Part shown: positions 1-64,000 of the stretch, piece by piece | How positions within the stretch are numbered: the first letter of the stretch is position 1 | Layout of the letters: every line of letters begins with the position of its first letter | Assembly: GCA_016840085.1 (NCBI GenBank) | Contig: JAEOTA010000055.1 | Location: 31,356 to 95,355 of the forward strand | Direction: 5' to 3' | From: Promethearchaeota archaeon | GTDB taxonomy: Archaea > Asgardarchaeota > Lokiarchaeia > Sigyniarchaeales > SOKP01 | DNA: 64,000 nucleotides | Made by a program: the position numbers and the translations under genes | Notes under the pieces: generated by a model | The model's input: only the letters and a program-made list of their open reading frames with translations | What the model was told of the DNA's origin: nothing | The model's database searches: none

Positions 1-1007
1 TAACTTTTAAATTATCTAATCCAGAATACAAACTTAAGGCATTTATTGCTCAAAATGGTTTAGAAATTTGTGGATTCGTTATATGTCAGATCGATCCATA
101 TTATACAAGTTATAGTAGAAAATGTGGTATATTTGGTTGGCTTCATGCAAAAAATCTTAATATATGCAAAGAACTGATGAGAGAATGCGAATTATTCATA
201 AAGAAGCATAAAGTTAGAAAATTGAGGGGAAATATTAATTTTCCAAAGAATCTTGGTGGGATTGGTATTCAAACTAGTGGATTTAACCAACAAATTCTTT
301 ATGGTGTAGCATTTAATAGCCCCCAATCTAAAGTTATAGACTATCTAGAAGAGTTAGGATATATCAGAGAATCTCAATATACATGTGTATATGTTGCACA
401 AAAGACATGGGAAAAAGGTAAACGAATTGACAAAGATATAGTATTTAAATATGTTAACTTAAAGAAGTTATATGATTTAGTAGATGAAATAAGAGCATTG
501 GCAAATAACTCATTTCATGAAATATTACCTGATGCATCAGGAAGAAATCGAATCTATGAATTTTTTGAAGCGTTTAAACAAATCCCTAAATCTTGGTATA
601 GAATTCAATATGACTTCAATCCAAAAAGCTATTCAGATATCCCACACTTTATTGAAGCATGGGAATCATGCGATCTTAAAAAAATTGAACCTTTAGCTCC
701 GATGGCTTTTGATAGAAAAACAGGGGAATTAGTAGGTATTTTGCTTGGACTTCCAGATTTATATGAATCATGGATTGGAGATCCTATTACTCGTGTGAAT
801 GTAGACACAGCAATGGTTAAAAAAGGTTATTTTGGAAAGGGGATTTTTTCAGCATTGAATAATCTTGGTCAATTAACTGCGAATTTATTTGGAGTAAATT
901 ATTTTGAAGGTACTGCAATTTGGTCTAATAACTCTAGAGCAATTGATACTATCTTTCCTCATTGTACTCCAATTCGTAAGCATTATGTAATGCAAAAAAG
1001 AATTTAA
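1..1007 (+). CDS. GNAT-fold N-acetyltransferase-like protein (YghO-like), 5'-partial
   Basis: Frame is open from position 3 (TFKLSNPEYK...CGIFGWL), so the gene starts before the window; LVGILLGLPDL and VKKGYFGKGIFSAL (acetyl-CoA-binding loop), IWSNN. Confidence 0.6.
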   Translation, partial: TFKLSNPEYKLKAFIAQNGLEICGFVICQIDPYYTSYSRKCGIFGWLHAKNLNICKELMRECELFIKKHKVRKLRGNINFPKNLGGIGIQTSGFNQQILYGVAFNSPQSKVIDYLEELGYIRESQYTCVYVAQKTWEKGKRIDKDIVFKYVNLKKLYDLVDEIRALANNSFHEILPDASGRNRIYEFFEAFKQIPKSWYRIQYDFNPKSYSDIPHFIEAWESCDLKKIEPLAPMAFDRKTGELVGILLGLPDLYESWIGDPITRVNVDTAMVKKGYFGKGIFSALNNLGQLTANLFGVNYFEGTAIWSNNSRAIDTIFPHCTPIRKHYVMQKRI

Positions 1008-1127
1008 ATAAATTAAATATCAATTATCCCATTAGTTTTCCATTCACTTTATTTTACATTTTTGCAAAATAGTTTAATAATAGTGCTGTTTATATTATTC
1101 TTGACAAAAATTTTTATCATGATATTT

Positions 1128-1355
1128 ATGAAAAACATTAATACAGAATACTATTGTCCAAGGTGTCAATCGAGAGATGTCATTGATTATGGGGATTATA
1201 TTCACTGTCTCAATTGTGAATTAGATTTTAATAAAGAATTAATAGGACAGATTGATGATGAAGATATATTATCGCGTCAAGAATTAGGAGGCTTTACTAA
1301 AGCATTTGAGGATGATTTTGAGCGTCCTAAAAAACGTAAGAAGCCTTTGGAATAG
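1128..1355 (+). CDS. Small zinc-ribbon protein
   Basis: CPRC...CLNC; ATG at 1128 is more plausible than the TTG at 1062. Confidence 0.6.
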   Translation: MKNINTEYYCPRCQSRDVIDYGDYIHCLNCELDFNKELIGQIDDEDILSRQELGGFTKAFEDDFERPKKRKKPLE

Positions 1356-1404
1356 TAAAATAAAATTAGATTTGAATCAACTTAACTTATTTAAAGACAA
1401 TCTA

Positions 1405-2034
1405 TCAAAGTTCAATTTCCTCTCCTATAGAAAGAAACTTAGAAATGATGGTATTTTTTCTCAAAAGTTCTATTAATTTTCGAGCTTCTTCTTCTTTCTC
1501 ATAGTTAAAATGATATGGAATAACTAATTTTGGTGAAATTAGCTTTAGAAATTCTAAATAATCCTCAAAATTGCTCTCAAAACAAGCAATAAAGCATAGA
1601 TCGATGCTGTTTTTAAGTGTTTTTATGTCACTTGAAAAATTTGCTGAATCTGCAGTATGTAGGATTTTGTAATCGTCGATAACGATTAAATAAGCTACAC
1701 ATCCCGGTGCTTTCCAACAATCATTTTCAAATACTTCTACATATCCATTAGTAAGATCAATTTTTGAAGTTGGTTCAATAAGAATAAAATCGATGTTTAG
1801 TTCTTCAAATACACAAAGAGGGCCATATATCTCAAGTTCTTTCCCTTCTATTGAGAAATTATTTTGGATCTCCTGTAATTTTTCTTGATTAACATGGTCT
1901 GAGTGATGATGAGTTAAAAAGATTTTTTCGATTCCTGTAGTTGGCTCTCTCAAGAAAGTTGGATCAATAATAATATGATCTTGTTTACCAATGAGTTCTA
2001 CACATGCGTTTCCTAAAAAGCGAATATTAACCAT
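1405..2034 (-). CDS. MBL-fold metallo-hydrolase (UlaG-like)
   Basis: IIIDP, THHHSDH, LHTAD and IPYHF motifs. Confidence 0.85.
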   Translation of the reverse strand: MVNIRFLGNACVELIGKQDHIIIDPTFLREPTTGIEKIFLTHHHSDHVNQEKLQEIQNNFSIEGKELEIYGPLCVFEELNIDFILIEPTSKIDLTNGYVEVFENDCWKAPGCVAYLIVIDDYKILHTADSANFSSDIKTLKNSIDLCFIACFESNFEDYLEFLKLISPKLVIPYHFNYEKEEEARKLIELLRKNTIISKFLSIGEEIEL

Positions 2035-2064
2035 ATATTATATCACTATAAATTTGGATTTCTA

Positions 2065-3285
2065 TCATTCTTGAAAATAAGTTGTGGATTTTTTTTCTTC
2101 TGGAAATTTTTTTGTATAACATCTAAGTGGATAATCATTTGGTATTGCCGCAAGACAACGATTGCAAGAGATACAAGCGGCAGCCTCTTGCTTTCCTTCT
2201 TTAATATTTTTTACAAGAAATGGTTCCCTTATAAATGGACGTGACATAGATATGAAATTAGCATATTTATTTTTTATTATCTCTTCCATAGCGGCTTTAT
2301 TTCTCAAACCACCAACCAGGATTAAGGGAACATCTCCCATAACTGGTTTAATCATTTTTGCTGCTTCGAGATTATATGCTTCCTCAAAATCATATTTTCC
2401 GACCATATCTTGATATATTTGTTCTGTCATTGTTTTCAGATAATCTGGAACAAATTGTACAATTTCTTTTACGGGAACCTTCCCCCGGCACATGTTAAAT
2501 ACAGCATACGTTGATGAACCACAGCTTATTTCTATAGCATCAATTCCTAGTTTTACTAACCACTCAGAATATTTTGTTGCTAATGGTGGAGTTATACCTT
2601 CTGTAGGAGTATAATCATTGGCATTTAATTTTATCAAAAGTGGTATGTCTGCTGGTAAAATTTTTTTAGTTTTAGTTATAATTTCCTTCAAGTATCGAAA
2701 TCTTTTTTCGTCAGAACCACCCCAATCATCTTGTCTGCAATTGTAGAAAGGAGATAGAAATTGATTGATTAAATAACCATGAGCAGCATGTAATTGGACT
2801 GCATCTGCACCAGTTTCAACTGCACGTCTTGCAGCTTTGATAAAAGCTTCTATAGATTCTTGAATATCTTCCTCAGTCATTTCTCTTGAATAATCTATTG
2901 AAATAGGGTTTATTATATCTCCAGAGGGCCCCATAGGAGTTGTTCCTATTAATCTATTAAAAGTTTGCAAACCAGCGTGTACTATCTGAAATGCAACTTT
3001 CCCATCTTCTTCATGTATAATATCAACAATCTTTTTCAGGCCAGGAATTAAGTCATCATTATATATTCCTGTTTGATGTTTAAATGCTTGGCCTAAAGGA
3101 TGAATATACATGTATCCGGGAATGATTAATCCAACTTCCCCTTTCGCAAGAGTTCTGTGCAGTTTTACCAACTCATTAGTAACTTCACCATTATCTTTTG
3201 CCATATTTTCTATTGTTGCTGATCGTACAAATCGGTTTTTTACTTCCATTTTACCAATTTTCAGAGGTTCAAACAAAATTGACAT
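2065..3285 (-). CDS. NADH:flavin oxidoreductase (Old Yellow Enzyme family)
   Basis: KNRFVRSAT, QLHAAHGYLINQFLSP, SMSRPFIREP, C-terminal CISCNRC. Confidence 0.92.
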   Translation of the reverse strand: MSILFEPLKIGKMEVKNRFVRSATIENMAKDNGEVTNELVKLHRTLAKGEVGLIIPGYMYIHPLGQAFKHQTGIYNDDLIPGLKKIVDIIHEEDGKVAFQIVHAGLQTFNRLIGTTPMGPSGDIINPISIDYSREMTEEDIQESIEAFIKAARRAVETGADAVQLHAAHGYLINQFLSPFYNCRQDDWGGSDEKRFRYLKEIITKTKKILPADIPLLIKLNANDYTPTEGITPPLATKYSEWLVKLGIDAIEISCGSSTYAVFNMCRGKVPVKEIVQFVPDYLKTMTEQIYQDMVGKYDFEEAYNLEAAKMIKPVMGDVPLILVGGLRNKAAMEEIIKNKYANFISMSRPFIREPFLVKNIKEGKQEAAACISCNRCLAAIPNDYPLRCYTKKFPEEKKSTTYFQE

Positions 3286-3390
3286 ATAAATTCGCCCAAT
3301 CTAATTTTATTTTAAGTAATTAATCTCTGACATTATTTATATCTTGCAGAATTCAATAAACATTAAATTTAATTGATTTTTGTATAGATT

Positions 3391-3798
3391 ATGTCTGAAC
3401 CTAATCCACTTAAATCGAAAGGATTTCACCCATTTGGTGATTTAATTGGGTTTGAATTTACTGAATTGAAAAAAGGATATTCTCAATGCGTTTTAAAGAT
3501 AGATAAGAACCACTTTAATCCACATAAAACTGTTCATGGAGGTGTTATGTATTCAATGGCAGATACTGGTATGGGAGGTGCCTTATATTCTTTATTAGAA
3601 AAAGATGAACTGTGTGCAACAGTAGAACTTAAAATTACCTATTTTAAACCTGTTAGAGAAGGAACTATTATTTGTAATACAAAAGTAATTCATAGGGGGA
3701 AATCATTTGGTGTTCTAGAATCGGAAATTATAAATGGTGAAATACTGGTTTCTAAAGCATATGGAACCTTTTCAATTTTTAAGGTTAAAAAAGAGTAA
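3391..3798 (+). CDS. PaaI-family hotdog thioesterase
   Basis: NPHKTVHGGVMYSMADTGMG, TVELKITYFKP. Confidence 0.9.
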   Translation: MSEPNPLKSKGFHPFGDLIGFEFTELKKGYSQCVLKIDKNHFNPHKTVHGGVMYSMADTGMGGALYSLLEKDELCATVELKITYFKPVREGTIICNTKVIHRGKSFGVLESEIINGEILVSKAYGTFSIFKVKKE

Positions 3799-3884
3799 TT
3801 ACTAATTTTAAACTCCTTTATACTTTATATTTTAAAAATAAATCTTATTCTTAGTAATTAAACAACAAAAAATATGATAAAAAA

Positions 3885-4235
3885 ATGAAAGGAAAGGCTT
3901 ATCGAGTAATTGAAGATTATGATTCTGATTACACCGAACCGCTTGTAATTACTAAAGGTGAAATTTTAACAATTGGAGAAAAAGAAAGTGAATGGTCAGG
4001 TTGGATTTGGTGTACTAATAAATTTGGTAAACGCCGTTGGGTACCTGAAAATTATCTTGAAATTCATGGTAATACATGTAAAGCAAGACAAGATTATGAA
4101 GCAACAGAACTCTCCGTTAAGATTGGTGAGAGACTGATCGCTGAAAAAGAAGAAGCTGATTGGATTTGGGCAACTAATGAAAGAGGAAAAAGTGGTTGGG
4201 TACCTTTAAGAAATATAAAAATTCTTAAAAAATAA
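3885..4235 (+). CDS. Tandem SH3-domain protein
   Basis: Two SH3-like repeats (VIEDY..PLVITKGE..GWIW..WVPENYL; ARQDYEATELSVKIGE..WIW..GWVP). Confidence 0.8.
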   Translation: MKGKAYRVIEDYDSDYTEPLVITKGEILTIGEKESEWSGWIWCTNKFGKRRWVPENYLEIHGNTCKARQDYEATELSVKIGERLIAEKEEADWIWATNERGKSGWVPLRNIKILKK

Positions 4236-4254
4236 TCTTAGTAAGATAAAAAAA

Positions 4255-5310
4255 TTAATTTAGCAAGTTTTGAACGAATTTTTTAATTTTTTCTATTGCT
4301 TCCTTAGATTCAGGCAATTCAGGAGTATTTTGAAACACATGTAATGTGTCATCCCACGTTTGCATAGTAATATCAACCCCGGCTTCTTTTGCGCGTTTAA
4401 AAAATCTTCTAGAGTCATCAAAAAGCATTTCACTAGTACTTGCTTGAATCAATATAGGAGGTAATCCTTTTAAATTCGCATAGAGAGGAGAAACAGAAGG
4501 ATCAAGAGGATTCTTCCCTGCTAAATGTGAATGAATCCACCATATATATCCTAAATCACCGAGAATAACATCAGTATAACAATTTTTTATTACAGATTGA
4601 CCTTTTTGTGCCATATCTGTTGAAGGGGAAAGGCAAACTGCTCCAGCGGGTAGAGTTATTCCAGCATCTCTTAGTTTCAGGAGAGTCAAAAGGGTGTAAT
4701 ATCCCCCTGCAGAATCTCCAGAAATAATGATATGATTAGACTCAATTCCAGATGATAGGAGCCATTTGTAAGCTGAAACACAATCCTCCAAAGCTGCAGG
4801 GTGAGGGTCCTCAGGAACAAGACGATAATTTATACTTAATACCCTTATATTGGTAAATTTTGTCAATTCCAATGTAAATAACTTATGAGTATTAACAGAC
4901 CCCATGATATGGCCTCCCCCATGGATATATAAAATAGCTCGATCTTTACTTGACCCCGGATATGCGTGCTATTCAGCAGGCACACGATTTGCTTTAACTG
5001 GTTCTACAATTGCATCTTCTGGAATTGGAGTTAATTGTTGTTTATAGTCTGTACTATATTCATAATAAAACCGTAAATGTTTTGTTAATAATAACATCTC
5101 TTCCATCGATAACATACCTTTTACATCTTCTCCATTTAGCCAATGTCGGTTTAAATCACCAACCTTTTTCCAAAGAGGTCGATAATCTTCTATTTTATAA
5201 CCTGTTTCCTCAAAAAATGCGTTATTCGCTACGTTCTGTATTTGTTTACGTTGTTCAATTATTTTATGAATCTCAGTACGATGAATTTTTGATATATCTA
5301 CAATTGGTAT
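4255..5310 (-). pseudogene. HSL-family (alpha/beta hydrolase_3) esterase interrupted by an in-frame TAG; apparent ATA start
   Basis: The frame of ORF 4255-4905 continues upstream: VPAE*HAYPGSSKDRAILYIHGGG (TAG at 4969-4971) and stays open to an ATA at 5308-5310 preceded by the RBS-like GAAGTGA; GDSAGG, HVF motifs are intact. Confidence 0.75.
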
Positions 5311-5334
5311 GTGTCTTCACTTCTTTTTTATGTA

Positions 5335-6999
5335 CTATCTTTTAGAATACAAATCTTTATACTCTGTACGTATTAATTTTTTATTAAGTTTCCCTACACT
5401 GGTCCGAGGGATAGATTCTACAAATAAAATTTCATCAGGAAGTTGCCATTTAGCAAAAATGTTAGAAAGATATTCTAGAATTTCATCCTTACTCGTAGAT
5501 TCAAAGCCTGCACGCAATACTATTAAAGCAAGAGGTCTTTCATCCCATTTTGGGTGTGGAATTCCTACAACAGAAGCTTCTAGAATTGCTTGATGTGAAA
5601 CCAAAGTATTCTCCATATCGATCGAACTTATCCATTCACCTCCACTTTTAATAACATCTTTTATTCTATCTGTAATCTTTAAAAATCCCTCAGAATCAAG
5701 AGATCCCGCATCACCACTTTTATAATATCCATCTTCAGTAAAATTTCCTTTTGTCTCAGGAGCATTATAATAGTTTGTGGTAATCCAAGGTCCACGTAAA
5801 AGTATTTCTCCTGAAGATTGTCCATCATGAGGAAGCTCATTTCCGCTTTCATCGACTAATTTAATATCTAATCCTGACGTGATTAGACCTTGTTTTTTCT
5901 TTAGATTCCATAATTCTGCTTCTGATAATTCTTTTTTTAGCCAAGGTTTAAATAAATTAAGTGTGGTTATTGCCATTGCTTCTGTAGAGCCATAAGAATG
6001 AATGATTTCACCACCAGTTTCCTCCCAAAATCCACGCATCAACGCAATAGGTGGTTCTGAACCTCCACAAATGAATCGTGTCTTAGAAAGATCAGGTTTT
6101 TGAGGCATTTTTCTTATTATTTCGAGCATTGACATGTATACAGCAGGAACAGCGCCCGATACTGTAACATTTTCCTGAACCATAATATTAGTAAGTTCTT
6201 CAAGATCATCTAAAGTCCATCTTCCAGAAAAGATGAGTTTAGCACCGGCATAAGTGGCAGCTTGTGGTTTAGACCATCCAACCACATGAAACATCGGAAC
6301 CAATTGGAAGACTACATCATTCATATTCATTGAGAATTGAGCTGTAAACATCATTGCTTGTAGATATACATTACGGTGCGAATAATACACGCCTTTTGGT
6401 TTTCCAGTAGTACCAGTCGTATAATTGGCAGCATACGCAGAATTCTCATCCAAATTTGGCCAATTATACTCTGGTGAGGCTTCATGTAATAGATCTTCAT
6501 AACTATAAAGATGTCTGAGTGTTGTTTGTATTTCACTTAAATCTTTTTCAGTAATAATAATATATGCTCTTATGTTTTTACATAATGGCACAATAGATTC
6601 AGCTACGGTGATTAAATCTTCATCAACAATTATGAAGCTCGTACCTGAATGATTCACAACATACGCTAAATCTTTGGGTGCAAGCCTTAAATTTAATGAG
6701 ACCATTACAGCTCCTATTCCTGGAAGCCCATAATAAATTTCAAAGTGATGATGACTATTCCATGCCAAAACTCCCACTCTATCTCCTATCTTTACTCCAA
6801 TAGACTTTAAGCTATTTGCAAGACGTTTCATTCTTTCATAAGAATCTTTATATGTATACCGAAACAAAGTTCCATCAAGTTTTCTGCTAACAATCTCTTG
6901 TCTTGCAAAATTTCTTATTCCTTGTTTCATAAGGTTAATTACATTAAGTTGATAATTCTCTTTTGGGTCTTCAGCAGGAAACCCCTTTACTATTTTCAT
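5335..6999 (-). CDS. Fatty-acyl-CoA ligase (AlkK/DmdB-like AMP-binding enzyme)
   Basis: YTTGTTGKPKG, YGSTE, DRIKDVIKSGGEWISS, TSVGKLNK. Confidence 0.92.
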   Translation of the reverse strand: MKIVKGFPAEDPKENYQLNVINLMKQGIRNFARQEIVSRKLDGTLFRYTYKDSYERMKRLANSLKSIGVKIGDRVGVLAWNSHHHFEIYYGLPGIGAVMVSLNLRLAPKDLAYVVNHSGTSFIIVDEDLITVAESIVPLCKNIRAYIIITEKDLSEIQTTLRHLYSYEDLLHEASPEYNWPNLDENSAYAANYTTGTTGKPKGVYYSHRNVYLQAMMFTAQFSMNMNDVVFQLVPMFHVVGWSKPQAATYAGAKLIFSGRWTLDDLEELTNIMVQENVTVSGAVPAVYMSMLEIIRKMPQKPDLSKTRFICGGSEPPIALMRGFWEETGGEIIHSYGSTEAMAITTLNLFKPWLKKELSEAELWNLKKKQGLITSGLDIKLVDESGNELPHDGQSSGEILLRGPWITTNYYNAPETKGNFTEDGYYKSGDAGSLDSEGFLKITDRIKDVIKSGGEWISSIDMENTLVSHQAILEASVVGIPHPKWDERPLALIVLRAGFESTSKDEILEYLSNIFAKWQLPDEILFVESIPRTSVGKLNKKLIRTEYKDLYSKR

Positions 7000-7195
7000 G
7001 AGTAATTCACTTCAGATTTTAATAAATACTATCAATATTTGTAATTTAATTTATTTTATTAGTACACGATTTTTACGATAGTGAATTTTCTTCTATTTTT
7101 TTCAGCATATTCAATTTTTTTTTCTTACTTTACCAAATTAATAAATACTAATTTATCAATAATATGAGTATTTTTAACAAAATCATTATAATAAA

Positions 7196-8356
7196 ATGAG
7201 ACCTGAATCTAAGAGAAAAGTAATTCTAGCAATATTTGGTATTCTGTTTATTACTTTATTATTCAATTTCATTCTTTTAAACTTTAATGAGATTATCCAG
7301 GTAGGAAAATTCGATTCGAGTGATGATGAGAAATTGCAACAAATTTTAAACAAATGGGAAGCTAGTATTAGACGCCCTGTTGGAAATATTCCTAAATGTG
7401 TTTTTGTTGGAGATGCAAATAATGATGAGTATAATGATATTGCAACCGCAAATCTTCATGGTTATGATATTTCATTGTTAGTATGGAATGATACATCTAG
7501 TGATTGGGACCCACATTTTGAATTAGCTACTGGAATAGGTTCTTATGGTGTTTATATAGGAGATGCCAATAATGATGGTAAAAATGATCTTGTATCCGCA
7601 AATTGGGCGAGCGATCATGTTTCAGTATTAGTATGGAATGATACATTAAATGGTTGGGAAGAAATGATAAATATTGAAGTTGGATTATGTCCACATTTTA
7701 TCCAAGTAAAAGATGCTAATAATGATGGTTTTAATGACATTATAACCGCAAATGATCATATTAATAGAGCAACTATTTTACTTTGGAATCAAACTTTAAA
7801 AGACTGGGACTCGCCAATAACAAGAAGTGTAGGGGATAATCCATGGAATGTAGTGGTTGAAGATGTTAATAATGACGGATATAATGATATTATCACAGCA
7901 AATACTATGGGTGATAGCGTTTCACTAATATTGTGGAACTCAAGTAAAGGAGATTGGGACTGTTCAATTGAGAAACAAGCTGGAAATATTCCTCATTGGG
8001 TTTGTGTGGGAGATGCAAATAATGATGGACACAATGATATTATCATATCAAGTCATGATTCTTTTGCTATTTCTTTATTTTTATGGAATGATGAAATCAA
8101 TGACTGGGATTCTCAAATCTCTATGGATATAGAGGGTAATCCTGAAACTATCTTTATCGGTGATGCGAATAATGATGGATATAATGATATTATAACTGAC
8201 AGTAGCTATAATAATATATTAATTATTTTATGGCGTGGCAAAACCAATAATGAATTTATAATTCCGGGGTATGAACTGATTATTATATTTTGCCTTATTT
8301 TTGTTGTTTCAAAATTCTTATTTAAAGAAATTAGTAAGAAAATTAAGTTTTTTTGA
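7196..8356 (+). CDS. FG-GAP/VCBS repeat surface protein with Loki-CTERM-like tail
   Basis: N-terminal TM; six D(A/V)NND(G/E)xND repeats at 50-aa (150-nt) spacing; C-terminal IPGY + TM + basic tail. Confidence 0.85.
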   Translation: MRPESKRKVILAIFGILFITLLFNFILLNFNEIIQVGKFDSSDDEKLQQILNKWEASIRRPVGNIPKCVFVGDANNDEYNDIATANLHGYDISLLVWNDTSSDWDPHFELATGIGSYGVYIGDANNDGKNDLVSANWASDHVSVLVWNDTLNGWEEMINIEVGLCPHFIQVKDANNDGFNDIITANDHINRATILLWNQTLKDWDSPITRSVGDNPWNVVVEDVNNDGYNDIITANTMGDSVSLILWNSSKGDWDCSIEKQAGNIPHWVCVGDANNDGHNDIIISSHDSFAISLFLWNDEINDWDSQISMDIEGNPETIFIGDANNDGYNDIITDSSYNNILIILWRGKTNNEFIIPGYELIIIFCLIFVVSKFLFKEISKKIKFF

Positions 8357-8359
8357 AAT

Positions 8360-9193
8360 TTAGTAAATCTTTGGTTGTTCAGAAGGATTTCCTAACATTT
8401 CCATCATTTGTTCTTGAATATTATCAAAATGTCCTGGTAGTACTTTTTGAATATAAAAAGCTTCAGCCGCTTTTAAGCCAACTTTTCTTCCCATAGTTGT
8501 TGCTATAGAACGGAAAAGTCTTATAGCATATTTAGAAAGTTTCTTTATATCTTCTGGACTTACATCATACGGTGAAATATCTGGGGAGAAAAATTGTGCT
8601 ATTAGTTCTAAAGTTCCTTCAAATTTCAAGGCAGCTTGAATCTTTTTATCGAAAGTAGAAGAGATATCAACAAAGCAATTTGGTTGATGACCAAGTATCC
8701 CCATAAACCATATATCAGAACAATGAAATGGCTCTATACCCTCCTTAATCTGTTCGGTGTATAATAATGGAAACATCGCAAAAGTTCCTGCTTCTGCTGC
8801 CATTCGTCCTACAATTAAATGATCAGGATGTACCTCATAGGATGCCCATGGATCAAGAGTTACGACTCTATCTGCTTTGAATTTTCTAACATAATAGACA
8901 AGCCTTTCACGTAATTCTAAACCATTCATTAATCCTCCATCTGGAAAATCTAGAATTATAGTTTCTTTTACTCCTAGAATTTCATTAGCAGCCTTAAGTT
9001 CTTTTTCACGTAATGCTGCAACTTGTTCTTTTGTGATTTCAGATCTTAAAGAACCTACTTCTCCTCTTGTGCAACAAAGGGTGATTATATTATGACCTTG
9101 TTCAGCCCATTTAGCTATTGTTCCTGCACTATAATAGGTTAAATCATCAGGGTGGGCAAAAATTGCTAAAATATTCAACAATTTCGATTCCAT
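8360..9193 (-). CDS. PIG-L/LmbE-family deacetylase
   Basis: AHPDD, TRGE, HPDH motifs. Confidence 0.9.
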   Translation of the reverse strand: MESKLLNILAIFAHPDDLTYYSAGTIAKWAEQGHNIITLCCTRGEVGSLRSEITKEQVAALREKELKAANEILGVKETIILDFPDGGLMNGLELRERLVYYVRKFKADRVVTLDPWASYEVHPDHLIVGRMAAEAGTFAMFPLLYTEQIKEGIEPFHCSDIWFMGILGHQPNCFVDISSTFDKKIQAALKFEGTLELIAQFFSPDISPYDVSPEDIKKLSKYAIRLFRSIATTMGRKVGLKAAEAFYIQKVLPGHFDNIQEQMMEMLGNPSEQPKIY

Positions 9194-9330
9194 TTAAATC
9201 ACTCTTATTTGTAATTTATTGATTGATCTTAAAAATTATTCCAAGTATATTTATTATCGTAAAATTAAAATAATGTTTTAATAATATCATACTATTTAAG
9301 GTTTAATTGGATAATTAGGAATTATTTGCT

Positions 9331-10179
9331 ATGTGTAAGTTTTGTAGAAAGCATGCAGAAGGGTATGGAAAATGGTATTTAAATCCTAAATCATATTCAG
9401 AGGAATTGTTTTATAAGTTATCACTTTTGGATCGCATTTTAGGAAGAGAATCTAAGAAAGTTAGAAAAGCAATAAATGGAGCAGATTCTGCGTGGTTTCC
9501 ACTTCCCACCTCAAAGCTGCTAAATAAACTTGATTGGGCTAAAATTCCTGTCTTTGGTCGGTTAGTTAAAATGTATGGAAATTATCTAACTATACATAGC
9601 CATTCTGGTCAGGTTGTTCCCTTAGAAGATGCTTTAAAGATTGTAGATTTGAGTTATGATCATGTAGTATATCCCTGTATGTGTAAACGGATTTTTAAAG
9701 GTCAGGATGAATTTAAATGTTTGAATTTTGGTCCACTTACAGATATTCAAAGGAAAGATCCTAGAGCTTGGAAAGAAATAAAGCTTAGTCCGGAAGAAGC
9801 AAAAGAAAAATTAGAACAATTTTCAGAAAAAGGATATATACATTCTGTTTTCTGGTGGTATGACCTACCACAAACAGTTTGTATTTGTAACTGCGATAGT
9901 AAGTATTGCTATGCGTCAAGACCAAAGATGTGGTATGATATAACTAACTCCTACAGAAAAGCAGAATATGTAGCGGAAGTTAATCGTGATCTATGTATTA
10001 GCTGTGGAAATTGTATTAACAGGTGTCAATTTGGGGCTATAAGTTTAGATAAGGATGATCGTGCAGTGGTCGATCCTTCATTTTGTTTTGGTTGTGGGCA
10101 ATGTAGATCTGTATGTGAAGAAGATGCTATTAGTTTGATCGATAGAAATACTCATTTAATAGCAAGTAAAATTTGGTAG
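9331..10179 (+). CDS. 4Fe-4S dicluster domain protein
   Basis: CMC, CICNC..C, CISCGNCINRC and CFGCGQCRSVC. Confidence 0.85.
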   Translation: MCKFCRKHAEGYGKWYLNPKSYSEELFYKLSLLDRILGRESKKVRKAINGADSAWFPLPTSKLLNKLDWAKIPVFGRLVKMYGNYLTIHSHSGQVVPLEDALKIVDLSYDHVVYPCMCKRIFKGQDEFKCLNFGPLTDIQRKDPRAWKEIKLSPEEAKEKLEQFSEKGYIHSVFWWYDLPQTVCICNCDSKYCYASRPKMWYDITNSYRKAEYVAEVNRDLCISCGNCINRCQFGAISLDKDDRAVVDPSFCFGCGQCRSVCEEDAISLIDRNTHLIASKIW

Positions 10180-10182
10180 AGT

Positions 10183-10458
10183 GTGATAAAATTTATGGTT
10201 AAATTCAAATATAATTCTAAAAAGTGCGATTTACCGTATGAACCAGAGGAATTACGCCCTACAAAATGCTTAAAATGCCTAGAAGTTTGCCCACATAACC
10301 TCCTTATGTTTGTTCCATTGAAAGAAAAGGATAGAGATGGGGCACCTAAGAAATTTAAAATTCATATGATTTTTAAATCATTTGCTAAAAAATTTTGTCC
10401 TGGTTGCTTAAAATGCGTTGAAATTTGTCCAACTCAAGCTATAAGAATAAAATTTTAA
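10183..10458 (+). CDS. Ferredoxin-like 4Fe-4S protein
   Basis: CLKCLEVCP and CPGCLKCVEICP; 3 nt after the preceding gene. Confidence 0.8.
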   Translation: MIKFMVKFKYNSKKCDLPYEPEELRPTKCLKCLEVCPHNLLMFVPLKEKDRDGAPKKFKIHMIFKSFAKKFCPGCLKCVEICPTQAIRIKF

Positions 10459-11258
10459 GTGAGAAATTCAAATAATGCTTTTAGAAATAAATCTGGTTCA
10501 TGAGGAAAAATTGCATGAGCACTATACTCAAAAAATACAAGCTTAGCTCTAGGGATTAACTCACCTAATATTTCTCCATTTTGGGATGGAACGAGAATAT
10601 CTTTTTTACCTTGCATCATCAGGGTTGGAATATCCATTTTTTTTAGTCTCCTACAAGTATTAAAATTTAACATTGCCTTTACTTGTCTCGCATAACTACT
10701 AAATGGAATACGACATTTGAGAATTTTTTGAATTTTATCATTAATATATTCAGGATTGTTTTTAATAAAATCCCTGGTAAATGCTAGTGGTATAGTAGAC
10801 TTAGCCATTCTTTCTGGTGTTAAATCTTCAATTGCACCTATTAGCAATTTATAAACAGCAAGATCTGGAGGAATCGATTTTCTTCCCCCACACGCTGTAC
10901 CCCAGAGAATGAGTTTTTCAACCTTTTGGGGATAATTTAAGGCTACTTCCTGAGCAATCATTCCCCCCATCGAAAATCCAAGGATATGAGCACACTCAAT
11001 ATTTAAGACATTCATTAATCCCGCTGTATCATCAGCCATCATTTTTAGAGTAAATTCCCCCTCAGGTATATCAGTTTGACCTGCTCCTCTGTTATCAAAT
11101 AAGATAACTTTAAATTTTTTTGAAAGCTCATCGATCAGGAGTTTATCCCATATCCTAAGACAAAAAGACAGTCCCGTTATCATTACAATCGGAAATCCAT
11201 CTCCATGAACTTCATAATGCATATTTATATCATTGACTTTTACTTTAGGCAAATTCAA
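10455..11258 (-). CDS. Alpha/beta hydrolase
   Basis: DNRGAG, GFSMGG nucleophile, D and H triad positions; the start may be the TTG at 11252 (MPKVKVNDI). Confidence 0.9.
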   Translation of the reverse strand: MNLPKVKVNDINMHYEVHGDGFPIVMITGLSFCLRIWDKLLIDELSKKFKVILFDNRGAGQTDIPEGEFTLKMMADDTAGLMNVLNIECAHILGFSMGGMIAQEVALNYPQKVEKLILWGTACGGRKSIPPDLAVYKLLIGAIEDLTPERMAKSTIPLAFTRDFIKNNPEYINDKIQKILKCRIPFSSYARQVKAMLNFNTCRRLKKMDIPTLMMQGKKDILVPSQNGEILGELIPRAKLVFFEYSAHAIFPHEPDLFLKALFEFLT

Positions 11259-11336
11259 TCAACTTTGAGGTTTTTTAGCTCTACATTCGCTTTTCTTTAA
11301 AAAAAATAGAATATAAAACCTTGAATCCTAATATAA

Positions 11337-12260
11337 TTAGCTAATAGAGATTCCAAGGTCCTTTAATAAGGGAGTTAGAAATCCATAATAAAAGTCTTTA
11401 ATATGTAAAATTTTATCTAAATATACATTCAAGAATTCTCGGATTTCATAGTTGATGTCATTAATATCAATAAAATTATATTCGGGTTCAATATAAATTT
11501 CATCTAAATTTAAAGGTTTTAATTGCTTCTTGATCAAATGATATATAAATTCGATGAATGCTTTATCAACCAGCTCTTCTTCTTCTTCTTTTAATTCATA
11601 CACATCATGAGCTATTTTATCTTTTAATCCTCGAATTGCATGAATTAAATCCTCAAGTTCTCTATGTAAATTCAATGCTTTAATTTTTTCTGGCATTTCT
11701 TTACTTTTAAAATCTTCTACATTAGAATTGATATAATCTTCTAAATTTGAGAAAAAGTGAATCACGAACTTGAAAGAGTCTTCAGTCTTAGCATTCTTCC
11801 ATTCTTTATAAGGAGTTCCCCAATGTTCGAAATTTATCTCATCTAAAACGTCTTTAATTTTTTTTTTAATATTATCAACTTTTTCTATAAAGTAATCTGA
11901 TTTGTCCATATAAGGTTTTTCATGTATATAATAATTGTATTTATACTCTTTTCCAAATTCCTTAAATGCACCTCTCTTTATTACACGATGGTGTTCTTCA
12001 TCTACTTCTTTCTTGCCAATCTCTGCTGCAAACTTAATAATATATCCACAGTCAGGACAATATGTTATCCATGAACCTCGAATTGTAGTAAAAGGTTTAA
12101 TAACAACTTGATGAGTTTCATTTAGAATACTTGTAAGTTCTCCTTCAGCCTCTGGAGTATCAAAATGAGTCTTTTCAAAATGAAATGATTCTGGAATGAA
12201 TTTAAAACTACAAATTGGACATGTGATTTTTTCTTTCAAGGGAAATTTATTTACTTTCAT
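11337..12260 (-). CDS. Hypothetical protein: N-terminal zinc ribbon plus helical HEPN-like domain
   Basis: CPIC...CPDC; IHAIRGLKDKIAH resembles a HEPN RxxxxH helix. Confidence 0.5.
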   Translation of the reverse strand: MKVNKFPLKEKITCPICSFKFIPESFHFEKTHFDTPEAEGELTSILNETHQVVIKPFTTIRGSWITYCPDCGYIIKFAAEIGKKEVDEEHHRVIKRGAFKEFGKEYKYNYYIHEKPYMDKSDYFIEKVDNIKKKIKDVLDEINFEHWGTPYKEWKNAKTEDSFKFVIHFFSNLEDYINSNVEDFKSKEMPEKIKALNLHRELEDLIHAIRGLKDKIAHDVYELKEEEEELVDKAFIEFIYHLIKKQLKPLNLDEIYIEPEYNFIDINDINYEIREFLNVYLDKILHIKDFYYGFLTPLLKDLGISIS

Positions 12261-12459
12261 AATTTTTCAAAGAATTTTGGTAACAATAATATGTATTCTA
12301 TTTACAACAAAGTAATTATCTTGGTATATTTAAAAATTTTATCTGGTTTACATCATGAATTGAAAAACAAAAATGATGAAAAGTAATTGAATACTGATAT
12401 TAGAAAACTCAGAATTCGATTTATCTTAAAATTATGATTAATATATAATATAAAAGGAA

Positions 12460-13305
12460 TTATATACTAACTAATCTTGTCATGTTTGCGCTAATTTCCC
12501 ACAATCTTTTAGCATATTCCTCATTATAAGACTCTTCAGAAGACTCTTTAGGCTCTTTTTTTATAAAATATTTGCCAGTAACTCCTTCTATATCTAGAGA
12601 CGAAGCTAAATATATAGACGTTTCAGCCCCTTTTTCCGGACTTTTAAAAAAGAGTTTTGCAAATCCTCGACTAAAGGCAGAGTGATCTCGACTTAAATTA
12701 CTATTTACAACACCAGGATGAACAGCATTAACAGTTACACCAGTTCCCTCTAATCTTCGGTTTAATTCATAGGTAAATAGCATCGCTGCTAATTTTGAAA
12801 CACCATATACTTTAAATAAACGATATTTCTTGTCTTCACTCTGAAGATCATCAAAATCCATTTTTGCCATTCTATGCGCTGCAGAAGTTACATTAATAAT
12901 ACGGCTTGGAGCACTATTTTTTAATATATCAAGTAGTAAATTTGTCAACAAAAAGGGAGCAAGATGATGCACAGCAAAATTCATTTCAATTCCATCAACT
13001 GATAATGTACGCTTCGAAAGCATAACTCCGGCATTATTAATTAACACATGTAAATATTGATATTTATTCTTGAATTCTGCTACTAGTTTGCGAATGGATT
13101 CTTGAGATGACAAATCACATAAAAATAGATCTACATCTTTATTACCTGTGAGTTCAATGATTTCTTTTTGTGCTTTTTCTCCACGTTCTTCATTTCGACA
13201 AATCATGATTATTGTGGCACCCATTTCTGCTAAACCTATTGCTGTAGCTTTTCCAATGCCTGAATTTGCTCCGGTAATCATACAAATTTTTCCTTCCATG
13301 CTCAT
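12460..13305 (-). CDS. Short-chain dehydrogenase, retinol-dehydrogenase-like
   Basis: TGANSGIG, NNAG, YGVSK, VHPG. Confidence 0.92.
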   Translation of the reverse strand: MSMEGKICMITGANSGIGKATAIGLAEMGATIIMICRNEERGEKAQKEIIELTGNKDVDLFLCDLSSQESIRKLVAEFKNKYQYLHVLINNAGVMLSKRTLSVDGIEMNFAVHHLAPFLLTNLLLDILKNSAPSRIINVTSAAHRMAKMDFDDLQSEDKKYRLFKVYGVSKLAAMLFTYELNRRLEGTGVTVNAVHPGVVNSNLSRDHSAFSRGFAKLFFKSPEKGAETSIYLASSLDIEGVTGKYFIKKEPKESSEESYNEEYAKRLWEISANMTRLVSI

Positions 13306-13565
13306 TATTTACAACTCTTGCTTAATTTCTATATTCTTTTTGATAGTTCAAAATCTAACTGAACTATTAAACAATTTGATTATTTTTTAAAAAAAAATTG
13401 TTATCCATGGGTTATCCACAAGTATAATTTCTATTGGTGTTCTTATTTAGTGGTATTCGAAGAATAGAACTGATATTGATGTAGTTGAGGTTATTAGAGC
13501 GAAAAAGGGCTTAGTTGAATAAAATATAAAAGAATTTTGAGATATCTCCTATTATTCCATATAAT

Positions 13566-13883
13566 TTATAAAAAAAGTTCCCATTCTTTTATTGACAATT
13601 GAATTAATTTAGTCTCCATCTCATTTTTTATCTTGTCTAATCGTTCTTTGCTTTCCTTCACTTTTTTCCAAATAAAGTCTTCTATTTTCTCAATAGTTAT
13701 GTCTTTTTTATCTAATTGTTCAAGGAGCTGATTACAGATCGACATTCTTTTTAAATACAAATCATAAGCTTCTTTAGATAAGTTAGCTATTAAATTTGGG
13801 TGATACATTTCTTTTATTTTAAAAATTTTTTCTCCTATTTTAGTTAGAGAAATTAATTCCCTTAAGTCATCTGAATCCGTCAT
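13566..13883 (-). CDS. Hypothetical helical protein
   Basis: 105-aa ORF 11 nt downstream of the flavoprotein gene, same strand. Confidence 0.6.
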   Translation of the reverse strand: MTDSDDLRELISLTKIGEKIFKIKEMYHPNLIANLSKEAYDLYLKRMSICNQLLEQLDKKDITIEKIEDFIWKKVKESKERLDKIKNEMETKLIQLSIKEWELFL

Positions 13884-13894
13884 TTTTTATCATT

Positions 13895-15931
13895 TTATTT
13901 GTTTTTTAAAAATTCTTTCCATACATTTTCAAACCATCCAAATTCACTAGGTATCTCTCTTACATCCTCCCATTCAATAAGCATTTTTCCATTTTTTAGT
14001 TGAATTGTTTGGATTTGTTTTGATAAATCCAGATTATTATGTATAAATTTATATTCCCTAAGACTACCAGGAGGTTCAATATATGTCTCGGATAATGATT
14101 TATTTAATTTATCTCTTACAATCAAGTATGAACCTCTGCTTCTCCCAAATAAGAGATGATAGTCTATTAATGTTTTTAAGAAGAATAATTGCGTAAGAAG
14201 GGCATCTTTAATTCTAAAAAAATCCATGATTTCAACATTAGTCTTCAATCCGATTAAATTTACTAAATTATTCAATTGAATTTGGACCTTGGAAATCTCC
14301 TGTTTAAGATTTTTTAGAGGACGAATAATTGAACCATATTTTGACATTCGATTTTGAATCTGAATTAAGAGTCTTTCAGGAGTTAGAAAGTTTTCAGATT
14401 TAGAAGGATCATTTTTTATTATTTGTGAAATTTTACTAAATAACTCAGTCATCTCTCCTTTTACTTTATTTTGAAATCTTTCAGGATTTATTGATGGAAT
14501 ATTGCTATATATTTGAGTTATTTTTTGAGCAGTTCTCAATCCCCCAACTTGTCCCGAGTTTAATGCAGCACCACCAGGTCTGTGAATACCATGACTCCCA
14601 TTAATTTCTCCAATTGCAAAAAGATGTTTTACTGTTGTTGTCTCCCACCATATATCACAGGATACACCACCATTTAGGTGTTGGTTACAAACGGCGATTT
14701 CAAGAGGTTCAGAAGTTAAGTCGATATTATTGTTCTTATAAATTAAGATTGCTTGATCATTTAATTTTCTAAGACGTTCAATAGGTTTATCTCCCATTGC
14801 ATTAGATTTAGTTAAATAATCCTTTGCATCTTGGAACAGATTATCAAAACTAAAGTAATTAGGATTTTGTGTGAAATCTAAGAACACACGTCTGTTTAAC
14901 TTTTCTGATTCATGATATACTGCCAGATCAATTAATGAAGAACCAAAATTATCAATTCGCATAGAATTAAAAGGCCATTGATATCCTTTTAAGAATATGG
15001 CTCTCGAAAGTTCTTCAAAAGATGGAAAGATATCATAAAGAAATTCCTTTTCTGTACCATTTTCATCAATAGAAAAGTATCGTGGAATTACTTGTTGATA
15101 TGAACCTGAAAGATTCCAACGAAATTTAGTCGATGCTAATCCGAATTGTGATTCTGTTAAATTTTGAAGTTTACATCCTGCTTCAATTGCTAGACTTGTC
15201 GTTCCTCTCTGGGATTTTGGATACACAGTATTTTTATATAATATCGCAGGACCACCAGTAGCTATAATTAGATTTCTTGCTTTAAAAATTTCTATTGAAT
15301 CTATTAAAGTCTCTATATTTTTATCTGGGTTTAGCATATCTGTTTTAATGCAAATAATCCCAACTGCTTCAGGCTTCTCAGTTGTATTATCAAGAATAAT
15401 TTTAATCGCATAATACTTATCAAAAATTGTAATATGTTTATCTTGAACCGCTCTTAATAAGCATTTCCCCATTTCTCGGGAAGTTAAAGGTCCTATAGAT
15501 GTAGCTCTCTGTCTTGGATCGTTATCTGTTTTATATCCTACAAAACCCCCATACTTATCATGAGGAAAAGGCACTCCTAATTGAACTAAATGAAAAAATT
15601 CTCTAATGGAGTTTGAAGCTTCGATTAAAGCTATGTCACCGTGCATTGCTCCTCCAGCGCAGAGATCTTTCGCCATTTCATAAGGTGAATCTGGCTGATC
15701 TCCATAAATTGACATTTTATAATAAGTTTGTTTATCAGAACCCGCATTAAAAGAAGTCCCGCCACCTAAATTATCAGTAACAATGGCAATTTCATCAGGA
15801 GGAATGCCTTCCATTACTAAATGAAGAGCACAATTTAATCCTGCTGCTCCTGAACCTATAATAATTGAATTAAATTCTTTAATATCTAATTTTTCCAGAT
15901 TTATTTTTATATCTCCCATTTTTTGTCCCAT
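13895..15931 (-). CDS. FAD-dependent oxidoreductase, succinate dehydrogenase/fumarate reductase flavoprotein superfamily
   Basis: IIGSGAAG, GSDKQTYYK, ATGG, NQHLNGG, GEINGSHG, GGAALNSGQVGG; start at 15931 or 15919 avoids overlap with the upstream gene. Confidence 0.8.
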   Translation of the reverse strand: MGQKMGDIKINLEKLDIKEFNSIIIGSGAAGLNCALHLVMEGIPPDEIAIVTDNLGGGTSFNAGSDKQTYYKMSIYGDQPDSPYEMAKDLCAGGAMHGDIALIEASNSIREFFHLVQLGVPFPHDKYGGFVGYKTDNDPRQRATSIGPLTSREMGKCLLRAVQDKHITIFDKYYAIKIILDNTTEKPEAVGIICIKTDMLNPDKNIETLIDSIEIFKARNLIIATGGPAILYKNTVYPKSQRGTTSLAIEAGCKLQNLTESQFGLASTKFRWNLSGSYQQVIPRYFSIDENGTEKEFLYDIFPSFEELSRAIFLKGYQWPFNSMRIDNFGSSLIDLAVYHESEKLNRRVFLDFTQNPNYFSFDNLFQDAKDYLTKSNAMGDKPIERLRKLNDQAILIYKNNNIDLTSEPLEIAVCNQHLNGGVSCDIWWETTTVKHLFAIGEINGSHGIHRPGGAALNSGQVGGLRTAQKITQIYSNIPSINPERFQNKVKGEMTELFSKISQIIKNDPSKSENFLTPERLLIQIQNRMSKYGSIIRPLKNLKQEISKVQIQLNNLVNLIGLKTNVEIMDFFRIKDALLTQLFFLKTLIDYHLLFGRSRGSYLIVRDKLNKSLSETYIEPPGSLREYKFIHNNLDLSKQIQTIQLKNGKMLIEWEDVREIPSEFGWFENVWKEFLKNK

Positions 15932-15935
15932 TGCT

Positions 15936-16742
15936 TTATATACGGTGAATATGAAAACCCCCATCTATATCTAAAACAGATCCTGTAGAGAATGGTAGCA
16001 ATCCCTGAACAATTGCAATAACAGGCTTAGCAATATCAAGTGGTTCACCCCATCTTTTAATTGGGGAAACACCTTCGCTAATTAATTTATCATATCTCTC
16101 TGAAATATGTTTTGGTTCAGTTAGAGGTGTCTTAATAATACCCGGAGATATCTCATATGTGGGAATATCAAACTCGGCTAATCTAACAGCAAATAATTGT
16201 GTCATCATCCGCATCCCTGCCTTCGAAATGCAGTACTCCCCTCTATTAATTGAGGCGGTATATCGATTTATAGAAGATATATTAATGATATAGGGGTGAT
16301 ATTTATCTTTTATTTTCGTTTTAAGCTCAATCATCCATTTTGCGAGTGCTTGAGTTAAAAAAAATGGACCTTTCAGATTAATATCCATTACTCTATCATA
16401 TGATTCTTCTGTCACATCTAAAAGATCTCCCCGTTTAATTGGCCCTACTCCCGCATTATTCACTAAAACATCTATTCTTCTAAACTTCTGCTTAATTTTA
16501 TTGAGTAATTTCTCGCGATCTTCTCTTTTACTCACATCAGCCTGAATATATAGACTTTTCTCTTTTAAATCTTCTTTATAAATTTTTTTAAGAATATTTT
16601 TATATTCTTCAGATAATTCTTTTGTTGATGCCCCATTTATTACTACTGAAAATCCTATTTTTGCCAGTTCTAAAGCTATTGCTTTTCCTATCCCTTGAGT
16701 GCTGCCTGTAATTAGAGCAACTTTTATTTTATCTTGATCCAT
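15936..16742 (-). CDS. SDR oxidoreductase (PRK12745-like '3-ketoacyl-ACP reductase', probably sugar-acting)
   Basis: TGSTQGIG, NNAG, RGEYCISKAG, C-terminal IDGGFHIHRI. Confidence 0.85.
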   Translation of the reverse strand: MDQDKIKVALITGSTQGIGKAIALELAKIGFSVVINGASTKELSEEYKNILKKIYKEDLKEKSLYIQADVSKREDREKLLNKIKQKFRRIDVLVNNAGVGPIKRGDLLDVTEESYDRVMDINLKGPFFLTQALAKWMIELKTKIKDKYHPYIINISSINRYTASINRGEYCISKAGMRMMTQLFAVRLAEFDIPTYEISPGIIKTPLTEPKHISERYDKLISEGVSPIKRWGEPLDIAKPVIAIVQGLLPFSTGSVLDIDGGFHIHRI

Positions 16743-16851
16743 AACATATTATTTATTTGACAGTATTAAAATTGTTATTGTATTTAAAAGAATAAATATT
16801 AGAAAATATCTATCATAGTATATTAAAATAAAAATTTTTGAATGATTCATA

Positions 16852-18546
16852 ATGAGACGATTTGCCAGTATTGATTTTTTACGTGGTATAGCAATAGCGT
16901 TAATGATCTTTTTGCATACTATCCTTCATGTGTTAGATATTGATACACTACTTAATGAAATAAATAATATCCCCGCTGCTAATATTGTTGCATTTATTGT
17001 ATTACCTTTCTTAGGAGGGTTGGCAGGTTTTTTCTTAATGGTTTCTGCCATTGGAAATATGATAAGTATGTATCGACACTTACAAGCAGGGAGAAGCATT
17101 AGGGACTTAGTTATCAGACAGATAATGGGAGGTGTTTTATTACTAATTTTTGCTATGATTTCTGAGAGTATACTTGGTATTCATGGAGCAATTCCAAATC
17201 TCATGAAAAGTTTAGATGATCCATCTGCTTGGAATTGGCAAGTAATACTTTATCGTGCTTACCACTTTGAAACAATCCATACTATAGCATGGTGTATTAT
17301 CCTAAATGGTGTTGTTCAAGGTATCCTTTCAAGAAAAGGTAGCTGGGAGAATCCTTCAAAGCTAATAAATATTTATCTCCTTTTAATAGGGATTATTATC
17401 GTTCTTACCCCAATAATGTGGTGGCTTGTGGATTTGATAATCCCTGGTTATCCGTGGGCTATAGATCCTGACACAGGGGTTCATGTTCAATATCCATACT
17501 TAGGGAAATCAGAATGGTGGGAATTTATAACACTGTTCTTTTTCAATGCCTTTGCAGGAAGAGAAGAACCGATCTTTCCTTATTTAGCAGTATCTTTTAT
17601 TGGTAGCATCATTGGCATCCGCTTAGCTCAAAAAAGAGAAGAAGTGCCACGAAGATTTCCCAAGCGAACAATGCAATATGGTATTATTATGTTTTTCATT
17701 GGTATCATCGGTCTTATCGTCACGCTTATCCTTTTAATGGACGTAATTGGCATGGATGCAACTTTGAACGTTTATAAGGGACTTGCGTTCCATCGAAATT
17801 GGGTACCTAATAATCCAGATATTAATAACTCTGTGATACTCTATGGATGGTTATTTCAATTCATGGCTTTAAACGGAACAGCTATCTGCCTTATTATGGT
17901 AGTAGTACGTGTCGTAGAATTTCGAGGTCGAGGCAAGGAGTTCGCTGATAAAACTCGATTTATCCGTAGATTTGGGTTTGTTGCCTTCACACTTTACAAT
18001 ATTCAGTGGTTGTATTTTGTTTCCCATTTTATTGTTTCTACATTAATTTATGGTGAACCTTACAAATTGCTTGACTGGGGTGGAGTATTTATTACTATGG
18101 GTATAACATTTTTAATGTTGGAAGGAATCTTACTTCTCTGGGAAAAAATAAAATACACTGGAAGCTTAGAATGGTGTATGGGTACAATTGCAACCCAAAT
18201 CATCCCTGCTAGGAAGTCAGAAAAGAAATGGTGGCAAGCAGGACAATTAAATGTCGAGGAAGCTTTTTATAATGCCGAGTGGTTGAATGTTATTGAGAAG
18301 GACGAGGTCCGTCATGATATTAAGGCAGATTCAAAATTGGCATATAAATTATCTTGGTTCGGTTTTCTATTTGCTCCTATATCATTAATAACATTTTTAA
18401 TAGCAAGAGGATCTGTAAATACAGAACAAGAAAATAAATTCAATAAAAGAGCAAAAATCATTTCATTAGTAGGATTGATATTCTTTTTTGCTTGGATGAT
18501 ACCGTTCCTATTCTTTAGCTTGTCAGATCTCGGAATTTCTCTATAA
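16852..18546 (+). CDS. Multi-pass membrane protein, HGSNAT/DUF1624-like acyltransferase
   Basis: RFASIDFLRGIAIALMIFLH N-terminal motif, PIFPY, many TM helices. Confidence 0.65.
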   Translation: MRRFASIDFLRGIAIALMIFLHTILHVLDIDTLLNEINNIPAANIVAFIVLPFLGGLAGFFLMVSAIGNMISMYRHLQAGRSIRDLVIRQIMGGVLLLIFAMISESILGIHGAIPNLMKSLDDPSAWNWQVILYRAYHFETIHTIAWCIILNGVVQGILSRKGSWENPSKLINIYLLLIGIIIVLTPIMWWLVDLIIPGYPWAIDPDTGVHVQYPYLGKSEWWEFITLFFFNAFAGREEPIFPYLAVSFIGSIIGIRLAQKREEVPRRFPKRTMQYGIIMFFIGIIGLIVTLILLMDVIGMDATLNVYKGLAFHRNWVPNNPDINNSVILYGWLFQFMALNGTAICLIMVVVRVVEFRGRGKEFADKTRFIRRFGFVAFTLYNIQWLYFVSHFIVSTLIYGEPYKLLDWGGVFITMGITFLMLEGILLLWEKIKYTGSLEWCMGTIATQIIPARKSEKKWWQAGQLNVEEAFYNAEWLNVIEKDEVRHDIKADSKLAYKLSWFGFLFAPISLITFLIARGSVNTEQENKFNKRAKIISLVGLIFFFAWMIPFLFFSLSDLGISL

Positions 18547-18693
18547 GAAAATTGAATACTTTGAAAAGGGCTCTGGAAACGTCAAAAAAATGTGGAAAAA
18601 ACGTATAATATTGAATAAAAAAGTATTTTTTAAATCTAAATTTTTTTTTATTAACTTTAACTGAAATTATTGTTTTAGACGAAGCCTACTAAG

Positions 18694-20727
18694 ATGAATG
18701 AAATCAAGAAAGGTATGAATGAAGAAGAAATTGAAAATTATGTGAAAGAAGTTCTTGAACATATGAGTTTGAAAGAAAAAGTCTATCAAATGATTGGAAA
18801 TGGTCTAATCCTAAAAGTATTGAAAGATAGAGGAGTAGGAAGACGAGTATATGATGGAGCGGGTTCAAAAAAATTTAAAATTCCTTCATTCAAATTTACT
18901 GATGGTCCTCGAGGAGTAGTTATTCCTGGTTCTACTTGTTTTCCAGTATCAATAGCTCGTGGAGCATCATGGGATGTTAATTTGGAACAAAATATAGGAA
19001 ATGTGATTGGAAAAGAAGTTCGAGCACATGGAGGTAATCTTTTTGGAGGTGTGTGCATTAACCTTTTACGACATCCTTCTTGGGGAAGGGCTCAAGAAAC
19101 ATATGGAGAAGATCCTTTTTTAATAGGGGAATTTGGTGCTGCCTTAACTCGTGGTGTGCAAAAGCATAATGTTATGGCAACTGCTAAACACTTTGCAGCA
19201 AATAGTATTGAAACCGCTCGATTTAAAGTAAATGTAAAAATTGATGAACGAACGCTCCGTGAGGTTTATCTCCCTCACTTCAAACGCTGTGTAGAGGAGG
19301 GATGTGTCACTATAATGACTGCTTATAACAAAGTTCGTGGAGAATACTGTGGACATAATAAATATTTATTGAGAAATATTTTGAAAAGTGATTGGAATTT
19401 TCAGGGATTCGTTCATTCTGATTGGATGCGTGGTGTTAAAAGCACCATGGGAGGAATCACTGGGGGGTTAGATGTAGAAATGCCACGAGCTAAATATTAT
19501 AAATATAGAAAAGTAAAAAAAGCTCTACAACAAGGTAATATTTCACAAGCCATGATTGATGAAGCTGCTGGACGGGTTATGCGAACAATTCTCCACTATG
19601 TTACAAAGGAAGATCCCCAAACATATGAGCCTGCCTTAATTGGATGCGAAGAACATTGTAAGATTGCATTAGAAGCAGCAGAAAAGAGTATGGTATTACT
19701 AAAAAATGAGCAAAATATTTTACCACTAAATAAAAATAAAATTAAACGAATGGCGATTTTTGGTCGATTAGCTATTATTAAAAACACTGGAGATCATGGT
19801 AGTAGTAATGTGTCTACCAAATATGTTATAACTCCATTAAAAGGTATTCAAAATTACTTAGGAGATTCAATTCAAATACTATATAATGAAGGATCAGATA
19901 AAGAAAGTGTGAAATCTGTAGCTAAAGAAGTGGACGCAGCAATTTTAATTGTTGGTTTGGATCATAAGGATGAAGGAGAATTTATTCGTGAACTCAAAAT
20001 TGGTGGAGATCGAGAGAATTTATCCTTACATGATAATGAAATAGAATTAATTAAATTAGTAGCATCTGAAAATCAAAATTGTGTTGTTGTATTAATTGGA
20101 GGAAGTGCTATCATCATGGAAGAATGGAAAGATCAAGTCCCTGTGATTTTAATGGCGTGGTATTCTGGCATGGAAGGAGGAAACGCTTTAGCAAGGATCA
20201 TTTTTGGAGATGTCAACCCAGGAGGAAAACTTCCTTTTACAATTCCAAAAGATCCAAATCATTTACCTTTTTTTGATAAAGATGCAGATGAAATTGAGTA
20301 TGGATATTATCATGGATATACTCTTTTTGAAAAAAGTGGCTTTGAACCAGCCTTTGCTTTTGGTTTTGGATTAACCTATACCTCATTTAATTATAACAAT
20401 TTACAAGTTGATGTAAATGATGAAAAAGTTCTAGCTTCAGTAGAAGTTAAAAATACGGGAAAAACTGCTGGCGATGAAATAATCCAATTATATATTGGAT
20501 TTGAACAATCTCAAATCGACAGACCTGTAAAACTATTAAAAGGATTTACTCGCGTTCATCTGGAACCGAATGAGAATAAACATGTAATGATTGAGGTTTC
20601 AAAAGAAAATCTTGCGTGGTATAATCCAAATTCGAAATCATGGGAGGTTGAACAGATAACATACACTCTTTATATGGGAGGTTCATCCCGCGCTAAAGAT
20701 CTATTATCTACTCAGTTTACCTTATGA
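18694..20727 (+). CDS. Glycoside hydrolase family 3 beta-glucosidase
   Basis: TDGPRG, GRAQETYGEDP, KHFAAN, VHSDW nucleophile, C-terminal Fn3-like domain. Confidence 0.95.
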   Translation: MNEIKKGMNEEEIENYVKEVLEHMSLKEKVYQMIGNGLILKVLKDRGVGRRVYDGAGSKKFKIPSFKFTDGPRGVVIPGSTCFPVSIARGASWDVNLEQNIGNVIGKEVRAHGGNLFGGVCINLLRHPSWGRAQETYGEDPFLIGEFGAALTRGVQKHNVMATAKHFAANSIETARFKVNVKIDERTLREVYLPHFKRCVEEGCVTIMTAYNKVRGEYCGHNKYLLRNILKSDWNFQGFVHSDWMRGVKSTMGGITGGLDVEMPRAKYYKYRKVKKALQQGNISQAMIDEAAGRVMRTILHYVTKEDPQTYEPALIGCEEHCKIALEAAEKSMVLLKNEQNILPLNKNKIKRMAIFGRLAIIKNTGDHGSSNVSTKYVITPLKGIQNYLGDSIQILYNEGSDKESVKSVAKEVDAAILIVGLDHKDEGEFIRELKIGGDRENLSLHDNEIELIKLVASENQNCVVVLIGGSAIIMEEWKDQVPVILMAWYSGMEGGNALARIIFGDVNPGGKLPFTIPKDPNHLPFFDKDADEIEYGYYHGYTLFEKSGFEPAFAFGFGLTYTSFNYNNLQVDVNDEKVLASVEVKNTGKTAGDEIIQLYIGFEQSQIDRPVKLLKGFTRVHLEPNENKHVMIEVSKENLAWYNPNSKSWEVEQITYTLYMGGSSRAKDLLSTQFTL

Positions 20728-20760
20728 TAAAAAGAATTGGGTTTTCTCTTCTTAATTTAT

Positions 20761-21786
20761 CTACAATTTCTCTATTATCTCCTTTTTACCTGTTTCTGAA
20801 GATTTATATAATGCTGATACTAAAATTAAAGCTTTAGAGCTTTCTTCTATTGTATTCAAGTATGGTTTGTCTTTTAGAACCCAATCACCAAACGCTTTTA
20901 CTGACCTCCCAAAGTGGGAAAATCCTTTTGTATCTTTTTTAATTTTATATTTTCTAATCCCTTTCCAAGTTAATGAAGATTTTGGCCAAGGTCCCCTATA
21001 GTAGCATCTCCCTTTCTTTCCAAAAATTTCTAATTCTACTTTTTCTTTAAACTTATCATAAGGTGGTGTAATGAACGTTGAATCATTAATTTGAGCATGA
21101 ACCCCATTTTCAAATTCTATTATACCTAAGGCAAAGTCTTCTACTTCAATATTTTTGAACTTCTTGTTATCAATTTTTCCTATTACTGATTTGGGTTCAC
21201 CAAAAGCCCATATCATAATATCAACCATATGTGACCCCTGAGTTAATAGAGTTCCACCACCAGCGGTTTCTTTTTTTATCCTCCAAGGTCCCCTTTCATA
21301 ATAAGATTCATCTCTGCTGAAAAATAAATTACAATTGGCATAATATATTTCATCTAAATATCCTCCTTGAATAGCTCTGACTAAACGATAACAATTATGA
21401 TCATATCTATAATTATAATTGAATCCCAATTTTAAATCAGGATATTGAAGATCTAAGTCCCTAATTTTTCTAGCATCATCTACCGAAACTCCAACAGGTT
21501 TTTCACATAGTACATGCTTTCCATGTTCAAAAGCTTGTTTTATCATAGGTCTATGGAGATGATGAGGTGTAGATATATAAACAGCATCTATTTCTTCATT
21601 TCTATACATTTCTTCAATATCAATACACGCATTTTTTTTACCAGCTATTTTAATTGCTCTATTAATGTTTAAGTCTGCAGCAGCAACGATTTTAGTGTTT
21701 TTTATTATTCTTGACGCAAGTTTATACATCCCAGTTATCCACCCGCAACCTATTACCCCGACTTTAATGAAATTTTTAGTTTTCAT
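20761..21786 (-). CDS. Gfo/Idh/MocA NAD(P)-dependent oxidoreductase
   Basis: GVIGCG, HVLCEKP, GGGTLLTQGSHMVD. Confidence 0.92.
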   Translation of the reverse strand: MKTKNFIKVGVIGCGWITGMYKLASRIIKNTKIVAAADLNINRAIKIAGKKNACIDIEEMYRNEEIDAVYISTPHHLHRPMIKQAFEHGKHVLCEKPVGVSVDDARKIRDLDLQYPDLKLGFNYNYRYDHNCYRLVRAIQGGYLDEIYYANCNLFFSRDESYYERGPWRIKKETAGGGTLLTQGSHMVDIMIWAFGEPKSVIGKIDNKKFKNIEVEDFALGIIEFENGVHAQINDSTFITPPYDKFKEKVELEIFGKKGRCYYRGPWPKSSLTWKGIRKYKIKKDTKGFSHFGRSVKAFGDWVLKDKPYLNTIEESSKALILVSALYKSSETGKKEIIEKL

Positions 21787-21801
21787 TTTACTTCACCACT
21801 C

Positions 21802-22437
21802 TTATTGTCCTTCTAATACCCATTTTACAGAATTTCTTATGATTTCCCGAAAGATTTCATTTTTTAAAGATTTGGCTTGGTGACCTAAAGCACAGAATGC
21901 AACTTTCCCTTTACCATAGGTTTTTACCCAAATAATTGGTTCAGGATCAGGATCTTCTTCATCATGATAATAAGCTTCTGCTAAAACTTTCATATCTCCT
22001 TTCATAGAGAAATCATGTCTATAAGGTTCATCAAAAAAAGTAAAGTCATCCAAATTTGCTGTGATAGGGTGTTCTTTATCTAAGATTTTTATGTCTATAT
22101 TACACTTCGTTTTATGCCCTATAAAACGCCCTCCAATCATTTCATAATATTTGGGATGCTCTTTAAAAGAAGCTGAAGCACCATGTAATCCTATAAATCC
22201 TTTTCCGCTGGCAATAAAATCTAACACATTTTTTTCTTGTGCTTCAGTAAATTCACCGAATTGCGTAAAAAAGATAGTTGTATCATATTCAAAAAATTCT
22301 CTATTATTATTAAAGATCTCGACATCTTTATAATTATCAACGAAATAATCATTCAAAATGTCTTGAAAATAGGAATATGTCTTACTACTAAAAAAATATC
22401 TACCTCTTTGACACAGTAAAATCTTCTTTTTCCCCAT
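21802..22437 (-). CDS. ThuA-like domain protein
   Basis: GKGFIGLHGAS, MIGGRFIGH, DEPY, YGKGKVAFCALGH. Confidence 0.9.
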   Translation of the reverse strand: MGKKKILLCQRGRYFFSSKTYSYFQDILNDYFVDNYKDVEIFNNNREFFEYDTTIFFTQFGEFTEAQEKNVLDFIASGKGFIGLHGASASFKEHPKYYEMIGGRFIGHKTKCNIDIKILDKEHPITANLDDFTFFDEPYRHDFSMKGDMKVLAEAYYHDEEDPDPEPIIWVKTYGKGKVAFCALGHQAKSLKNEIFREIIRNSVKWVLEGQ

Positions 22438-22495
22438 AAATCATCATAAGAAAAAATGAAAAGTTCTTTATTAAGGGTTCTCTAAATATAAACTA

Positions 22496-23866
22496 ATGAA
22501 TTCAAATCCTAAGCATACACAATTTGAATCTTTCAAGTATAAAACTCTTAGAGATTTAGAGATAAAAGTTCATGAATTAGGATTAGAAATTCCAATCAGT
22601 AATGATTTTGAAGTTTTAAAGCAAAATATAAATGCTGATAATTGGATAATTCCAAACAGGTTATCAATACAACCGATGGAAGGTTTTGATTCAAATCTAA
22701 ATGGTTCACCGGGTGTCTTAACTTATCGACGGTATGAAAGATATGCAAAAGGCGGTGCTGGTTTAATTTGGTTTGAGGCAACTGCAATTAATAAAGATTG
22801 CCAATCAAATCCTCATCAATTAATGCTCTCAATGGAAAATTCCAAAGAATTTGAAGATTTAGTTTCAAATACACGGGAAATTTGCAATAGGACTTTAAAT
22901 GAATTAGGATTCAAACAGAAGTGTGTTTTAATATTACAATTAAATCATTCGGGAAGATATAGCGTAAGAGAGGGTAAAAAATTTCCAATTCGCGCCTACC
23001 ATAATTCTGAATTAGATAATTCAAGAGGCCTTTCAGTAAAAGATGGTATTATAATAACTGACAATGATTTGGAAAGTTTAGAAGATATTTGGGTTCAAAA
23101 GGCTCTTTTAGCAAAAGAAGTAGGTTTTGATGGAGTAGATATTAAGTCCTGTCATGGTTATTTAATCCATGAATTATTAAGTTCAAGAGTGCGTGTGAAT
23201 TCTATTTATGGCGGTGAATCTTTAGATAATAGAGCGAAGTTTTTCCTAAACATTATTTACAAATTGAAAAAAGAGCTTGCAAATAACACAGATTTTTTAA
23301 TAACTACAAGAATGAGCTTATATGATGGAATACCTTATCCTAATGGATTTGGAGTAAAAAATATTGTAAATGAAGTCTTTCCAGCATCAATCGATCTTTC
23401 CGAACCATTGGAATTAATCAAGAGACTTTATAACCTTGGTATGAGATTGATTAACATTACCGTCGGTAATCCACATTATAAACCTCACATTACAAGACCA
23501 TTTGATATACCTACAAAAGGAGGAAATCTACCAAATGAACATCCCCTATATGGAGTAAATAGGCTTATTAGGTTAACATCTTTGATTAAGCAGCAAATAC
23601 CTGAAGATATAAAAATAATTGGCTCAGGCTATTCTTATTTACGTCAATTTGCCGGTAATATAATTGCGGGGTTAATTCATGAAAATAAAGTCGATATTTG
23701 TGGATTTGGTAGAATGGCCTTAGCAAATCCTAACTTTCCAAAACAAATTTTTCAAGAAGGATTTATTGATAAGAAACAAGTTTGTATAACCTGTTCAAAA
23801 TGTTCTGAACTTATGAAAATAGGGAATAATGTAGGCTGTGTTTCAAGAGATCCTCAATACCAATAG
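22496..23866 (+). CDS. Flavin oxidoreductase/NADH oxidase (OYE-like)
   Basis: QPMEGFD, QLNHSGRY, DIKSCHGYL, CITCSKC. Confidence 0.88.
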   Translation: MNSNPKHTQFESFKYKTLRDLEIKVHELGLEIPISNDFEVLKQNINADNWIIPNRLSIQPMEGFDSNLNGSPGVLTYRRYERYAKGGAGLIWFEATAINKDCQSNPHQLMLSMENSKEFEDLVSNTREICNRTLNELGFKQKCVLILQLNHSGRYSVREGKKFPIRAYHNSELDNSRGLSVKDGIIITDNDLESLEDIWVQKALLAKEVGFDGVDIKSCHGYLIHELLSSRVRVNSIYGGESLDNRAKFFLNIIYKLKKELANNTDFLITTRMSLYDGIPYPNGFGVKNIVNEVFPASIDLSEPLELIKRLYNLGMRLINITVGNPHYKPHITRPFDIPTKGGNLPNEHPLYGVNRLIRLTSLIKQQIPEDIKIIGSGYSYLRQFAGNIIAGLIHENKVDICGFGRMALANPNFPKQIFQEGFIDKKQVCITCSKCSELMKIGNNVGCVSRDPQYQ

Positions 23867-24003
23867 CTTTTTTATCTAATTTTTATTATTATTAGAAGCT
23901 TTTCTAATGGTTCGAACTTTTTGAAAAGTTATGCATCAAGAACTATATATGTAATTGAATCTAGATTATAATTAATAAACAACCAAAAAAAAAGGTCAAA
24001 AAA

Positions 24004-24075
24004 ATGAGAAAAAATACAAAAAAAGCATTAGTTAATGCTGGTATGAATCAAGTTTTTCGAGCTTTAACCAGATAA
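24004..24075 (+). CDS. Putative 23-aa basic small protein MRKNTKKALVNAGMNQVFRALTR
   Basis: AAGGT RBS-like site just upstream of the ATG, TATA-like TTATAA near 23966, T-rich tract directly after TAA. Confidence 0.5.
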   Translation: MRKNTKKALVNAGMNQVFRALTR

Positions 24076-24076
24076 A

Positions 24077-24108
24077 TTTTTTTCTTTATTCTTTTTTTAT
24101 TCTATTTT
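24077..24108 (+). terminator. Oligo-T archaeal terminator-like tract after the small ORF
   Basis: TTTTTTTCTTTATTCTTTTTTTATTCTATTTT immediately after the stop codon. Confidence 0.45.
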
Positions 24109-24209
24109 TAATTGTAATTTCATATTCTTTAAGTCTTAATATATTACTTTCTTGTCAAAATCCCTGAGAGGACCTGTTTTTAAATATTAGGAAATATTCA
24201 TTAGGGATA

Positions 24210-26546
24210 ATGGAGATATTTAGCACCAATAAAAAATCAGTAATAGTTTTGATTTGTTCAACTGTTATCATACTAATTGTCATTTCTTGTTGGAAAATTA
24301 TTATTTCAAGCAGTATCGGTGGGTTTCTTATAATTTTCCTTTTTGGAATTTATACTTTATCATCTATTAATTTATTCAATAACATTCTAATCTTATTGTT
24401 TGCAATCTATTTACTATTCAAAATATATAATCTAAATTCAAATCATAATTCTAAAAAGAAAAAATTCCCAAAGTTATTTTTCGTATTTCTAATCTTAATT
24501 CTACCACAATTTTTTATCCCTAAACAGGATTACTCAGAGCCTAAGATTAGTCAAGGGCAGTGGGAATTTTCAATGAGAACTAATTTCAATCGCACTATTG
24601 ATTTATTTGAGACATTTAATGCTACAAGTGGATTTAGGCAACGACAAGAAATATATTTGAATGATAGTAAAAATAGTGATGACATATATGCACAGGCTGC
24701 TCGTGTGTATTTAGGTTTAAATGTTAGCGAGGAGAGTTTTGAAAATTCTCTTTATAAGATAAATAATTTTAAGGATTGTTTAGATTTTAGATTGAATTCT
24801 CTCTTACGTTTGATATATTTTGATATAAATAAGGACATTTTAGGGTCAACAATAAGAAACAGGATTATTGATGCCCTTGGTAAAACTAAATATTGGTATA
24901 CAGAACCGACAAGAGACGATATGATATTTTATACAGAAAATCATCAGATTCTCTTTCATACAGCAGAATTACTCATTGGACAACTTTTTCCGAATGATAC
25001 TTTTGTTAATTCAGGGATGACAGGTATTGAACACGTAAATCATGCAATACCTTTAATTAAAAGATGGCTTGATTGGCGTGCACAATTCGGTTTTGCAGAA
25101 TGGCATTCAAACACATATTATACAGAAGATATTGCTGCATTAGTTAATCTAGTCGACTTTTCTGAAGATCCAGTGGTTGTGTATAAAGCTGCTATGGTAA
25201 TGGATATCATTGCTTTTGATTTTGCCAATAATTATTATAAAGGTAGATATGCTACTACTCATGGTCGCGCCTATGATAGATCAAAATTAGGAACTAGTGC
25301 TGTATCACCCGCTTCAAGAGATAGCACTTCTGAATCAGCATGGATTATGCTTGGAATCGGAGAACACAATCCTAATGATAACCATAATCTTGCCGCAGTT
25401 GCTTTAGGTACAAGTGATCATTATGCTCCTCCACCTATTTTAGAGGATATAGCAAATAATGCAACTTTATATAATGAACATAAGGAACGAAACAGTATTA
25501 ATATGGATGAAGGTTCTTTATATGATATAGAGTACAATGAAGAAGATTTAATGTTCTGGTTGGGTATGTCTGCAGTTCTACCACCACAAACAATAGAAGA
25601 TGTATTTAATCTAGTAGAGAAATATAATATAAAATCAGATAATATGTATGGTCCAAAATTAATTTCTGATTTTTTTAAAACATCTGCCTTTTTACACGGT
25701 ATTCCACTAAATAAATATTCTGAGAAATTAAAACTCATTACCCAAGGTATTTGTTTGGAGACCTCAAATACTTATACATATAGAACTCCTTATTATCAGC
25801 TTTCTGGCTCTCAGGACCACCAAAAGGGGATGAATAGCTATCAGGAACATATCTGGCAAGCTTCCTTAGATGATAGTGCATTTGTATATACCAATTCTCC
25901 AGGAGGTCTCACTAAGGATTTTGAACAAGAATATGTAGGGGGATGGAATCCTCGTGCGACATTATATAAAAATATGGGAATTATCCAATATGACCGTGAA
26001 ACGCTTCCATTAGAGGGAGAACTGCTTCTCTATTTTTTAAACCTCTTTACTGGTAAAAAGTTTTACCAGCACGCATATTTTCCTCGCTGGGCTTTTGATG
26101 AGTGGGAACAACATGGTAAATGGACATTTGGTGCCAGAGAGGATGGGTACATTGCTTTATATTCCTATAAAAATACTAAATGGGTTTCAAATTATGAACT
26201 TCGAGTAAATGATTATAAAAATGTATGGATAATAGAGTTAGGCAGTATTGATGAATATAGTTCCTTTAATCAATTTATATCAGAGATTTCACAATCTCAA
26301 GTAAAAATAATTCCTCAAGCGCTAGGTTATTATGTGCAATATAATTCACCTTCTCAAGGTTTGGTAAGTGTAACTTGGAATAATCCTATGTATGTTAATG
26401 ATAATGAAATTGAATTGGGACCTTATCCTCGTTTTAACAATGAATACTGTTATCAAGATTTTGGAACTAAAACAACAATTATCGAATTCGAAAATCAAAG
26501 GTTAGAGCTAAATTTTAGCAATTATTCAAGAATATACAATGATTAA
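24210..26546 (+). CDS. Membrane-anchored uncharacterised protein, heparinase II/III-like (alpha-toroid plus beta-sandwich)
   Basis: N-terminal TM helices; TENHQILFH, GFAEWHSNTYY, THGRAY, QEHIWQA. Confidence 0.55.
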   Translation: MEIFSTNKKSVIVLICSTVIILIVISCWKIIISSSIGGFLIIFLFGIYTLSSINLFNNILILLFAIYLLFKIYNLNSNHNSKKKKFPKLFFVFLILILPQFFIPKQDYSEPKISQGQWEFSMRTNFNRTIDLFETFNATSGFRQRQEIYLNDSKNSDDIYAQAARVYLGLNVSEESFENSLYKINNFKDCLDFRLNSLLRLIYFDINKDILGSTIRNRIIDALGKTKYWYTEPTRDDMIFYTENHQILFHTAELLIGQLFPNDTFVNSGMTGIEHVNHAIPLIKRWLDWRAQFGFAEWHSNTYYTEDIAALVNLVDFSEDPVVVYKAAMVMDIIAFDFANNYYKGRYATTHGRAYDRSKLGTSAVSPASRDSTSESAWIMLGIGEHNPNDNHNLAAVALGTSDHYAPPPILEDIANNATLYNEHKERNSINMDEGSLYDIEYNEEDLMFWLGMSAVLPPQTIEDVFNLVEKYNIKSDNMYGPKLISDFFKTSAFLHGIPLNKYSEKLKLITQGICLETSNTYTYRTPYYQLSGSQDHQKGMNSYQEHIWQASLDDSAFVYTNSPGGLTKDFEQEYVGGWNPRATLYKNMGIIQYDRETLPLEGELLLYFLNLFTGKKFYQHAYFPRWAFDEWEQHGKWTFGAREDGYIALYSYKNTKWVSNYELRVNDYKNVWIIELGSIDEYSSFNQFISEISQSQVKIIPQALGYYVQYNSPSQGLVSVTWNNPMYVNDNEIELGPYPRFNNEYCYQDFGTKTTIIEFENQRLELNFSNYSRIYND

Positions 26547-26564
26547 AATGAAAGGTGGTAAATT

Positions 26565-27428
26565 TTGAAACTCAGAGATTATTTAAAATCGTTTAAACCG
26601 GCAATAAAGGGCAGTATAATGGTTTTTATTGGCATATTCCTTTCTCGTAAAGGCATGAGTATTGAAATTTTTACTACAAATGTTATGTTTGGTCCTCTTG
26701 CATATTTATTCTTAGCTTTATCAGGAATCATAGCAATAAAAATACTCCAGATCGCAGAGAATCCCTCTTACGATGGTCGAGTTTCTATTCACCAAGCAAA
26801 ATTCCTGCTTGGAATAATTTATCTTATTGGATTTATCTTAACAATTACTAATGTGATTATAAACTCTACCATCTATTATCTTAATATTCTTGTAATAGCT
26901 TTTGTTGTTCCACTTGGTATTCTCTGGGTTGCTTTAGGTTACTATGCTTTTAAGATTAAGAAAAATAGTGAGTTGATTAAAATGATGGTTACAAGTCTTA
27001 TATTTTCGCTAGGGATACTTTATGGCGCACTACTACATTCCATATTAATTCCATTATTTGTGTATTTCTTCTTTCTAACCGTTTCTTTTTTGCAACTATC
27101 ACGAGAATTAGTAAAAGATCTACCAAACAGAGATCAACCTGAAGGAGTGGTAATAATCAAAAGAGGAGATGATATGTATAATAGTCTTAAATCCTCTTTA
27201 ATTCTCCAATTTTTAGCTATTACTTTTTTTATACTACCAGTTTTCACAAATATTGCATATCCGCTCTTATATCTCTTCCTTATGGTTGTTGGCGTAATTA
27301 TTACTGGATTAGCATCTATTTTAACATTGAAAAGTTTATTTGAAAGAAAATTGTTCAATAACATTGGACTAATATTAAAAATTGGAATACTTATAGAACT
27401 AATCACTTTTATACTAATAGGTAGCTAG
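26565..27428 (+). CDS. Degenerate UbiA-family prenyltransferase (DGGGP-synthase-like) membrane protein
   Basis: About 8 TMs; SRELVKDL matches REIxKD; GRVS; Asp-rich motifs eroded. Confidence 0.55.
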   Translation: MKLRDYLKSFKPAIKGSIMVFIGIFLSRKGMSIEIFTTNVMFGPLAYLFLALSGIIAIKILQIAENPSYDGRVSIHQAKFLLGIIYLIGFILTITNVIINSTIYYLNILVIAFVVPLGILWVALGYYAFKIKKNSELIKMMVTSLIFSLGILYGALLHSILIPLFVYFFFLTVSFLQLSRELVKDLPNRDQPEGVVIIKRGDDMYNSLKSSLILQFLAITFFILPVFTNIAYPLLYLFLMVVGVIITGLASILTLKSLFERKLFNNIGLILKIGILIELITFILIGS

Positions 27429-27565
27429 ACGTCCAATAATTTAAAAACTTTTGAATATTCAAAAAATAAAAAATTAAGAGAAGTATAGTAATTACTAATT
27501 TCATTTATTCCGTCTTAAACAGTAAAATTATTAATAGTATAGAAGGTTTATTAACTATTAAAAAA

Positions 27566-28678
27566 ATGAAAGGATTATCAATAATGATACCTAAACGAAC
27601 TAAAAGGATTACTTCAGAATGGCTTAATTCAGTTCTTCATAACTCGGGATATTTTAAAGATGTCAATATCAAATCAATTTCGAGGGAACCATGGGGTGCA
27701 GGCGAAGGATTTGTGAGTGATATGGCAAGATTAACAATAACATATGACAAGGAATCTCCTGAACTCCCGAAAACTATGATTGTAAAAATGCCAACAACTT
27801 TTAGAACCGCTTTAGCAATCGCACTTCAATATAATCTTTATGAAAAGGAGATAAGATTTTATATCGATGTAGCACCAAAAAGCCCTATACGAGTTCCTGA
27901 ACTTATATATTCCGATATTGATTCAGAAAATAAAAAATACATTCTCATCCTTGAAGATTGTTCGTGTTATACGCAGATAGACCAGATTGAAGGTTTGAAT
28001 CAAGAGCAAACGAAACTTACGATAGATGCTATAGCAGAATTTCATGCACGATGGTGGGATGCTCCAGATCTTTATTCTTTTGAGTGGATTTCTAAACCAA
28101 GGGATAAATATGCAATGGCTTTAATTGATACCTATCGTACTGACTGGGATCTCTCAATAAAATCTGAAGAATTCAAAGAAATCCTCCCCGAAGGTGGTCA
28201 AAAAGTCGGAGAAAAGATATCGGAACAGTTCCAATGGTTAGTTGAGGATATTCCAGATGATAATTTGACTATTGCTCACTTTGACTTTCGAGTAGACAAT
28301 TTATTTTTCGATTTTGAGAATAAAGAAAATCCTATAATAGTATTTGATTGGGGATCAGCAATTATTAACGGAGGTATTCTGGATATTGCATATTTGTTAG
28401 GAGAAAGTTTAAAAATTGATTTGAGACGGAAGATTGAAAAGGAAATGGTTAAACATTATATAAAAAGACTTGAAGAAAAAGGCATAACAGGTTTTGATTT
28501 TGATTATGCTTGGGATTTTTACTTAAGATCTTTAATGTGTTATGCGTATATACCTGTTTTAGGATATACACAGTTGGATAGAAGTGATCCAAGGGCAATG
28601 GAATTATTTAAGACAATAACAATAAGGCAGTTTACAGCCATAATCGATAATGATGCGACAAGTGTGTGTCCATCTTAA
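27566..28678 (+). CDS. Phosphotransferase, EcKL/DUF227 (APH/choline kinase-like)
   Basis: IVKMP, EIRFY, ILED, HFDFRVDN, FDWG. Confidence 0.85.
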   Translation: MKGLSIMIPKRTKRITSEWLNSVLHNSGYFKDVNIKSISREPWGAGEGFVSDMARLTITYDKESPELPKTMIVKMPTTFRTALAIALQYNLYEKEIRFYIDVAPKSPIRVPELIYSDIDSENKKYILILEDCSCYTQIDQIEGLNQEQTKLTIDAIAEFHARWWDAPDLYSFEWISKPRDKYAMALIDTYRTDWDLSIKSEEFKEILPEGGQKVGEKISEQFQWLVEDIPDDNLTIAHFDFRVDNLFFDFENKENPIIVFDWGSAIINGGILDIAYLLGESLKIDLRRKIEKEMVKHYIKRLEEKGITGFDFDYAWDFYLRSLMCYAYIPVLGYTQLDRSDPRAMELFKTITIRQFTAIIDNDATSVCPS

Positions 28679-28820
28679 CACTACAATCTACATTTTTTCT
28701 TAAAATCCTAATATTTATGTTAATCTTCTATTTATTTATCCTAAAATGAAAAAATTTAATTTAACATAGAAGATTTATTCAAAATTAATTTAGATTTAAC
28801 TTTTTTAAAAGGTTATAATA

Positions 28821-29705
28821 ATGCCGAAAGCATATGTAAATAATATAGAGATTGAATATGATACTTTTGGAGACCCTTCGTCAAAGCCGTTATTACTAGT
28901 AATGGGACTTGGTGGTCAGATGATTGCTTGGACAGAAGAATTGTGTGAAGTGTTGGTAAACCAAGGATTCTATGTTATTAGATTCGATAACCGAGATGTT
29001 GGATTATCAACAAAATTTGAAGAGGCTGGTATGCCAAATTTGCTGGAAATATATACTGCCATCGCAAGGGGAGAAAAAGTTGAAGTGTCATATACATTAG
29101 AGGATATGGCAGATGATGCAATTGGTGTTTTGGATGAGTTAAATATAGGTAAAGCACACATCTGTGGTGCTTCCATGGGAGGAATGATAGCACAAATTAT
29201 AGCATATAGACATCCTTCTAGAGTTCTAAGCCTTACTTCAATAATGAGTACTACAGGAAATCCTGATTTACCACAACCCACAGATGAATTAATCCAGGAA
29301 TTATTTGCGCCGCTCCCTATGGAGCGTGAGGCTAGTATTGAAGAAGGTGTAAGACGTGGCCGCCTTATATATGGAAATTTTCCTTATAATGAAGAACAAG
29401 CTCGTGAATTGAGGATAAAAGCATATGATCGTTGTTTTTACCCTCAAGGTACTATGCGCCAAGCAGCGGCAATTGCAGTAAATGGGAATAGAAAATCCAA
29501 ATTAGCATCAATAAACGTTCCTACACTTGTAATTCATGGAAGAGAGGATCCGCTTGTTCCTGTTGAAGGTGGAAAAGATACCGCAGAAGCAATACCTGGT
29601 GCAGAATTGTTAATTATAGAGGGAATGGGGCATAGTTTTCCTCCAGAAGTAGCACCTCAAATTGTAGAAGCAATAGTTGCTAATACAGCCAAAGCTGACA
29701 ACTAA
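28821..29705 (+). CDS. Alpha/beta hydrolase (RdmC-like esterase)
   Basis: MGLGGQ, DNRDVGLS, GASMGG, GREDP, GMGH. Confidence 0.92.
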   Translation: MPKAYVNNIEIEYDTFGDPSSKPLLLVMGLGGQMIAWTEELCEVLVNQGFYVIRFDNRDVGLSTKFEEAGMPNLLEIYTAIARGEKVEVSYTLEDMADDAIGVLDELNIGKAHICGASMGGMIAQIIAYRHPSRVLSLTSIMSTTGNPDLPQPTDELIQELFAPLPMEREASIEEGVRRGRLIYGNFPYNEEQARELRIKAYDRCFYPQGTMRQAAAIAVNGNRKSKLASINVPTLVIHGREDPLVPVEGGKDTAEAIPGAELLIIEGMGHSFPPEVAPQIVEAIVANTAKADN

Positions 29706-29716
29706 TAATCTCAAAT

Positions 29717-30445
29717 TTAAATTTTTTTTTTATTTTTCCACCAGTGTGGAAGTTCTATTGGTTTTAATTCACCATAATCTAATAACAGAATATGATCTTC
29801 TTCAAATGTAAAGGCAAACCCTCCAAGAAATTTGACCCACCTCTCGTCTGGAGGAAGTCCAAACCATCCAAATCTAAAACTCATCAAGTGCCAATCATGA
29901 GTAATATAAATATCTAAACCCTTTTCAGGGGCATCTTTAAGTTGATTCCATATAAGATGAGCTGAATTTTGAGCATATTGTATAAACGGTGTCCATTCCT
30001 CGGGAAGATAAAAACCAGCAGCCCAACGGAATAAAAGTTCTTTAAAATGATAGTTTTTAAATTGCTCTAAAAAAGATCGATTATCAATTCCAATATCATA
30101 TAGAGGAGCAAATTCTCCTTTTAATTCGCTTTTCCCCCCTTTGTTTAAAAACCCTTTATGAATATTTTCTGCTGTTTCTTCACATCGCCATATTATACTA
30201 TGAAAAATCCTAATTGGTCTGTGTTTAGGTAGATTTTCACCAAATTTTTCTGCAGCAGCATGACCTTCTGGAGTTAGTCTTAATTTATGGACTTTATCTA
30301 GGAATTCTGGTTCTGGTTCATTTCTATGAGAATGCCTCAAGATCAAAATTAATTTTGAATCTTCAGAAAATTTACTAAGTCCATTGATGATACTACGCGC
30401 ATGATTAGTCCAGTCGCTAGTGTTCCAAATCTTTTCAATATTCAT
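29717..30445 (-). CDS. Histidine phosphatase family protein
   Basis: LRHS, LTPEG, SIIWRCEETA, ITHD. Confidence 0.85.
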   Translation of the reverse strand: MNIEKIWNTSDWTNHARSIINGLSKFSEDSKLILILRHSHRNEPEPEFLDKVHKLRLTPEGHAAAEKFGENLPKHRPIRIFHSIIWRCEETAENIHKGFLNKGGKSELKGEFAPLYDIGIDNRSFLEQFKNYHFKELLFRWAAGFYLPEEWTPFIQYAQNSAHLIWNQLKDAPEKGLDIYITHDWHLMSFRFGWFGLPPDERWVKFLGGFAFTFEEDHILLLDYGELKPIELPHWWKNKKKI

Positions 30446-30495
30446 ATGATATCAATAATAGAATTTTTTTAAGAATATAAATTAAGAATATAATT

Positions 30496-32022
30496 TTAAA
30501 ATTGAGACCAGATTTTCATATCATACCACATTTCTCGTTCTTTCTTTAATGGATCTTCCCATATTTGTATATTGTTGTCAAATACGATTGTAGCTCTTCT
30601 TTTATTGTCATACTGTGGCCATGTAGGAATATTTTTATGATTTGGATCTCCTTTCCTAGCAAATGAAGTCCATACATCCATCATTTTCGCTGATAATATT
30701 TCAGTATCTTTTGATTTTTTAGGAATTATCCCATAATCTTTATCCCAAAACCTATTAAATACAAAAGCAATATCTAAAGCATGCATAGCACCAAATTTTC
30801 CACCTTGAAACGTAGATTCCCATGAAAAAAGGTACATATACGTATTTTTTTGATAATTACTATGGAACTCTGCAAATTTAATTGCAGGGATATGGAATCT
30901 TGAATCTGTAATAAACGCATCAATAATGTCTTGAGGTTTTGATGATAAATTGTTTTCTTCTCTTGATTCTTTATAAGAATTAATAACAAATTCAACCATA
31001 TTTTCATCTTCTCCAAGATATCGCAGAGCACTTTTTATTAACTTAGGTAGTGCCTTTGCTTCCAACTCTTTGAAATTAGGATTAATGAAATGCCAGAATT
31101 TCCATTCCTCAAGATTTGTTCCAATAATTAAGTCAATCCCCTTAGCAAATCCTTTTTTTATAGCTTTTAATGGATGTTCTGGTAGATTTTTACTATCAAC
31201 ATATGGTCCAAAGGCAAGATAAATTCCTTTGGAATTAGCTTTTTGTTGTATTTTATAAGAAGCGTCTACAATTTTTTCAGTAGGAAGTTTTCGAAGCTTT
31301 TCTAATTCATCTGGTTTTAAATTAAGTTCTTCTAATAACCATTTTGTAACTGTTTTTCTATCCGAAAGTTTATAACCTTGAGGCATAGCTCTTCCACTTT
31401 GCGCTATTACTCGATGAAATAATCCCTTAGCTTTCGGCATTGCCATTAGTATGCATACTGATTGACCCCCAGCACTTTCACCAAAAATAGTAATATTTTC
31501 TGGGTCTCCGCCAAAAAATTCAATATTTCGACGAATCCATTTTAGAGCAGCAATTTGATCCAACAAGTCAATATTTCCTGGAACATTAGGTAAAACTAAA
31601 TTTGCAAACGCACCCAAACGATAATTTATGGTAACTAATACCACATTACCTCGTCGTGTTAAATTGATTGGATTAATCCGAGAACCAGATCCATACAAAA
31701 AACTACCACCATGAATCCACACCATCACTGGACGTTTCTCAGCATCTACTCCTGGTGTCCAGATATTTAAAATCAAAGAATTAGCCTCGTCTTGTTTAGG
31801 ATAAGGTTCAGGTGTAATTGCCGTTATTGGTTGTGGAACTTCTGGCCCAAATTTTAACGCTTCTAATACACCATCCCACGATTTTTTTAGTATTGGAGCA
31901 TTTAATCTCAATTCACCAATGGGTGGTTCAACATAAGGAATTCCCTTAAAAACTAATATATTATTATCGATATATCCTTGCAACCTCCCCGCTTCTGTCT
32001 CAATAATATCAGTTTTCTTCAT
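30496..32022 (-). CDS. Type-B carboxylesterase (PnbA-like)
   Basis: WIHGGSF, FGESAGG, GTNLEE, GAMHALD. Confidence 0.93.
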   Translation of the reverse strand: MKKTDIIETEAGRLQGYIDNNILVFKGIPYVEPPIGELRLNAPILKKSWDGVLEALKFGPEVPQPITAITPEPYPKQDEANSLILNIWTPGVDAEKRPVMVWIHGGSFLYGSGSRINPINLTRRGNVVLVTINYRLGAFANLVLPNVPGNIDLLDQIAALKWIRRNIEFFGGDPENITIFGESAGGQSVCILMAMPKAKGLFHRVIAQSGRAMPQGYKLSDRKTVTKWLLEELNLKPDELEKLRKLPTEKIVDASYKIQQKANSKGIYLAFGPYVDSKNLPEHPLKAIKKGFAKGIDLIIGTNLEEWKFWHFINPNFKELEAKALPKLIKSALRYLGEDENMVEFVINSYKESREENNLSSKPQDIIDAFITDSRFHIPAIKFAEFHSNYQKNTYMYLFSWESTFQGGKFGAMHALDIAFVFNRFWDKDYGIIPKKSKDTEILSAKMMDVWTSFARKGDPNHKNIPTWPQYDNKRRATIVFDNNIQIWEDPLKKEREMWYDMKIWSQF

Positions 32023-32115
32023 GGTATTAACCGTTATTTTCTATGGAGTATAATTATATCTAAAATTTATCTTAATTGATTTTAATTGACAGCTTTATCA
32101 AATAGTACTACAAGT

Positions 32116-33471
32116 TTATTCTTCTATTTCTTGCTTTTCTTTATTTTGAACTCGTCTTTTTATTACCGCTAGTCGTTTTCTCCTAATTTTATCATAAGCA
32201 TACAGTTTAGGATGTAATTTAATATCTAAATAACCGACTATTAATAAGATAATGGCTAATATCACATTCATAAATCCAATTAATTCATATGAATCTAAGT
32301 AAATAACACTAATAGCTAAACCCCCCATTTGTAAGAATGCAGTTGAAATCAAAGGCCCAAGTACTTGTGAAGACGCCTGAAGATTAATAGCCCATCCACT
32401 TACAACTCCTTGTTGGTCTGGATCGACCGCTTTAGTGATATTTGCAGAAATAAGTGGTCTCATCAAAGCTAACATAAATGCAAATACTAAAACAAATGGG
32501 AAAACCATCCAAAATTCATATAAATAGGGGTAGATTATGAAAGTGATGATTGCTAAAACAAAAGTAATAATTAAAATTCGTTTTTCACCTAACTTTCTAA
32601 GTAGTGGTCTTATAAGAATTAATCCATATATTAAAAGACCAACGCCTGCAACTGCCATAACTAACCCAATTACCGAGGCATCTGCTCCATATCTTTTATT
32701 AAGTACTAAAGCATAACTTGACATGAACATAGAGCTAATGAGAGAAATTAAAAAAGTTTGGACGAGTCGACTTATTACTTCACCATTCCAAATACTTCTT
32801 TTATTTCCTGAATTCACTTGGACAGATTGAAGACGTTGCCTAATTTCAACTCTTCTCTCTTTTGGCATGCTTTCAACCAGTATTATTATTGTTAAAAAGA
32901 TTGTAAACACAGATAAAGTACTTGCGACAAAAAAAGGAATACGCCAATTAATTACTCCTAAAGTTCCACCAATGATAGGTCCTGCAATCATACCCCCAGT
33001 ATATCCAACCATGAATTTACTCATGTGGGAAGCTCTAGTTTGTGGAGTTGTGACATCAGTAACATACGCTCGGATGGCAGGAATTTGACCGCCGAACGTT
33101 CCATCTAAAATTCTACCAAAAAGGATAAAATAATAAGAATTCGATAATCCTAACATGAAAAATGCTAAAGCTGTACCTGCTTGTGAGATCAATAATATAG
33201 GCTTACGTCCATATTTATCACTTAGTTTTCCCCATATTGGAACAAAAATCAGCGCAGAAAGAGCATTTGATGAAATTAAAATTCCAACCATCAAATCTGA
33301 TGCTCCAAAATCCTTTGCAATTCCAGGTAATAAGGGCATAACCATGGAATAACCAAAAGAATCGAGAAGAATACAGAGTATAATTGTAAAAAGAGCATAA
33401 CGTTGATTTATTTTAAATTTCCCTAAATATTCTAAATGCTCCTCATTACTGCGATAGTTATCAGAAGACAT
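32116..33471 (-). CDS. MFS transporter, TetA/DHA1-like
   Basis: GKLSDKYGRKP motif A, about 12 TMs; ATG 33471 preceded by AAGGTG. Confidence 0.9.
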   Translation of the reverse strand: MSSDNYRSNEEHLEYLGKFKINQRYALFTIILCILLDSFGYSMVMPLLPGIAKDFGASDLMVGILISSNALSALIFVPIWGKLSDKYGRKPILLISQAGTALAFFMLGLSNSYYFILFGRILDGTFGGQIPAIRAYVTDVTTPQTRASHMSKFMVGYTGGMIAGPIIGGTLGVINWRIPFFVASTLSVFTIFLTIIILVESMPKERRVEIRQRLQSVQVNSGNKRSIWNGEVISRLVQTFLISLISSMFMSSYALVLNKRYGADASVIGLVMAVAGVGLLIYGLILIRPLLRKLGEKRILIITFVLAIITFIIYPYLYEFWMVFPFVLVFAFMLALMRPLISANITKAVDPDQQGVVSGWAINLQASSQVLGPLISTAFLQMGGLAISVIYLDSYELIGFMNVILAIILLIVGYLDIKLHPKLYAYDKIRRKRLAVIKRRVQNKEKQEIEE

Positions 33472-33580
33472 TAAATTATTACACCTTAATAAAATATGGG
33501 TTTGAAAATTAAGCACAACATAAAAATTTCATTTATGATATAAAATAATAAATTTGTAAAAATTAGTATTAAGGCTAATC

Positions 33581-34231
33581 TTAATGAGCAGAAATTGGTA
33601 ATCTATTTAAAGCTTTCTTCAATAGTTTTTGATTTGATTCGGGATAGTGTTGTGAATATTCTAATATCTTTTCTTCGGAAATTCCACTTAATAGTTTGGA
33701 GACTTCAATTAGTATTTTGTTTTCATTCATATGATTATATTCCCATAAATAAATTAAATCTAAAATGGTTTTTTCGTGATCTGAATATCGTGTTTTGTTA
33801 TGAATTATTCCGAAATCAAAAAGAGAATTTTTGAATCTCAAAAGCCGGAATTTCTTACCTAAAATCTTTGTAGGTTGATTAAGTAAAATCTTATCATTAA
33901 TTAAATAAAAATAGTTATCTTGATGATCATAATTGATATTCATTAAATCCAATGCAGTATAAAGACCAAAATACCAATTATTTACTCGCTTATATTTTAA
34001 AGCTTTTGATAGTAACTCTAAAAATGGATATTTTAACTTTTTTCGATTAATTTCATTCGCAGTTTTCACGTAATAAATATCATCTAAAATAGATAATAAA
34101 TATCCTCGTGAAATTAAATAATCACTTATACGCCAATAGTTGGAATATAACTCTTCACAATACTTCTTTAATTCGTCAGAAGTAATAAATTCCTTTTTAT
34201 CTTGCCTTATTTTATTTAAAACACGATTCAT
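33581..34231 (-). CDS. AbiEi-like (type IV TA antitoxin) transcriptional regulator
   Basis: N-terminal wHTH-like part (YLISRGYL..I..DIYYV), WYFGLYTAL, YSDHEKTILD. Confidence 0.6.
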   Translation of the reverse strand: MNRVLNKIRQDKKEFITSDELKKYCEELYSNYWRISDYLISRGYLLSILDDIYYVKTANEINRKKLKYPFLELLSKALKYKRVNNWYFGLYTALDLMNINYDHQDNYFYLINDKILLNQPTKILGKKFRLLRFKNSLFDFGIIHNKTRYSDHEKTILDLIYLWEYNHMNENKILIEVSKLLSGISEEKILEYSQHYPESNQKLLKKALNRLPISAH

Positions 34232-34345
34232 AAATCAAATCTTCAAAAATAAAAAAAAATTGTAAGTAAATTTAACAATATCTATATATAAGAATGCATA
34301 GCTTTTATGCTTTTCAAGATATATTTTCTACTTTTTTTAAGCCTA

Positions 34346-34435
34346 TTAAATCTTCCACAAATATAGAATTTCGACTTTGATGAACTTATCAATATCTAAA
34401 AGTAACATTTGATCCTCATTGATAGTTCAAGCAAA
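34346..34435 (-). pseudogene. 3'-end remnant of a histidine-phosphatase paralog
   Basis: FA*TINEDQMLLLDIDKFIKVEILYLWKI* aligns without gaps to FAFTFEEDHILLLDYGELKPIELPHWWKN of 29717-30445. Confidence 0.65.
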
Positions 34436-34488
34436 AGATAATAAGAAGAAAAAAAGTTATTTAAAGTTTAAATTGCTTTTGAAACGAT

Positions 34489-34995
34489 TTAAGGGACAAA
34501 AGTTTGAACGAGTAATGTACTTGAAAAAATTTCGTTATTAATATCGCTTCCGAATATACTAATAGTTACATTATGAGCTCCAGCGGAAACTGTATCTAAT
34601 GACATTTGAAGTGAAACAGGTACATCAATTCTATCACCCATTGTATGAATAGACCACCACGGATAAGTAGGGCCAGATAACACATCACCATCTAACACGA
34701 AATTGAGTTGAATATATGAATTTGTTCCAGCTTGCACAGCGGCCTTGGTATTAAAATGAAAATATACCGATTCTCCAGAGCTTACAGTAAAATCGATTGT
34801 TAATGTATCGATTTTTATTGTTGTGGAAATAGGATTAGTTTTCTTAGAGCTATAATCGAATTTATACCAAGTATTTTTAATACCGGATCCTTCATCTGTA
34901 GGTGCTACCGCAAAAAATATTTGATACAATCCAAGTCCGAGAGCACCAATTGCTATTAAAAGGGCTAAAACGGCTAAACCTGAAGATTTTGCCAT
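34489..34995 (-). CDS. Exported or membrane-anchored beta-sandwich protein
   Basis: N-terminal hydrophobic helix; Ser/Thr-rich all-beta body ending GAHNVTISI...TLLVQ. Confidence 0.7.
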   Translation of the reverse strand: MAKSSGLAVLALLIAIGALGLGLYQIFFAVAPTDEGSGIKNTWYKFDYSSKKTNPISTTIKIDTLTIDFTVSSGESVYFHFNTKAAVQAGTNSYIQLNFVLDGDVLSGPTYPWWSIHTMGDRIDVPVSLQMSLDTVSAGAHNVTISIFGSDINNEIFSSTLLVQTFVP

Positions 34996-35361
34996 AATTT
35001 CATTCCTCTATTCTCTTATATTTTTAGGTTAAATTTCTTTTTTAAAAAAAATTTAAAAATTGGTTTAAATTAATTGGGTTTTAGATTATATATAAATTTT
35101 AAATAGAAATGAGTAAGATTCCTAAGATTAACTTCTATCGAAAATTATTGATTTTTAACTACTTTATTTACATGTTATAAATTTTTTATAAATTAATTCT
35201 ATATTTTAATAGTCTTCTCGGAGTTAGGTTTATAAATCGGAATCAAAATCATTTATAATTTATCTGATTTAATTTTAAATAAGCGGAATCATATTGAAAA
35301 TTAATTCTTTTTACTAAAGATTTAATTTAATTTCACTAATTAAAGAGAGGTCATAAATTTA

Positions 35362-36603
35362 ATGTTAAAATTTAGTATAAAAAATGCATTCAGAAAGAAA
35401 TTAATAGCAATTTTAGCTAGTGTTGGAGTTGGAGTTGGCTTGATGCTCGTTTTCGTCATTGGAGCTTTTACTGCAGGAGTTCGTTCTCAATTTAATCAAA
35501 ATCTAAATCAAACCATCGGGCTGATTGAGATAATTGAAAAAGATCAAGCTGGATCAAACAGTCATCTGCCAGTGAATACGCCAGATGCTCTTTTCAATAC
35601 TCCAGAAGTAGGACAATTTATAACAGATTATAATGTTGAAACTCAAGCACCTTTATATTTTACTTCAAACTACTCTGGTTCTAATAATCTTCAAAATGCA
35701 GGAGATAGCCTTACTTTATATGGTTTAAATTTAACATTAGATCAGGCATGGGAGGGGCCTACATCCAAAATTTTGGAAGGGAAAGTTTTCAATAGTGGTG
35801 TAAAAGAAATAATTATTGACTCACGATTAGCAAATGTAGCTAAATTTCCAGTATCTATAGGTGATACTATCATAATAAGTCTTGATCCAGGTGGGATTAA
35901 TACTATTAGTTTAACTATAGTAGGTATATATGATCAAGAAGATCTAGGGGCACCACCTTTCGTTCCACGAGAATATTATATATATGTAGATATAGGAGTA
36001 ATCTGGGAATTATTAGATAATGCTGGAGAGCAATCTAATATTTATAGCTCAATTGACTTGCGATTTGATGTGAAAACAACAGAAGAAACAGAAGCTTTTG
36101 TTGAGAAATTCAATGAATATTCAGAAAGTAATGGATATGAGCCGACTTATATAGTAGCTTTTGCACTTGCTTCTTTTTTTGAATCAATAGAAGAAACATT
36201 TGGGATTTTTGATGCATTTGCGAGTATTATTGGACTTATCACGGTAATTGCTGGCGGAATGGCAATAATTGTCACCCAATTGATGTCAGTAACGGCTCGA
36301 ATGAAGGAATTTGCTATACTTAAAGCAACTGGTTGGAAAAATCGTCATATATTTAAAGATGTAATATTTGAATCTTTAACACTCGGTCTATTAGGAGCAG
36401 GTATCGGTATGGGATTTGGAAGTTTCTTAATATATCTTTTAGGCAGTGGATTTAGCCCTTTTGGTGGTGTTGTAGCAATCATTACTTTAGAAGGTGTTAT
36501 TGAAGTATTAGCTTACGCCTTAGGACTAGGTGTTATAGGAGGATTATATCCCGGAATAAAAGCATCAAGAGTAAGACCTGTTGTGGTCTTAAAAGGGGAA
36601 TAA
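35362..36603 (+). CDS. ABC transporter permease, MacB/FtsX family
   Basis: N-terminal TM, large extracytoplasmic domain, SVTARMKEFAILKATGW, GLYPGIKASRVRP. Confidence 0.92.
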   Translation: MLKFSIKNAFRKKLIAILASVGVGVGLMLVFVIGAFTAGVRSQFNQNLNQTIGLIEIIEKDQAGSNSHLPVNTPDALFNTPEVGQFITDYNVETQAPLYFTSNYSGSNNLQNAGDSLTLYGLNLTLDQAWEGPTSKILEGKVFNSGVKEIIIDSRLANVAKFPVSIGDTIIISLDPGGINTISLTIVGIYDQEDLGAPPFVPREYYIYVDIGVIWELLDNAGEQSNIYSSIDLRFDVKTTEETEAFVEKFNEYSESNGYEPTYIVAFALASFFESIEETFGIFDAFASIIGLITVIAGGMAIIVTQLMSVTARMKEFAILKATGWKNRHIFKDVIFESLTLGLLGAGIGMGFGSFLIYLLGSGFSPFGGVVAIITLEGVIEVLAYALGLGVIGGLYPGIKASRVRPVVVLKGE

Positions 36604-36607
36604 GGAG

Positions 36608-37336
36608 GTGAAAATAGTGTCAGTTATAATATTAAAAGATGTAAGTAAAGTATACGGTGAAGAGAGAACAGAGATCAAAGCTTTATATCATGTAGATTTA
36701 GAAATTGAAGAAGGAAAAATTTTTACAGTAATGGGTCCTTCGGGAAGTGGAAAAAGTACTTTATTAAACATTTTAGGAGCAATGGATAAACCTTCTTCTG
36801 GTGAAGTTATTGTAAATGGTATTGATATAGGAAATTTGCCTGAACGAAAATTGTCTGAGTATCGTAAAAAACAAGTTGGATTTACATTTCAAAATTTCTA
36901 TCTACTACCTAATTTAAACGTTCTAGAAAATGTCCTTGTTCCTTTAGTTCCATACGGTATAAAAGATGAGGATAGAAAAAGAGCTCAAGAAATACTAGAT
37001 ATAGTCGGGCTAGGTGATAGAACAACTAGTAAAGTAAGTAAATTATCTGGTGGAGAATCTCAAAGAGTAGCAATTGCTCGTGCATTGATCAATGATCCTA
37101 AGATAATTTTAGCTGATGAGCCCACAGGAAACCTTGACTCCGAAACAGGAAAATCAATTATAGAATTACTAATCAAGCTTGCTGAAAAAGGAAAAACTTT
37201 AATTATTGTGACTCATGATCCTCGAGTTGCAGGTATGATTGCTGATCATCCCCTCGGAAAAAATATATGGATTAAAGATGGTCAGTTGAGTGATGAACCT
37301 ACATATGATATGTATTGTTGGGATTCAAAAACTTAA
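36608..37336 (+). CDS. ABC transporter ATP-binding protein (LolD/SalX-like)
   Basis: GPSGSGKS, LSGGE, ILADEPTGNLD, VTHD. Confidence 0.95.
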   Translation: MKIVSVIILKDVSKVYGEERTEIKALYHVDLEIEEGKIFTVMGPSGSGKSTLLNILGAMDKPSSGEVIVNGIDIGNLPERKLSEYRKKQVGFTFQNFYLLPNLNVLENVLVPLVPYGIKDEDRKRAQEILDIVGLGDRTTSKVSKLSGGESQRVAIARALINDPKIILADEPTGNLDSETGKSIIELLIKLAEKGKTLIIVTHDPRVAGMIADHPLGKNIWIKDGQLSDEPTYDMYCWDSKT

Positions 37337-38299
37337 TCAAATATTTCCTTTACTTTTCTTCTTAAAATCTTTTTTTAAAAGAACATTTAGATTTCGAGGG
37401 AATAATTCAAGATACTCAATTAAGTCAAAATTTTTTAATTTTTTCGCAGTTTCTCCCGGAAGTTGCTTAATATTTTTTCCCTCTAAAATTTCTTTTGTTT
37501 CTTCTTCAGAAAATGTAGGTCCTTGTTCAATCCAATTAAATACTTTTTTATTCGCGGGACAAACTTTTTGGCAATGAAGACATCCTACAAGACAATTATG
37601 CCATGAAGGATCTAACCATTCTGGAAACTTAATTTCTCCAGGATGTTCGTTATGAAAAGTAATACATCGTTCAGCATGTAAAAGGAAACGTTCAGATGTA
37701 ATAGCTCCCGTAGGGCAGTTGTTAATACAAGCAGAACAATTTTCGCATAAATCCATCATCTGTAGATCTTGCCATGAATCATTCTCTATTGGAAAATTAG
37801 AATAATATCCTGCCAAGCGATAGAAGCTTCCCATTTCTGAAACATACGTGATATTATTCCTTCCATATTTTGCTAACCCACTACGTACTGCTAAGGTTTT
37901 GAATGGGATGCGAGCATATACAACTTTATACCCTTCAGGATTCAAAATGCTTTCTAAGATCTCCTGAACCTCATCCATTACCTGCTTACTATATAAATAG
38001 GTTGGAGGAATAAGTAAAGAGATATTCTCATTTTGCCATGTGAAATTTACTTTAAAGGAGGATTGCGGAACTGCAACGATAAATAATGAATATTCCTCAG
38101 GTAAACTTAATACTGGTTCGAATTCAAAATAAGAAAGACACTCATCATAAAACAGAGGGTCAAAAAGCTCTTGTTCATGATGTTTTTCAATATCCTTTTG
38201 TAAATCACTAACACGCTTTGCAGAAATTACTTGTCCTTTATATCCTTTTGCTGCTAAACTATTGTGGAATTTTTCTAGTATTTTAGCCCTATTTACCAT
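37337..38299 (-). CDS. QueG-like (epoxyqueuosine reductase/reductive dehalogenase superfamily) Fe-S protein
   Basis: AVRSGLAKYGRNN, CENCSACINNCPTGAI, ERCIT, GCLHCQKVCP. Confidence 0.8.
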   Translation of the reverse strand: MVNRAKILEKFHNSLAAKGYKGQVISAKRVSDLQKDIEKHHEQELFDPLFYDECLSYFEFEPVLSLPEEYSLFIVAVPQSSFKVNFTWQNENISLLIPPTYLYSKQVMDEVQEILESILNPEGYKVVYARIPFKTLAVRSGLAKYGRNNITYVSEMGSFYRLAGYYSNFPIENDSWQDLQMMDLCENCSACINNCPTGAITSERFLLHAERCITFHNEHPGEIKFPEWLDPSWHNCLVGCLHCQKVCPANKKVFNWIEQGPTFSEEETKEILEGKNIKQLPGETAKKLKNFDLIEYLELFPRNLNVLLKKDFKKKSKGNI

Positions 38300-38383
38300 A
38301 ACTCACACCCTTTTAACTATTGTGTTAGAGTTTTGAAATTAATTGTGAAATTACTGTTGATTAAGATTAATAAATTATTAAAT

Positions 38384-39559
38384 TTACTTAGATTCTGTTG
38401 GAGTAATTGCTGAGTCTCGTTTAACTTCTTTTTGGAGCATTTTAAACGCATTCATTGACGATGAAAAGGTCTTTGCACTATAATTTTCAACCAAATCTCT
38501 TAGTTCTTCATCAAAGATTCGGACATACACTTCAATTTCAGGATATCGCAAATGAAATTTAGATGTTAAATAAATTGATTCATCAAATTCGGATTCGTGT
38601 TTCCAACATATAAATACTTGGGAAACTTCGTCTAAATTCACATGAGCGCGTAAATCGCTTAAAAAACAAGCAAATTCATTAATCATATGTAATTGTTCAT
38701 TTACTACAAACTCAATGCCATCATGTTCATCATCAAAAAGATAAACTTGACGACCAGGTTCCAAAGAAAGGTAGTAAGCTATACGATGGGTTAAACTATC
38801 GCGTCCAATCACAATTGCGTTTCCTGTTTTATCTTGAGTCCATTTGCGAATGCGATCCATAGCCCAATTTGAGGTTGAAAATGAAAATGCGTTTAATGGG
38901 GATTGCATGAGATATTCTCGCACATGATCATCAAAAGCCCGTACATAAATTGGGCATTCAGGATTGATTTTGCGAATTTTTGCTGTACAAATTATAGCAA
39001 CTCTAACATCACCAACATTGATAAAAACCTCTTTAGCACTTTTGATATTTGCAGCAGTGAGGTTAGACGTCTCGGTAGCATCGCCAACAACTATTGGATG
39101 ACCTGCATTTATTAGATCTTCAACTAATTCTTCGCTATCTTCGATAAGACAGAAAGGTTCTTCATTCTCGACACAATATTCTATAATTCTTTTAGAAAGA
39201 TGGTGATATCCAATAATAACTGTATGAAAATATCTATGGCGAGCAAGAATTCTACTAGTAACAATAGGATTATATTTTTGCAGTAATTCTCCCATGATAA
39301 ATCCAAATACTATCACTTCGAGTAAAATAGGCAACACTAGCGCATAAAAATTAGCATAATCTCCTGCATCCGCGGGAGATCTAACAGTTATCGAGAATAA
39401 TAATAGATTACCAAAAGTCTCGTTGGGTTCCGTAATAACAAAAAAGAGAAAACCGCTAAACCAGAATAAAAAGAAAAAGATAAACTGCACTCTGTATTGT
39501 TTAAGTTTAAGATGGATTTCAATAAATAAGTTCAATAAATTCATAAATGAAAATAACAC
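38384..39559 (-). CDS. Two-TM ion-channel-like protein with tandem RCK (TrkA-N) domains
   Basis: 2 TMs, then HTVIIGYHHLS, VGDAT, IYVRAFD and a second degenerate RCK. Confidence 0.75.
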   Translation of the reverse strand: MLFSFMNLLNLFIEIHLKLKQYRVQFIFFFLFWFSGFLFFVITEPNETFGNLLLFSITVRSPADAGDYANFYALVLPILLEVIVFGFIMGELLQKYNPIVTSRILARHRYFHTVIIGYHHLSKRIIEYCVENEEPFCLIEDSEELVEDLINAGHPIVVGDATETSNLTAANIKSAKEVFINVGDVRVAIICTAKIRKINPECPIYVRAFDDHVREYLMQSPLNAFSFSTSNWAMDRIRKWTQDKTGNAIVIGRDSLTHRIAYYLSLEPGRQVYLFDDEHDGIEFVVNEQLHMINEFACFLSDLRAHVNLDEVSQVFICWKHESEFDESIYLTSKFHLRYPEIEVYVRIFDEELRDLVENYSAKTFSSSMNAFKMLQKEVKRDSAITPTESK

Positions 39560-39686
39560 ACTCCAATATAAAAAAAATTTGAATCACTTTATAATTAATT
39601 ATATTATAATCCTTCTTTAACAATATAAAATTGAATTCACCAGTCAAGAATCTAGCTTAATTGAAAAAATATCAATTATCAGGAAT

Positions 39687-40508
39687 TTATAGAAAGAAAT
39701 CGGGATAAAGAGTTGAACCAGAATCAACTGAATATTTATCTAGATCAGTTATACCATGTTCAATTAAGAGATCCTCATCTATAAAGAAGTTCCCTGTACA
39801 TTCTATACTTGGTTTTGTCAAAATTATATACGCTGCATCTACCACAATTTCCGGTTTTCTTGAATGTTTGATTGCTGACTCTCCACCTAATAGATTTCTA
39901 ACCGCAGCTGTCGCTATAGATGTACGTGGCCATAATGCATTGACGGCAATACCATCTTTTTTGAACTCTTCCGCCATACCTAAAACACACATGCTCATTC
40001 CATATTTAGTCATTGTATAAGCTAAATTATTTTTAAACCATTTTGGATCTAGATTTAGCGGAGGGGATAAATTTAATATATGTGGATTTTCCGCTTTTTT
40101 TAAATAGGGAACACATAGTTTGGAACATAAAAATGTTCCACGGACGTTAACTGAGAACATGAGATCATACCGTTTCATTTCAATTTCTAACGTAGGGGAT
40201 AGATTTATGGCGCTGGCATTATTTATAAGGATATCAATCCCTCCAAATTCATCCACAGTAGCTTCTACGGCATTTTTAACCTGATCCTCAAATCTTATAT
40301 CAGTTATGACCGGAAGAGCATTACCACCAACAGATTTAATGTCTTTTACAGCTGTATATACAGTTCCAGGTAAATTTGGATGAGGTTCTTTTGTTTTAGC
40401 TACTACTGCAATATTAGCACCTTCTCTAGCTGCTTTTAACGCAATAGCTTTTCCAATCCCTCTACTTGCACCAGTAATAAAAAGTGTTTTTTCTTTTAAG
40501 GATGTCAT
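39687..40508 (-). CDS. SDR, HSDL2/citronellol dehydrogenase-like
   Basis: TGASRGIG, PHPNLPGT, NNASAI, YTMTKYGMS, NALWPRT. Confidence 0.93.
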   Translation of the reverse strand: MTSLKEKTLFITGASRGIGKAIALKAAREGANIAVVAKTKEPHPNLPGTVYTAVKDIKSVGGNALPVITDIRFEDQVKNAVEATVDEFGGIDILINNASAINLSPTLEIEMKRYDLMFSVNVRGTFLCSKLCVPYLKKAENPHILNLSPPLNLDPKWFKNNLAYTMTKYGMSMCVLGMAEEFKKDGIAVNALWPRTSIATAAVRNLLGGESAIKHSRKPEIVVDAAYIILTKPSIECTGNFFIDEDLLIEHGITDLDKYSVDSGSTLYPDFFL

Positions 40509-40636
40509 TTATAATTACGATTTAGCTTTTTTTTTCTTTTATTGATTTTTTAACTACAAACACGATTAAATAGTTTATATTAATAGTTTATAAGAAAAAT
40601 GTTTATACTTTATTTTATGATAGCTAAAATATAGAA

Positions 40637-41101
40637 ATGGCAAATTTTAACCCTGAAAAACTACATGTGGTATATAAGGATTCTGTAGATACCGAGAGAT
40701 TAAGCATTCCCCGAAATTATACTTTAACTCATTCTGATTCAACTGGCGATTTATTCCTCACTATAGGACCTGAATATGATTATAAACAGATCTCACGTTT
40801 TTACACAAGATTGATGAGAGACGAAGTCTTAGCTGAGTGGCAACTTAATAATAAAAATTATGAACTACATCTTTATCTTCATGTTAGTGGAGGATTTGTA
40901 TTTGGATGGGCAAATTTCCGAGATAGAATATTTCGTTCTCATTTACCACTAGTTTTGAAGGCTATCATATATGGAGATAAATCAATTTTTAAATCCTTTC
41001 CAACTCTTAATGATTGTCCTATATATGTTCATTTTAACTCCAAAAATAAGAAATATAATAAAATGGAGAATTATGGTCAAATAAAAGAATTTCAATATTA
41101 A
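40637..41101 (+). CDS. Staygreen-family protein (SGR Mg-dechelatase homolog)
   Basis: PRNYTLTHSDSTGDLFLTIG, RDEVLAEW, HVSGG, IYGD, VHFNS. Confidence 0.9.
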   Translation: MANFNPEKLHVVYKDSVDTERLSIPRNYTLTHSDSTGDLFLTIGPEYDYKQISRFYTRLMRDEVLAEWQLNNKNYELHLYLHVSGGFVFGWANFRDRIFRSHLPLVLKAIIYGDKSIFKSFPTLNDCPIYVHFNSKNKKYNKMENYGQIKEFQY

Positions 41102-41213
41102 AAATTATAAATTCTTCATTTTATTAAGTTAATTTCAATAATATTTTAATCCGATTTGAATAATAAAATATTAGCATTAGGTACATAAAAGAATAATTTC
41201 ATTATTTAATAGC

Positions 41214-41819
41214 ATGAATCAAATAAGCAAGTTAGTGGAAAAAGGATATAATAAAATTGCCGAAGTTTATTATACTCACAGGGATTTAAATAAATTCAAT
41301 AGCGAACTAGAAAATTTTTCATCCCTTCTGTCTAAAAACGCGCACATATTAGACGTGGGTTGTGGTGCAGGAATTCCTACAGCAAAATTTTTAGTAGAAA
41401 AAGGATTCAAGGTAACAGGTATCGATTTATCTGATAAAATGGTTATCTTAGCTCGGAAGAATGTACCGAATGCTGACTTCATTAAAATGGATATTAATGA
41501 TATGAAATTTAAAGAAAACACATTTGATGGGATAGTAAGTGTATACACTCTTTTTCATATTCCAAAAAAAAGCCACTATTCAATATTCAGGAGGTTTTTT
41601 GAAATCTTAAAGCCAGGTGGAATTTTATTGATTAACACAGGAATATCTGAATCAGAAGGCACGAGTAACTTTTTTGGAGTTCCAATGTTTTGGAGTAATT
41701 TTAATCCAAAAACTACTCTAGAACTTGTAAGGGAAGTAAGATTCTATATAATCTTTGAAGGTGTGTTAGAAAGAGGTGGAGAATTACAATATTGGATTTA
41801 TGGGAAAAAAATTAATTAA
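41214..41819 (+). CDS. Class I SAM-dependent methyltransferase
   Basis: ILDVGCGAG, GIDLS, LKPGG. Confidence 0.92.
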   Translation: MNQISKLVEKGYNKIAEVYYTHRDLNKFNSELENFSSLLSKNAHILDVGCGAGIPTAKFLVEKGFKVTGIDLSDKMVILARKNVPNADFIKMDINDMKFKENTFDGIVSVYTLFHIPKKSHYSIFRRFFEILKPGGILLINTGISESEGTSNFFGVPMFWSNFNPKTTLELVREVRFYIIFEGVLERGGELQYWIYGKKIN

Positions 41820-41845
41820 AATTTAATGAACATAAGTATTGAATT

Positions 41846-42103
41846 ATGAATGATAAAGCAAATAAAAGATTCAATTCTGCTGAAAAAATTATTTTATTTA
41901 CTGGTATATTATTGATTGCATTGTCTTTTATAAGTGAATTTAATTTCCATTATATTCAAGGATTTATGCCAGATTTAGTAGATGAAGATATTTTCTGGAG
42001 AGCTGAAGCTGCTGAGGTTTTCAATTCCATGAGTTTTCTTATTTTAGGGTTATTATTAATTATCATTGCTTTTTTCCTTTCAAAAAAAAGGTTAAAAATC
42101 TAA
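41846..42103 (+). CDS. Small two-TM membrane protein
   Basis: 85 aa, two hydrophobic helices, basic C-terminus. Confidence 0.6.
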   Translation: MNDKANKRFNSAEKIILFTGILLIALSFISEFNFHYIQGFMPDLVDEDIFWRAEAAEVFNSMSFLILGLLLIIIAFFLSKKRLKI

Positions 42104-42135
42104 TTATAAAGAAGATATCTTAGTTTAAGGGTAAT

Positions 42136-42732
42136 TTATTCACTTTTTCTAAACTTTGGAAATAATGCTCCTGTTCTTTTTTGGTAATCTCGATAATCAT
42201 CACCAAATCTCCTAATAAGATCTTGTTCTTCATAATAAATCATAATTGGAAGATAAATTATAATATAAACTATTGTTAAGATGATTAAAAACCATGAATT
42301 TACTATGAATGCTATAGCAGTAAATAATGGGAATTCTCCAAGTGATTGCGGATGCCGAATGTAATTATAGATCCCTCCATACATTTGAGTTTCTTTTGAT
42401 GGTTGCAGCGCTTCTGAACCTGCATCCCTCAATCCCTTTAAAAGGATTGCTAAACAAGGAATTATAATTATTATCCCGATTAACATTCCAACTAAATAGT
42501 TTACATGAACTTTCCAATTAATTATGGGAATAGGGAACCAAATCCATATTATCATATTTACTACAATAAAAAATTCAAATAGACTTGCACTTACCCGTAA
42601 TTTCATACACTCCCTCCATGCTCGCTTACCTCTTTTTTTTTCTCTCTTTACTGGTTGAATGCTCAAAGTGTATAAATAACTAAACAGAAACAAGCTAATA
42701 ATTAGTGAAATAAAATTAAGCAATTCAATCAT
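42136..42732 (-). CDS. Isoprenylcysteine carboxylmethyltransferase/PEMT (Ste14) family
   Basis: GIYNYIRHPQ, EEQDLIRRFG, Y..YQKRTG..FP. Confidence 0.9.
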   Translation of the reverse strand: MIELLNFISLIISLFLFSYLYTLSIQPVKREKKRGKRAWRECMKLRVSASLFEFFIVVNMIIWIWFPIPIINWKVHVNYLVGMLIGIIIIIPCLAILLKGLRDAGSEALQPSKETQMYGGIYNYIRHPQSLGEFPLFTAIAFIVNSWFLIILTIVYIIIYLPIMIYYEEQDLIRRFGDDYRDYQKRTGALFPKFRKSE

Positions 42733-42995
42733 GAGAAAAAAATAGTACTACTTTCAGAATTAGTCATTTGAATAATGGAAGAAAGAAAAGCTTTTTGCTA
42801 ATTTAGAAGCAAATGCTTATAAAAAAACTAAAATGTAATAAAATTAACATTTTTTTCGGCAACTCATTGAATTGTTCTGCTATTCCTTTAAAAAATTCAA
42901 AAATCATTTTTCCTAACAAGATTTATATGTTCAATCAAACTAAATACTATAGAAAAATGCAATAATACTGCATAAAGTGACGTATAGAATATATC

Positions 42996-43493
42996 ATGTA
43001 TAATAACATAGAAGATCCTAATCCTGATTATGAAAATATGCTTAATAAATTATCAAATCAAATTAACGATTTATTTTCTAGACTTCACTATTATCAAGCT
43101 CTTGTTGCTGAAAAAGAGAATCAAATCACTCGATTAACTAATGAGATTAGTCAATTAAAAGCACTTATTCAAGAAATATCCCCCCAGCCACATCCACCAG
43201 CACCATCTTACTCTAGTCAACAATCTTACACCCCTCCAGCCCCTAAGCAACAAACAGCTCCTCCATCTTACCCAAGTCCACAATCATCCGCTCCCCCTGT
43301 AATAAAGCAAGAATTGACGTCTACATTCATTTCAGAGGAGGAGACTAGGATTAACAAAAGGAAATGCCCAAACTGTGGTGCGATGGGTTTTGCTATAAAA
43401 GAGGTTGATGATAAAAATAGAATTATTAGTTATACGCCAAGACGCATCTATGCTAAAAAAAGAGTGTGTACTAAGTGTAGGTTTGAGTTTTAA
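42996..43493 (+). CDS. Coiled-coil plus Pro-rich linker plus zinc-ribbon protein
   Basis: Heptad N-terminus, duplicated Pro/Ser/Gln segment, CPNC...CTKC. Confidence 0.75.
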   Translation: MYNNIEDPNPDYENMLNKLSNQINDLFSRLHYYQALVAEKENQITRLTNEISQLKALIQEISPQPHPPAPSYSSQQSYTPPAPKQQTAPPSYPSPQSSAPPVIKQELTSTFISEEETRINKRKCPNCGAMGFAIKEVDDKNRIISYTPRRIYAKKRVCTKCRFEF

Positions 43494-43620
43494 AAATTTT
43501 TTTTAGGTTTGGTGAGATTTCTAAATTCTTTACCTCTAATTTGGATTTACTATATACCTAGCTTATAATTATTGCTTTCCTCACGACTATAGATTTATAA
43601 ACCCTAAGTGATTACTAAGA

Positions 43621-44460
43621 ATGATGGAAGAATCTAATGAGAATTCTGCTGTTGCTGGAGACATTATGACACCTCATGTCATTATGTTAGATACTAACTC
43701 TACATTTAAAAACGTAATTGAATTATTACATAAAAACGATATTTCGGCTGTTTTTATTGAAGCCCCTTCTAAAGATGAATATTTTATCATAACTAAGACA
43801 GATATTATTAATTTTTTAAATAATCGTGGTATGAAAGAGCATAATCTTTCGGATATTTCAGTTAAGGAAATTATGAAAGGGCCAACAATTACATTAGACA
43901 TCGATACACCTATCGATACCATCATCCGATTCATGATTGAACATAATTTTAAGCGGGTGTTGATTTCTAAAAATAATAAGCCAGCCGGAGTTGTATCTAC
44001 TCGAGATATTATGAAATGGAATAACACCTATTTCAAACCAGCAAAACCTCAAATTTTACTCTTCATGGATGATATCAATAGCACGTTTATCGCAAAACAC
44101 ATCTATCAAGAAAATATCGGAGATGACGTACAACAGGAATTAATTGATATTTATGGAGGTGCAATAAGTTCTATATCGGCTATAACAGATGAAGTAATTA
44201 AAAGTTCGGGCACTATGCGCCAATTGCTAAAAGAAAAACGATCCATCCTTTTTGAGCCTTATAAGGGAATTACGGGAATTTTGATCAGTGATTATAACTC
44301 CATTGAATTGCGACGTAAATTGAAAATAGCCACCGAAAAATTTTATGAAACTTATTCAAATCTGATCGACGATAAACATAAAAAAGAGATGGGAGTTAAT
44401 GTTAATCTTGATATAAACTCATTGGTTCCTATCTTTGAAAAGGATAAAGATGAAGAATAA
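43621..44460 (+). CDS. CBS-pair (Bateman) domain fused to a longin/roadblock-like domain
   Basis: AGDIMT..IITKTDI / VKEIM..GVVSTRDI CBS pair; C-terminal YGGAISSISAITDEV...ILFE..GILIS...LRRKLK...F...Y. Confidence 0.7.
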   Translation: MMEESNENSAVAGDIMTPHVIMLDTNSTFKNVIELLHKNDISAVFIEAPSKDEYFIITKTDIINFLNNRGMKEHNLSDISVKEIMKGPTITLDIDTPIDTIIRFMIEHNFKRVLISKNNKPAGVVSTRDIMKWNNTYFKPAKPQILLFMDDINSTFIAKHIYQENIGDDVQQELIDIYGGAISSISAITDEVIKSSGTMRQLLKEKRSILFEPYKGITGILISDYNSIELRRKLKIATEKFYETYSNLIDDKHKKEMGVNVNLDINSLVPIFEKDKDEE

Positions 44461-44528
44461 TAAAATAGAATTATATTAATTCATAAAAAAGTGGAATTAT
44501 TTTTTTATCTATAGAGAGATTATTTTCT

Positions 44529-45659
44529 ATGTCAAGAGAATTAACTATTCGGGAGCGTATTTTAAATACATTCTCCCATAAAGCATTAGATAAAATAGTC
44601 TTTTCTCCTCGCCTTTATTACTGGTATCGGGGAAATAAACTATGGAAGAAACCACGAACAGATAAAAATTGTGCTGGAAAGATACCTAAATATATTCTAA
44701 AAAAAAGTATGCTCCAAATTTATGAATATCTTGAAGCGAGTCCTAGGTATGTAATAGAAGATTTTTTCATTCCTTTAATTTGGCCTAGAAAAAAAATGAG
44801 ATATGTCCGAGTTGGATGGGGATATGATAAACGAGATAGAACCCGAATTACAGTTTATAAAACCCGATTAGGAACATTATATAAAAAAAGTAGAGGGGGT
44901 CACCTTGTAGAATATCCGATTAAGTCGGTGCAGGATATAAAAATTATGAAATATATCATAAAGCATTCAAAATTCCATTTCTATTTACCTATGTTTAAAT
45001 TAGCGAAAAAAATAATTGGAGATAGAGGTATAGTATGTACATATTTTGCACGAAGTCCGTACATGCGATTAATAATAGAATATATGGGATTTGAACGTAC
45101 AATATTATTTTTAAAGAGATTTCCTAATGAGATACATGATTTAATGCAATTTATCGAAGATTGCGATGATGAGATGTTTAAAATTCTATGTCAATCCCCT
45201 ATTAAGATTTTAAACTTTGGTGAGAATATAGATGCTAATTTAGCACCACCAAGATATTTTGAAAAATATTTAATTCCTTATTATGAAAAAAGAGTGAAAC
45301 AATTACATAGGGTTGGAAAATTTTGCCACATTCATATGGACGGTTCTTTAAAAGATTTGCTTCCTTACTTAGAAGGATTACCATTTGATGGATTAGAAGC
45401 CCTTACTCCCAAACCTCAGGGTGATGTATCTCTAAATGAATTACAAGAATCAGTCGGTAATAAAATCTTGCTTGATGGAATTCCTGCTATACTTTTTTTA
45501 CCTCAATATTCTTTTAAATATGTTAGAGAATATACTTTTAAAGTGCTGGAAATGTTCTCTCCCAATTTGATTTTAGGAATTTCAGATGAATTACCTCCAA
45601 ACTCCGATTTTAGGAAGGTAGAGATGGTTGCAAGCATAGTAAAGAATTTTGAACCATAA
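44529..45659 (+). CDS. Uroporphyrinogen decarboxylase/MtaA-like TIM-barrel protein
   Basis: RSP, NFGENID, HIHMDG, EALTPKPQGD, LGISDE. Confidence 0.75.
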   Translation: MSRELTIRERILNTFSHKALDKIVFSPRLYYWYRGNKLWKKPRTDKNCAGKIPKYILKKSMLQIYEYLEASPRYVIEDFFIPLIWPRKKMRYVRVGWGYDKRDRTRITVYKTRLGTLYKKSRGGHLVEYPIKSVQDIKIMKYIIKHSKFHFYLPMFKLAKKIIGDRGIVCTYFARSPYMRLIIEYMGFERTILFLKRFPNEIHDLMQFIEDCDDEMFKILCQSPIKILNFGENIDANLAPPRYFEKYLIPYYEKRVKQLHRVGKFCHIHMDGSLKDLLPYLEGLPFDGLEALTPKPQGDVSLNELQESVGNKILLDGIPAILFLPQYSFKYVREYTFKVLEMFSPNLILGISDELPPNSDFRKVEMVASIVKNFEP

Positions 45660-45799
45660 AAGTTCCAATTATAATTATTGATTATTTGAAGAATGAAAGG
45701 AATCTTATGAAACTATTACTAATACTTAAAAATTATGATTGAATCCTTTTTTATATTACTTTTTAAAATTTTGTCAAGAAAAAAATAGGTGTTATATTT

Positions 45800-47161
45800 A
45801 TGACTCAAGATGAAATTATTCAAAGGGAAAAAAGCACCACAAAAAAGTTTTTGCTTTTTGCCATGCCAAAATACGGAACATCTGTTATGATGGGATTTGC
45901 AGATGTTGCCTTATTGACTCTTTATACTTTAGCTTATCAAATAACTCCTTTTCTTGTTGGTTTTGCTTTAGCAATGGGAAAACTTACTATTGCGGCATCT
46001 CAGTTCTTTTTTGGTTGGATAAGTGATGCGAAATATACACGATGGGGAAGAAGAAAACCTTACATGGTACTTATGACTCCTATTCTTGGATTATCCTTCA
46101 TATTTTTATTAATGCCAGGGTTATTAATAGATATTACCGATCTGACAGTCGTCTTTATTTGGTTATTAGTGGTTTATCAAATCTTTAATATTACTTATGC
46201 AGTTACCACAATATATGGAGCTTGGTTGGTAGAACAATTTAGGGTTGATGATCGACCAAAAGCGGCTCAATTCGAACAAACATTCGCATTTTTTGGAACA
46301 GCAACAATGGCAGTTTTTTCAATGTTAGTAGTACCAAGCCTTATAGATAAGATAAAAGCAGACCCATCTATTATTCCTCCAGATTATTTTTATAGTGTGA
46401 TGATATTTGGCTTGATACCAATAATATGTTATATTTTAGTGAGTATTTTAATACCCAAAGAACCCCCATTTAAGATAGAATTAACAGTAGTTCAATATTT
46501 AAAGGTTGTAATAAAAAATAAGAATTTCTTGCTAGTAACGCTAATGATAGGTATTGCTAGTTTAGCTTGGACACAGGTGGGTTCAGCAATTTTAGCGTTT
46601 CTAATAGAAGGGATACATTTTGATGAAACATCTTATATTATAACAGCAGTCATTTTCATCCTAGGGATATTGATATTCTTATATATATGGCGGAAATTGA
46701 TAAGTAAGATAGGAAAGAAACGTAGTCTTTTATATGATTTTCTAGCAGCTATTATTTTCCTTCCATTTACATTACTAGCCTTGGTTCCAATGGAAACAAC
46801 CCTTATTTATGGAATACTTTTTGTATTTGGTATTGCGGGGGTGATGGGTGGTTGGTACTTATTTCAATCCATTTTTATTGCAGATATTTCTGAAGATGAT
46901 GAAAAATCTACTGGAGAATTAAAAGCTGGAACTTATAAAGGTGTTCCTAGTATACCTCTAAATATTTTTCAAGCTATTGGATTACTTATCCTAGGTGGTA
47001 TATTAGAATTGCCAGAAATTACTGTAGGAACTTCGACCTTTTCCATTGGTTATGTATTATGGGGTCCAATATGCTCTGTAATATTAATCGCTGCATACTT
47101 ATATTCCAGGAAGTATATAAAACTTGATTTCGATTGGGAAAAGGAAATTGTAGGAAGATAA
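45800..47161 (+). CDS. MFS transporter, glycoside-pentoside-hexuronide (MelB-like) family
   Basis: GWISDAKYTRWGRRKPY, ADISEDDE...AGTY. Confidence 0.88.
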   Translation: MTQDEIIQREKSTTKKFLLFAMPKYGTSVMMGFADVALLTLYTLAYQITPFLVGFALAMGKLTIAASQFFFGWISDAKYTRWGRRKPYMVLMTPILGLSFIFLLMPGLLIDITDLTVVFIWLLVVYQIFNITYAVTTIYGAWLVEQFRVDDRPKAAQFEQTFAFFGTATMAVFSMLVVPSLIDKIKADPSIIPPDYFYSVMIFGLIPIICYILVSILIPKEPPFKIELTVVQYLKVVIKNKNFLLVTLMIGIASLAWTQVGSAILAFLIEGIHFDETSYIITAVIFILGILIFLYIWRKLISKIGKKRSLLYDFLAAIIFLPFTLLALVPMETTLIYGILFVFGIAGVMGGWYLFQSIFIADISEDDEKSTGELKAGTYKGVPSIPLNIFQAIGLLILGGILELPEITVGTSTFSIGYVLWGPICSVILIAAYLYSRKYIKLDFDWEKEIVGR

Positions 47162-47341
47162 TTATAATTAATAAATACCTTTTTTATCTTTTAAAATAAG
47201 TCCTATTTAAAATTCTCATATAATGATGCTTTGTATAATTTCCGTGAGTTTCCTTGCGTCGCTTCGCGTTTCCTTGATGCTTCATACTAATTGAGTAAAT
47301 AAAAAAATTTCTTTCACTTGAATTTCTTAATATCTACCTAA

Positions 47342-48175
47342 TTAATGATGTACCCTTTTAAACCACTCACGTACAACCCTGAATAACTCATCTGGTACCT
47401 CAATAAAGGGGAAATGGCCACACTTTTCAAAGACGTGTAGAGCAGAATTTGGGATATTATCATGCATGCGCTTGGCTTGTGATGGTGGACAAATAAAATC
47501 ATCTTTTCCTACCAAAATTAAAGTTGGTGCTTCAATTTTATTTAGCTGAGCTGTAACATTGAATTTTGGCATCAATTCATCATTGAGGGCAGCCACTTCA
47601 TGATTCATTATTATTTTATCAATCATTTTATATACCATATCTTTAATTTCAGAATTAAACTCATAAAAATATAAAGGCATCAAAGTTTTGAATTGATCTC
47701 TAAATCCTTCTGCAGAAGGTGCTACGGGAGCATTCAATGTAGCTATAATTTCTGGTGTTGGATTTTTGTTTTTTACATTAACCATTAATTCCCCCAGATA
47801 GTCAAAAGTAGGAGCTGTATCTAAGAGTATCAGATAACTAATGTTCTTTGGATACTGAATTGCGTATTGTAATGCAATATATCCCCCAGCAGAATTCCCA
47901 ATAACCCCAATTTTATCATACCCTAATACTTCACGTAGCTCATTAGCATCATCAGCAAGTTGTTCATATGTAATAGTATCGATTGAAGGCCTTCCAGAGC
48001 TTCCTTGACCTCTATGATCGTAAAAAATCAGTTTAAAGATATCACTTAACGGATCAAGGAAAGGTCGAAAATAGGTATGATCAAGTCCTAATCCTCCGTG
48101 CATAAGTAAAAAGGGTGTTCCCGAACCAAATTCGGTATAAAATAACTCTGTGTCATTAATCTTAGCAATAGTCAT
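47342..48175 (-). CDS. Alpha/beta hydrolase (proline iminopeptidase-like)
   Basis: HGGLG, DHRGQG, GNSAGG, GKDD, CGHFP. Confidence 0.9.
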   Translation of the reverse strand: MTIAKINDTELFYTEFGSGTPFLLMHGGLGLDHTYFRPFLDPLSDIFKLIFYDHRGQGSSGRPSIDTITYEQLADDANELREVLGYDKIGVIGNSAGGYIALQYAIQYPKNISYLILLDTAPTFDYLGELMVNVKNKNPTPEIIATLNAPVAPSAEGFRDQFKTLMPLYFYEFNSEIKDMVYKMIDKIIMNHEVAALNDELMPKFNVTAQLNKIEAPTLILVGKDDFICPPSQAKRMHDNIPNSALHVFEKCGHFPFIEVPDELFRVVREWFKRVHH

Positions 48176-48568
48176 TTTTTCACCTAAGGTTCAATAATTT
48201 TTAAGTTTAATTGTTAAACATTCAAATTGAATATTCGTATAAATCTTCTTTATGCTATTAAATATTATCTTAAAATGGTATTTTATTATATGAAAAATCT
48301 TATGGAATTAATTCACTTTTCTTGGAAAAATTAGTTCCTCTATACTATGATCACTTGATTTGGTATAAAAATTTATTTAATCAATCAGAATATATTTCAT
48401 CATCGAACTGAAAAGAATTATGATATTTTTTAAGATATTATGATTTTCTACTCAAAGACTAAATTTTTATAATTTATTTTCTATAATAACAAATTATTTG
48501 AGATTTTCGTAAATAATATTTATTAATAGCAAAGATTTTTAGATTCAATAAAGCTTAAACTGGTTAAA

Positions 48569-49414
48569 ATGGAAAAAGAAGAATTATTACATTGTTTAAA
48601 TTGTGGCAAAAAGATTGCTGTAGAAAATAAGACTGGTAATAACTTTTGTGCTGAATGTGTATTGGGTTTAAATTTTCAAATTACTGATTTAAACCATAAA
48701 GAAATAGATCTTTATCTCCAGAAAATATTAGATTTTTTCATTTCAGACGTAAATGTTGCTTTTAACAAGGATCCTGCAGCAAAGTCTCTTATTGAGGTGT
48801 TAACAAGTTACCCTGGGATAAAAGCAATTCTCTTATATCGTATTGCGCATTTTTTTTGGAAGATGGGAATGCCATTTATCCCGAGATATATATCTGAGAT
48901 TGCCAGAGAGTTAACAGGTATAGAAATTCACCCCGGTGCTGAGATCGGAAGTGATTTCTTTATAGACCATGGAACGGGCTGCGTTATTGGTGAAACTACG
49001 GAAATTGGGAATAATGTTACTTTATTTTCAGGAGTAGTTTTAGGAGGTACTAATATCGAGCCTGTAAAAAGACATCCTACCTTAGGTAATAATATTGTTG
49101 TAGGTACTGGAGCAAAAATTCTTGGGCCAATTACTATTGGAGATAATGTAAAAGTTGGAGCAAATTCTGTAGTAGTTACCAATGTACCTCCAAATTCAGT
49201 CGTAGTGGGTGTACCTGGTAAGGTTGTTACAAGAGAGGGTGAAAAAATCGAAAAAATAGATTTGCGTCATGGTGATTTACCTGATCCCCTCACACTTACA
49301 ATACAAATTTTGGATAAACGAATAAAAGAATTAGAAAGCAAGATTTTAACCAAAGGGGAAAAGAAAAAAGAAGATATTGAAATTAATTTTGGGGAATACG
49401 GAGATGGAATTTAG
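48569..49414 (+). CDS. cysE: Serine O-acetyltransferase with N-terminal zinc ribbon
   Basis: DPAA, YPG, TGIEIHPGA, FIDHG, KRHPT hexapeptide repeats; adjacent to cysK. Confidence 0.95.
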   Translation: MEKEELLHCLNCGKKIAVENKTGNNFCAECVLGLNFQITDLNHKEIDLYLQKILDFFISDVNVAFNKDPAAKSLIEVLTSYPGIKAILLYRIAHFFWKMGMPFIPRYISEIARELTGIEIHPGAEIGSDFFIDHGTGCVIGETTEIGNNVTLFSGVVLGGTNIEPVKRHPTLGNNIVVGTGAKILGPITIGDNVKVGANSVVVTNVPPNSVVVGVPGKVVTREGEKIEKIDLRHGDLPDPLTLTIQILDKRIKELESKILTKGEKKKEDIEINFGEYGDGI

Positions 49415-49454
49415 AATCCATTATAAAAATTCTTAAAAATGACGTGTTAAGTAT

Positions 49455-50381
49455 ATGGGAGTATATAATAATATAATTGAAACAATAGGCAAAACTCCGT
49501 TAGTGAAATTGAATAGAATTGCTGAAAATATAGAGGCTTCTATTTATGCAAAATTGGAGTATTTTAATCCTGGGGGTAGTGTGAAAGATAGGATAGCAAT
49601 GTCTATGATTGAAAAAGCGGAGGAAGAAGGATTGATAACTCAAGATACTATAATTGTAGAACCAACATCTGGAAATACGGGAATAGGATTAGCCCTTGTT
49701 TGTGCTGCTAAAGGATACCAATTAATCCTTACAATGCCCGATAGCATGTCTATGGAAAGACGGCAAATTTTGAAAGCATATGGTGCGGAAATAGAATTAA
49801 TCCCCGCTTCGGGAGGTATGAAAGCTGCTATTGAAAAAGCAGAAGATTTATCGAAACAGAAAGGGAACGTATTCATTCCACAACAGTTTAAAAATTTCGC
49901 TAATCCTGATATTCATCGAAGGACTACTGCTAAGGAAATTTTTAACGATTTGGCAGGCCAAGTTGATGGTTTTGTAGCAGGTGTAGGAACAGGTGGAACG
50001 ATTACGGGAGTTGGTGAAATTTTAAAAGATACAGTTGGTGCGAGATTAAAAGTTTACGCTGTAGAACCTAAAGATTCACCGGTATTATCTGGAGGAACTC
50101 CAGGCGCTCACAAAATCCAAGGAATTGGCGCAGGATTCATTCCAGATGTATTAAATCAGGAAGTTATCGATAAGGTAATAAGAGTAGAATATGAAGATGC
50201 ACTTGCTACTGCAAGAAAACTGGCACGATTGGAAGGCATTTTCGTGGGAATATCTTCTGGAGCAAATGCCTGGGCTGCCTTGTATGATGCTTCAAACGAT
50301 TTTGAAAAAGGAGAAAATATCGTTGTACTTTTACCAGATACAGGAGAAAGATATCTCACAACAGAATTGTACAAAATCTAA
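49455..50381 (+). CDS. cysK: Cysteine synthase A
   Basis: [36 protein letters not shown]. Confidence 0.96.
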
Positions 50382-50462
50382 GGCAAATTGTGAAATAAGT
50401 TCTATTCTCAAAAATAGTTATAATTCGAATACTCAGAAAAATTAACGTGCAATTTGTTAAAT

Positions 50463-51113
50463 TTAAAAAGAACTGATTAGAATTAGTATTCCTACAATAA
50501 TAAAAATAGATACAGCAACAACTTTAAGATAAAATTTTGGAACTTTTTTAGCAATCGTAGCACCAGCAAAGATTCCTATCCAAGCTACACTAATAAGAGC
50601 TAAAAAAGCGCCTAGCCACACCTCAACCGGAGCAGCGTGAATTGCCGCAAGTGTTATTGTTAAAATTTGGGTTTTATCTCCTAATTCCATAAGAAAAATA
50701 AAACTAAAGCCTGCAAGATAAGGATTTTTCTTAAGCCAAGAAAGTTTTCTTGTATGTGTAGCTTCTGTTTTTACTTCATTAATATTATTTTGTTTAACTA
50801 AATTTGTCTCGGATTTTAATTTTCTCTCATTTAAATAAATAGATTTAATATCTCGCAATTCATAAATGCCGATAATAATAAATAATAAACCAGAAATTAA
50901 AGATATGACATTTAAAGGAATAATTTGCGTGATTAATGAACCTAAAAGAATTCCTATTGATACAATAACAGCGAAACCAAGAGTCGCGCCTATCCCTACT
51001 TTATAAAATTTTTTATACTCTAAAGCAAGATTAAATACAATTAATTGTGTTTTATCTCCTAACTCACCTATGAATAAAATGCCATATGTTATTAGAATTA
51101 TTAAAACATCCAT
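50463..51113 (-). CDS. TMEM165/GDT1 (UPF0016) Mn/Ca transporter
   Basis: Two ELGDKTQ motifs. Confidence 0.93.
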   Translation of the reverse strand: MDVLIILITYGILFIGELGDKTQLIVFNLALEYKKFYKVGIGATLGFAVIVSIGILLGSLITQIIPLNVISLISGLLFIIIGIYELRDIKSIYLNERKLKSETNLVKQNNINEVKTEATHTRKLSWLKKNPYLAGFSFIFLMELGDKTQILTITLAAIHAAPVEVWLGAFLALISVAWIGIFAGATIAKKVPKFYLKVVAVSIFIIVGILILISSF

Positions 51114-51304
51114 ATATTAATGAATTAGAATTCATTGATATCTTTTTTGAATTAATAAAATGTTGATTGATTACCCCTTTTAGAAAAATTGAAAGATCTT
51201 GTCATAGGTTTCTTTTAGCTCATTATCAAATATCTAATTTTAAATCATTATTTTTCATGGGAATATGATAAATTTTTAAAAATTAAACTAAAAAAATTCT
51301 TATA

Positions 51305-51318
51305 TTAGATAAGCCTAA
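51305..51318. promoter_or_regulatory. DtxR/IdeR-family operator-like palindrome next to a TATA element, upstream of the iron permease
   Basis: TTAGATAAGCCTAA vs TTAGG-N4-CCTAA (one mismatch), adjoining TTATAT at 51300-51305. Confidence 0.6.
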
Positions 51319-51380
51319 AACTTTTATGATTTTTTTTTTATATTATTCATAGTCAACAAGATTAAAAAGTAAATAATTTT

Positions 51381-52310
51381 ATGATGTTTTCAATAGTAGA
51401 TCTAATAGTTCCTATATTTCTGGCATTTAGAGAAGGATTAGAAGCTGTTTTAGTCATTGTAATAATAATTTTATATCTTAAAAGTTCAAAACAAAACTAT
51501 TATTATAAATACGTCTTTCTTGGTGCCTTACTTGCAGTTATCATAAGCATTTTATTAGCCATTTTATTCAATGTATTCTTAGGGGGATTTAGTGGAATTA
51601 TTGAGGAAATTTTTGAAGGATTTACTTTCATTATTTCAGGACTTTTTATTATAACATTAATTTTATGGATGAGCAAAGAGGGTCCTAAATTAAAGGAAAC
51701 TATTGAAAATAGAGTTGAACACTCTATTGAAACGCAAAAAGTTTTTTCAATTACGATTTTAACTTTTGTCATAATTATACGAGAAGGAATTGAACTAGTA
51801 CTTCTTTTAACAGGAGCTAGTTTTATTGGTTCCTTGAATCAAATAGAAATAATTATTGGATCCTTGATTGGTTTATCTTTATCTACATTAATAGGTATAT
51901 TATCTTTTTATGGAATTAAATCAATTAATATAACTAAATTCTTTAAAATTACAAATATTATTCTAATTCTCTTTGCCGCTGGTTTAATAACATATGGTAT
52001 TCATGAATTAATAGAGGCAGGAATTATTAATCCTATTATTTCAGAACTTTGGAATATAAAATCAATTATACCAGAAAGCTTCCCTGATGGCAACCCATCA
52101 ACTCCAGAATTCATTGAAATTATAGGTTCTTTATTGAAAACGTTATTTGGATATAATTCTAATCCTTCTTTAGTCGAAGTTATTGTATATCCACTGTTAA
52201 TACTTTCGATTAGTATAATCTCATCTTTATTATGGAAAAAAAATAACACTTCTACTTTGAAAGAAAAAGAACTAGAAACAAAATTAGAAATAAGGGAGAT
52301 CTCAACTTAG
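51381..52310 (+). CDS. FTR1/EfeU-family iron permease
   Basis: REGLE and REGIE motifs, about 7 TMs. Confidence 0.93.
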   Translation: MMFSIVDLIVPIFLAFREGLEAVLVIVIIILYLKSSKQNYYYKYVFLGALLAVIISILLAILFNVFLGGFSGIIEEIFEGFTFIISGLFIITLILWMSKEGPKLKETIENRVEHSIETQKVFSITILTFVIIIREGIELVLLLTGASFIGSLNQIEIIIGSLIGLSLSTLIGILSFYGIKSINITKFFKITNIILILFAAGLITYGIHELIEAGIINPIISELWNIKSIIPESFPDGNPSTPEFIEIIGSLLKTLFGYNSNPSLVEVIVYPLLILSISIISSLLWKKNNTSTLKEKELETKLEIREIST

Positions 52311-52657
52311 GGATTCTTCTGTTTGGATCATCTTCCACTTTAAATAATAATAAAAAATTGGTATCGCAATCCCTATATTATTCTAAGATTTATTTACTTT
52401 TTTACCCTGAAATAGATAATTAAATTATTCAAAAATTAATAATATATGAGAGGATAATTTTTTGTTAATATTGAACTTTTTTTATCTTTTAAACTAACTT
52501 TTTTAGTGTTTAGGTAATTCTTTTTTATAGATCTATTTTTGAAATAAATATCTAGAGATTTAAAAAAATTAGGTGAGAAAAGAATTGATCAAGCACAATT
52601 TAAGAAGTGAGTGTTTTTAGAACCAGAAAGATTTTTTTGGTAAGTAAATTAAACCTA

Positions 52658-53077
52658 TTATTCACTCATGCTTTCTTTTACATATTTCAAAGATTCACTT
52701 ATCAATTCTTTCAGAACAGGAATACTAACATCCTCTAGTTTATTTAAATATAGACATGACTTACCCAGTTTATGTTTTCCCAACTTTTTAAGTAAATCCT
52801 CATATTTTTCAAAGCCATCCATAATATAAATAGTAAGGTATTGTTTTCTGGGGGAAAATCCAATTGCTAACCAATCCGCCTCTCGTCCACTCGCGTATTT
52901 ATAATGATAACTCCCCAATCCCACAATGCTATCACCCCACATAATCGGTTCTTCCTGAGTGATTTCTCGCATTAGCTTTAAGATCTTGAAACTATCATCT
53001 CGTCTTCTCGGGTTTTCAACCTTATTTAGAAACTCTTTTACATTTTTATCAGTGGGTTTAGTTTTTAGCTCTGTCAT
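52658..53077 (-). CDS. DUF1801 (YdhG-like) protein
   Basis: MWGDSIVG.G.YHYKYASGRE, GFSPRK, LGKHKLGKSCLY. Confidence 0.9.
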   Translation of the reverse strand: MTELKTKPTDKNVKEFLNKVENPRRRDDSFKILKLMREITQEEPIMWGDSIVGLGSYHYKYASGREADWLAIGFSPRKQYLTIYIMDGFEKYEDLLKKLGKHKLGKSCLYLNKLEDVSIPVLKELISESLKYVKESMSE

Positions 53078-53192
53078 ATAAAATAAGATTAAAATAACCT
53101 ACTAAAAAGTTTTAATTATATTTTATAAAATAGTACGTCCATTTTATGATCGCATTAAACTTTTAGTTAATAAATAATTACATCTTATAATT

Positions 53193-53975
53193 ATGCCAGA
53201 ACTGCCAGAAGTGGAGACTTTAAAACGATATTTAGATAAAACATCTTTAAAGCAAGTCATTGATATCATAAAAGTAAATGATAACAGAGTTTTGAATGTA
53301 AGTGAAAGAGATTTAATAAAATCTCTAAAAGATAGCCGATTCGAATCCACAATACGGCATGGTAAATATATTTTTGTGTATCTCAATCCAAGATATCTTA
53401 TTATGCATTTTGGCATGACGGGAGATTTAGAATATTATCATAAGAAAGAAGATGAACCAAAATTCAGTAAAGTTATATTTCAATTCAAAAATGATTATAA
53501 TTTAGCTTATTTATCTCGTAGAATGTTTGGAAGATTAGATATTGTAGAAACAACTGAGGAATTTATCGAAAAGAAAAAATTAGGACCTGATGCTTTGAAA
53601 ATGAGTTTTGAAGACTTTGAAGAAGCAACGAAGAGAAGATCTGCTATTATTAAAAATGCATTATTAAATCAAAGTTTTATTGCGGGTATTGGGAATATTT
53701 ATTCTGATGAAATTTTATTCAAATCAAGAATAAATCCGTATACTAAAATGGATTCCATAAATGAGATAAAAATGAAAAAATTATTTGAAAATATTAAAGA
53801 AGTTCTAAAATTTGGAATCGAAAAAGAAGGTAACTTAAGCACTTTTCCAAGAGAATTCTTAATCCCTCACCGCAAGAAAGAAGAACGATGTCCCATTTGT
53901 GATAATGAAATTAAACGTTATGATATATCAGGGCGGCGAGGATTCTTTTGTCCAAAATGTCAAAAGAGATCATGA
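53193..53975 (+). CDS. Fpg/Nei-family DNA glycosylase/AP lyase
   Basis: N-terminal PELPEVE, RHGK, HFGMTG, H2TH GIGNIYSDE, zinc finger CPIC..CPKCQ. Confidence 0.93.
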   Translation: MPELPEVETLKRYLDKTSLKQVIDIIKVNDNRVLNVSERDLIKSLKDSRFESTIRHGKYIFVYLNPRYLIMHFGMTGDLEYYHKKEDEPKFSKVIFQFKNDYNLAYLSRRMFGRLDIVETTEEFIEKKKLGPDALKMSFEDFEEATKRRSAIIKNALLNQSFIAGIGNIYSDEILFKSRINPYTKMDSINEIKMKKLFENIKEVLKFGIEKEGNLSTFPREFLIPHRKKEERCPICDNEIKRYDISGRRGFFCPKCQKRS

Positions 53976-54156
53976 TTTATTATTTTAGGATTCATTAAGT
54001 ACATCTGTCAAATCTATAAATTTATTTCTTGCCCTTTTTTTAAGCATGGACATCTTTATGAAAGAAAAAGGTGATCATTACCATTATTTGTCTAAATTCT
54101 CAGATAGTCAAGCTCAAGAAGATATTGAAGAAATACTAAATTTAATCTAAACTTCT

Positions 54157-56643
54157 TCAAAGTTTTTCCATAAAATCAAACAAATCTGCAGTCTTTGGAT
54201 ATTTTTTTTTAATCTTTATTGATATTTCTGACTTATCTTTATATGAATTTTCTTGCTGATCGGCATTCTGAGACGCCCAAAAAGTTTTAATGCGTTTGAT
54301 GAGATCTGGGGAGAGTTCGATTTTCCAATCGGTTGGTAGAACACTTTTATAATAGGGTGTGCTAAATCGGTGCCCTATTAACATCACAAACCCGCGATCA
54401 GTAGATGTCCGGAAAATTCGTCCTGCGGCTTGAATCACTTTCATCATCCCGGGATTCCGATAGGCATATTCGAAGCCTTTTTTCCACTTGAATTCGAAAT
54501 ATTTTCGCATTAATTCTTGCTCCATAGAAAACGCGGGCAGTCCAGGACCGATAATGAAAGTTCCAATGGCCATATCCCCGGTAAAATCCACACCTTCACT
54601 AAAGATTCCCCCATGCACAGCTAGTAGAAGATATTTTTTATCAGGTGTTTGGAGTTTTTTTAAATACTTTCTACGTTTGCTCTCACTCATTTGACGTTCT
54701 TGTACTATAAGCTCAACTGAGAGGGGGTAAGTTTCAATCTCACGTTGAACAGCTTTAAGATATGAAAATGAAGGAAAAAAAGCCAAATAATTTCCAGTTT
54801 TAACATTCACAGCATTACAAATTGTTGCTGCAACATGATCATAAAACTCTAGACGGTATTCATATTTTGTGGAAACATTGGGCATGAGAAGATAAAGACG
54901 ATTTTGTTGAGCAAAGGGGGAATTATATTGTATTTTCTGTGTTGTGGGGGGATACCCTACCATCTTTTGGAAATAATCAAGTGGGAATAAGGTCGCTGAT
55001 TGCATGATAACCGAATGAAATCCTGCGATTTGTTTTTCGAGTTTTGGTGCCGCCGATTTGCATAATATTTTGATTTTTCCTTCTTTTATATATATTAATT
55101 CGCTATACTCAGGAGAATCACTTTCTTGCAAGATTGTCGAGAACTGACGCAAATTTAACACAAATTCTACGACCTTATCTTTCCCTCCTGGTCGAAAACC
55201 TTGTTGGAAAGTATAGGCTCGAATATACGACAATAGAAGCTGATCATAATCCTTCAATATTTGTCGGAAGAATTTTTTATCAAATTTCGCCAGAATTGGT
55301 TTCTTTGTTACCAAATCGGGAAATTGGTTGATCAACTCCATAATGAAATTGGTTATTTGTTGGTAGATGGCAATGCCTTTCTTCTCAATAGATTTTGGCA
55401 TGCGCAACGACCGTAAATAATCACTAACATCAGTAAGGGATTGTAGAGTTATTTCTGGAGAATAGTAAGTCATCGCTCGGAAGGGTAAATTATGGGCTTC
55501 ATCGACAATCAATATGATATCATCATAGGGTTGGTCAAAAAACCGCTTCAACTTGATGTATGGATGGAATACATAATTATAATCCCCGACAATCACATCA
55601 CAATAGAGAGCACAATCCAGAGAAATTTCAAAAGGGCAGATAGTATGGCTTTTTGCCATTTTTCGAATATATCGAGCATCAATGACCTGTTTAACGAGCA
55701 TTTCTGAAACGATCTTATCCAAAGAGACCTTCCCGTAATTATCAAGGTAGGGACACAATGATTTCTCACAGATAAAAGCACTATTTATACACATTTTTTC
55801 TTTCGCAGTAAGAATAATCGAATTAAACTTCGCTTTCTTTTTAGTAAATATCTGTAAAGTGTCCCGATAGATATGCTGCTGGGTAGTTTTTGAGGTAGTG
55901 ACAAACACGCGCTTATTTTTCTTTAAGGCATATTTTAACGCGGGAAATAAAGTTCCAACGGTCTTTCCTAAACCAGAGGGGGCTAAAAGCATTAATCGTT
56001 CTCGTTTCTGAAGGCTTTGGATGGTCTTTTGGATGATTTCTTCTTGATTAGGACGATATTTCTCAAAGGGAAAAATGACCGTTTTGGCGCGTTCTCGCTG
56101 CTCTGCTTTTAATTTTTGTGCTATCTTCCAAGAGGTTAAAATAGTTTCACATTGTTTTTGAATATATTCCGAAAGATCTTGTAGGGGAACATCAATAATT
56201 TTGGTTTTGTCGGTATAAATATCAATTAACACCAGCCGGCACTGAATGTGTTCCCCCAACTTGAGAAAATGATGCCCATACAATAACAACTGCAAACGAT
56301 ATTCTTCGGCAGTTTTTGATTCAAGATTAAAGTCATCAAGGTCCGAGACTGACTTAATTTCTTCAATAACCAAGATTCCCTCCGCTTCATAGACGATGTC
56401 AGCACGCCCCGAAATGATAAATTTCCACCCTTGAACCTCTGTTTGAAATTTTACCAAAACTTCACGTTGGAAGGTCTTTTCAGTTTTCTTTCGGTTTTTT
56501 TGGAAAAGATGGTGAACTTCAGTTCCTTTTGAGGCTCGAATGCGCAATGGAATTGCCGAATTAAAAAATTTACGTTCGGAGGATGCAAAGATAATGTCTT
56601 TTATTGAGATTTGGAATTCTTTGTGCTCCTTGATGACTTTCAA
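54157..56643 (-). CDS. PD-(D/E)xK nuclease fused to XPD/DinG-family Fe-S helicase
   Basis: GRADIV..IEEIKS; APSGLGKT; four Fe-S Cys; DEAHN; SAT; SEGVD; QAAGRIFR. Confidence 0.9.
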   Translation of the reverse strand: MKVIKEHKEFQISIKDIIFASSERKFFNSAIPLRIRASKGTEVHHLFQKNRKKTEKTFQREVLVKFQTEVQGWKFIISGRADIVYEAEGILVIEEIKSVSDLDDFNLESKTAEEYRLQLLLYGHHFLKLGEHIQCRLVLIDIYTDKTKIIDVPLQDLSEYIQKQCETILTSWKIAQKLKAEQRERAKTVIFPFEKYRPNQEEIIQKTIQSLQKRERLMLLAPSGLGKTVGTLFPALKYALKKNKRVFVTTSKTTQQHIYRDTLQIFTKKKAKFNSIILTAKEKMCINSAFICEKSLCPYLDNYGKVSLDKIVSEMLVKQVIDARYIRKMAKSHTICPFEISLDCALYCDVIVGDYNYVFHPYIKLKRFFDQPYDDIILIVDEAHNLPFRAMTYYSPEITLQSLTDVSDYLRSLRMPKSIEKKGIAIYQQITNFIMELINQFPDLVTKKPILAKFDKKFFRQILKDYDQLLLSYIRAYTFQQGFRPGGKDKVVEFVLNLRQFSTILQESDSPEYSELIYIKEGKIKILCKSAAPKLEKQIAGFHSVIMQSATLFPLDYFQKMVGYPPTTQKIQYNSPFAQQNRLYLLMPNVSTKYEYRLEFYDHVAATICNAVNVKTGNYLAFFPSFSYLKAVQREIETYPLSVELIVQERQMSESKRRKYLKKLQTPDKKYLLLAVHGGIFSEGVDFTGDMAIGTFIIGPGLPAFSMEQELMRKYFEFKWKKGFEYAYRNPGMMKVIQAAGRIFRTSTDRGFVMLIGHRFSTPYYKSVLPTDWKIELSPDLIKRIKTFWASQNADQQENSYKDKSEISIKIKKKYPKTADLFDFMEKL

Positions 56644-56875
56644 TTTTTTTGATCACTAGCACTAACAAGTTTATTTCTTATATTAAAAAACAGCCCCTCA
56701 CTGAAATTTTAAATTATTAAGGTGAAATTAAGATGTTTTACTAAAACTTTAGAAACATTACTTTCTCAAGAAAATTAAAATAACTGAAGACTATAGGTCC
56801 CTAACCACGATTTACCCTTACATACTTAAATATCATTGCTCCCTTGTATATCATAATAACTTTTAAGGTGAAATT

Positions 56876-57601
56876 ATGGAAAAAATCGAAAATGAAAAAA
56901 ATGGATTAATTCAAAGCCAAAAATCATTGTATACAAAATTAAAAAGAATAAACAAATTATTTAAAATTCATTTCTCTTCGTTAATCCTGTTATTTTTATT
57001 TGCCTTAGGGTTTATTATTCTATGGACATATTTACTGGTTACTGGGCAAGCAACAACTGATCTTGCTCAAAGATATGGCCTATTTGGAACCATAGTGACT
57101 ATTATTCTAACTACCGTTCTTTCCTTACTAATAATTCAAATAGGAATACAGATAATTTTTTACGGGTTATTCATAATCAGAGGAAATCGTTCTCTTAAAC
57201 AGGGTGATAAAAAAGCACGAACTGCTCTCTACGACGGAATTATCCCATATATTACCAATTTTTATGCGTTTTTTAATCGCTATTCAAAAGAAAAAACAAC
57301 TTTAATTAAATTAGTGAATACTTTCTTATTCTTTAATTTCATTTCGGGTTTTTATGTTATTTTCTTATTTACACGCTTTTTGGGTGCTGGAAATGGGAAT
57401 TTTTTAATAGATATTTCTATGGTAATATTATTTCTATCAATGCTAGTCTTTTGGCTAATGAATTTGATGACTTCAATTAAAATTAGAAGCGAAGTCGTCA
57501 AATGGGAAAAATTATTCCCTAAATTAGAAGAATGGGCTCAAAAATTAGAACAATTATCTTCTGAAAATTCAATTCTTTTTGACAAGGAGGAGCCCCCTTA
57601 A
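56876..57601 (+). CDS. Hypothetical 4-TM membrane protein
   Basis: Four hydrophobic segments; AAGGTGA RBS upstream. Confidence 0.7.
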   Translation: MEKIENEKNGLIQSQKSLYTKLKRINKLFKIHFSSLILLFLFALGFIILWTYLLVTGQATTDLAQRYGLFGTIVTIILTTVLSLLIIQIGIQIIFYGLFIIRGNRSLKQGDKKARTALYDGIIPYITNFYAFFNRYSKEKTTLIKLVNTFLFFNFISGFYVIFLFTRFLGAGNGNFLIDISMVILFLSMLVFWLMNLMTSIKIRSEVVKWEKLFPKLEEWAQKLEQLSSENSILFDKEEPP

Positions 57602-57623
57602 TTTTTTTTTTGGTGATGTCTGA

Positions 57624-57923
57624 ATGAGTTCTTCAAGACGTAGTAAATTCGAAATCTGGGCTGAAGTATTAGAATTTTGCCTAAGGGCAAAAAGAACTCA
57701 GACATGGTTATTACGAAAAACACGTTTAAAAACGGGCGCGATAAAAGAAACACTTCAATTTCTCCTATCTCGAAATTTAGTTGAAAAATTAAATGAGGGT
57801 GATAGTATAAAATATCATACAACAGACCGAGGGGAAGAAGTATTAAAAAAATTTTATACCCTCATTAATGACTATTTTAATTTAAATCAAAATAGAATAA
57901 AAAGTGATAACCCAGAGCCATAA
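57624..57923 (+). CDS. Winged-helix transcriptional regulator (archaeal COG3432-like)
   Basis: RRSKFEIWAEVL ... YHTTDRG; GGTGA upstream. Confidence 0.8.
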   Translation: MSSSRRSKFEIWAEVLEFCLRAKRTQTWLLRKTRLKTGAIKETLQFLLSRNLVEKLNEGDSIKYHTTDRGEEVLKKFYTLINDYFNLNQNRIKSDNPEP

Positions 57924-57940
57924 TCTAGTCTTTGTAAATT

Positions 57941-59560
57941 TTAAAAGTGTTCTTTTGGCATAGACATCAATGAATTGATTAAATCAGATATACATTGAGC
58001 AGTGGAATGTAGTTTATCTATATCAATCTTATCGAGTGTATCTTCTGCTGTGAGTAAATAATATGGAGACCTGATCCAATGAATAACTTTTAAATCTGCT
58101 TGAATCGCAAAGTGTCCCGCTTCTCCAATTGGAGGAGTTGCGAAAAAGTTATCTGGAATTAAAATCATTCTCTCAATCTTATGTTCCTTACACACCTTAA
58201 TTACAGGTGCTACTAAATTTTCATTTCGTGAGATAAATACTGCACCCATTGCTAGATTATCAGTTATTTTAAAATTATGTGTTTCTGGGTCTTCTACAAC
58301 TTCTTTCGCACACATATGTTCTAAATTTACGTCTACAAGGACATTTCGTAACAAGTTGTCCTTATATCTACGGGCAAATGATTCGGCACCTATCCCTCCA
58401 TATAGATGTCCTGCAGATATACAAAATAATAAAGATCTGGGACGATTGTCTTTTGGAATTTTGGACCATGTTCTTAATTGTGATAATACTATAGCTACTC
58501 CTGTGCCATCCTCAGAAGCTCCCTTAAATGCTGAATCATGATGACTTGAAATCATTATCATTTCTTCTGAATTGCCAGGTAAAATGCCCCAAATATTATG
58601 TGCTACACTTGGTTCTTGAAATCCTTCAAGTATTATAGTCCCTTGATAATTGTTGGTCTGTGCTAACTCTCGAACCTTTATTCCGTCATACTTTCCTACA
58701 AATAACGCGGGAATAGGCTTCATAACTCCATCATAAGGGCCCCAATGACTATTAATATTTGAAGGATAATCCCTTAAAATTAATATCAATCCTACCGCAC
58801 CTCTATCGAATGATCGCCAATAGACAGAATCTTCTCTTCTTTTTCCACCTAAAGCCTGAGGAGGTAAATTTGATAAGACAAATGTTAAGATGAGTTCAGT
58901 AGTTTTGTCAATTGAATTTTTTGGATCAGAAACATAATACAATTTTGCTAATCTTATCAATTTCCCTAAAGGTAAAGTTGGAATTTCAATATCAGCAACT
59001 ACAATCTTACTTTTGACATCCATATTTTTAAAATCTTTTTCTTGACCCGTGCCAACATAAACTAGAGGAGCTGTTATACCATCTCCTGTTGTAAATCCTG
59101 TGTTAAGCATAAAAAAGCATGGGACTTCTATTTCTTCTCCTTCCGTTGATATTCTTAATTTCCAATTTGTCGCACTCCAATTTATAACATCAACAGGATC
59201 TCTACTCACAGAACCCAACCCTAATTCCTTAAATTTGCTTAACAAAAAATCCTCAATTTCATGGGCTTCATCAGTGCCAATTCTGCGATGTGGAACTTTA
59301 CATACATCTTCTAAATCTTTCTGAATAATTTCGGTAATTGGTGCTTCAATTTTTAATTTTGGTGTTTTTGCTTCAAGTAGAATTTTATCAACTCTTTTCC
59401 GTATCTTTCTCATTTTTGGAATTAACTTTAGCAAATTGAAAAGGAATTTCTTTTTAGACAATCGAAATTCTGTAACAGATTCTGAATTTTCTTGCATTTC
59501 ATTCATAACTAGATTAATATTCTCTTCATATTTATTTAAAATTAGTCTATATTTTTTCAA
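57941..59560 (-). CDS. PA-domain M28-family peptidase-like protein
   Basis: HRRIGT, APLVYVG PA domain, SSHHDS, GASEDGTG, NLEH; start uncertain. Confidence 0.75.
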   Translation of the reverse strand: MKKYRLILNKYEENINLVMNEMQENSESVTEFRLSKKKFLFNLLKLIPKMRKIRKRVDKILLEAKTPKLKIEAPITEIIQKDLEDVCKVPHRRIGTDEAHEIEDFLLSKFKELGLGSVSRDPVDVINWSATNWKLRISTEGEEIEVPCFFMLNTGFTTGDGITAPLVYVGTGQEKDFKNMDVKSKIVVADIEIPTLPLGKLIRLAKLYYVSDPKNSIDKTTELILTFVLSNLPPQALGGKRREDSVYWRSFDRGAVGLILILRDYPSNINSHWGPYDGVMKPIPALFVGKYDGIKVRELAQTNNYQGTIILEGFQEPSVAHNIWGILPGNSEEMIMISSHHDSAFKGASEDGTGVAIVLSQLRTWSKIPKDNRPRSLLFCISAGHLYGGIGAESFARRYKDNLLRNVLVDVNLEHMCAKEVVEDPETHNFKITDNLAMGAVFISRNENLVAPVIKVCKEHKIERMILIPDNFFATPPIGEAGHFAIQADLKVIHWIRSPYYLLTAEDTLDKIDIDKLHSTAQCISDLINSLMSMPKEHF

Positions 59561-59940
59561 TTTTAAAAAAAATTATTTACATTTTTAAATTGTGGTCTAT
59601 CTTTAGATAACAAATCTTAAGCTCAACTTCTTAAGTCAAAGTTTCGATGTTCTTTTAGATAATTTAATTAGCATTTCCACATCAATTTCATTTCCACTAT
59701 GGTTCGTATCCTAACACTGTTCATATCTTTTCATCTTATTAATAATTGAAGAACCTGAATTATACTAACATCCAAATAGAATAAAATAGATAAAAGAACC
59801 AACGCACTAGCTTTAAAATTTCTTTTTCTGTGAGTCGTGTCGTTCTTGTCAGAATATTCTTATTTAATTGTTTAAATGTGATTTGTTTAACGTATTGAGA
59901 AATGTTAAATAAATTTTCTATAAACCTTGAAAATTTTAAG

Positions 59941-59971
59941 GAAAAAAGAAAAAAAAATTTAATAAATAAAA
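59941..59971 (-). terminator. Oligo-T terminator-like tract downstream of the histone gene
   Basis: A-rich run on + strand reads TTTTATTTATTAAATTTTTTTTTCTTTTTTC on the coding strand. Confidence 0.5.
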
Positions 59972-59990
59972 TGCTTTACCCATAGCCCAT

Positions 59991-60206
59991 TTAGAAGTAT
60001 TTAATAGCTAAAAGAATATCGTCCCGTGTTATTTTTTTACGTTTTGAGTGTTTGGTTAATGTTAAAGCTGTTTTTGTCAATTTCTCAGCAGATGATCCCA
60101 ACCATTCAACCAATTCATTTACAGCATCACGAGCAACGATAATGGCCCCATTATGTTTCATTAATCTTCTAATAGGACTCCAACTTATATATTCAGAACC
60201 TGCCAT
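59991..60206 (-). CDS. Archaeal histone (HMf-like histone fold)
   Basis: PIRRLMK..GA..VA.DA...L...A..L...A.....HSKRKKI...DI.LA; strong GGAGG RBS. Confidence 0.93.
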   Translation of the reverse strand: MAGSEYISWSPIRRLMKHNGAIIVARDAVNELVEWLGSSAEKLTKTALTLTKHSKRKKITRDDILLAIKYF

Positions 60207-60734
60207 TTTTTATTCCTCCACTTTTTCAATTATTTACTTAACTTTTTAATAAATTTTATTATTTTTTAAGAGTATGTTACATTGATATGCAGCTTTTAGA
60301 TATTTAAAGATTCTTGTTCGCACTTAATTTTATGGAAAAAAAAATAAAAAAAATTATACGACTAAATTCGAAATTATGAAGTTGATCAATCTCGTGGAAG
60401 TTAGGAATTTTCTATTGATTTATTTGCTATTTGGTCTAATATTTACAAATACGTATAAATAAATTTTTTACTTATTTTTCATAAAATCGTATAATTGATT
60501 TTTAGAACAAAAGAAAATCTCAATGGTTGATAGAAAATGGCTCAAGACTATGAGTCTGATGGTAATCCTTAATAATTAATATATATTCCCCTTTAATCCT
60601 AATTTTCTTCAATTACTTTCTATTTTTTTTTTTTGAATCGAATAGGACGATTATAGAAAACTTTTTTAGTCTCCATATAATAAAATATGTTATAAATTGA
60701 AAATATGCTAGTAAAACTAGCTATAATAAAAAGA

Positions 60735-60993
60735 ACTCAATATGGGTGAATTCGTTTGATTTTTTATGAAAATGATCTTCCTAACTTAATTCATGCTATA
60801 TTGAGTATCTCATTTATGGAAGAGTCTAATAACTGTCGGGTTATTAGATCACAAGATGTACCAGCAATTTTTTTTAAAGACTTCAATTCAATGGTACATC
60901 ATTGGCTACATCATTAATAGTTCCGATGAACTAAAGTAATATTTGTTATTGATTGTTCATCGGAATTTAAACAAACTGAACTATTTCAGTTTG
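60735..60993 (+). promoter_or_regulatory. Structured 5' leader of the his operon (candidate attenuator)
   Basis: Five consecutive inverted repeats: 60735-60806, 60824-60849, 60855-60900, 60919-60967, 60972-60993; TTATAAA at 60690-60696 upstream. Confidence 0.7.
60816..60917 (+). CDS. Putative His leader peptide MEESNNCRVIRSQDVPAIFFKDFNSMVHHWLHH (or short form MVHHWLHH from 60891)
   Basis: CAT CAT TGG CTA CAT CAT TAA TAG; TAA ends 87 nt before the hisIE start. Confidence 0.7.
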   Translation: MEESNNCRVIRSQDVPAIFFKDFNSMVHHWLHH

Positions 60994-61004
60994 GGGGGTA
61001 TAAT

Positions 61005-61913
61005 ATGTTAATATTGAAAATAGATATGAAAGATCTTGAACAGATTGGAGGGCTAAGGGAGTTCATAGATGGAGTATTTATAAAACGAGGTTGGGACTTA
61101 TATATTACTCTTATTTTTAAGGCTAATAACAACAGTATTACAGCACTGATAAAAGATGGAACCCTCAAGGATGCTTCTAAAAAAATTGAATTAGGAATTA
61201 ACCTAGAGCCCAATCAAAAAGAGCTAAAATCGCTACTAAAAAAGCACGGGATAAATAGTTTAGAACTTGAATCTTATAATGAGAATGAGATTATCAACTT
61301 CAACTTAAAGATGGATTATTCACTCATAGACAATCAATTGGTAACAATTTTAAATTTTGAGAAATCAAACGGATTAATTCCAACAGTGGTACAAGACCAA
61401 AATAATAACGTTTTAATGCTCGCATATTCATCAAAAGAATCGTTAAAGCATACTATTAAAACCAAAAAAGCGACCTACTTCAGTAGATCACGAAATAGTC
61501 TTTGGATAAAAGGGGAAGAATCGGGTAATTTTCAAATCGTGAAAAGAATTTTTTATGATTGTGATGCTGATTCATTGTTGTTCACAGTAAAACAAATAGG
61601 TGTTGCATGTCATACGGGATCTTATTCTTGTTTTCGAAATATGAAATTTTCAATAAAGAATCTTTATGATATAATTAATGATCGCATTGAAAACTATGGA
61701 ATAAGAGAATCCTATAGTAAAAGACTTGCAGAAGATAATAATTTATTATTATCCAAAATTCAAGAAGAAAGTCTGGAATTGATAAATTATACTGATAGAG
61801 ATAATTTAATCTGGGAGATTGCTGATTTAACATATTTTATCCTTGTTTTAATGGCTACAAATAAAATAAATCCTGATGAAATTGTAAATGAATTATGGAG
61901 GCGAAATAAATGA
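61005..61913 (+). CDS. hisIE: Bifunctional phosphoribosyl-AMP cyclohydrolase/phosphoribosyl-ATP diphosphatase with N-terminal extension
   Basis: [38 protein letters not shown]; KIQEE, WEIADL. Confidence 0.93.
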
Positions 61914-62929
61914 AAAAAGAGTTACAAAAATCATTTCCAAAATATAAAACAAGGCAGGTAAGGCTCGCTATTCCTTCAAAGGGAAGAATGGAAAGCGAAA
62001 CTCAGGAATTCTTAAGGTCCTGCGGATTTATTATACAAAGAAACAACAGACAATATATTGGATCAATAGAGGGTCCCATTAATCTCCAACTAGTTTATCA
62101 ACGTCAAGTAGATATTGTTAGGGGGGTATTAAATGGATCACTAGAAATGGGAATAGTTGGCTACGATTTAGTTCTTGAATATTTACCCGAATATAATAAT
62201 GAGTTAATAGTTATACATGATGCGCTAAATTTTGGAAAATGCAGCCTTGAAATAGCTATTCCTGAAGAATGGCCTGAAAATTCAATTGATGAGATTAAAC
62301 AGAATAGAAAGGTAATTCGTGTTGCTACAAAATTTCCAAAGCTTACTAGGCAATTCCTAAATTCAGTTGATATAACTTATGAATTAATTGAGGGAAATGG
62401 TTCTCTTGAGGTATATCCAGAATTGGAATATAGTGATATTATAGTTGATCTTGTGTCAACAGGCCAGACATTAAAGGATAATCGTTTAAGAAGGATAAAT
62501 GGAGGTCAAATAATGACTTCTGAATCTGTACTTATAGGTAATCGTACATCACTGAAGAATGAGGCTATTTTAAAAATTGCTCGTGGATTGATTGAATATA
62601 TCGAAGCGACCTTAAGAGCCCAAAAATTTGTATCAGTTTTCGTAAACATGAGAGGAGAAAGTCGTGAAGAAATTGCTAAAGCAATTTTCTCTAAAGAAGG
62701 GCTTGAAGGTTTACAAGGACCTACAATATCTGCGGTTTTTACCAAAAATAGAGAAAAGATGTTTGCAGTTCACGTTATTGTCGAAAGAAAAAATTTACAA
62801 CAAGCGATAAGAAATCTACGAGAAATTGGTGGAAGTGGCGTAGTTGTTGCTCCAGCACTTTATATTTTTGAGGAGGAACCATTGAGATATATAAAATTAT
62901 TAAAGAATTTGGGGATGGATAGTGATTAG
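61910..62929 (+). CDS. hisG: ATP phosphoribosyltransferase, long form
   Basis: [34 protein letters not shown]-terminal regulatory domain; ATGA overlap with hisIE. Confidence 0.96.
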
Positions 62930-64000
62930 AGTATACACAACAGATGAGGCAAGAAATATTATATTAAAAAGAGAATTTATCTTCTCAAATCCAGAATTCA
63001 GTAACAACAATGTAAGCCCAGAGGAAATTGTAAGAAAAATTGTTAAAGACGTCCGGGAAAGGGGTGATCAAGCGCTCAAAGATTGGACTTTAAAGTTAGA
63101 TAAAGTGAATATAGACCAATTTGAAATAGTTAATATTGATTTTGAAGAGTGTCTCTCAACTATTAATCCGGAGTTGAAAAAAGCTTTAGAAATAGCCAGC
63201 GAGAGAATCTATAAATTTCACATGTCGCAACCAATTTTATCATGGATGAATTACAACCTTGGAGGACAATTAGGTCAAATAATTAAACCAATTAAAAAGA
63301 TAGGAATTTATATTCCAGGAGGTAAAACTCCTTTGTTTTCCTCAATATTAATGACAGCCATACCCGCTGTCGTAGCAGGAACTAAAGAGATCATCTTTGC
63401 TTCTCCCCCCGAAAATAACGGAACTTTGTCTAACATTATCCTCGCAACTTGTGGATTGATTAAACGGTTTGGTGTAAATATTCGTCTATTTAAAATGGGT
63501 GGTGCTCAAGCTATTGCTGCCATGGCATTCGGAACTGAGCAAGTTCCTAATGTAGAAAAAATTGTGGGTCCTGGAAATATTTATGTAAATTTGGCTAAAA
63601 AAGAAGTATATGGGATTGTAGGAATTGACGGAATATATGGGCCAACTGAAGTCATAATAATTGCTGATGAAACAGCAAATCCTTCATTAGTTGCTTCTGA
63701 TCTACTAGCTCAAGCAGAACATGATTCTTTAGCAATTCCTATATTAATAACTTCTGATCAAAATTTAATCTCATACGTCAAAAACGAGTTAAAAAGGCAA
63801 ATTATGGATCTGGACAGAAATGTAATCATTAAGAACTCTCTTCAAAATAAAGGTGGCATTATTTTGACAAATTCATTAGAAGAATCAATTGAAATTTCAA
63901 ATGAGTTTGCGCCCGAACATCTTTCGCTTATGATAAAAGACCCTATGACAGTTTTAAATCAAATAGAAAATGCTGGAGGAATTTTTATTGGAGAAAATTC
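62922..64000 (+). CDS. hisD: Histidinol dehydrogenase, 3'-partial (absent from ORF track)
   Basis: GTG at 62922: VIRVYT...VRERGDQAL, YIPGG, GGAQAIAAMAFGT, VGPGN, GPTE, DLLAQAEHD, APEHL. Confidence 0.95.
   Translation, partial: MIRVYTTDEARNIILKREFIFSNPEFSNNNVSPEEIVRKIVKDVRERGDQALKDWTLKLDKVNIDQFEIVNIDFEECLSTINPELKKALEIASERIYKFHMSQPILSWMNYNLGGQLGQIIKPIKKIGIYIPGGKTPLFSSILMTAIPAVVAGTKEIIFASPPENNGTLSNIILATCGLIKRFGVNIRLFKMGGAQAIAAMAFGTEQVPNVEKIVGPGNIYVNLAKKEVYGIVGIDGIYGPTEVIIIADETANPSLVASDLLAQAEHDSLAIPILITSDQNLISYVKNELKRQIMDLDRNVIIKNSLQNKGGIILTNSLEESIEISNEFAPEHLSLMIKDPMTVLNQIENAGGIFIGEN

Follow-up and report, generated by a model that had tools for sequence, protein, structure and literature searches.

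The DNA upstream of hisIE in this archaeon very probably encodes a histidine-sensing leader attenuator, as judged from its sequence and those of its relatives. More specifically, we consider it probable that this structured RNA makes up the 5' half of an attenuator through which a leader ribosome controls the hisIE-hisG-hisD operon; one helix (stem i) would gate entry to the leader, and a later helix (P4) may provide the output by way of aCPSF1. New here is the role assigned to the upstream stems, which are predicted to form the body of the translated leader, with stem i closing over the leader start. Positions are those of the window, the whole stretch of 64,000 nucleotides that was analysed, and the features discussed are as follows.

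60656-60669, plus strand: BRE and TATA-like element (TATA 60662-60669), a motif conserved at 11 loci
60707-60721, plus strand: P0, an optional 6-bp 5'-proximal hairpin formed by a palindrome; -6.4 kcal/mol
60735-60806, plus strand: P1 (stem i), over the leader Shine-Dalgarno and start, its 3' arm being leader codons 11-17; -20.0 kcal/mol
60744-60749, plus strand: leader Shine-Dalgarno GGGTGA, with the start 11 nt downstream; a GTGA-type motif occurs in most orthologs
60756-60917, plus strand: 53-codon leader ORF with a UUG start, ending HHWLHH-stop 87 nt 5' of hisIE; frame open at 17 of 17 loci
60824-60849, plus strand: P2 (stem ii), within the leader ORF; -11.4 kcal/mol, 95% of alignment cells paired
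60855-60900, plus strand: P3 (stem iii), within the leader ORF and pairing with the first His codons; -11.8 kcal/mol, 81% of cells paired
60897-60914, plus strand: control codons, two CAT-CAT pairs flanking Trp-Leu; His codons in all 17 loci
60919-60967, plus strand: P4, a 13-bp hairpin starting at the leader stop, candidate switch helix; -20.6 kcal/mol, 96% paired
60972-60993, plus strand: P5, a 9-bp hairpin adjoining the hisIE Shine-Dalgarno; 100% paired and formed at every modelled ribosome position
60993-60999, plus strand: hisIE Shine-Dalgarno, called from sequence; G-run conserved
61005-61913, plus strand: hisIE fusion with an N-terminal extension, first regulated gene (PF01502 and PF01503)
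61910-62929, plus strand: hisG (PF01634 and PF08029)
62922-63998, plus strand: hisD-like open ORF continuing past the window end, named from recognisable sequence and operon order

A histidine-tailed leader ahead of the his operon

The element lies in the 800 nt that separate hisIE-hisG-hisD from a divergent histone gene (59991-60206, minus strand), in a genome of 29.5% GC whose HisIE has its nearest named relative in a Promethearchaeota (Asgard) MAG (90% identity). Fused hisIE is present in 27 genomes according to a family-wide search; 16 of these, together with one metagenome contig, possess a His-tailed ORF ending 75-92 nt 5' of hisIE, giving the 17 loci compared here. The gene 5' of the leader changes between genomes while the leader stays with the his operon, and because the upstream neighbour differs in this way the element can be assigned to the his operon. 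Nine genomes (L008, L009, L041 and L043-L048) have a longer hisIE first in the operon and no His-tailed leader within 450 nt of it, and they are a natural control group. The element is single-copy in the host genome by both BLASTN and covariance model, which rules out a repeat or mobile element, and a covariance model of its 3' half matched only the 12 training-type loci among 151 genomes.

Several features of the surrounding genes were also recorded. The N-terminal extension of HisIE (61005-61310, about 100 residues) has no Pfam match, and a longer HisIE version of 385-410 aa occurs in some relatives. Of the 161 genomes in the class, only 32 have HisG. The sequence upstream of the histone gene (60207-60420) has copies of 78-87% identity on contigs C61, C47 and C56, which suggests a conserved promoter common to histone paralogs.

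The classical mark of an attenuator, a cluster of cognate codons ahead of a biosynthetic operon, is present at all 17 loci: the last 10 leader codons carry 3-8 His codons, almost all of them CAT. At each locus the His frame is open upstream, yielding ORFs of 36-62 codons in which indels are in frame; the remaining two frames contain 3-13 stops each per locus, and a stop-free frame is expected by chance at about 0.01 per locus (shuffled ORF). The predicted start, as aligned, sits in the apical part of stem i and is AUG in most loci and UUG in the host clade. An SD-like motif precedes it at the usual offset, the value of -11 in the host falling within the genome SD peak of -16 to -8. Because the His frame is open back to this start inside stem i, stems ii and iii in full, along with the 3' arm of stem i, belong on this reading of the frame to the coding sequence of the leader and do not make up a separate upstream RNA.

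Substitutions within the leader are distributed over the three codon positions as 49/38/41, with 17 synonymous against 49 non-synonymous changes and no third-position bias; this contrasts with hisIE, for which the corresponding values are 72/58/103 and 49 against 79. The even spread suggests that the peptide is unconstrained, and that what is kept is the frame, the His codons and the RNA.

His-tailed leaders unrelated in sequence also precede the his operon in G055 and G063. In these two genomes and in G061 the operon begins with hisC, and the unrelated leader is placed there. The leader of G055 (L209:7221-7319, in a complete genome of 6,035,313 bp) has 32 codons, a GUG start and seven His codons before hisC, and a CTCC just 5' of its His run is a possible pairing partner for the SD of either the leader itself or hisC. 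In G061 (L211:5428-5536) a one-base insertion relative to G063 stops the AUG frame ahead of the His codons, and this copy is either a broken leader or an assembly error. Leaders of other composition occur in the host genome (G000): Trp-rich ones before trpB2 and trpD (C81:42463 and C46:18058, both plus strand) and a Phe-rich one before a gene on the minus strand of C78 (offset 48976).

Structure of the leader RNA and its probable gate

An earlier sequence-only reading had drawn a palindrome and three stems in this region and had called the region an undescribed cis-regulatory RNA; each motif that it listed is found at the coordinates given. RNAfold returns the same palindrome hairpin and stems: stem i with 18 bp, one bulge and two G-U pairs, stem ii, which extends to 11 bp, and stem iii with 9 bp. 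The expected excess stability is also present, as the segment 60690-60920 folds at -53.5 kcal/mol (z -4.22) and only 1 of 200 shuffles is equally stable. The unusual density of stems is borne out genome-wide, in that a single one among 170 matched upstream windows of 211 nt from the host has a lower z (mean -0.2, sd 1.3), placing this spacer in about the top 1%. Among orthologs the z of the equivalent window ranges from +0.5 to -5.6, and the individual helices recur. At 15 of 17 loci the fold is better on the sense strand than on the antisense strand; together with the lack of conservation of the histone neighbour, this eliminates an antisense or histone-gene RNA.

The outer 10 bp of P1 are 94% paired across 14 sequences. 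In the same alignment, stems i-iii contain 11 pairs with double changes, a number exceeding all 500 shuffles and all slid controls. This shuffle control ignores relatedness, and swaps were hence counted on the HisIE tree, where about 13 independent Watson-Crick swaps are found (1 in P1, 3 in P2, 5 in P3, 3 in P4 and 1 in P5). Thus, the covariation anticipated for related his-upstream regions exists, and this conservation with compensatory changes, in an element with no Rfam match, agrees with the description as an undescribed structured regulatory RNA. Support for stem i, as the aligned sequences stand, is mainly from invariance, with one independent swap only. In the genome G067, stems ii and iii and a stem i that covers the SD are all present again, built from a different sequence. 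P5 is near-invariant. As had been suggested, GATGTA of stem iii can also pair with the second pair of His codons; this alternative register is weaker (-5.8 vs -11.8 kcal/mol).

Two further observations concern individual helices. The outer helix of stem i (60735-60741/60800-60806) and P5 (60974-60980/60985-60991) have nearly the same sequence, one base pair being different, and each adjoins a Shine-Dalgarno; the likeness may be a shared protein-binding site or chance. The arms of P4 (60918-60933 and 60955-60966) are quasi-palindromic, and in the folding model each can form its own small hairpin, possibly as a transient or alternative fold.

The 5' end of the transcript probably lies upstream of these helices. 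A BRE/TATA-like motif is kept 54-74 nt 5' of stem i at 11 loci, and with the TATA-to-TSS spacing of about 23 bp reported for T. kodakarensis (PMC4247193) it points to a start at about 60692-60694, near 60693; the earlier prediction of 60720 is therefore probably some 27 nt too far downstream. The TTATAAA at 60690-60696 is not kept and as a TATA box would place the TSS inside stem i in shorter leaders; it was rejected in that role and is probably the transcription start region. A genome-wide calibration of TATA positions upstream of ORFs and tRNAs showed no clear peak, so the promoter is called from its conservation among orthologs. P0 is present with different sequence in G147, G001, G148 and G036 and missing in G129, G113, G118 and G151. 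In one clade (L032, L005, L033 and L036) a conserved 9-mer follows straight after the TATA box, between it and the TSS, and is possibly a transcription-factor site.

Gating of leader-peptide initiation had been proposed, with stem iii as the gate. Gating itself is probable; the gate, in contrast, is stem i, which covers the Shine-Dalgarno and start (60744-60758). In computed folds, opening the leader ribosome site costs 6-8 kcal/mol before the polymerase reaches about 60810-60815 and 14-17 kcal/mol once the 3' arm is out, against a median of 6.35 and a 95th percentile of 11.1 kcal/mol for 400 SD-led genes. The leader site exceeds this 95th percentile in 7 of 15 orthologs and is weakly gated, near the gene median (6-7.4 kcal/mol), in four. 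The unrelated His leader of G063 and the host trpB2 leader also fold over their own starts (15.8 and 11.1 kcal/mol, respectively). On the modelled energies, and with modest confidence, we regard stem i as a one-shot gate or timer that admits only a co-transcriptional ribosome. Only a ribosome loaded in this way would read the leader, giving one decision per transcript. The loading window before stem i closes is only about 30 nt unless the polymerase pauses; in B. subtilis tlrB the same timing problem is solved by pausing (PMC6851288).

Proposed output of the leader and alternative readings

When a ribosome footprint is masked codon by codon along the leader, P4 is whole with the ribosome on the first His pair and partial on the last pair. 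A modelled ribosome at or just before the stop abolishes P4 at 14 of 15 loci (L031 was not scorable), a loss that is partly geometry alone and varies with the assumed footprint (10-14 nt). In the folding model, the fold that replaces P4 differs between clades.

These positions suggest how the attenuator could operate. With ample histidine the ribosome would reach the stop and P4 could not form, so that its apparently U-rich loop and 3' arm would be exposed on uncoupled nascent RNA; aCPSF1/FttA would then cleave and terminate transcription. With scarce His-tRNA the ribosome would stall earlier, P4 would form, and transcription would read through. Stems ii and iii would be melted by the leader ribosome and are probably pause or protector hairpins, stem iii engaging the His codons so that they do not pair with P4 through its 5' arm. 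Given an attenuator, the P4/aCPSF1 output is its least certain step, one we infer and put forward as plausible but somewhat doubtful. aCPSF1/FttA is a homolog of eukaryotic CPSF73.

No U-tract follows P4 or P5: an A-rich sequence comes after P4, and the SD G-run after P5. Archaeal termination needs no hairpin, and a Loki aCPSF1 terminates transcription in M. maripaludis (PMC7515710). For FttA/aCPSF1 to act, some 36 nt of U-rich nascent RNA must be threaded, and a coupled ribosome has been proposed to exclude the factor (PMC11616081). The factor was found in 5 of 5 relatives; a full-length copy (TIGR03675, PF17214) was not found with the queries used in the host assembly G000, which is probably an assembly gap.

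Alternatively, the same sensor may have a translational output, the stalled ribosome remodelling P4 and P5 and freeing the hisIE Shine-Dalgarno in the style of ermC, cat or the mycobacterial poly-Cys leaders. This is rather unlikely. The absence of a visible intrinsic terminator and the position of P5, which adjoins that Shine-Dalgarno in 14 of 14 aligned loci, agree with such an output; however, across 16 loci the opening energy of the hisIE site is no lower with a ribosome on the His codons, in equilibrium folding that is blind to kinetic or tertiary switches. Moreover, no convincing conserved helix of at least 6 bp competes with P5, the opening cost of the hisIE site (7.0 kcal/mol) is near the genome median, and a closed stem i speaks against repeated leader translation.

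The sequence-only reading itself saw the stems as an untranslated module upstream of a short leader and offered a second sensing layer as one possible role. Such a structured RNA, riboswitch-like or tRNA-sensing and placed 5' of an 8-codon leader as a second input, would account for the high stem density and for the near-invariant sequence of the stem i outer helix, yet it is very unlikely. Most of the stems lie inside the leader ORF, whose frame is open over 53 codons. The AUG at 60891 that stem iii was thought to cover lacks an SD, and relatives have ATC, GTG or TAC in its place; neither it nor AUG 60816, likewise not conserved and without SD, was retained as a leader start. Invariant positions fall in the helices, the SD, the start and the His codons, and no aptamer-like conserved unpaired nucleotides were found; loops, junctions and linkers vary freely, and stem iii can be lost, being deleted in G129. 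A second sensing layer thus finds no support. Rfam gave chance matches only, RF00514 being absent from the window at E up to 10 and from 8 ortholog loci at gathering score, and neither a T-box antiterminator motif in the 17 leaders nor an Rfam T-box match was found.

Hungry-codon frameshifting, in which a ribosome short of His-tRNA would slip at the control codons and continue in a frame leading to the hisIE start, is highly improbable. Tandem CAT codons do lie just 5' of a strong hairpin, and the +1 frame of G102 terminates 2 nt short of the hisIE ATG, but at 16 of 17 loci each of the shifted frames meets a stop 28-97 nt upstream of hisIE, and the leader has no constant frame relative to hisIE. 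A ribosome slipping to +1 would usually advance about 8 codons into P4, which leaves room for a minor role of frameshifting at most. Finally, it is extremely improbable that the ORF makes a functional His-rich small protein (e.g. a metal-binding one) with hairpins that tune expression or protect the mRNA: despite 36-62 codons, its own SD and some recurring residues, its substitutions look protein-neutral, its length varies by up to 26 codons, and it always lies directly 5' of the his operon at a near-fixed distance.

Implications and known systems

If the favoured reading, a histidine-sensing attenuator with termination as its output, is true, an Asgard archaeon uses regulated premature termination read out by transcription-translation coupling. 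The logic of the leader requires a ribosome trailing RNA polymerase, and the locus would thereby be a natural test of functional coupling in the lineage closest to eukaryotes. It is possible, though on balance unlikely, that Lokiarchaeia perform a once-per-transcript, bacterial-style attenuation with archaeal parts, in which a self-closing helix and the ribosome position set the exposure of U-rich RNA to aCPSF1/FttA. The leader would also test the proposed exclusion of FttA by the ribosome (PMC11616081). According to a 2014 transcriptome paper, archaeal attenuators lacked direct experimental support (PMC4247193); our literature search, which covered few subscription journals, found no ribosome-based leader attenuator described in archaea and none for Asgard his operons. 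With its anatomy fixed (start, promoter and helices), the element is testable as a 350-nt reporter cassette.

The element looks like the bacterial ribosome-based amino-acid sensors, without an intrinsic terminator, and is not RF00514, a T-box or a known riboswitch. With the enterobacterial hisL attenuator (RF00514, His_leader) it shares a cluster of His codons in a leader ORF, a series of hairpins and an unconstrained peptide sequence. It differs in its archaeal host, in having no sequence or covariance-model match to that family, and in the absence of a GC hairpin and U-tract terminator. The hisL leader has 16 codons, whereas the leader here has about 53 with the His codons at the very end.

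The E. coli trpL leader is similar in that its control codons lie a few codons before the stop, which itself sits where the next pairing segment begins; there, as in the folding model of the present leader, stalling lets a hairpin form and a ribosome at the stop keeps it from forming (PMC1183508). Unlike in trpL, no intrinsic terminator can be recognised in the alternative structure of the present element, and a local helix encloses the start of the leader together with leader coding sequence. In B. subtilis tlrB (yxjB), a later-forming structure likewise blocks leader translation, so that the ribosome has to load co-transcriptionally within a time window; that system, in contrast, senses macrolides via an arrest motif, covers both the leader and the downstream SD with one hairpin, and combines NusG pausing with a NusA-dependent terminator (PMC6851288), whereas no pause site was identified here.

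The mycobacterial poly-Cys leaderless sORFs (Ms5788A) also carry their cognate codons C-terminally in an sORF of about 30-50 codons, some 90 nt from the regulated gene and with a very stable fold lacking a terminator/antiterminator pair (bioRxiv 10.1101/834739). In those sORFs the Cys tract pairs directly with the downstream SD; in the present element the partner of the His tract lies upstream, in stem iii, and an SD precedes the leader. Within the archaea, TrpY and Tar likewise provide amino-acid-responsive control of biosynthetic operons; they are, however, DNA-binding proteins that act at initiation, in contrast to an RNA leader read by the ribosome (PMC6737238).

Follow-up and report, generated by a model that had tools for sequence, protein, structure and literature searches.

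In bacteria, the coupling between transcription and translation finds its classic regulatory role in leader-peptide attenuation. In hisL of the enterobacteria, a hairpin contains the histidine codons and a helix is able to shut the ribosome-binding site (RBS) of the leader, and both features are paralleled in the archaeal leader described here. Leader attenuators that depend on a factor and have no terminator are represented in bacteria by mgtL. To our knowledge, archaea have no Rho, and FttA would substitute for it. In orf34 of Salmonella speF (PMC6386406) and in the mycobacterial cys leaders (PMC1262725, 10.1101/834739), an upstream open reading frame (uORF) with cognate codons functions without an intrinsic terminator, and the position of the ribosome selects the helix. 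In the actinobacterial LEU element (PMC1262725), cognate codons precede a compact fold lying directly against the Shine-Dalgarno (SD) sequence, and the Bacillus hisZ/hisS* leader (PMC2965389) provides a short ORF with His codons outside the Proteobacteria. For archaea, no leader-peptide attenuation was found in the literature searched, which covered few subscription or older papers. [quoted passage not shown]

The leader analyzed here precedes a his operon of Lokiarchaeia in a window of 64,000 nucleotides (contig C50; host genome 4.68 Mb, 29.5% GC). It resembles the enterobacterial hisL (RF00514) in having a leader ORF with His codons before its stop and the first his gene downstream. However, it has no GC-rich hairpin with a U-tract, no terminator/antiterminator pair was found in it, it is three times longer (36-62 codons), and it belongs with an archaeal promoter and RNA polymerase. 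The RF00514 His_leader model had no match in the host genome, with a positive E. coli control, and an Rfam scan of the leader returned chance matches only. It shares the cognate-codon uORF and the lack of an intrinsic terminator with the speF and cys leaders, but no conserved anti-SD helix was found in it, and the amino acid and the domain of life are different. Unlike the LEU element, it has no conserved pairing of the codon run to the SD or AUG, and no pseudoknot was seen; unlike the Bacillus leader, it has no intrinsic terminator of the kind through which that leader was found. Judged by its sequence, the his leader resembles a leader-peptide attenuator but falls outside the classical hisL type. 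The features of the locus, in window coordinates, are as follows.

60662-60669, + strand: TATA-like T-run TTTTTTAG, probable promoter box; same motif 270-350 nt 5' of hisIE in 20/27 loci
60735-60742 with 60799-60806, + strand: helix P1, enclosing the leader SD and start codon; 90% paired, two-sided changes in 2 pairs; in divergent clades the helix is weak or lacking
60744-60749, + strand: leader SD, GGGTGA
60756-60917, + strand: His leader ORF, 53 codons, TTG start; His codons at 60897, 60900, 60909 and 60912; stop TAA 60915-60917, second stop TAG 60918-60920
60825-60848, + strand: helix P2, within the leader ORF; 84% paired, 3 two-sided changes
60852-60903, + strand: helix P3, 3' arm made of the first His-His pair, candidate pause hairpin; 87% paired
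60918-60968, + strand: hairpin A, 5' arm running from the leader stop codon; 92% paired, 8/14 pairs two-sided
60972-60993, + strand: hairpin B, abutting the hisIE SD; 93% paired, 3 two-sided changes
60993-60999, + strand: hisIE SD, a G-rich box conserved in 27 loci
61005-61913, + strand: hisIE (PRA-CH and PRA-PH, N-terminal extension of ~110 aa), by gene identification
61910-62929, + strand: hisG, long form, by gene identification; nearest named non-Asgard relatives in Chloroflexota and plants
62922-64000, + strand: hisD, truncated by the contig end, by gene identification

The his transcript presumably starts near 60690. An archaeal histone gene (59991-60206, - strand) lies about 800 nt upstream, divergent from the his promoter region.

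A first-pass annotation of this DNA had described a frame encoding MVHHWLHH from ATG 60891, closed by TAA TAG and in frame with ATG 60816, upstream of hisIE, hisG and hisD. The sequence and coordinates of this frame were verified, and gene identification in the window confirmed the order hisIE-hisG-hisD 3' of the leader. The extent of the leader had to be revised. Neither ATG 60891 nor ATG 60816 is conserved, and both were rejected as starts in favor of TTG 60756, which corresponds to the ATG at which orthologous leaders begin. The annotation had thereby missed the first two thirds of the leader, with P1, P2 and P3. Orthologous leaders start with ATG, TTG or GTG, which in most of them follows a GTGA-type box by 6-8 nt, and GTGA is the commonest SD word of the host genome.

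A class-wide search found HisG of the window's type in 32 of 161 genomes. Genomes that share the leader motif bear Promethearchaeota names, in line with the Asgard host given in the first-pass annotation. In 16 genomes and one metagenome contig, the operon starts with a hisIE of the window's kind and is preceded by a frame ending in 3-8 His codons, with its stop 75-92 nt before hisIE. The leader-associated HisIE proteins form one clade, and ten further members, picked clade-wide before their DNA was inspected, all had the leader (10/10). The His-ended leader was present in 27/27 loci of this Promethearchaeota/Lokiarchaeia hisIE clade, the window and 26 related loci, which are not independent of one another and span three genera, with HisIE identity down to ~46-50%. 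In Loki his operons of the other subtype (first gene ~400 aa), no His leader was found upstream; a divergent gene leaves ~200-300 nt in most of them. Two mosaic operons, L133 (G115) and L137 (G150), join a hisIE of the leader type to a hisG of the type found in the leaderless clade (55-56% identity to the window hisG), which suggests recombination between Loki operons.

The reading frame of the leader and its His codons bear the marks of selection. Over the 27 loci, the leader frame has no stop in 1349 codons, whereas the other two frames have 106 and 196. His occupies 125 of the 270 last-ten codons vs 10 of 1079 elsewhere in the leader, and the rest of the peptide drifts freely, with a length of 36-62 codons where the start is clear. 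The His residues are kept in frame despite CAC/CAT exchange, divergent clades using CAC as well as CAT, and reach up to 8 in succession. At least four His within the last 12 codons occurred in only 3 of 16,383 intergenic frames of the host genome, and a four-His cluster in 1 of its 472 SD-started uORFs, the his leader itself.

The RNA of the leader folds unusually well. The segment 60860-61020 was more stable than its shuffled versions (z = -3.92, 0/200 shuffles), and the 80 nt before the hisIE SD reached -30.4 kcal/mol, compared with a mean of -7.1 over 2016 gene-upstream regions of the same genome; 0.05% of these folded equally well, that is one region, most likely the his leader itself. Five helices recurred among the relatives: P1, P2, P3, hairpin A and hairpin B. 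In an alignment of 22 sequences, 89.6% of the helix cells were paired and 18 of 48 pairs carried two-sided changes, exceeding 500/500 shuffles and every slid control. The P3 duplex, seen in 25/27 loci, has an energy of -10.1 kcal/mol compared with -3.3 for shuffled sequences. Hairpin A (60921-31/60955-65) and hairpin B (60972-80/60985-93), followed by the G-run at 60993-99, were located where that annotation had put them; hairpin A extends to 13 bp (60919-31/60955-67) and has an inner 6-bp stem, and only the first G of the hisIE SD falls in hairpin B. For both hairpins, own-species pairing beats cross-species pairing (A: p < 0.0005). These comparisons of sequences indicate that the feature is real and conserved, and probably functional.

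To follow the ribosome, we placed a footprint of assumed size, -18 to +12 from the A site, at the stop and at every His codon in turn, using equilibrium folding, which does not reach co-transcriptional kinetics. Hairpin A was intact with a stall at the first His pair, kept its inner stem at the last pair, and was lost at the stop. It alone differed between the stall and stop states in silico; hairpin B was folded at every position modelled. The cheapest 25-nt opening in the spacer cost 7.1 kcal/mol in the stall state vs 4.5 at the stop and was lower at the stop in 22/27 loci, a difference partly built in by masking one arm. Three hallmarks of ribosome-mediated attenuation were found in the sequences and models: a uORF with an RBS, a start and a conserved open frame, cognate codons near its stop, and a conserved helix that depends on ribosome position. 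The proposal of the first-pass annotation that a His-codon leader peptide controls the his operon through stalled ribosomes agrees with the 27/27 loci and with the frame and His statistics, which show the leader to be under selection, and we consider it very likely that the leader senses His in this way.

The host genome also carries cognate leaders for Trp (two), Leu and Phe, of which those of trpB2, leuA and pheS recur in relatives.

Contig C81, 42462-42519 (L168:1963-2020), + strand: Trp leader 128 nt upstream of trpB2, with 4 Trp among 18 codons
Contig C46, ~18058-18111 (L250), + strand: second Trp leader, 433 nt upstream of trpD in the trp operon, with 3 Trp among 17 codons
Contig C69, ~34686-34796 (L248), + strand: Leu leader 94 nt upstream of leuA, with 36 codons; 20/20 loci of the genus
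Contig C78, ~204 nt upstream of 222291 (L272), - strand: Phe leader upstream of pheS-pheT and a pheA-like gene, with 29 codons; 19/21 loci

The first-pass annotation had suggested a look for cognate leaders at the trp, leu, thr and ilv operons of this genome; they were present for Trp (trpB2, trpD) and Leu (leuA), and none was seen before ilvC, leuS or ileS. argJ was not found in the host genome. A W-Q-W-P-W-type motif of the trpB2 leader is kept in most of the Lokiarchaeia trpB2 loci examined. Many Trp leaders have a T6 run ~30 nt past the stop, and the modelled accessibility of this U-run was unchanged by ribosome position. The Leu leaders have, like hairpin A, a pyrimidine-rich hairpin running from the stop, which ends ~30 nt short of the start codon (20/20 loci), and a CTTGGC motif is conserved downstream of the Phe leaders. 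At 128-433 nt from their genes, the Trp leaders are too far away for RBS control. The stop-proximal helix is shared and often far from the RBS, and it therefore favors a decision at transcription.

With respect to how such a decision could be executed, the first-pass annotation had noted the absence of a U-tract terminator, and this holds: hairpin B is AU-rich, with 3-4 U inside its stem. Because the host genome has no enrichment of hairpins after gene ends, termination at an intrinsic hairpin is unlikely, and hairpin B was rejected as such a terminator. Exposure of a U-tract in hairpin A was rejected as well; the U content of the his spacer is 0.39 vs 0.40 in the background, and no U4 tract is conserved in A. 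No conserved helix was found to compete with hairpin B as an antiterminator overlapping a terminator. FttA (aCPSF1) binds ~36 nt of nascent U-rich RNA, and a coupled ribosome has been proposed to exclude it (PMC11616081); a Lokiarchaeota aCPSF1 can replace the enzyme of M. maripaludis (PMC13675443). FttA scored over the cut-off in 136/161 genomes of the class and in 12/16 leader-bearing genomes. In the host assembly, full-length FttA/aCPSF1 was not found, only a 434-aa form on contig C4 without the N-terminal part, and this is probably an assembly gap.

We favor co-transcriptional attenuation in which hairpin A is the ON helix and FttA/aCPSF1 the terminator, because the sister leaders share the stop-proximal helix, often distant from the RBS; we put its probability at roughly 0.45. 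The first ribosome would load while P1 is still open around the leader SD. It would then follow RNA polymerase, perhaps releasing a polymerase pause at P3. P1 could in this way be a single-round gate on leader translation. If His were scarce, the ribosome would stall on the His codons and hairpins A and B would fold, leaving the 87-nt spacer nearly all double-stranded up to the open hisIE SD. A new ribosome would load there and the operon would be transcribed (ON). If His were plentiful, the ribosome would stand at the stop during synthesis of the spacer and block hairpin A, and the exposed A arm would offer single-stranded RNA to the termination nuclease (OFF). Alternatively, the exposed arm would trap the hisIE RBS and the untranslated RNA would be terminated by polarity. 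The first-pass annotation had left the choice between translational and factor-dependent control; no conserved anti-SD was found for the former, and the FttA-dependent output is our best model.

The same sensor could instead act on translation, which we regard as possible but clearly less probable. An intact hairpin A would mean an open hisIE SD/AUG, and the RBS would be trapped when a terminating ribosome removes A or when free His codons pair with the AUG region. The effect would be carried downstream by the overlapping reading frames of hisIE, hisG and hisD, as in the mycobacterial Cys leaders or the LEU element (10.1101/834739, PMC1262725). The constant spacing of 75-92 nt from stop to hisIE and the position of hairpin B, always fixed against the SD, look more like RBS control than like termination. 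In a local window, opening of the RBS cost 5.6 kcal/mol with the ribosome at the stop vs 4.5 in the stall state, an average shift of ~1 kcal/mol with a partner that varies by species, and bases of the A loop or A 3' arm pair with the RBS in about half of the loci; the His codons pair weakly with the AUG region. The G057/L156/L157 clade (L128:215-310) has 7-8 consecutive His and an M-M-C-E mini-frame after the leader stop, and its post-stop RNA pairs directly with the hisIE start codon region, which attenuation through FttA does not explain. However, anti-RBS pairings showed no conserved register or co-adaptation (p = 0.21-0.77), accessibility of the hisIE SD/AUG in the whole leader was nearly flat across ribosome states, and the host genome's own copy showed no RBS change. 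Hairpin A would also refold after the ribosome departs, and the sister Leu and Trp leaders cannot operate by such a route. Three specific pairings were tried and rejected: the A 3' arm with the B 5' arm, as in ermC, was weak and without co-adaptation (p = 0.31); the His codons with the AUG region, as in LEU, were no better in their own species than across species (p = 0.77); and a ribosome queue freeing an upstream anti-SD made no clear change in the models.

It is unlikely that the leader does not sense His at all, the frame instead encoding a short metal-binding peptide with a His tail, or the RNA binding a protein or ligand and the His codons being kept for pairing in P3. The CATCAT of the first His pair does form part of P3, and changes to the codons of the LEU element reportedly left regulation unaltered (PMC1262725). 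Against this, the sequence and length (36-62 aa) of the peptide drift except for His, the His residues stay in frame through CAC/CAT exchange with up to 8 in a row, and in this genome the Trp, Leu and Phe codons of the sister leaders each correspond to the operon that follows.

Slightly less probable still is an output through mRNA stability with the same sensor, in which a stalled ribosome or the A and B fold would block 5'-3' or endonucleolytic decay, as with RNase G in Salmonella speF (PMC6386406). Such an output would suit hairpins this stable in a genome without 3' hairpins, but no cleavage-site motif was identified, and P1 would point to a single early passage of ribosomes over the leader, not to protection renewed many times.

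The switch proposed in the first-pass annotation, in which a stall frees 60916-23 to invade hairpin B and open the SD, is very improbable: the 8-bp match between 60916-23 and 60978-85 is perfect in the host genome and its flanking pairs recur (76.7% of cells paired), but 60916-23 overlaps the 5' arm of hairpin A and would stay paired there while a ribosome waits at the first His codons, and forcing the helix breaks A at a cost of 10.6 kcal/mol; among 22 sequences, two central pairs of the eight fail in 12-13, and the closest relatives, G145 and L038, belong to these (position 60919 is G in the window and A in G145), and there is no co-adaptation (p = 0.59). Hairpin B as an RBS-occluding OFF fold toggled by the ribosome fails likewise, since B is folded in every modelled state and SD/AUG accessibility is flat.

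The operon fits acquisition by transfer, as it is patchy and in differing neighborhoods among relatives, and the genome has a second, distant and leaderless hisG-hisD. The nearest named HisG relatives outside Asgard are in Anaerolineae (45% identity), other Chloroflexota, Cyanophora and plants. The second his set consists of the distant hisG (C9:123699-124673), which has no His leader 5' of it, with hisD and a hisC-like gene; hisF and hisH are on C41. hisB was not found in the assembly, in which the contig stops within hisD, and its absence is probably an assembly gap; in the relative G023 the operon continues with hisC-, hisB-, hisH- and hisA/F-like genes, as judged by translations. The N-terminal extension of HisIE (61005-61335, ~110 aa) has no Pfam match, longer relatives match the HisA/F family (PF00977) there, and the extension may be a decayed remnant of that family. 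In L243 (~3530-3690), from a GC-rich and apparently bacterial relative, hisG is preceded by a short frame containing two His codons and by a textbook intrinsic terminator (GC stem and T7); by eye the frame has no sequence likeness to the Loki leader.

Taken together, these data suggest that Lokiarchaeia probably gauge amino-acid supply with the ribosome. More tentatively, and with the odds somewhat against it, leader-peptide gauges for His, Trp, Leu and Phe would extend over the genome, a helix at the stop codon gating the CPSF73-family nuclease FttA. If true, attenuation would here dispense with an intrinsic terminator and rely on the archaeal counterpart of the nuclease that forms 3' ends in eukaryotes, and the gauge would have been fitted even to a his operon with a bacterial-type HisG. 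Since the switch is small and natural, and its codons and covarying helices are defined, the leader would make coupling and the exclusion of FttA by the ribosome testable in a tractable archaeon, and it would represent amino-acid sensing through a uORF in close kin of the eukaryotes.
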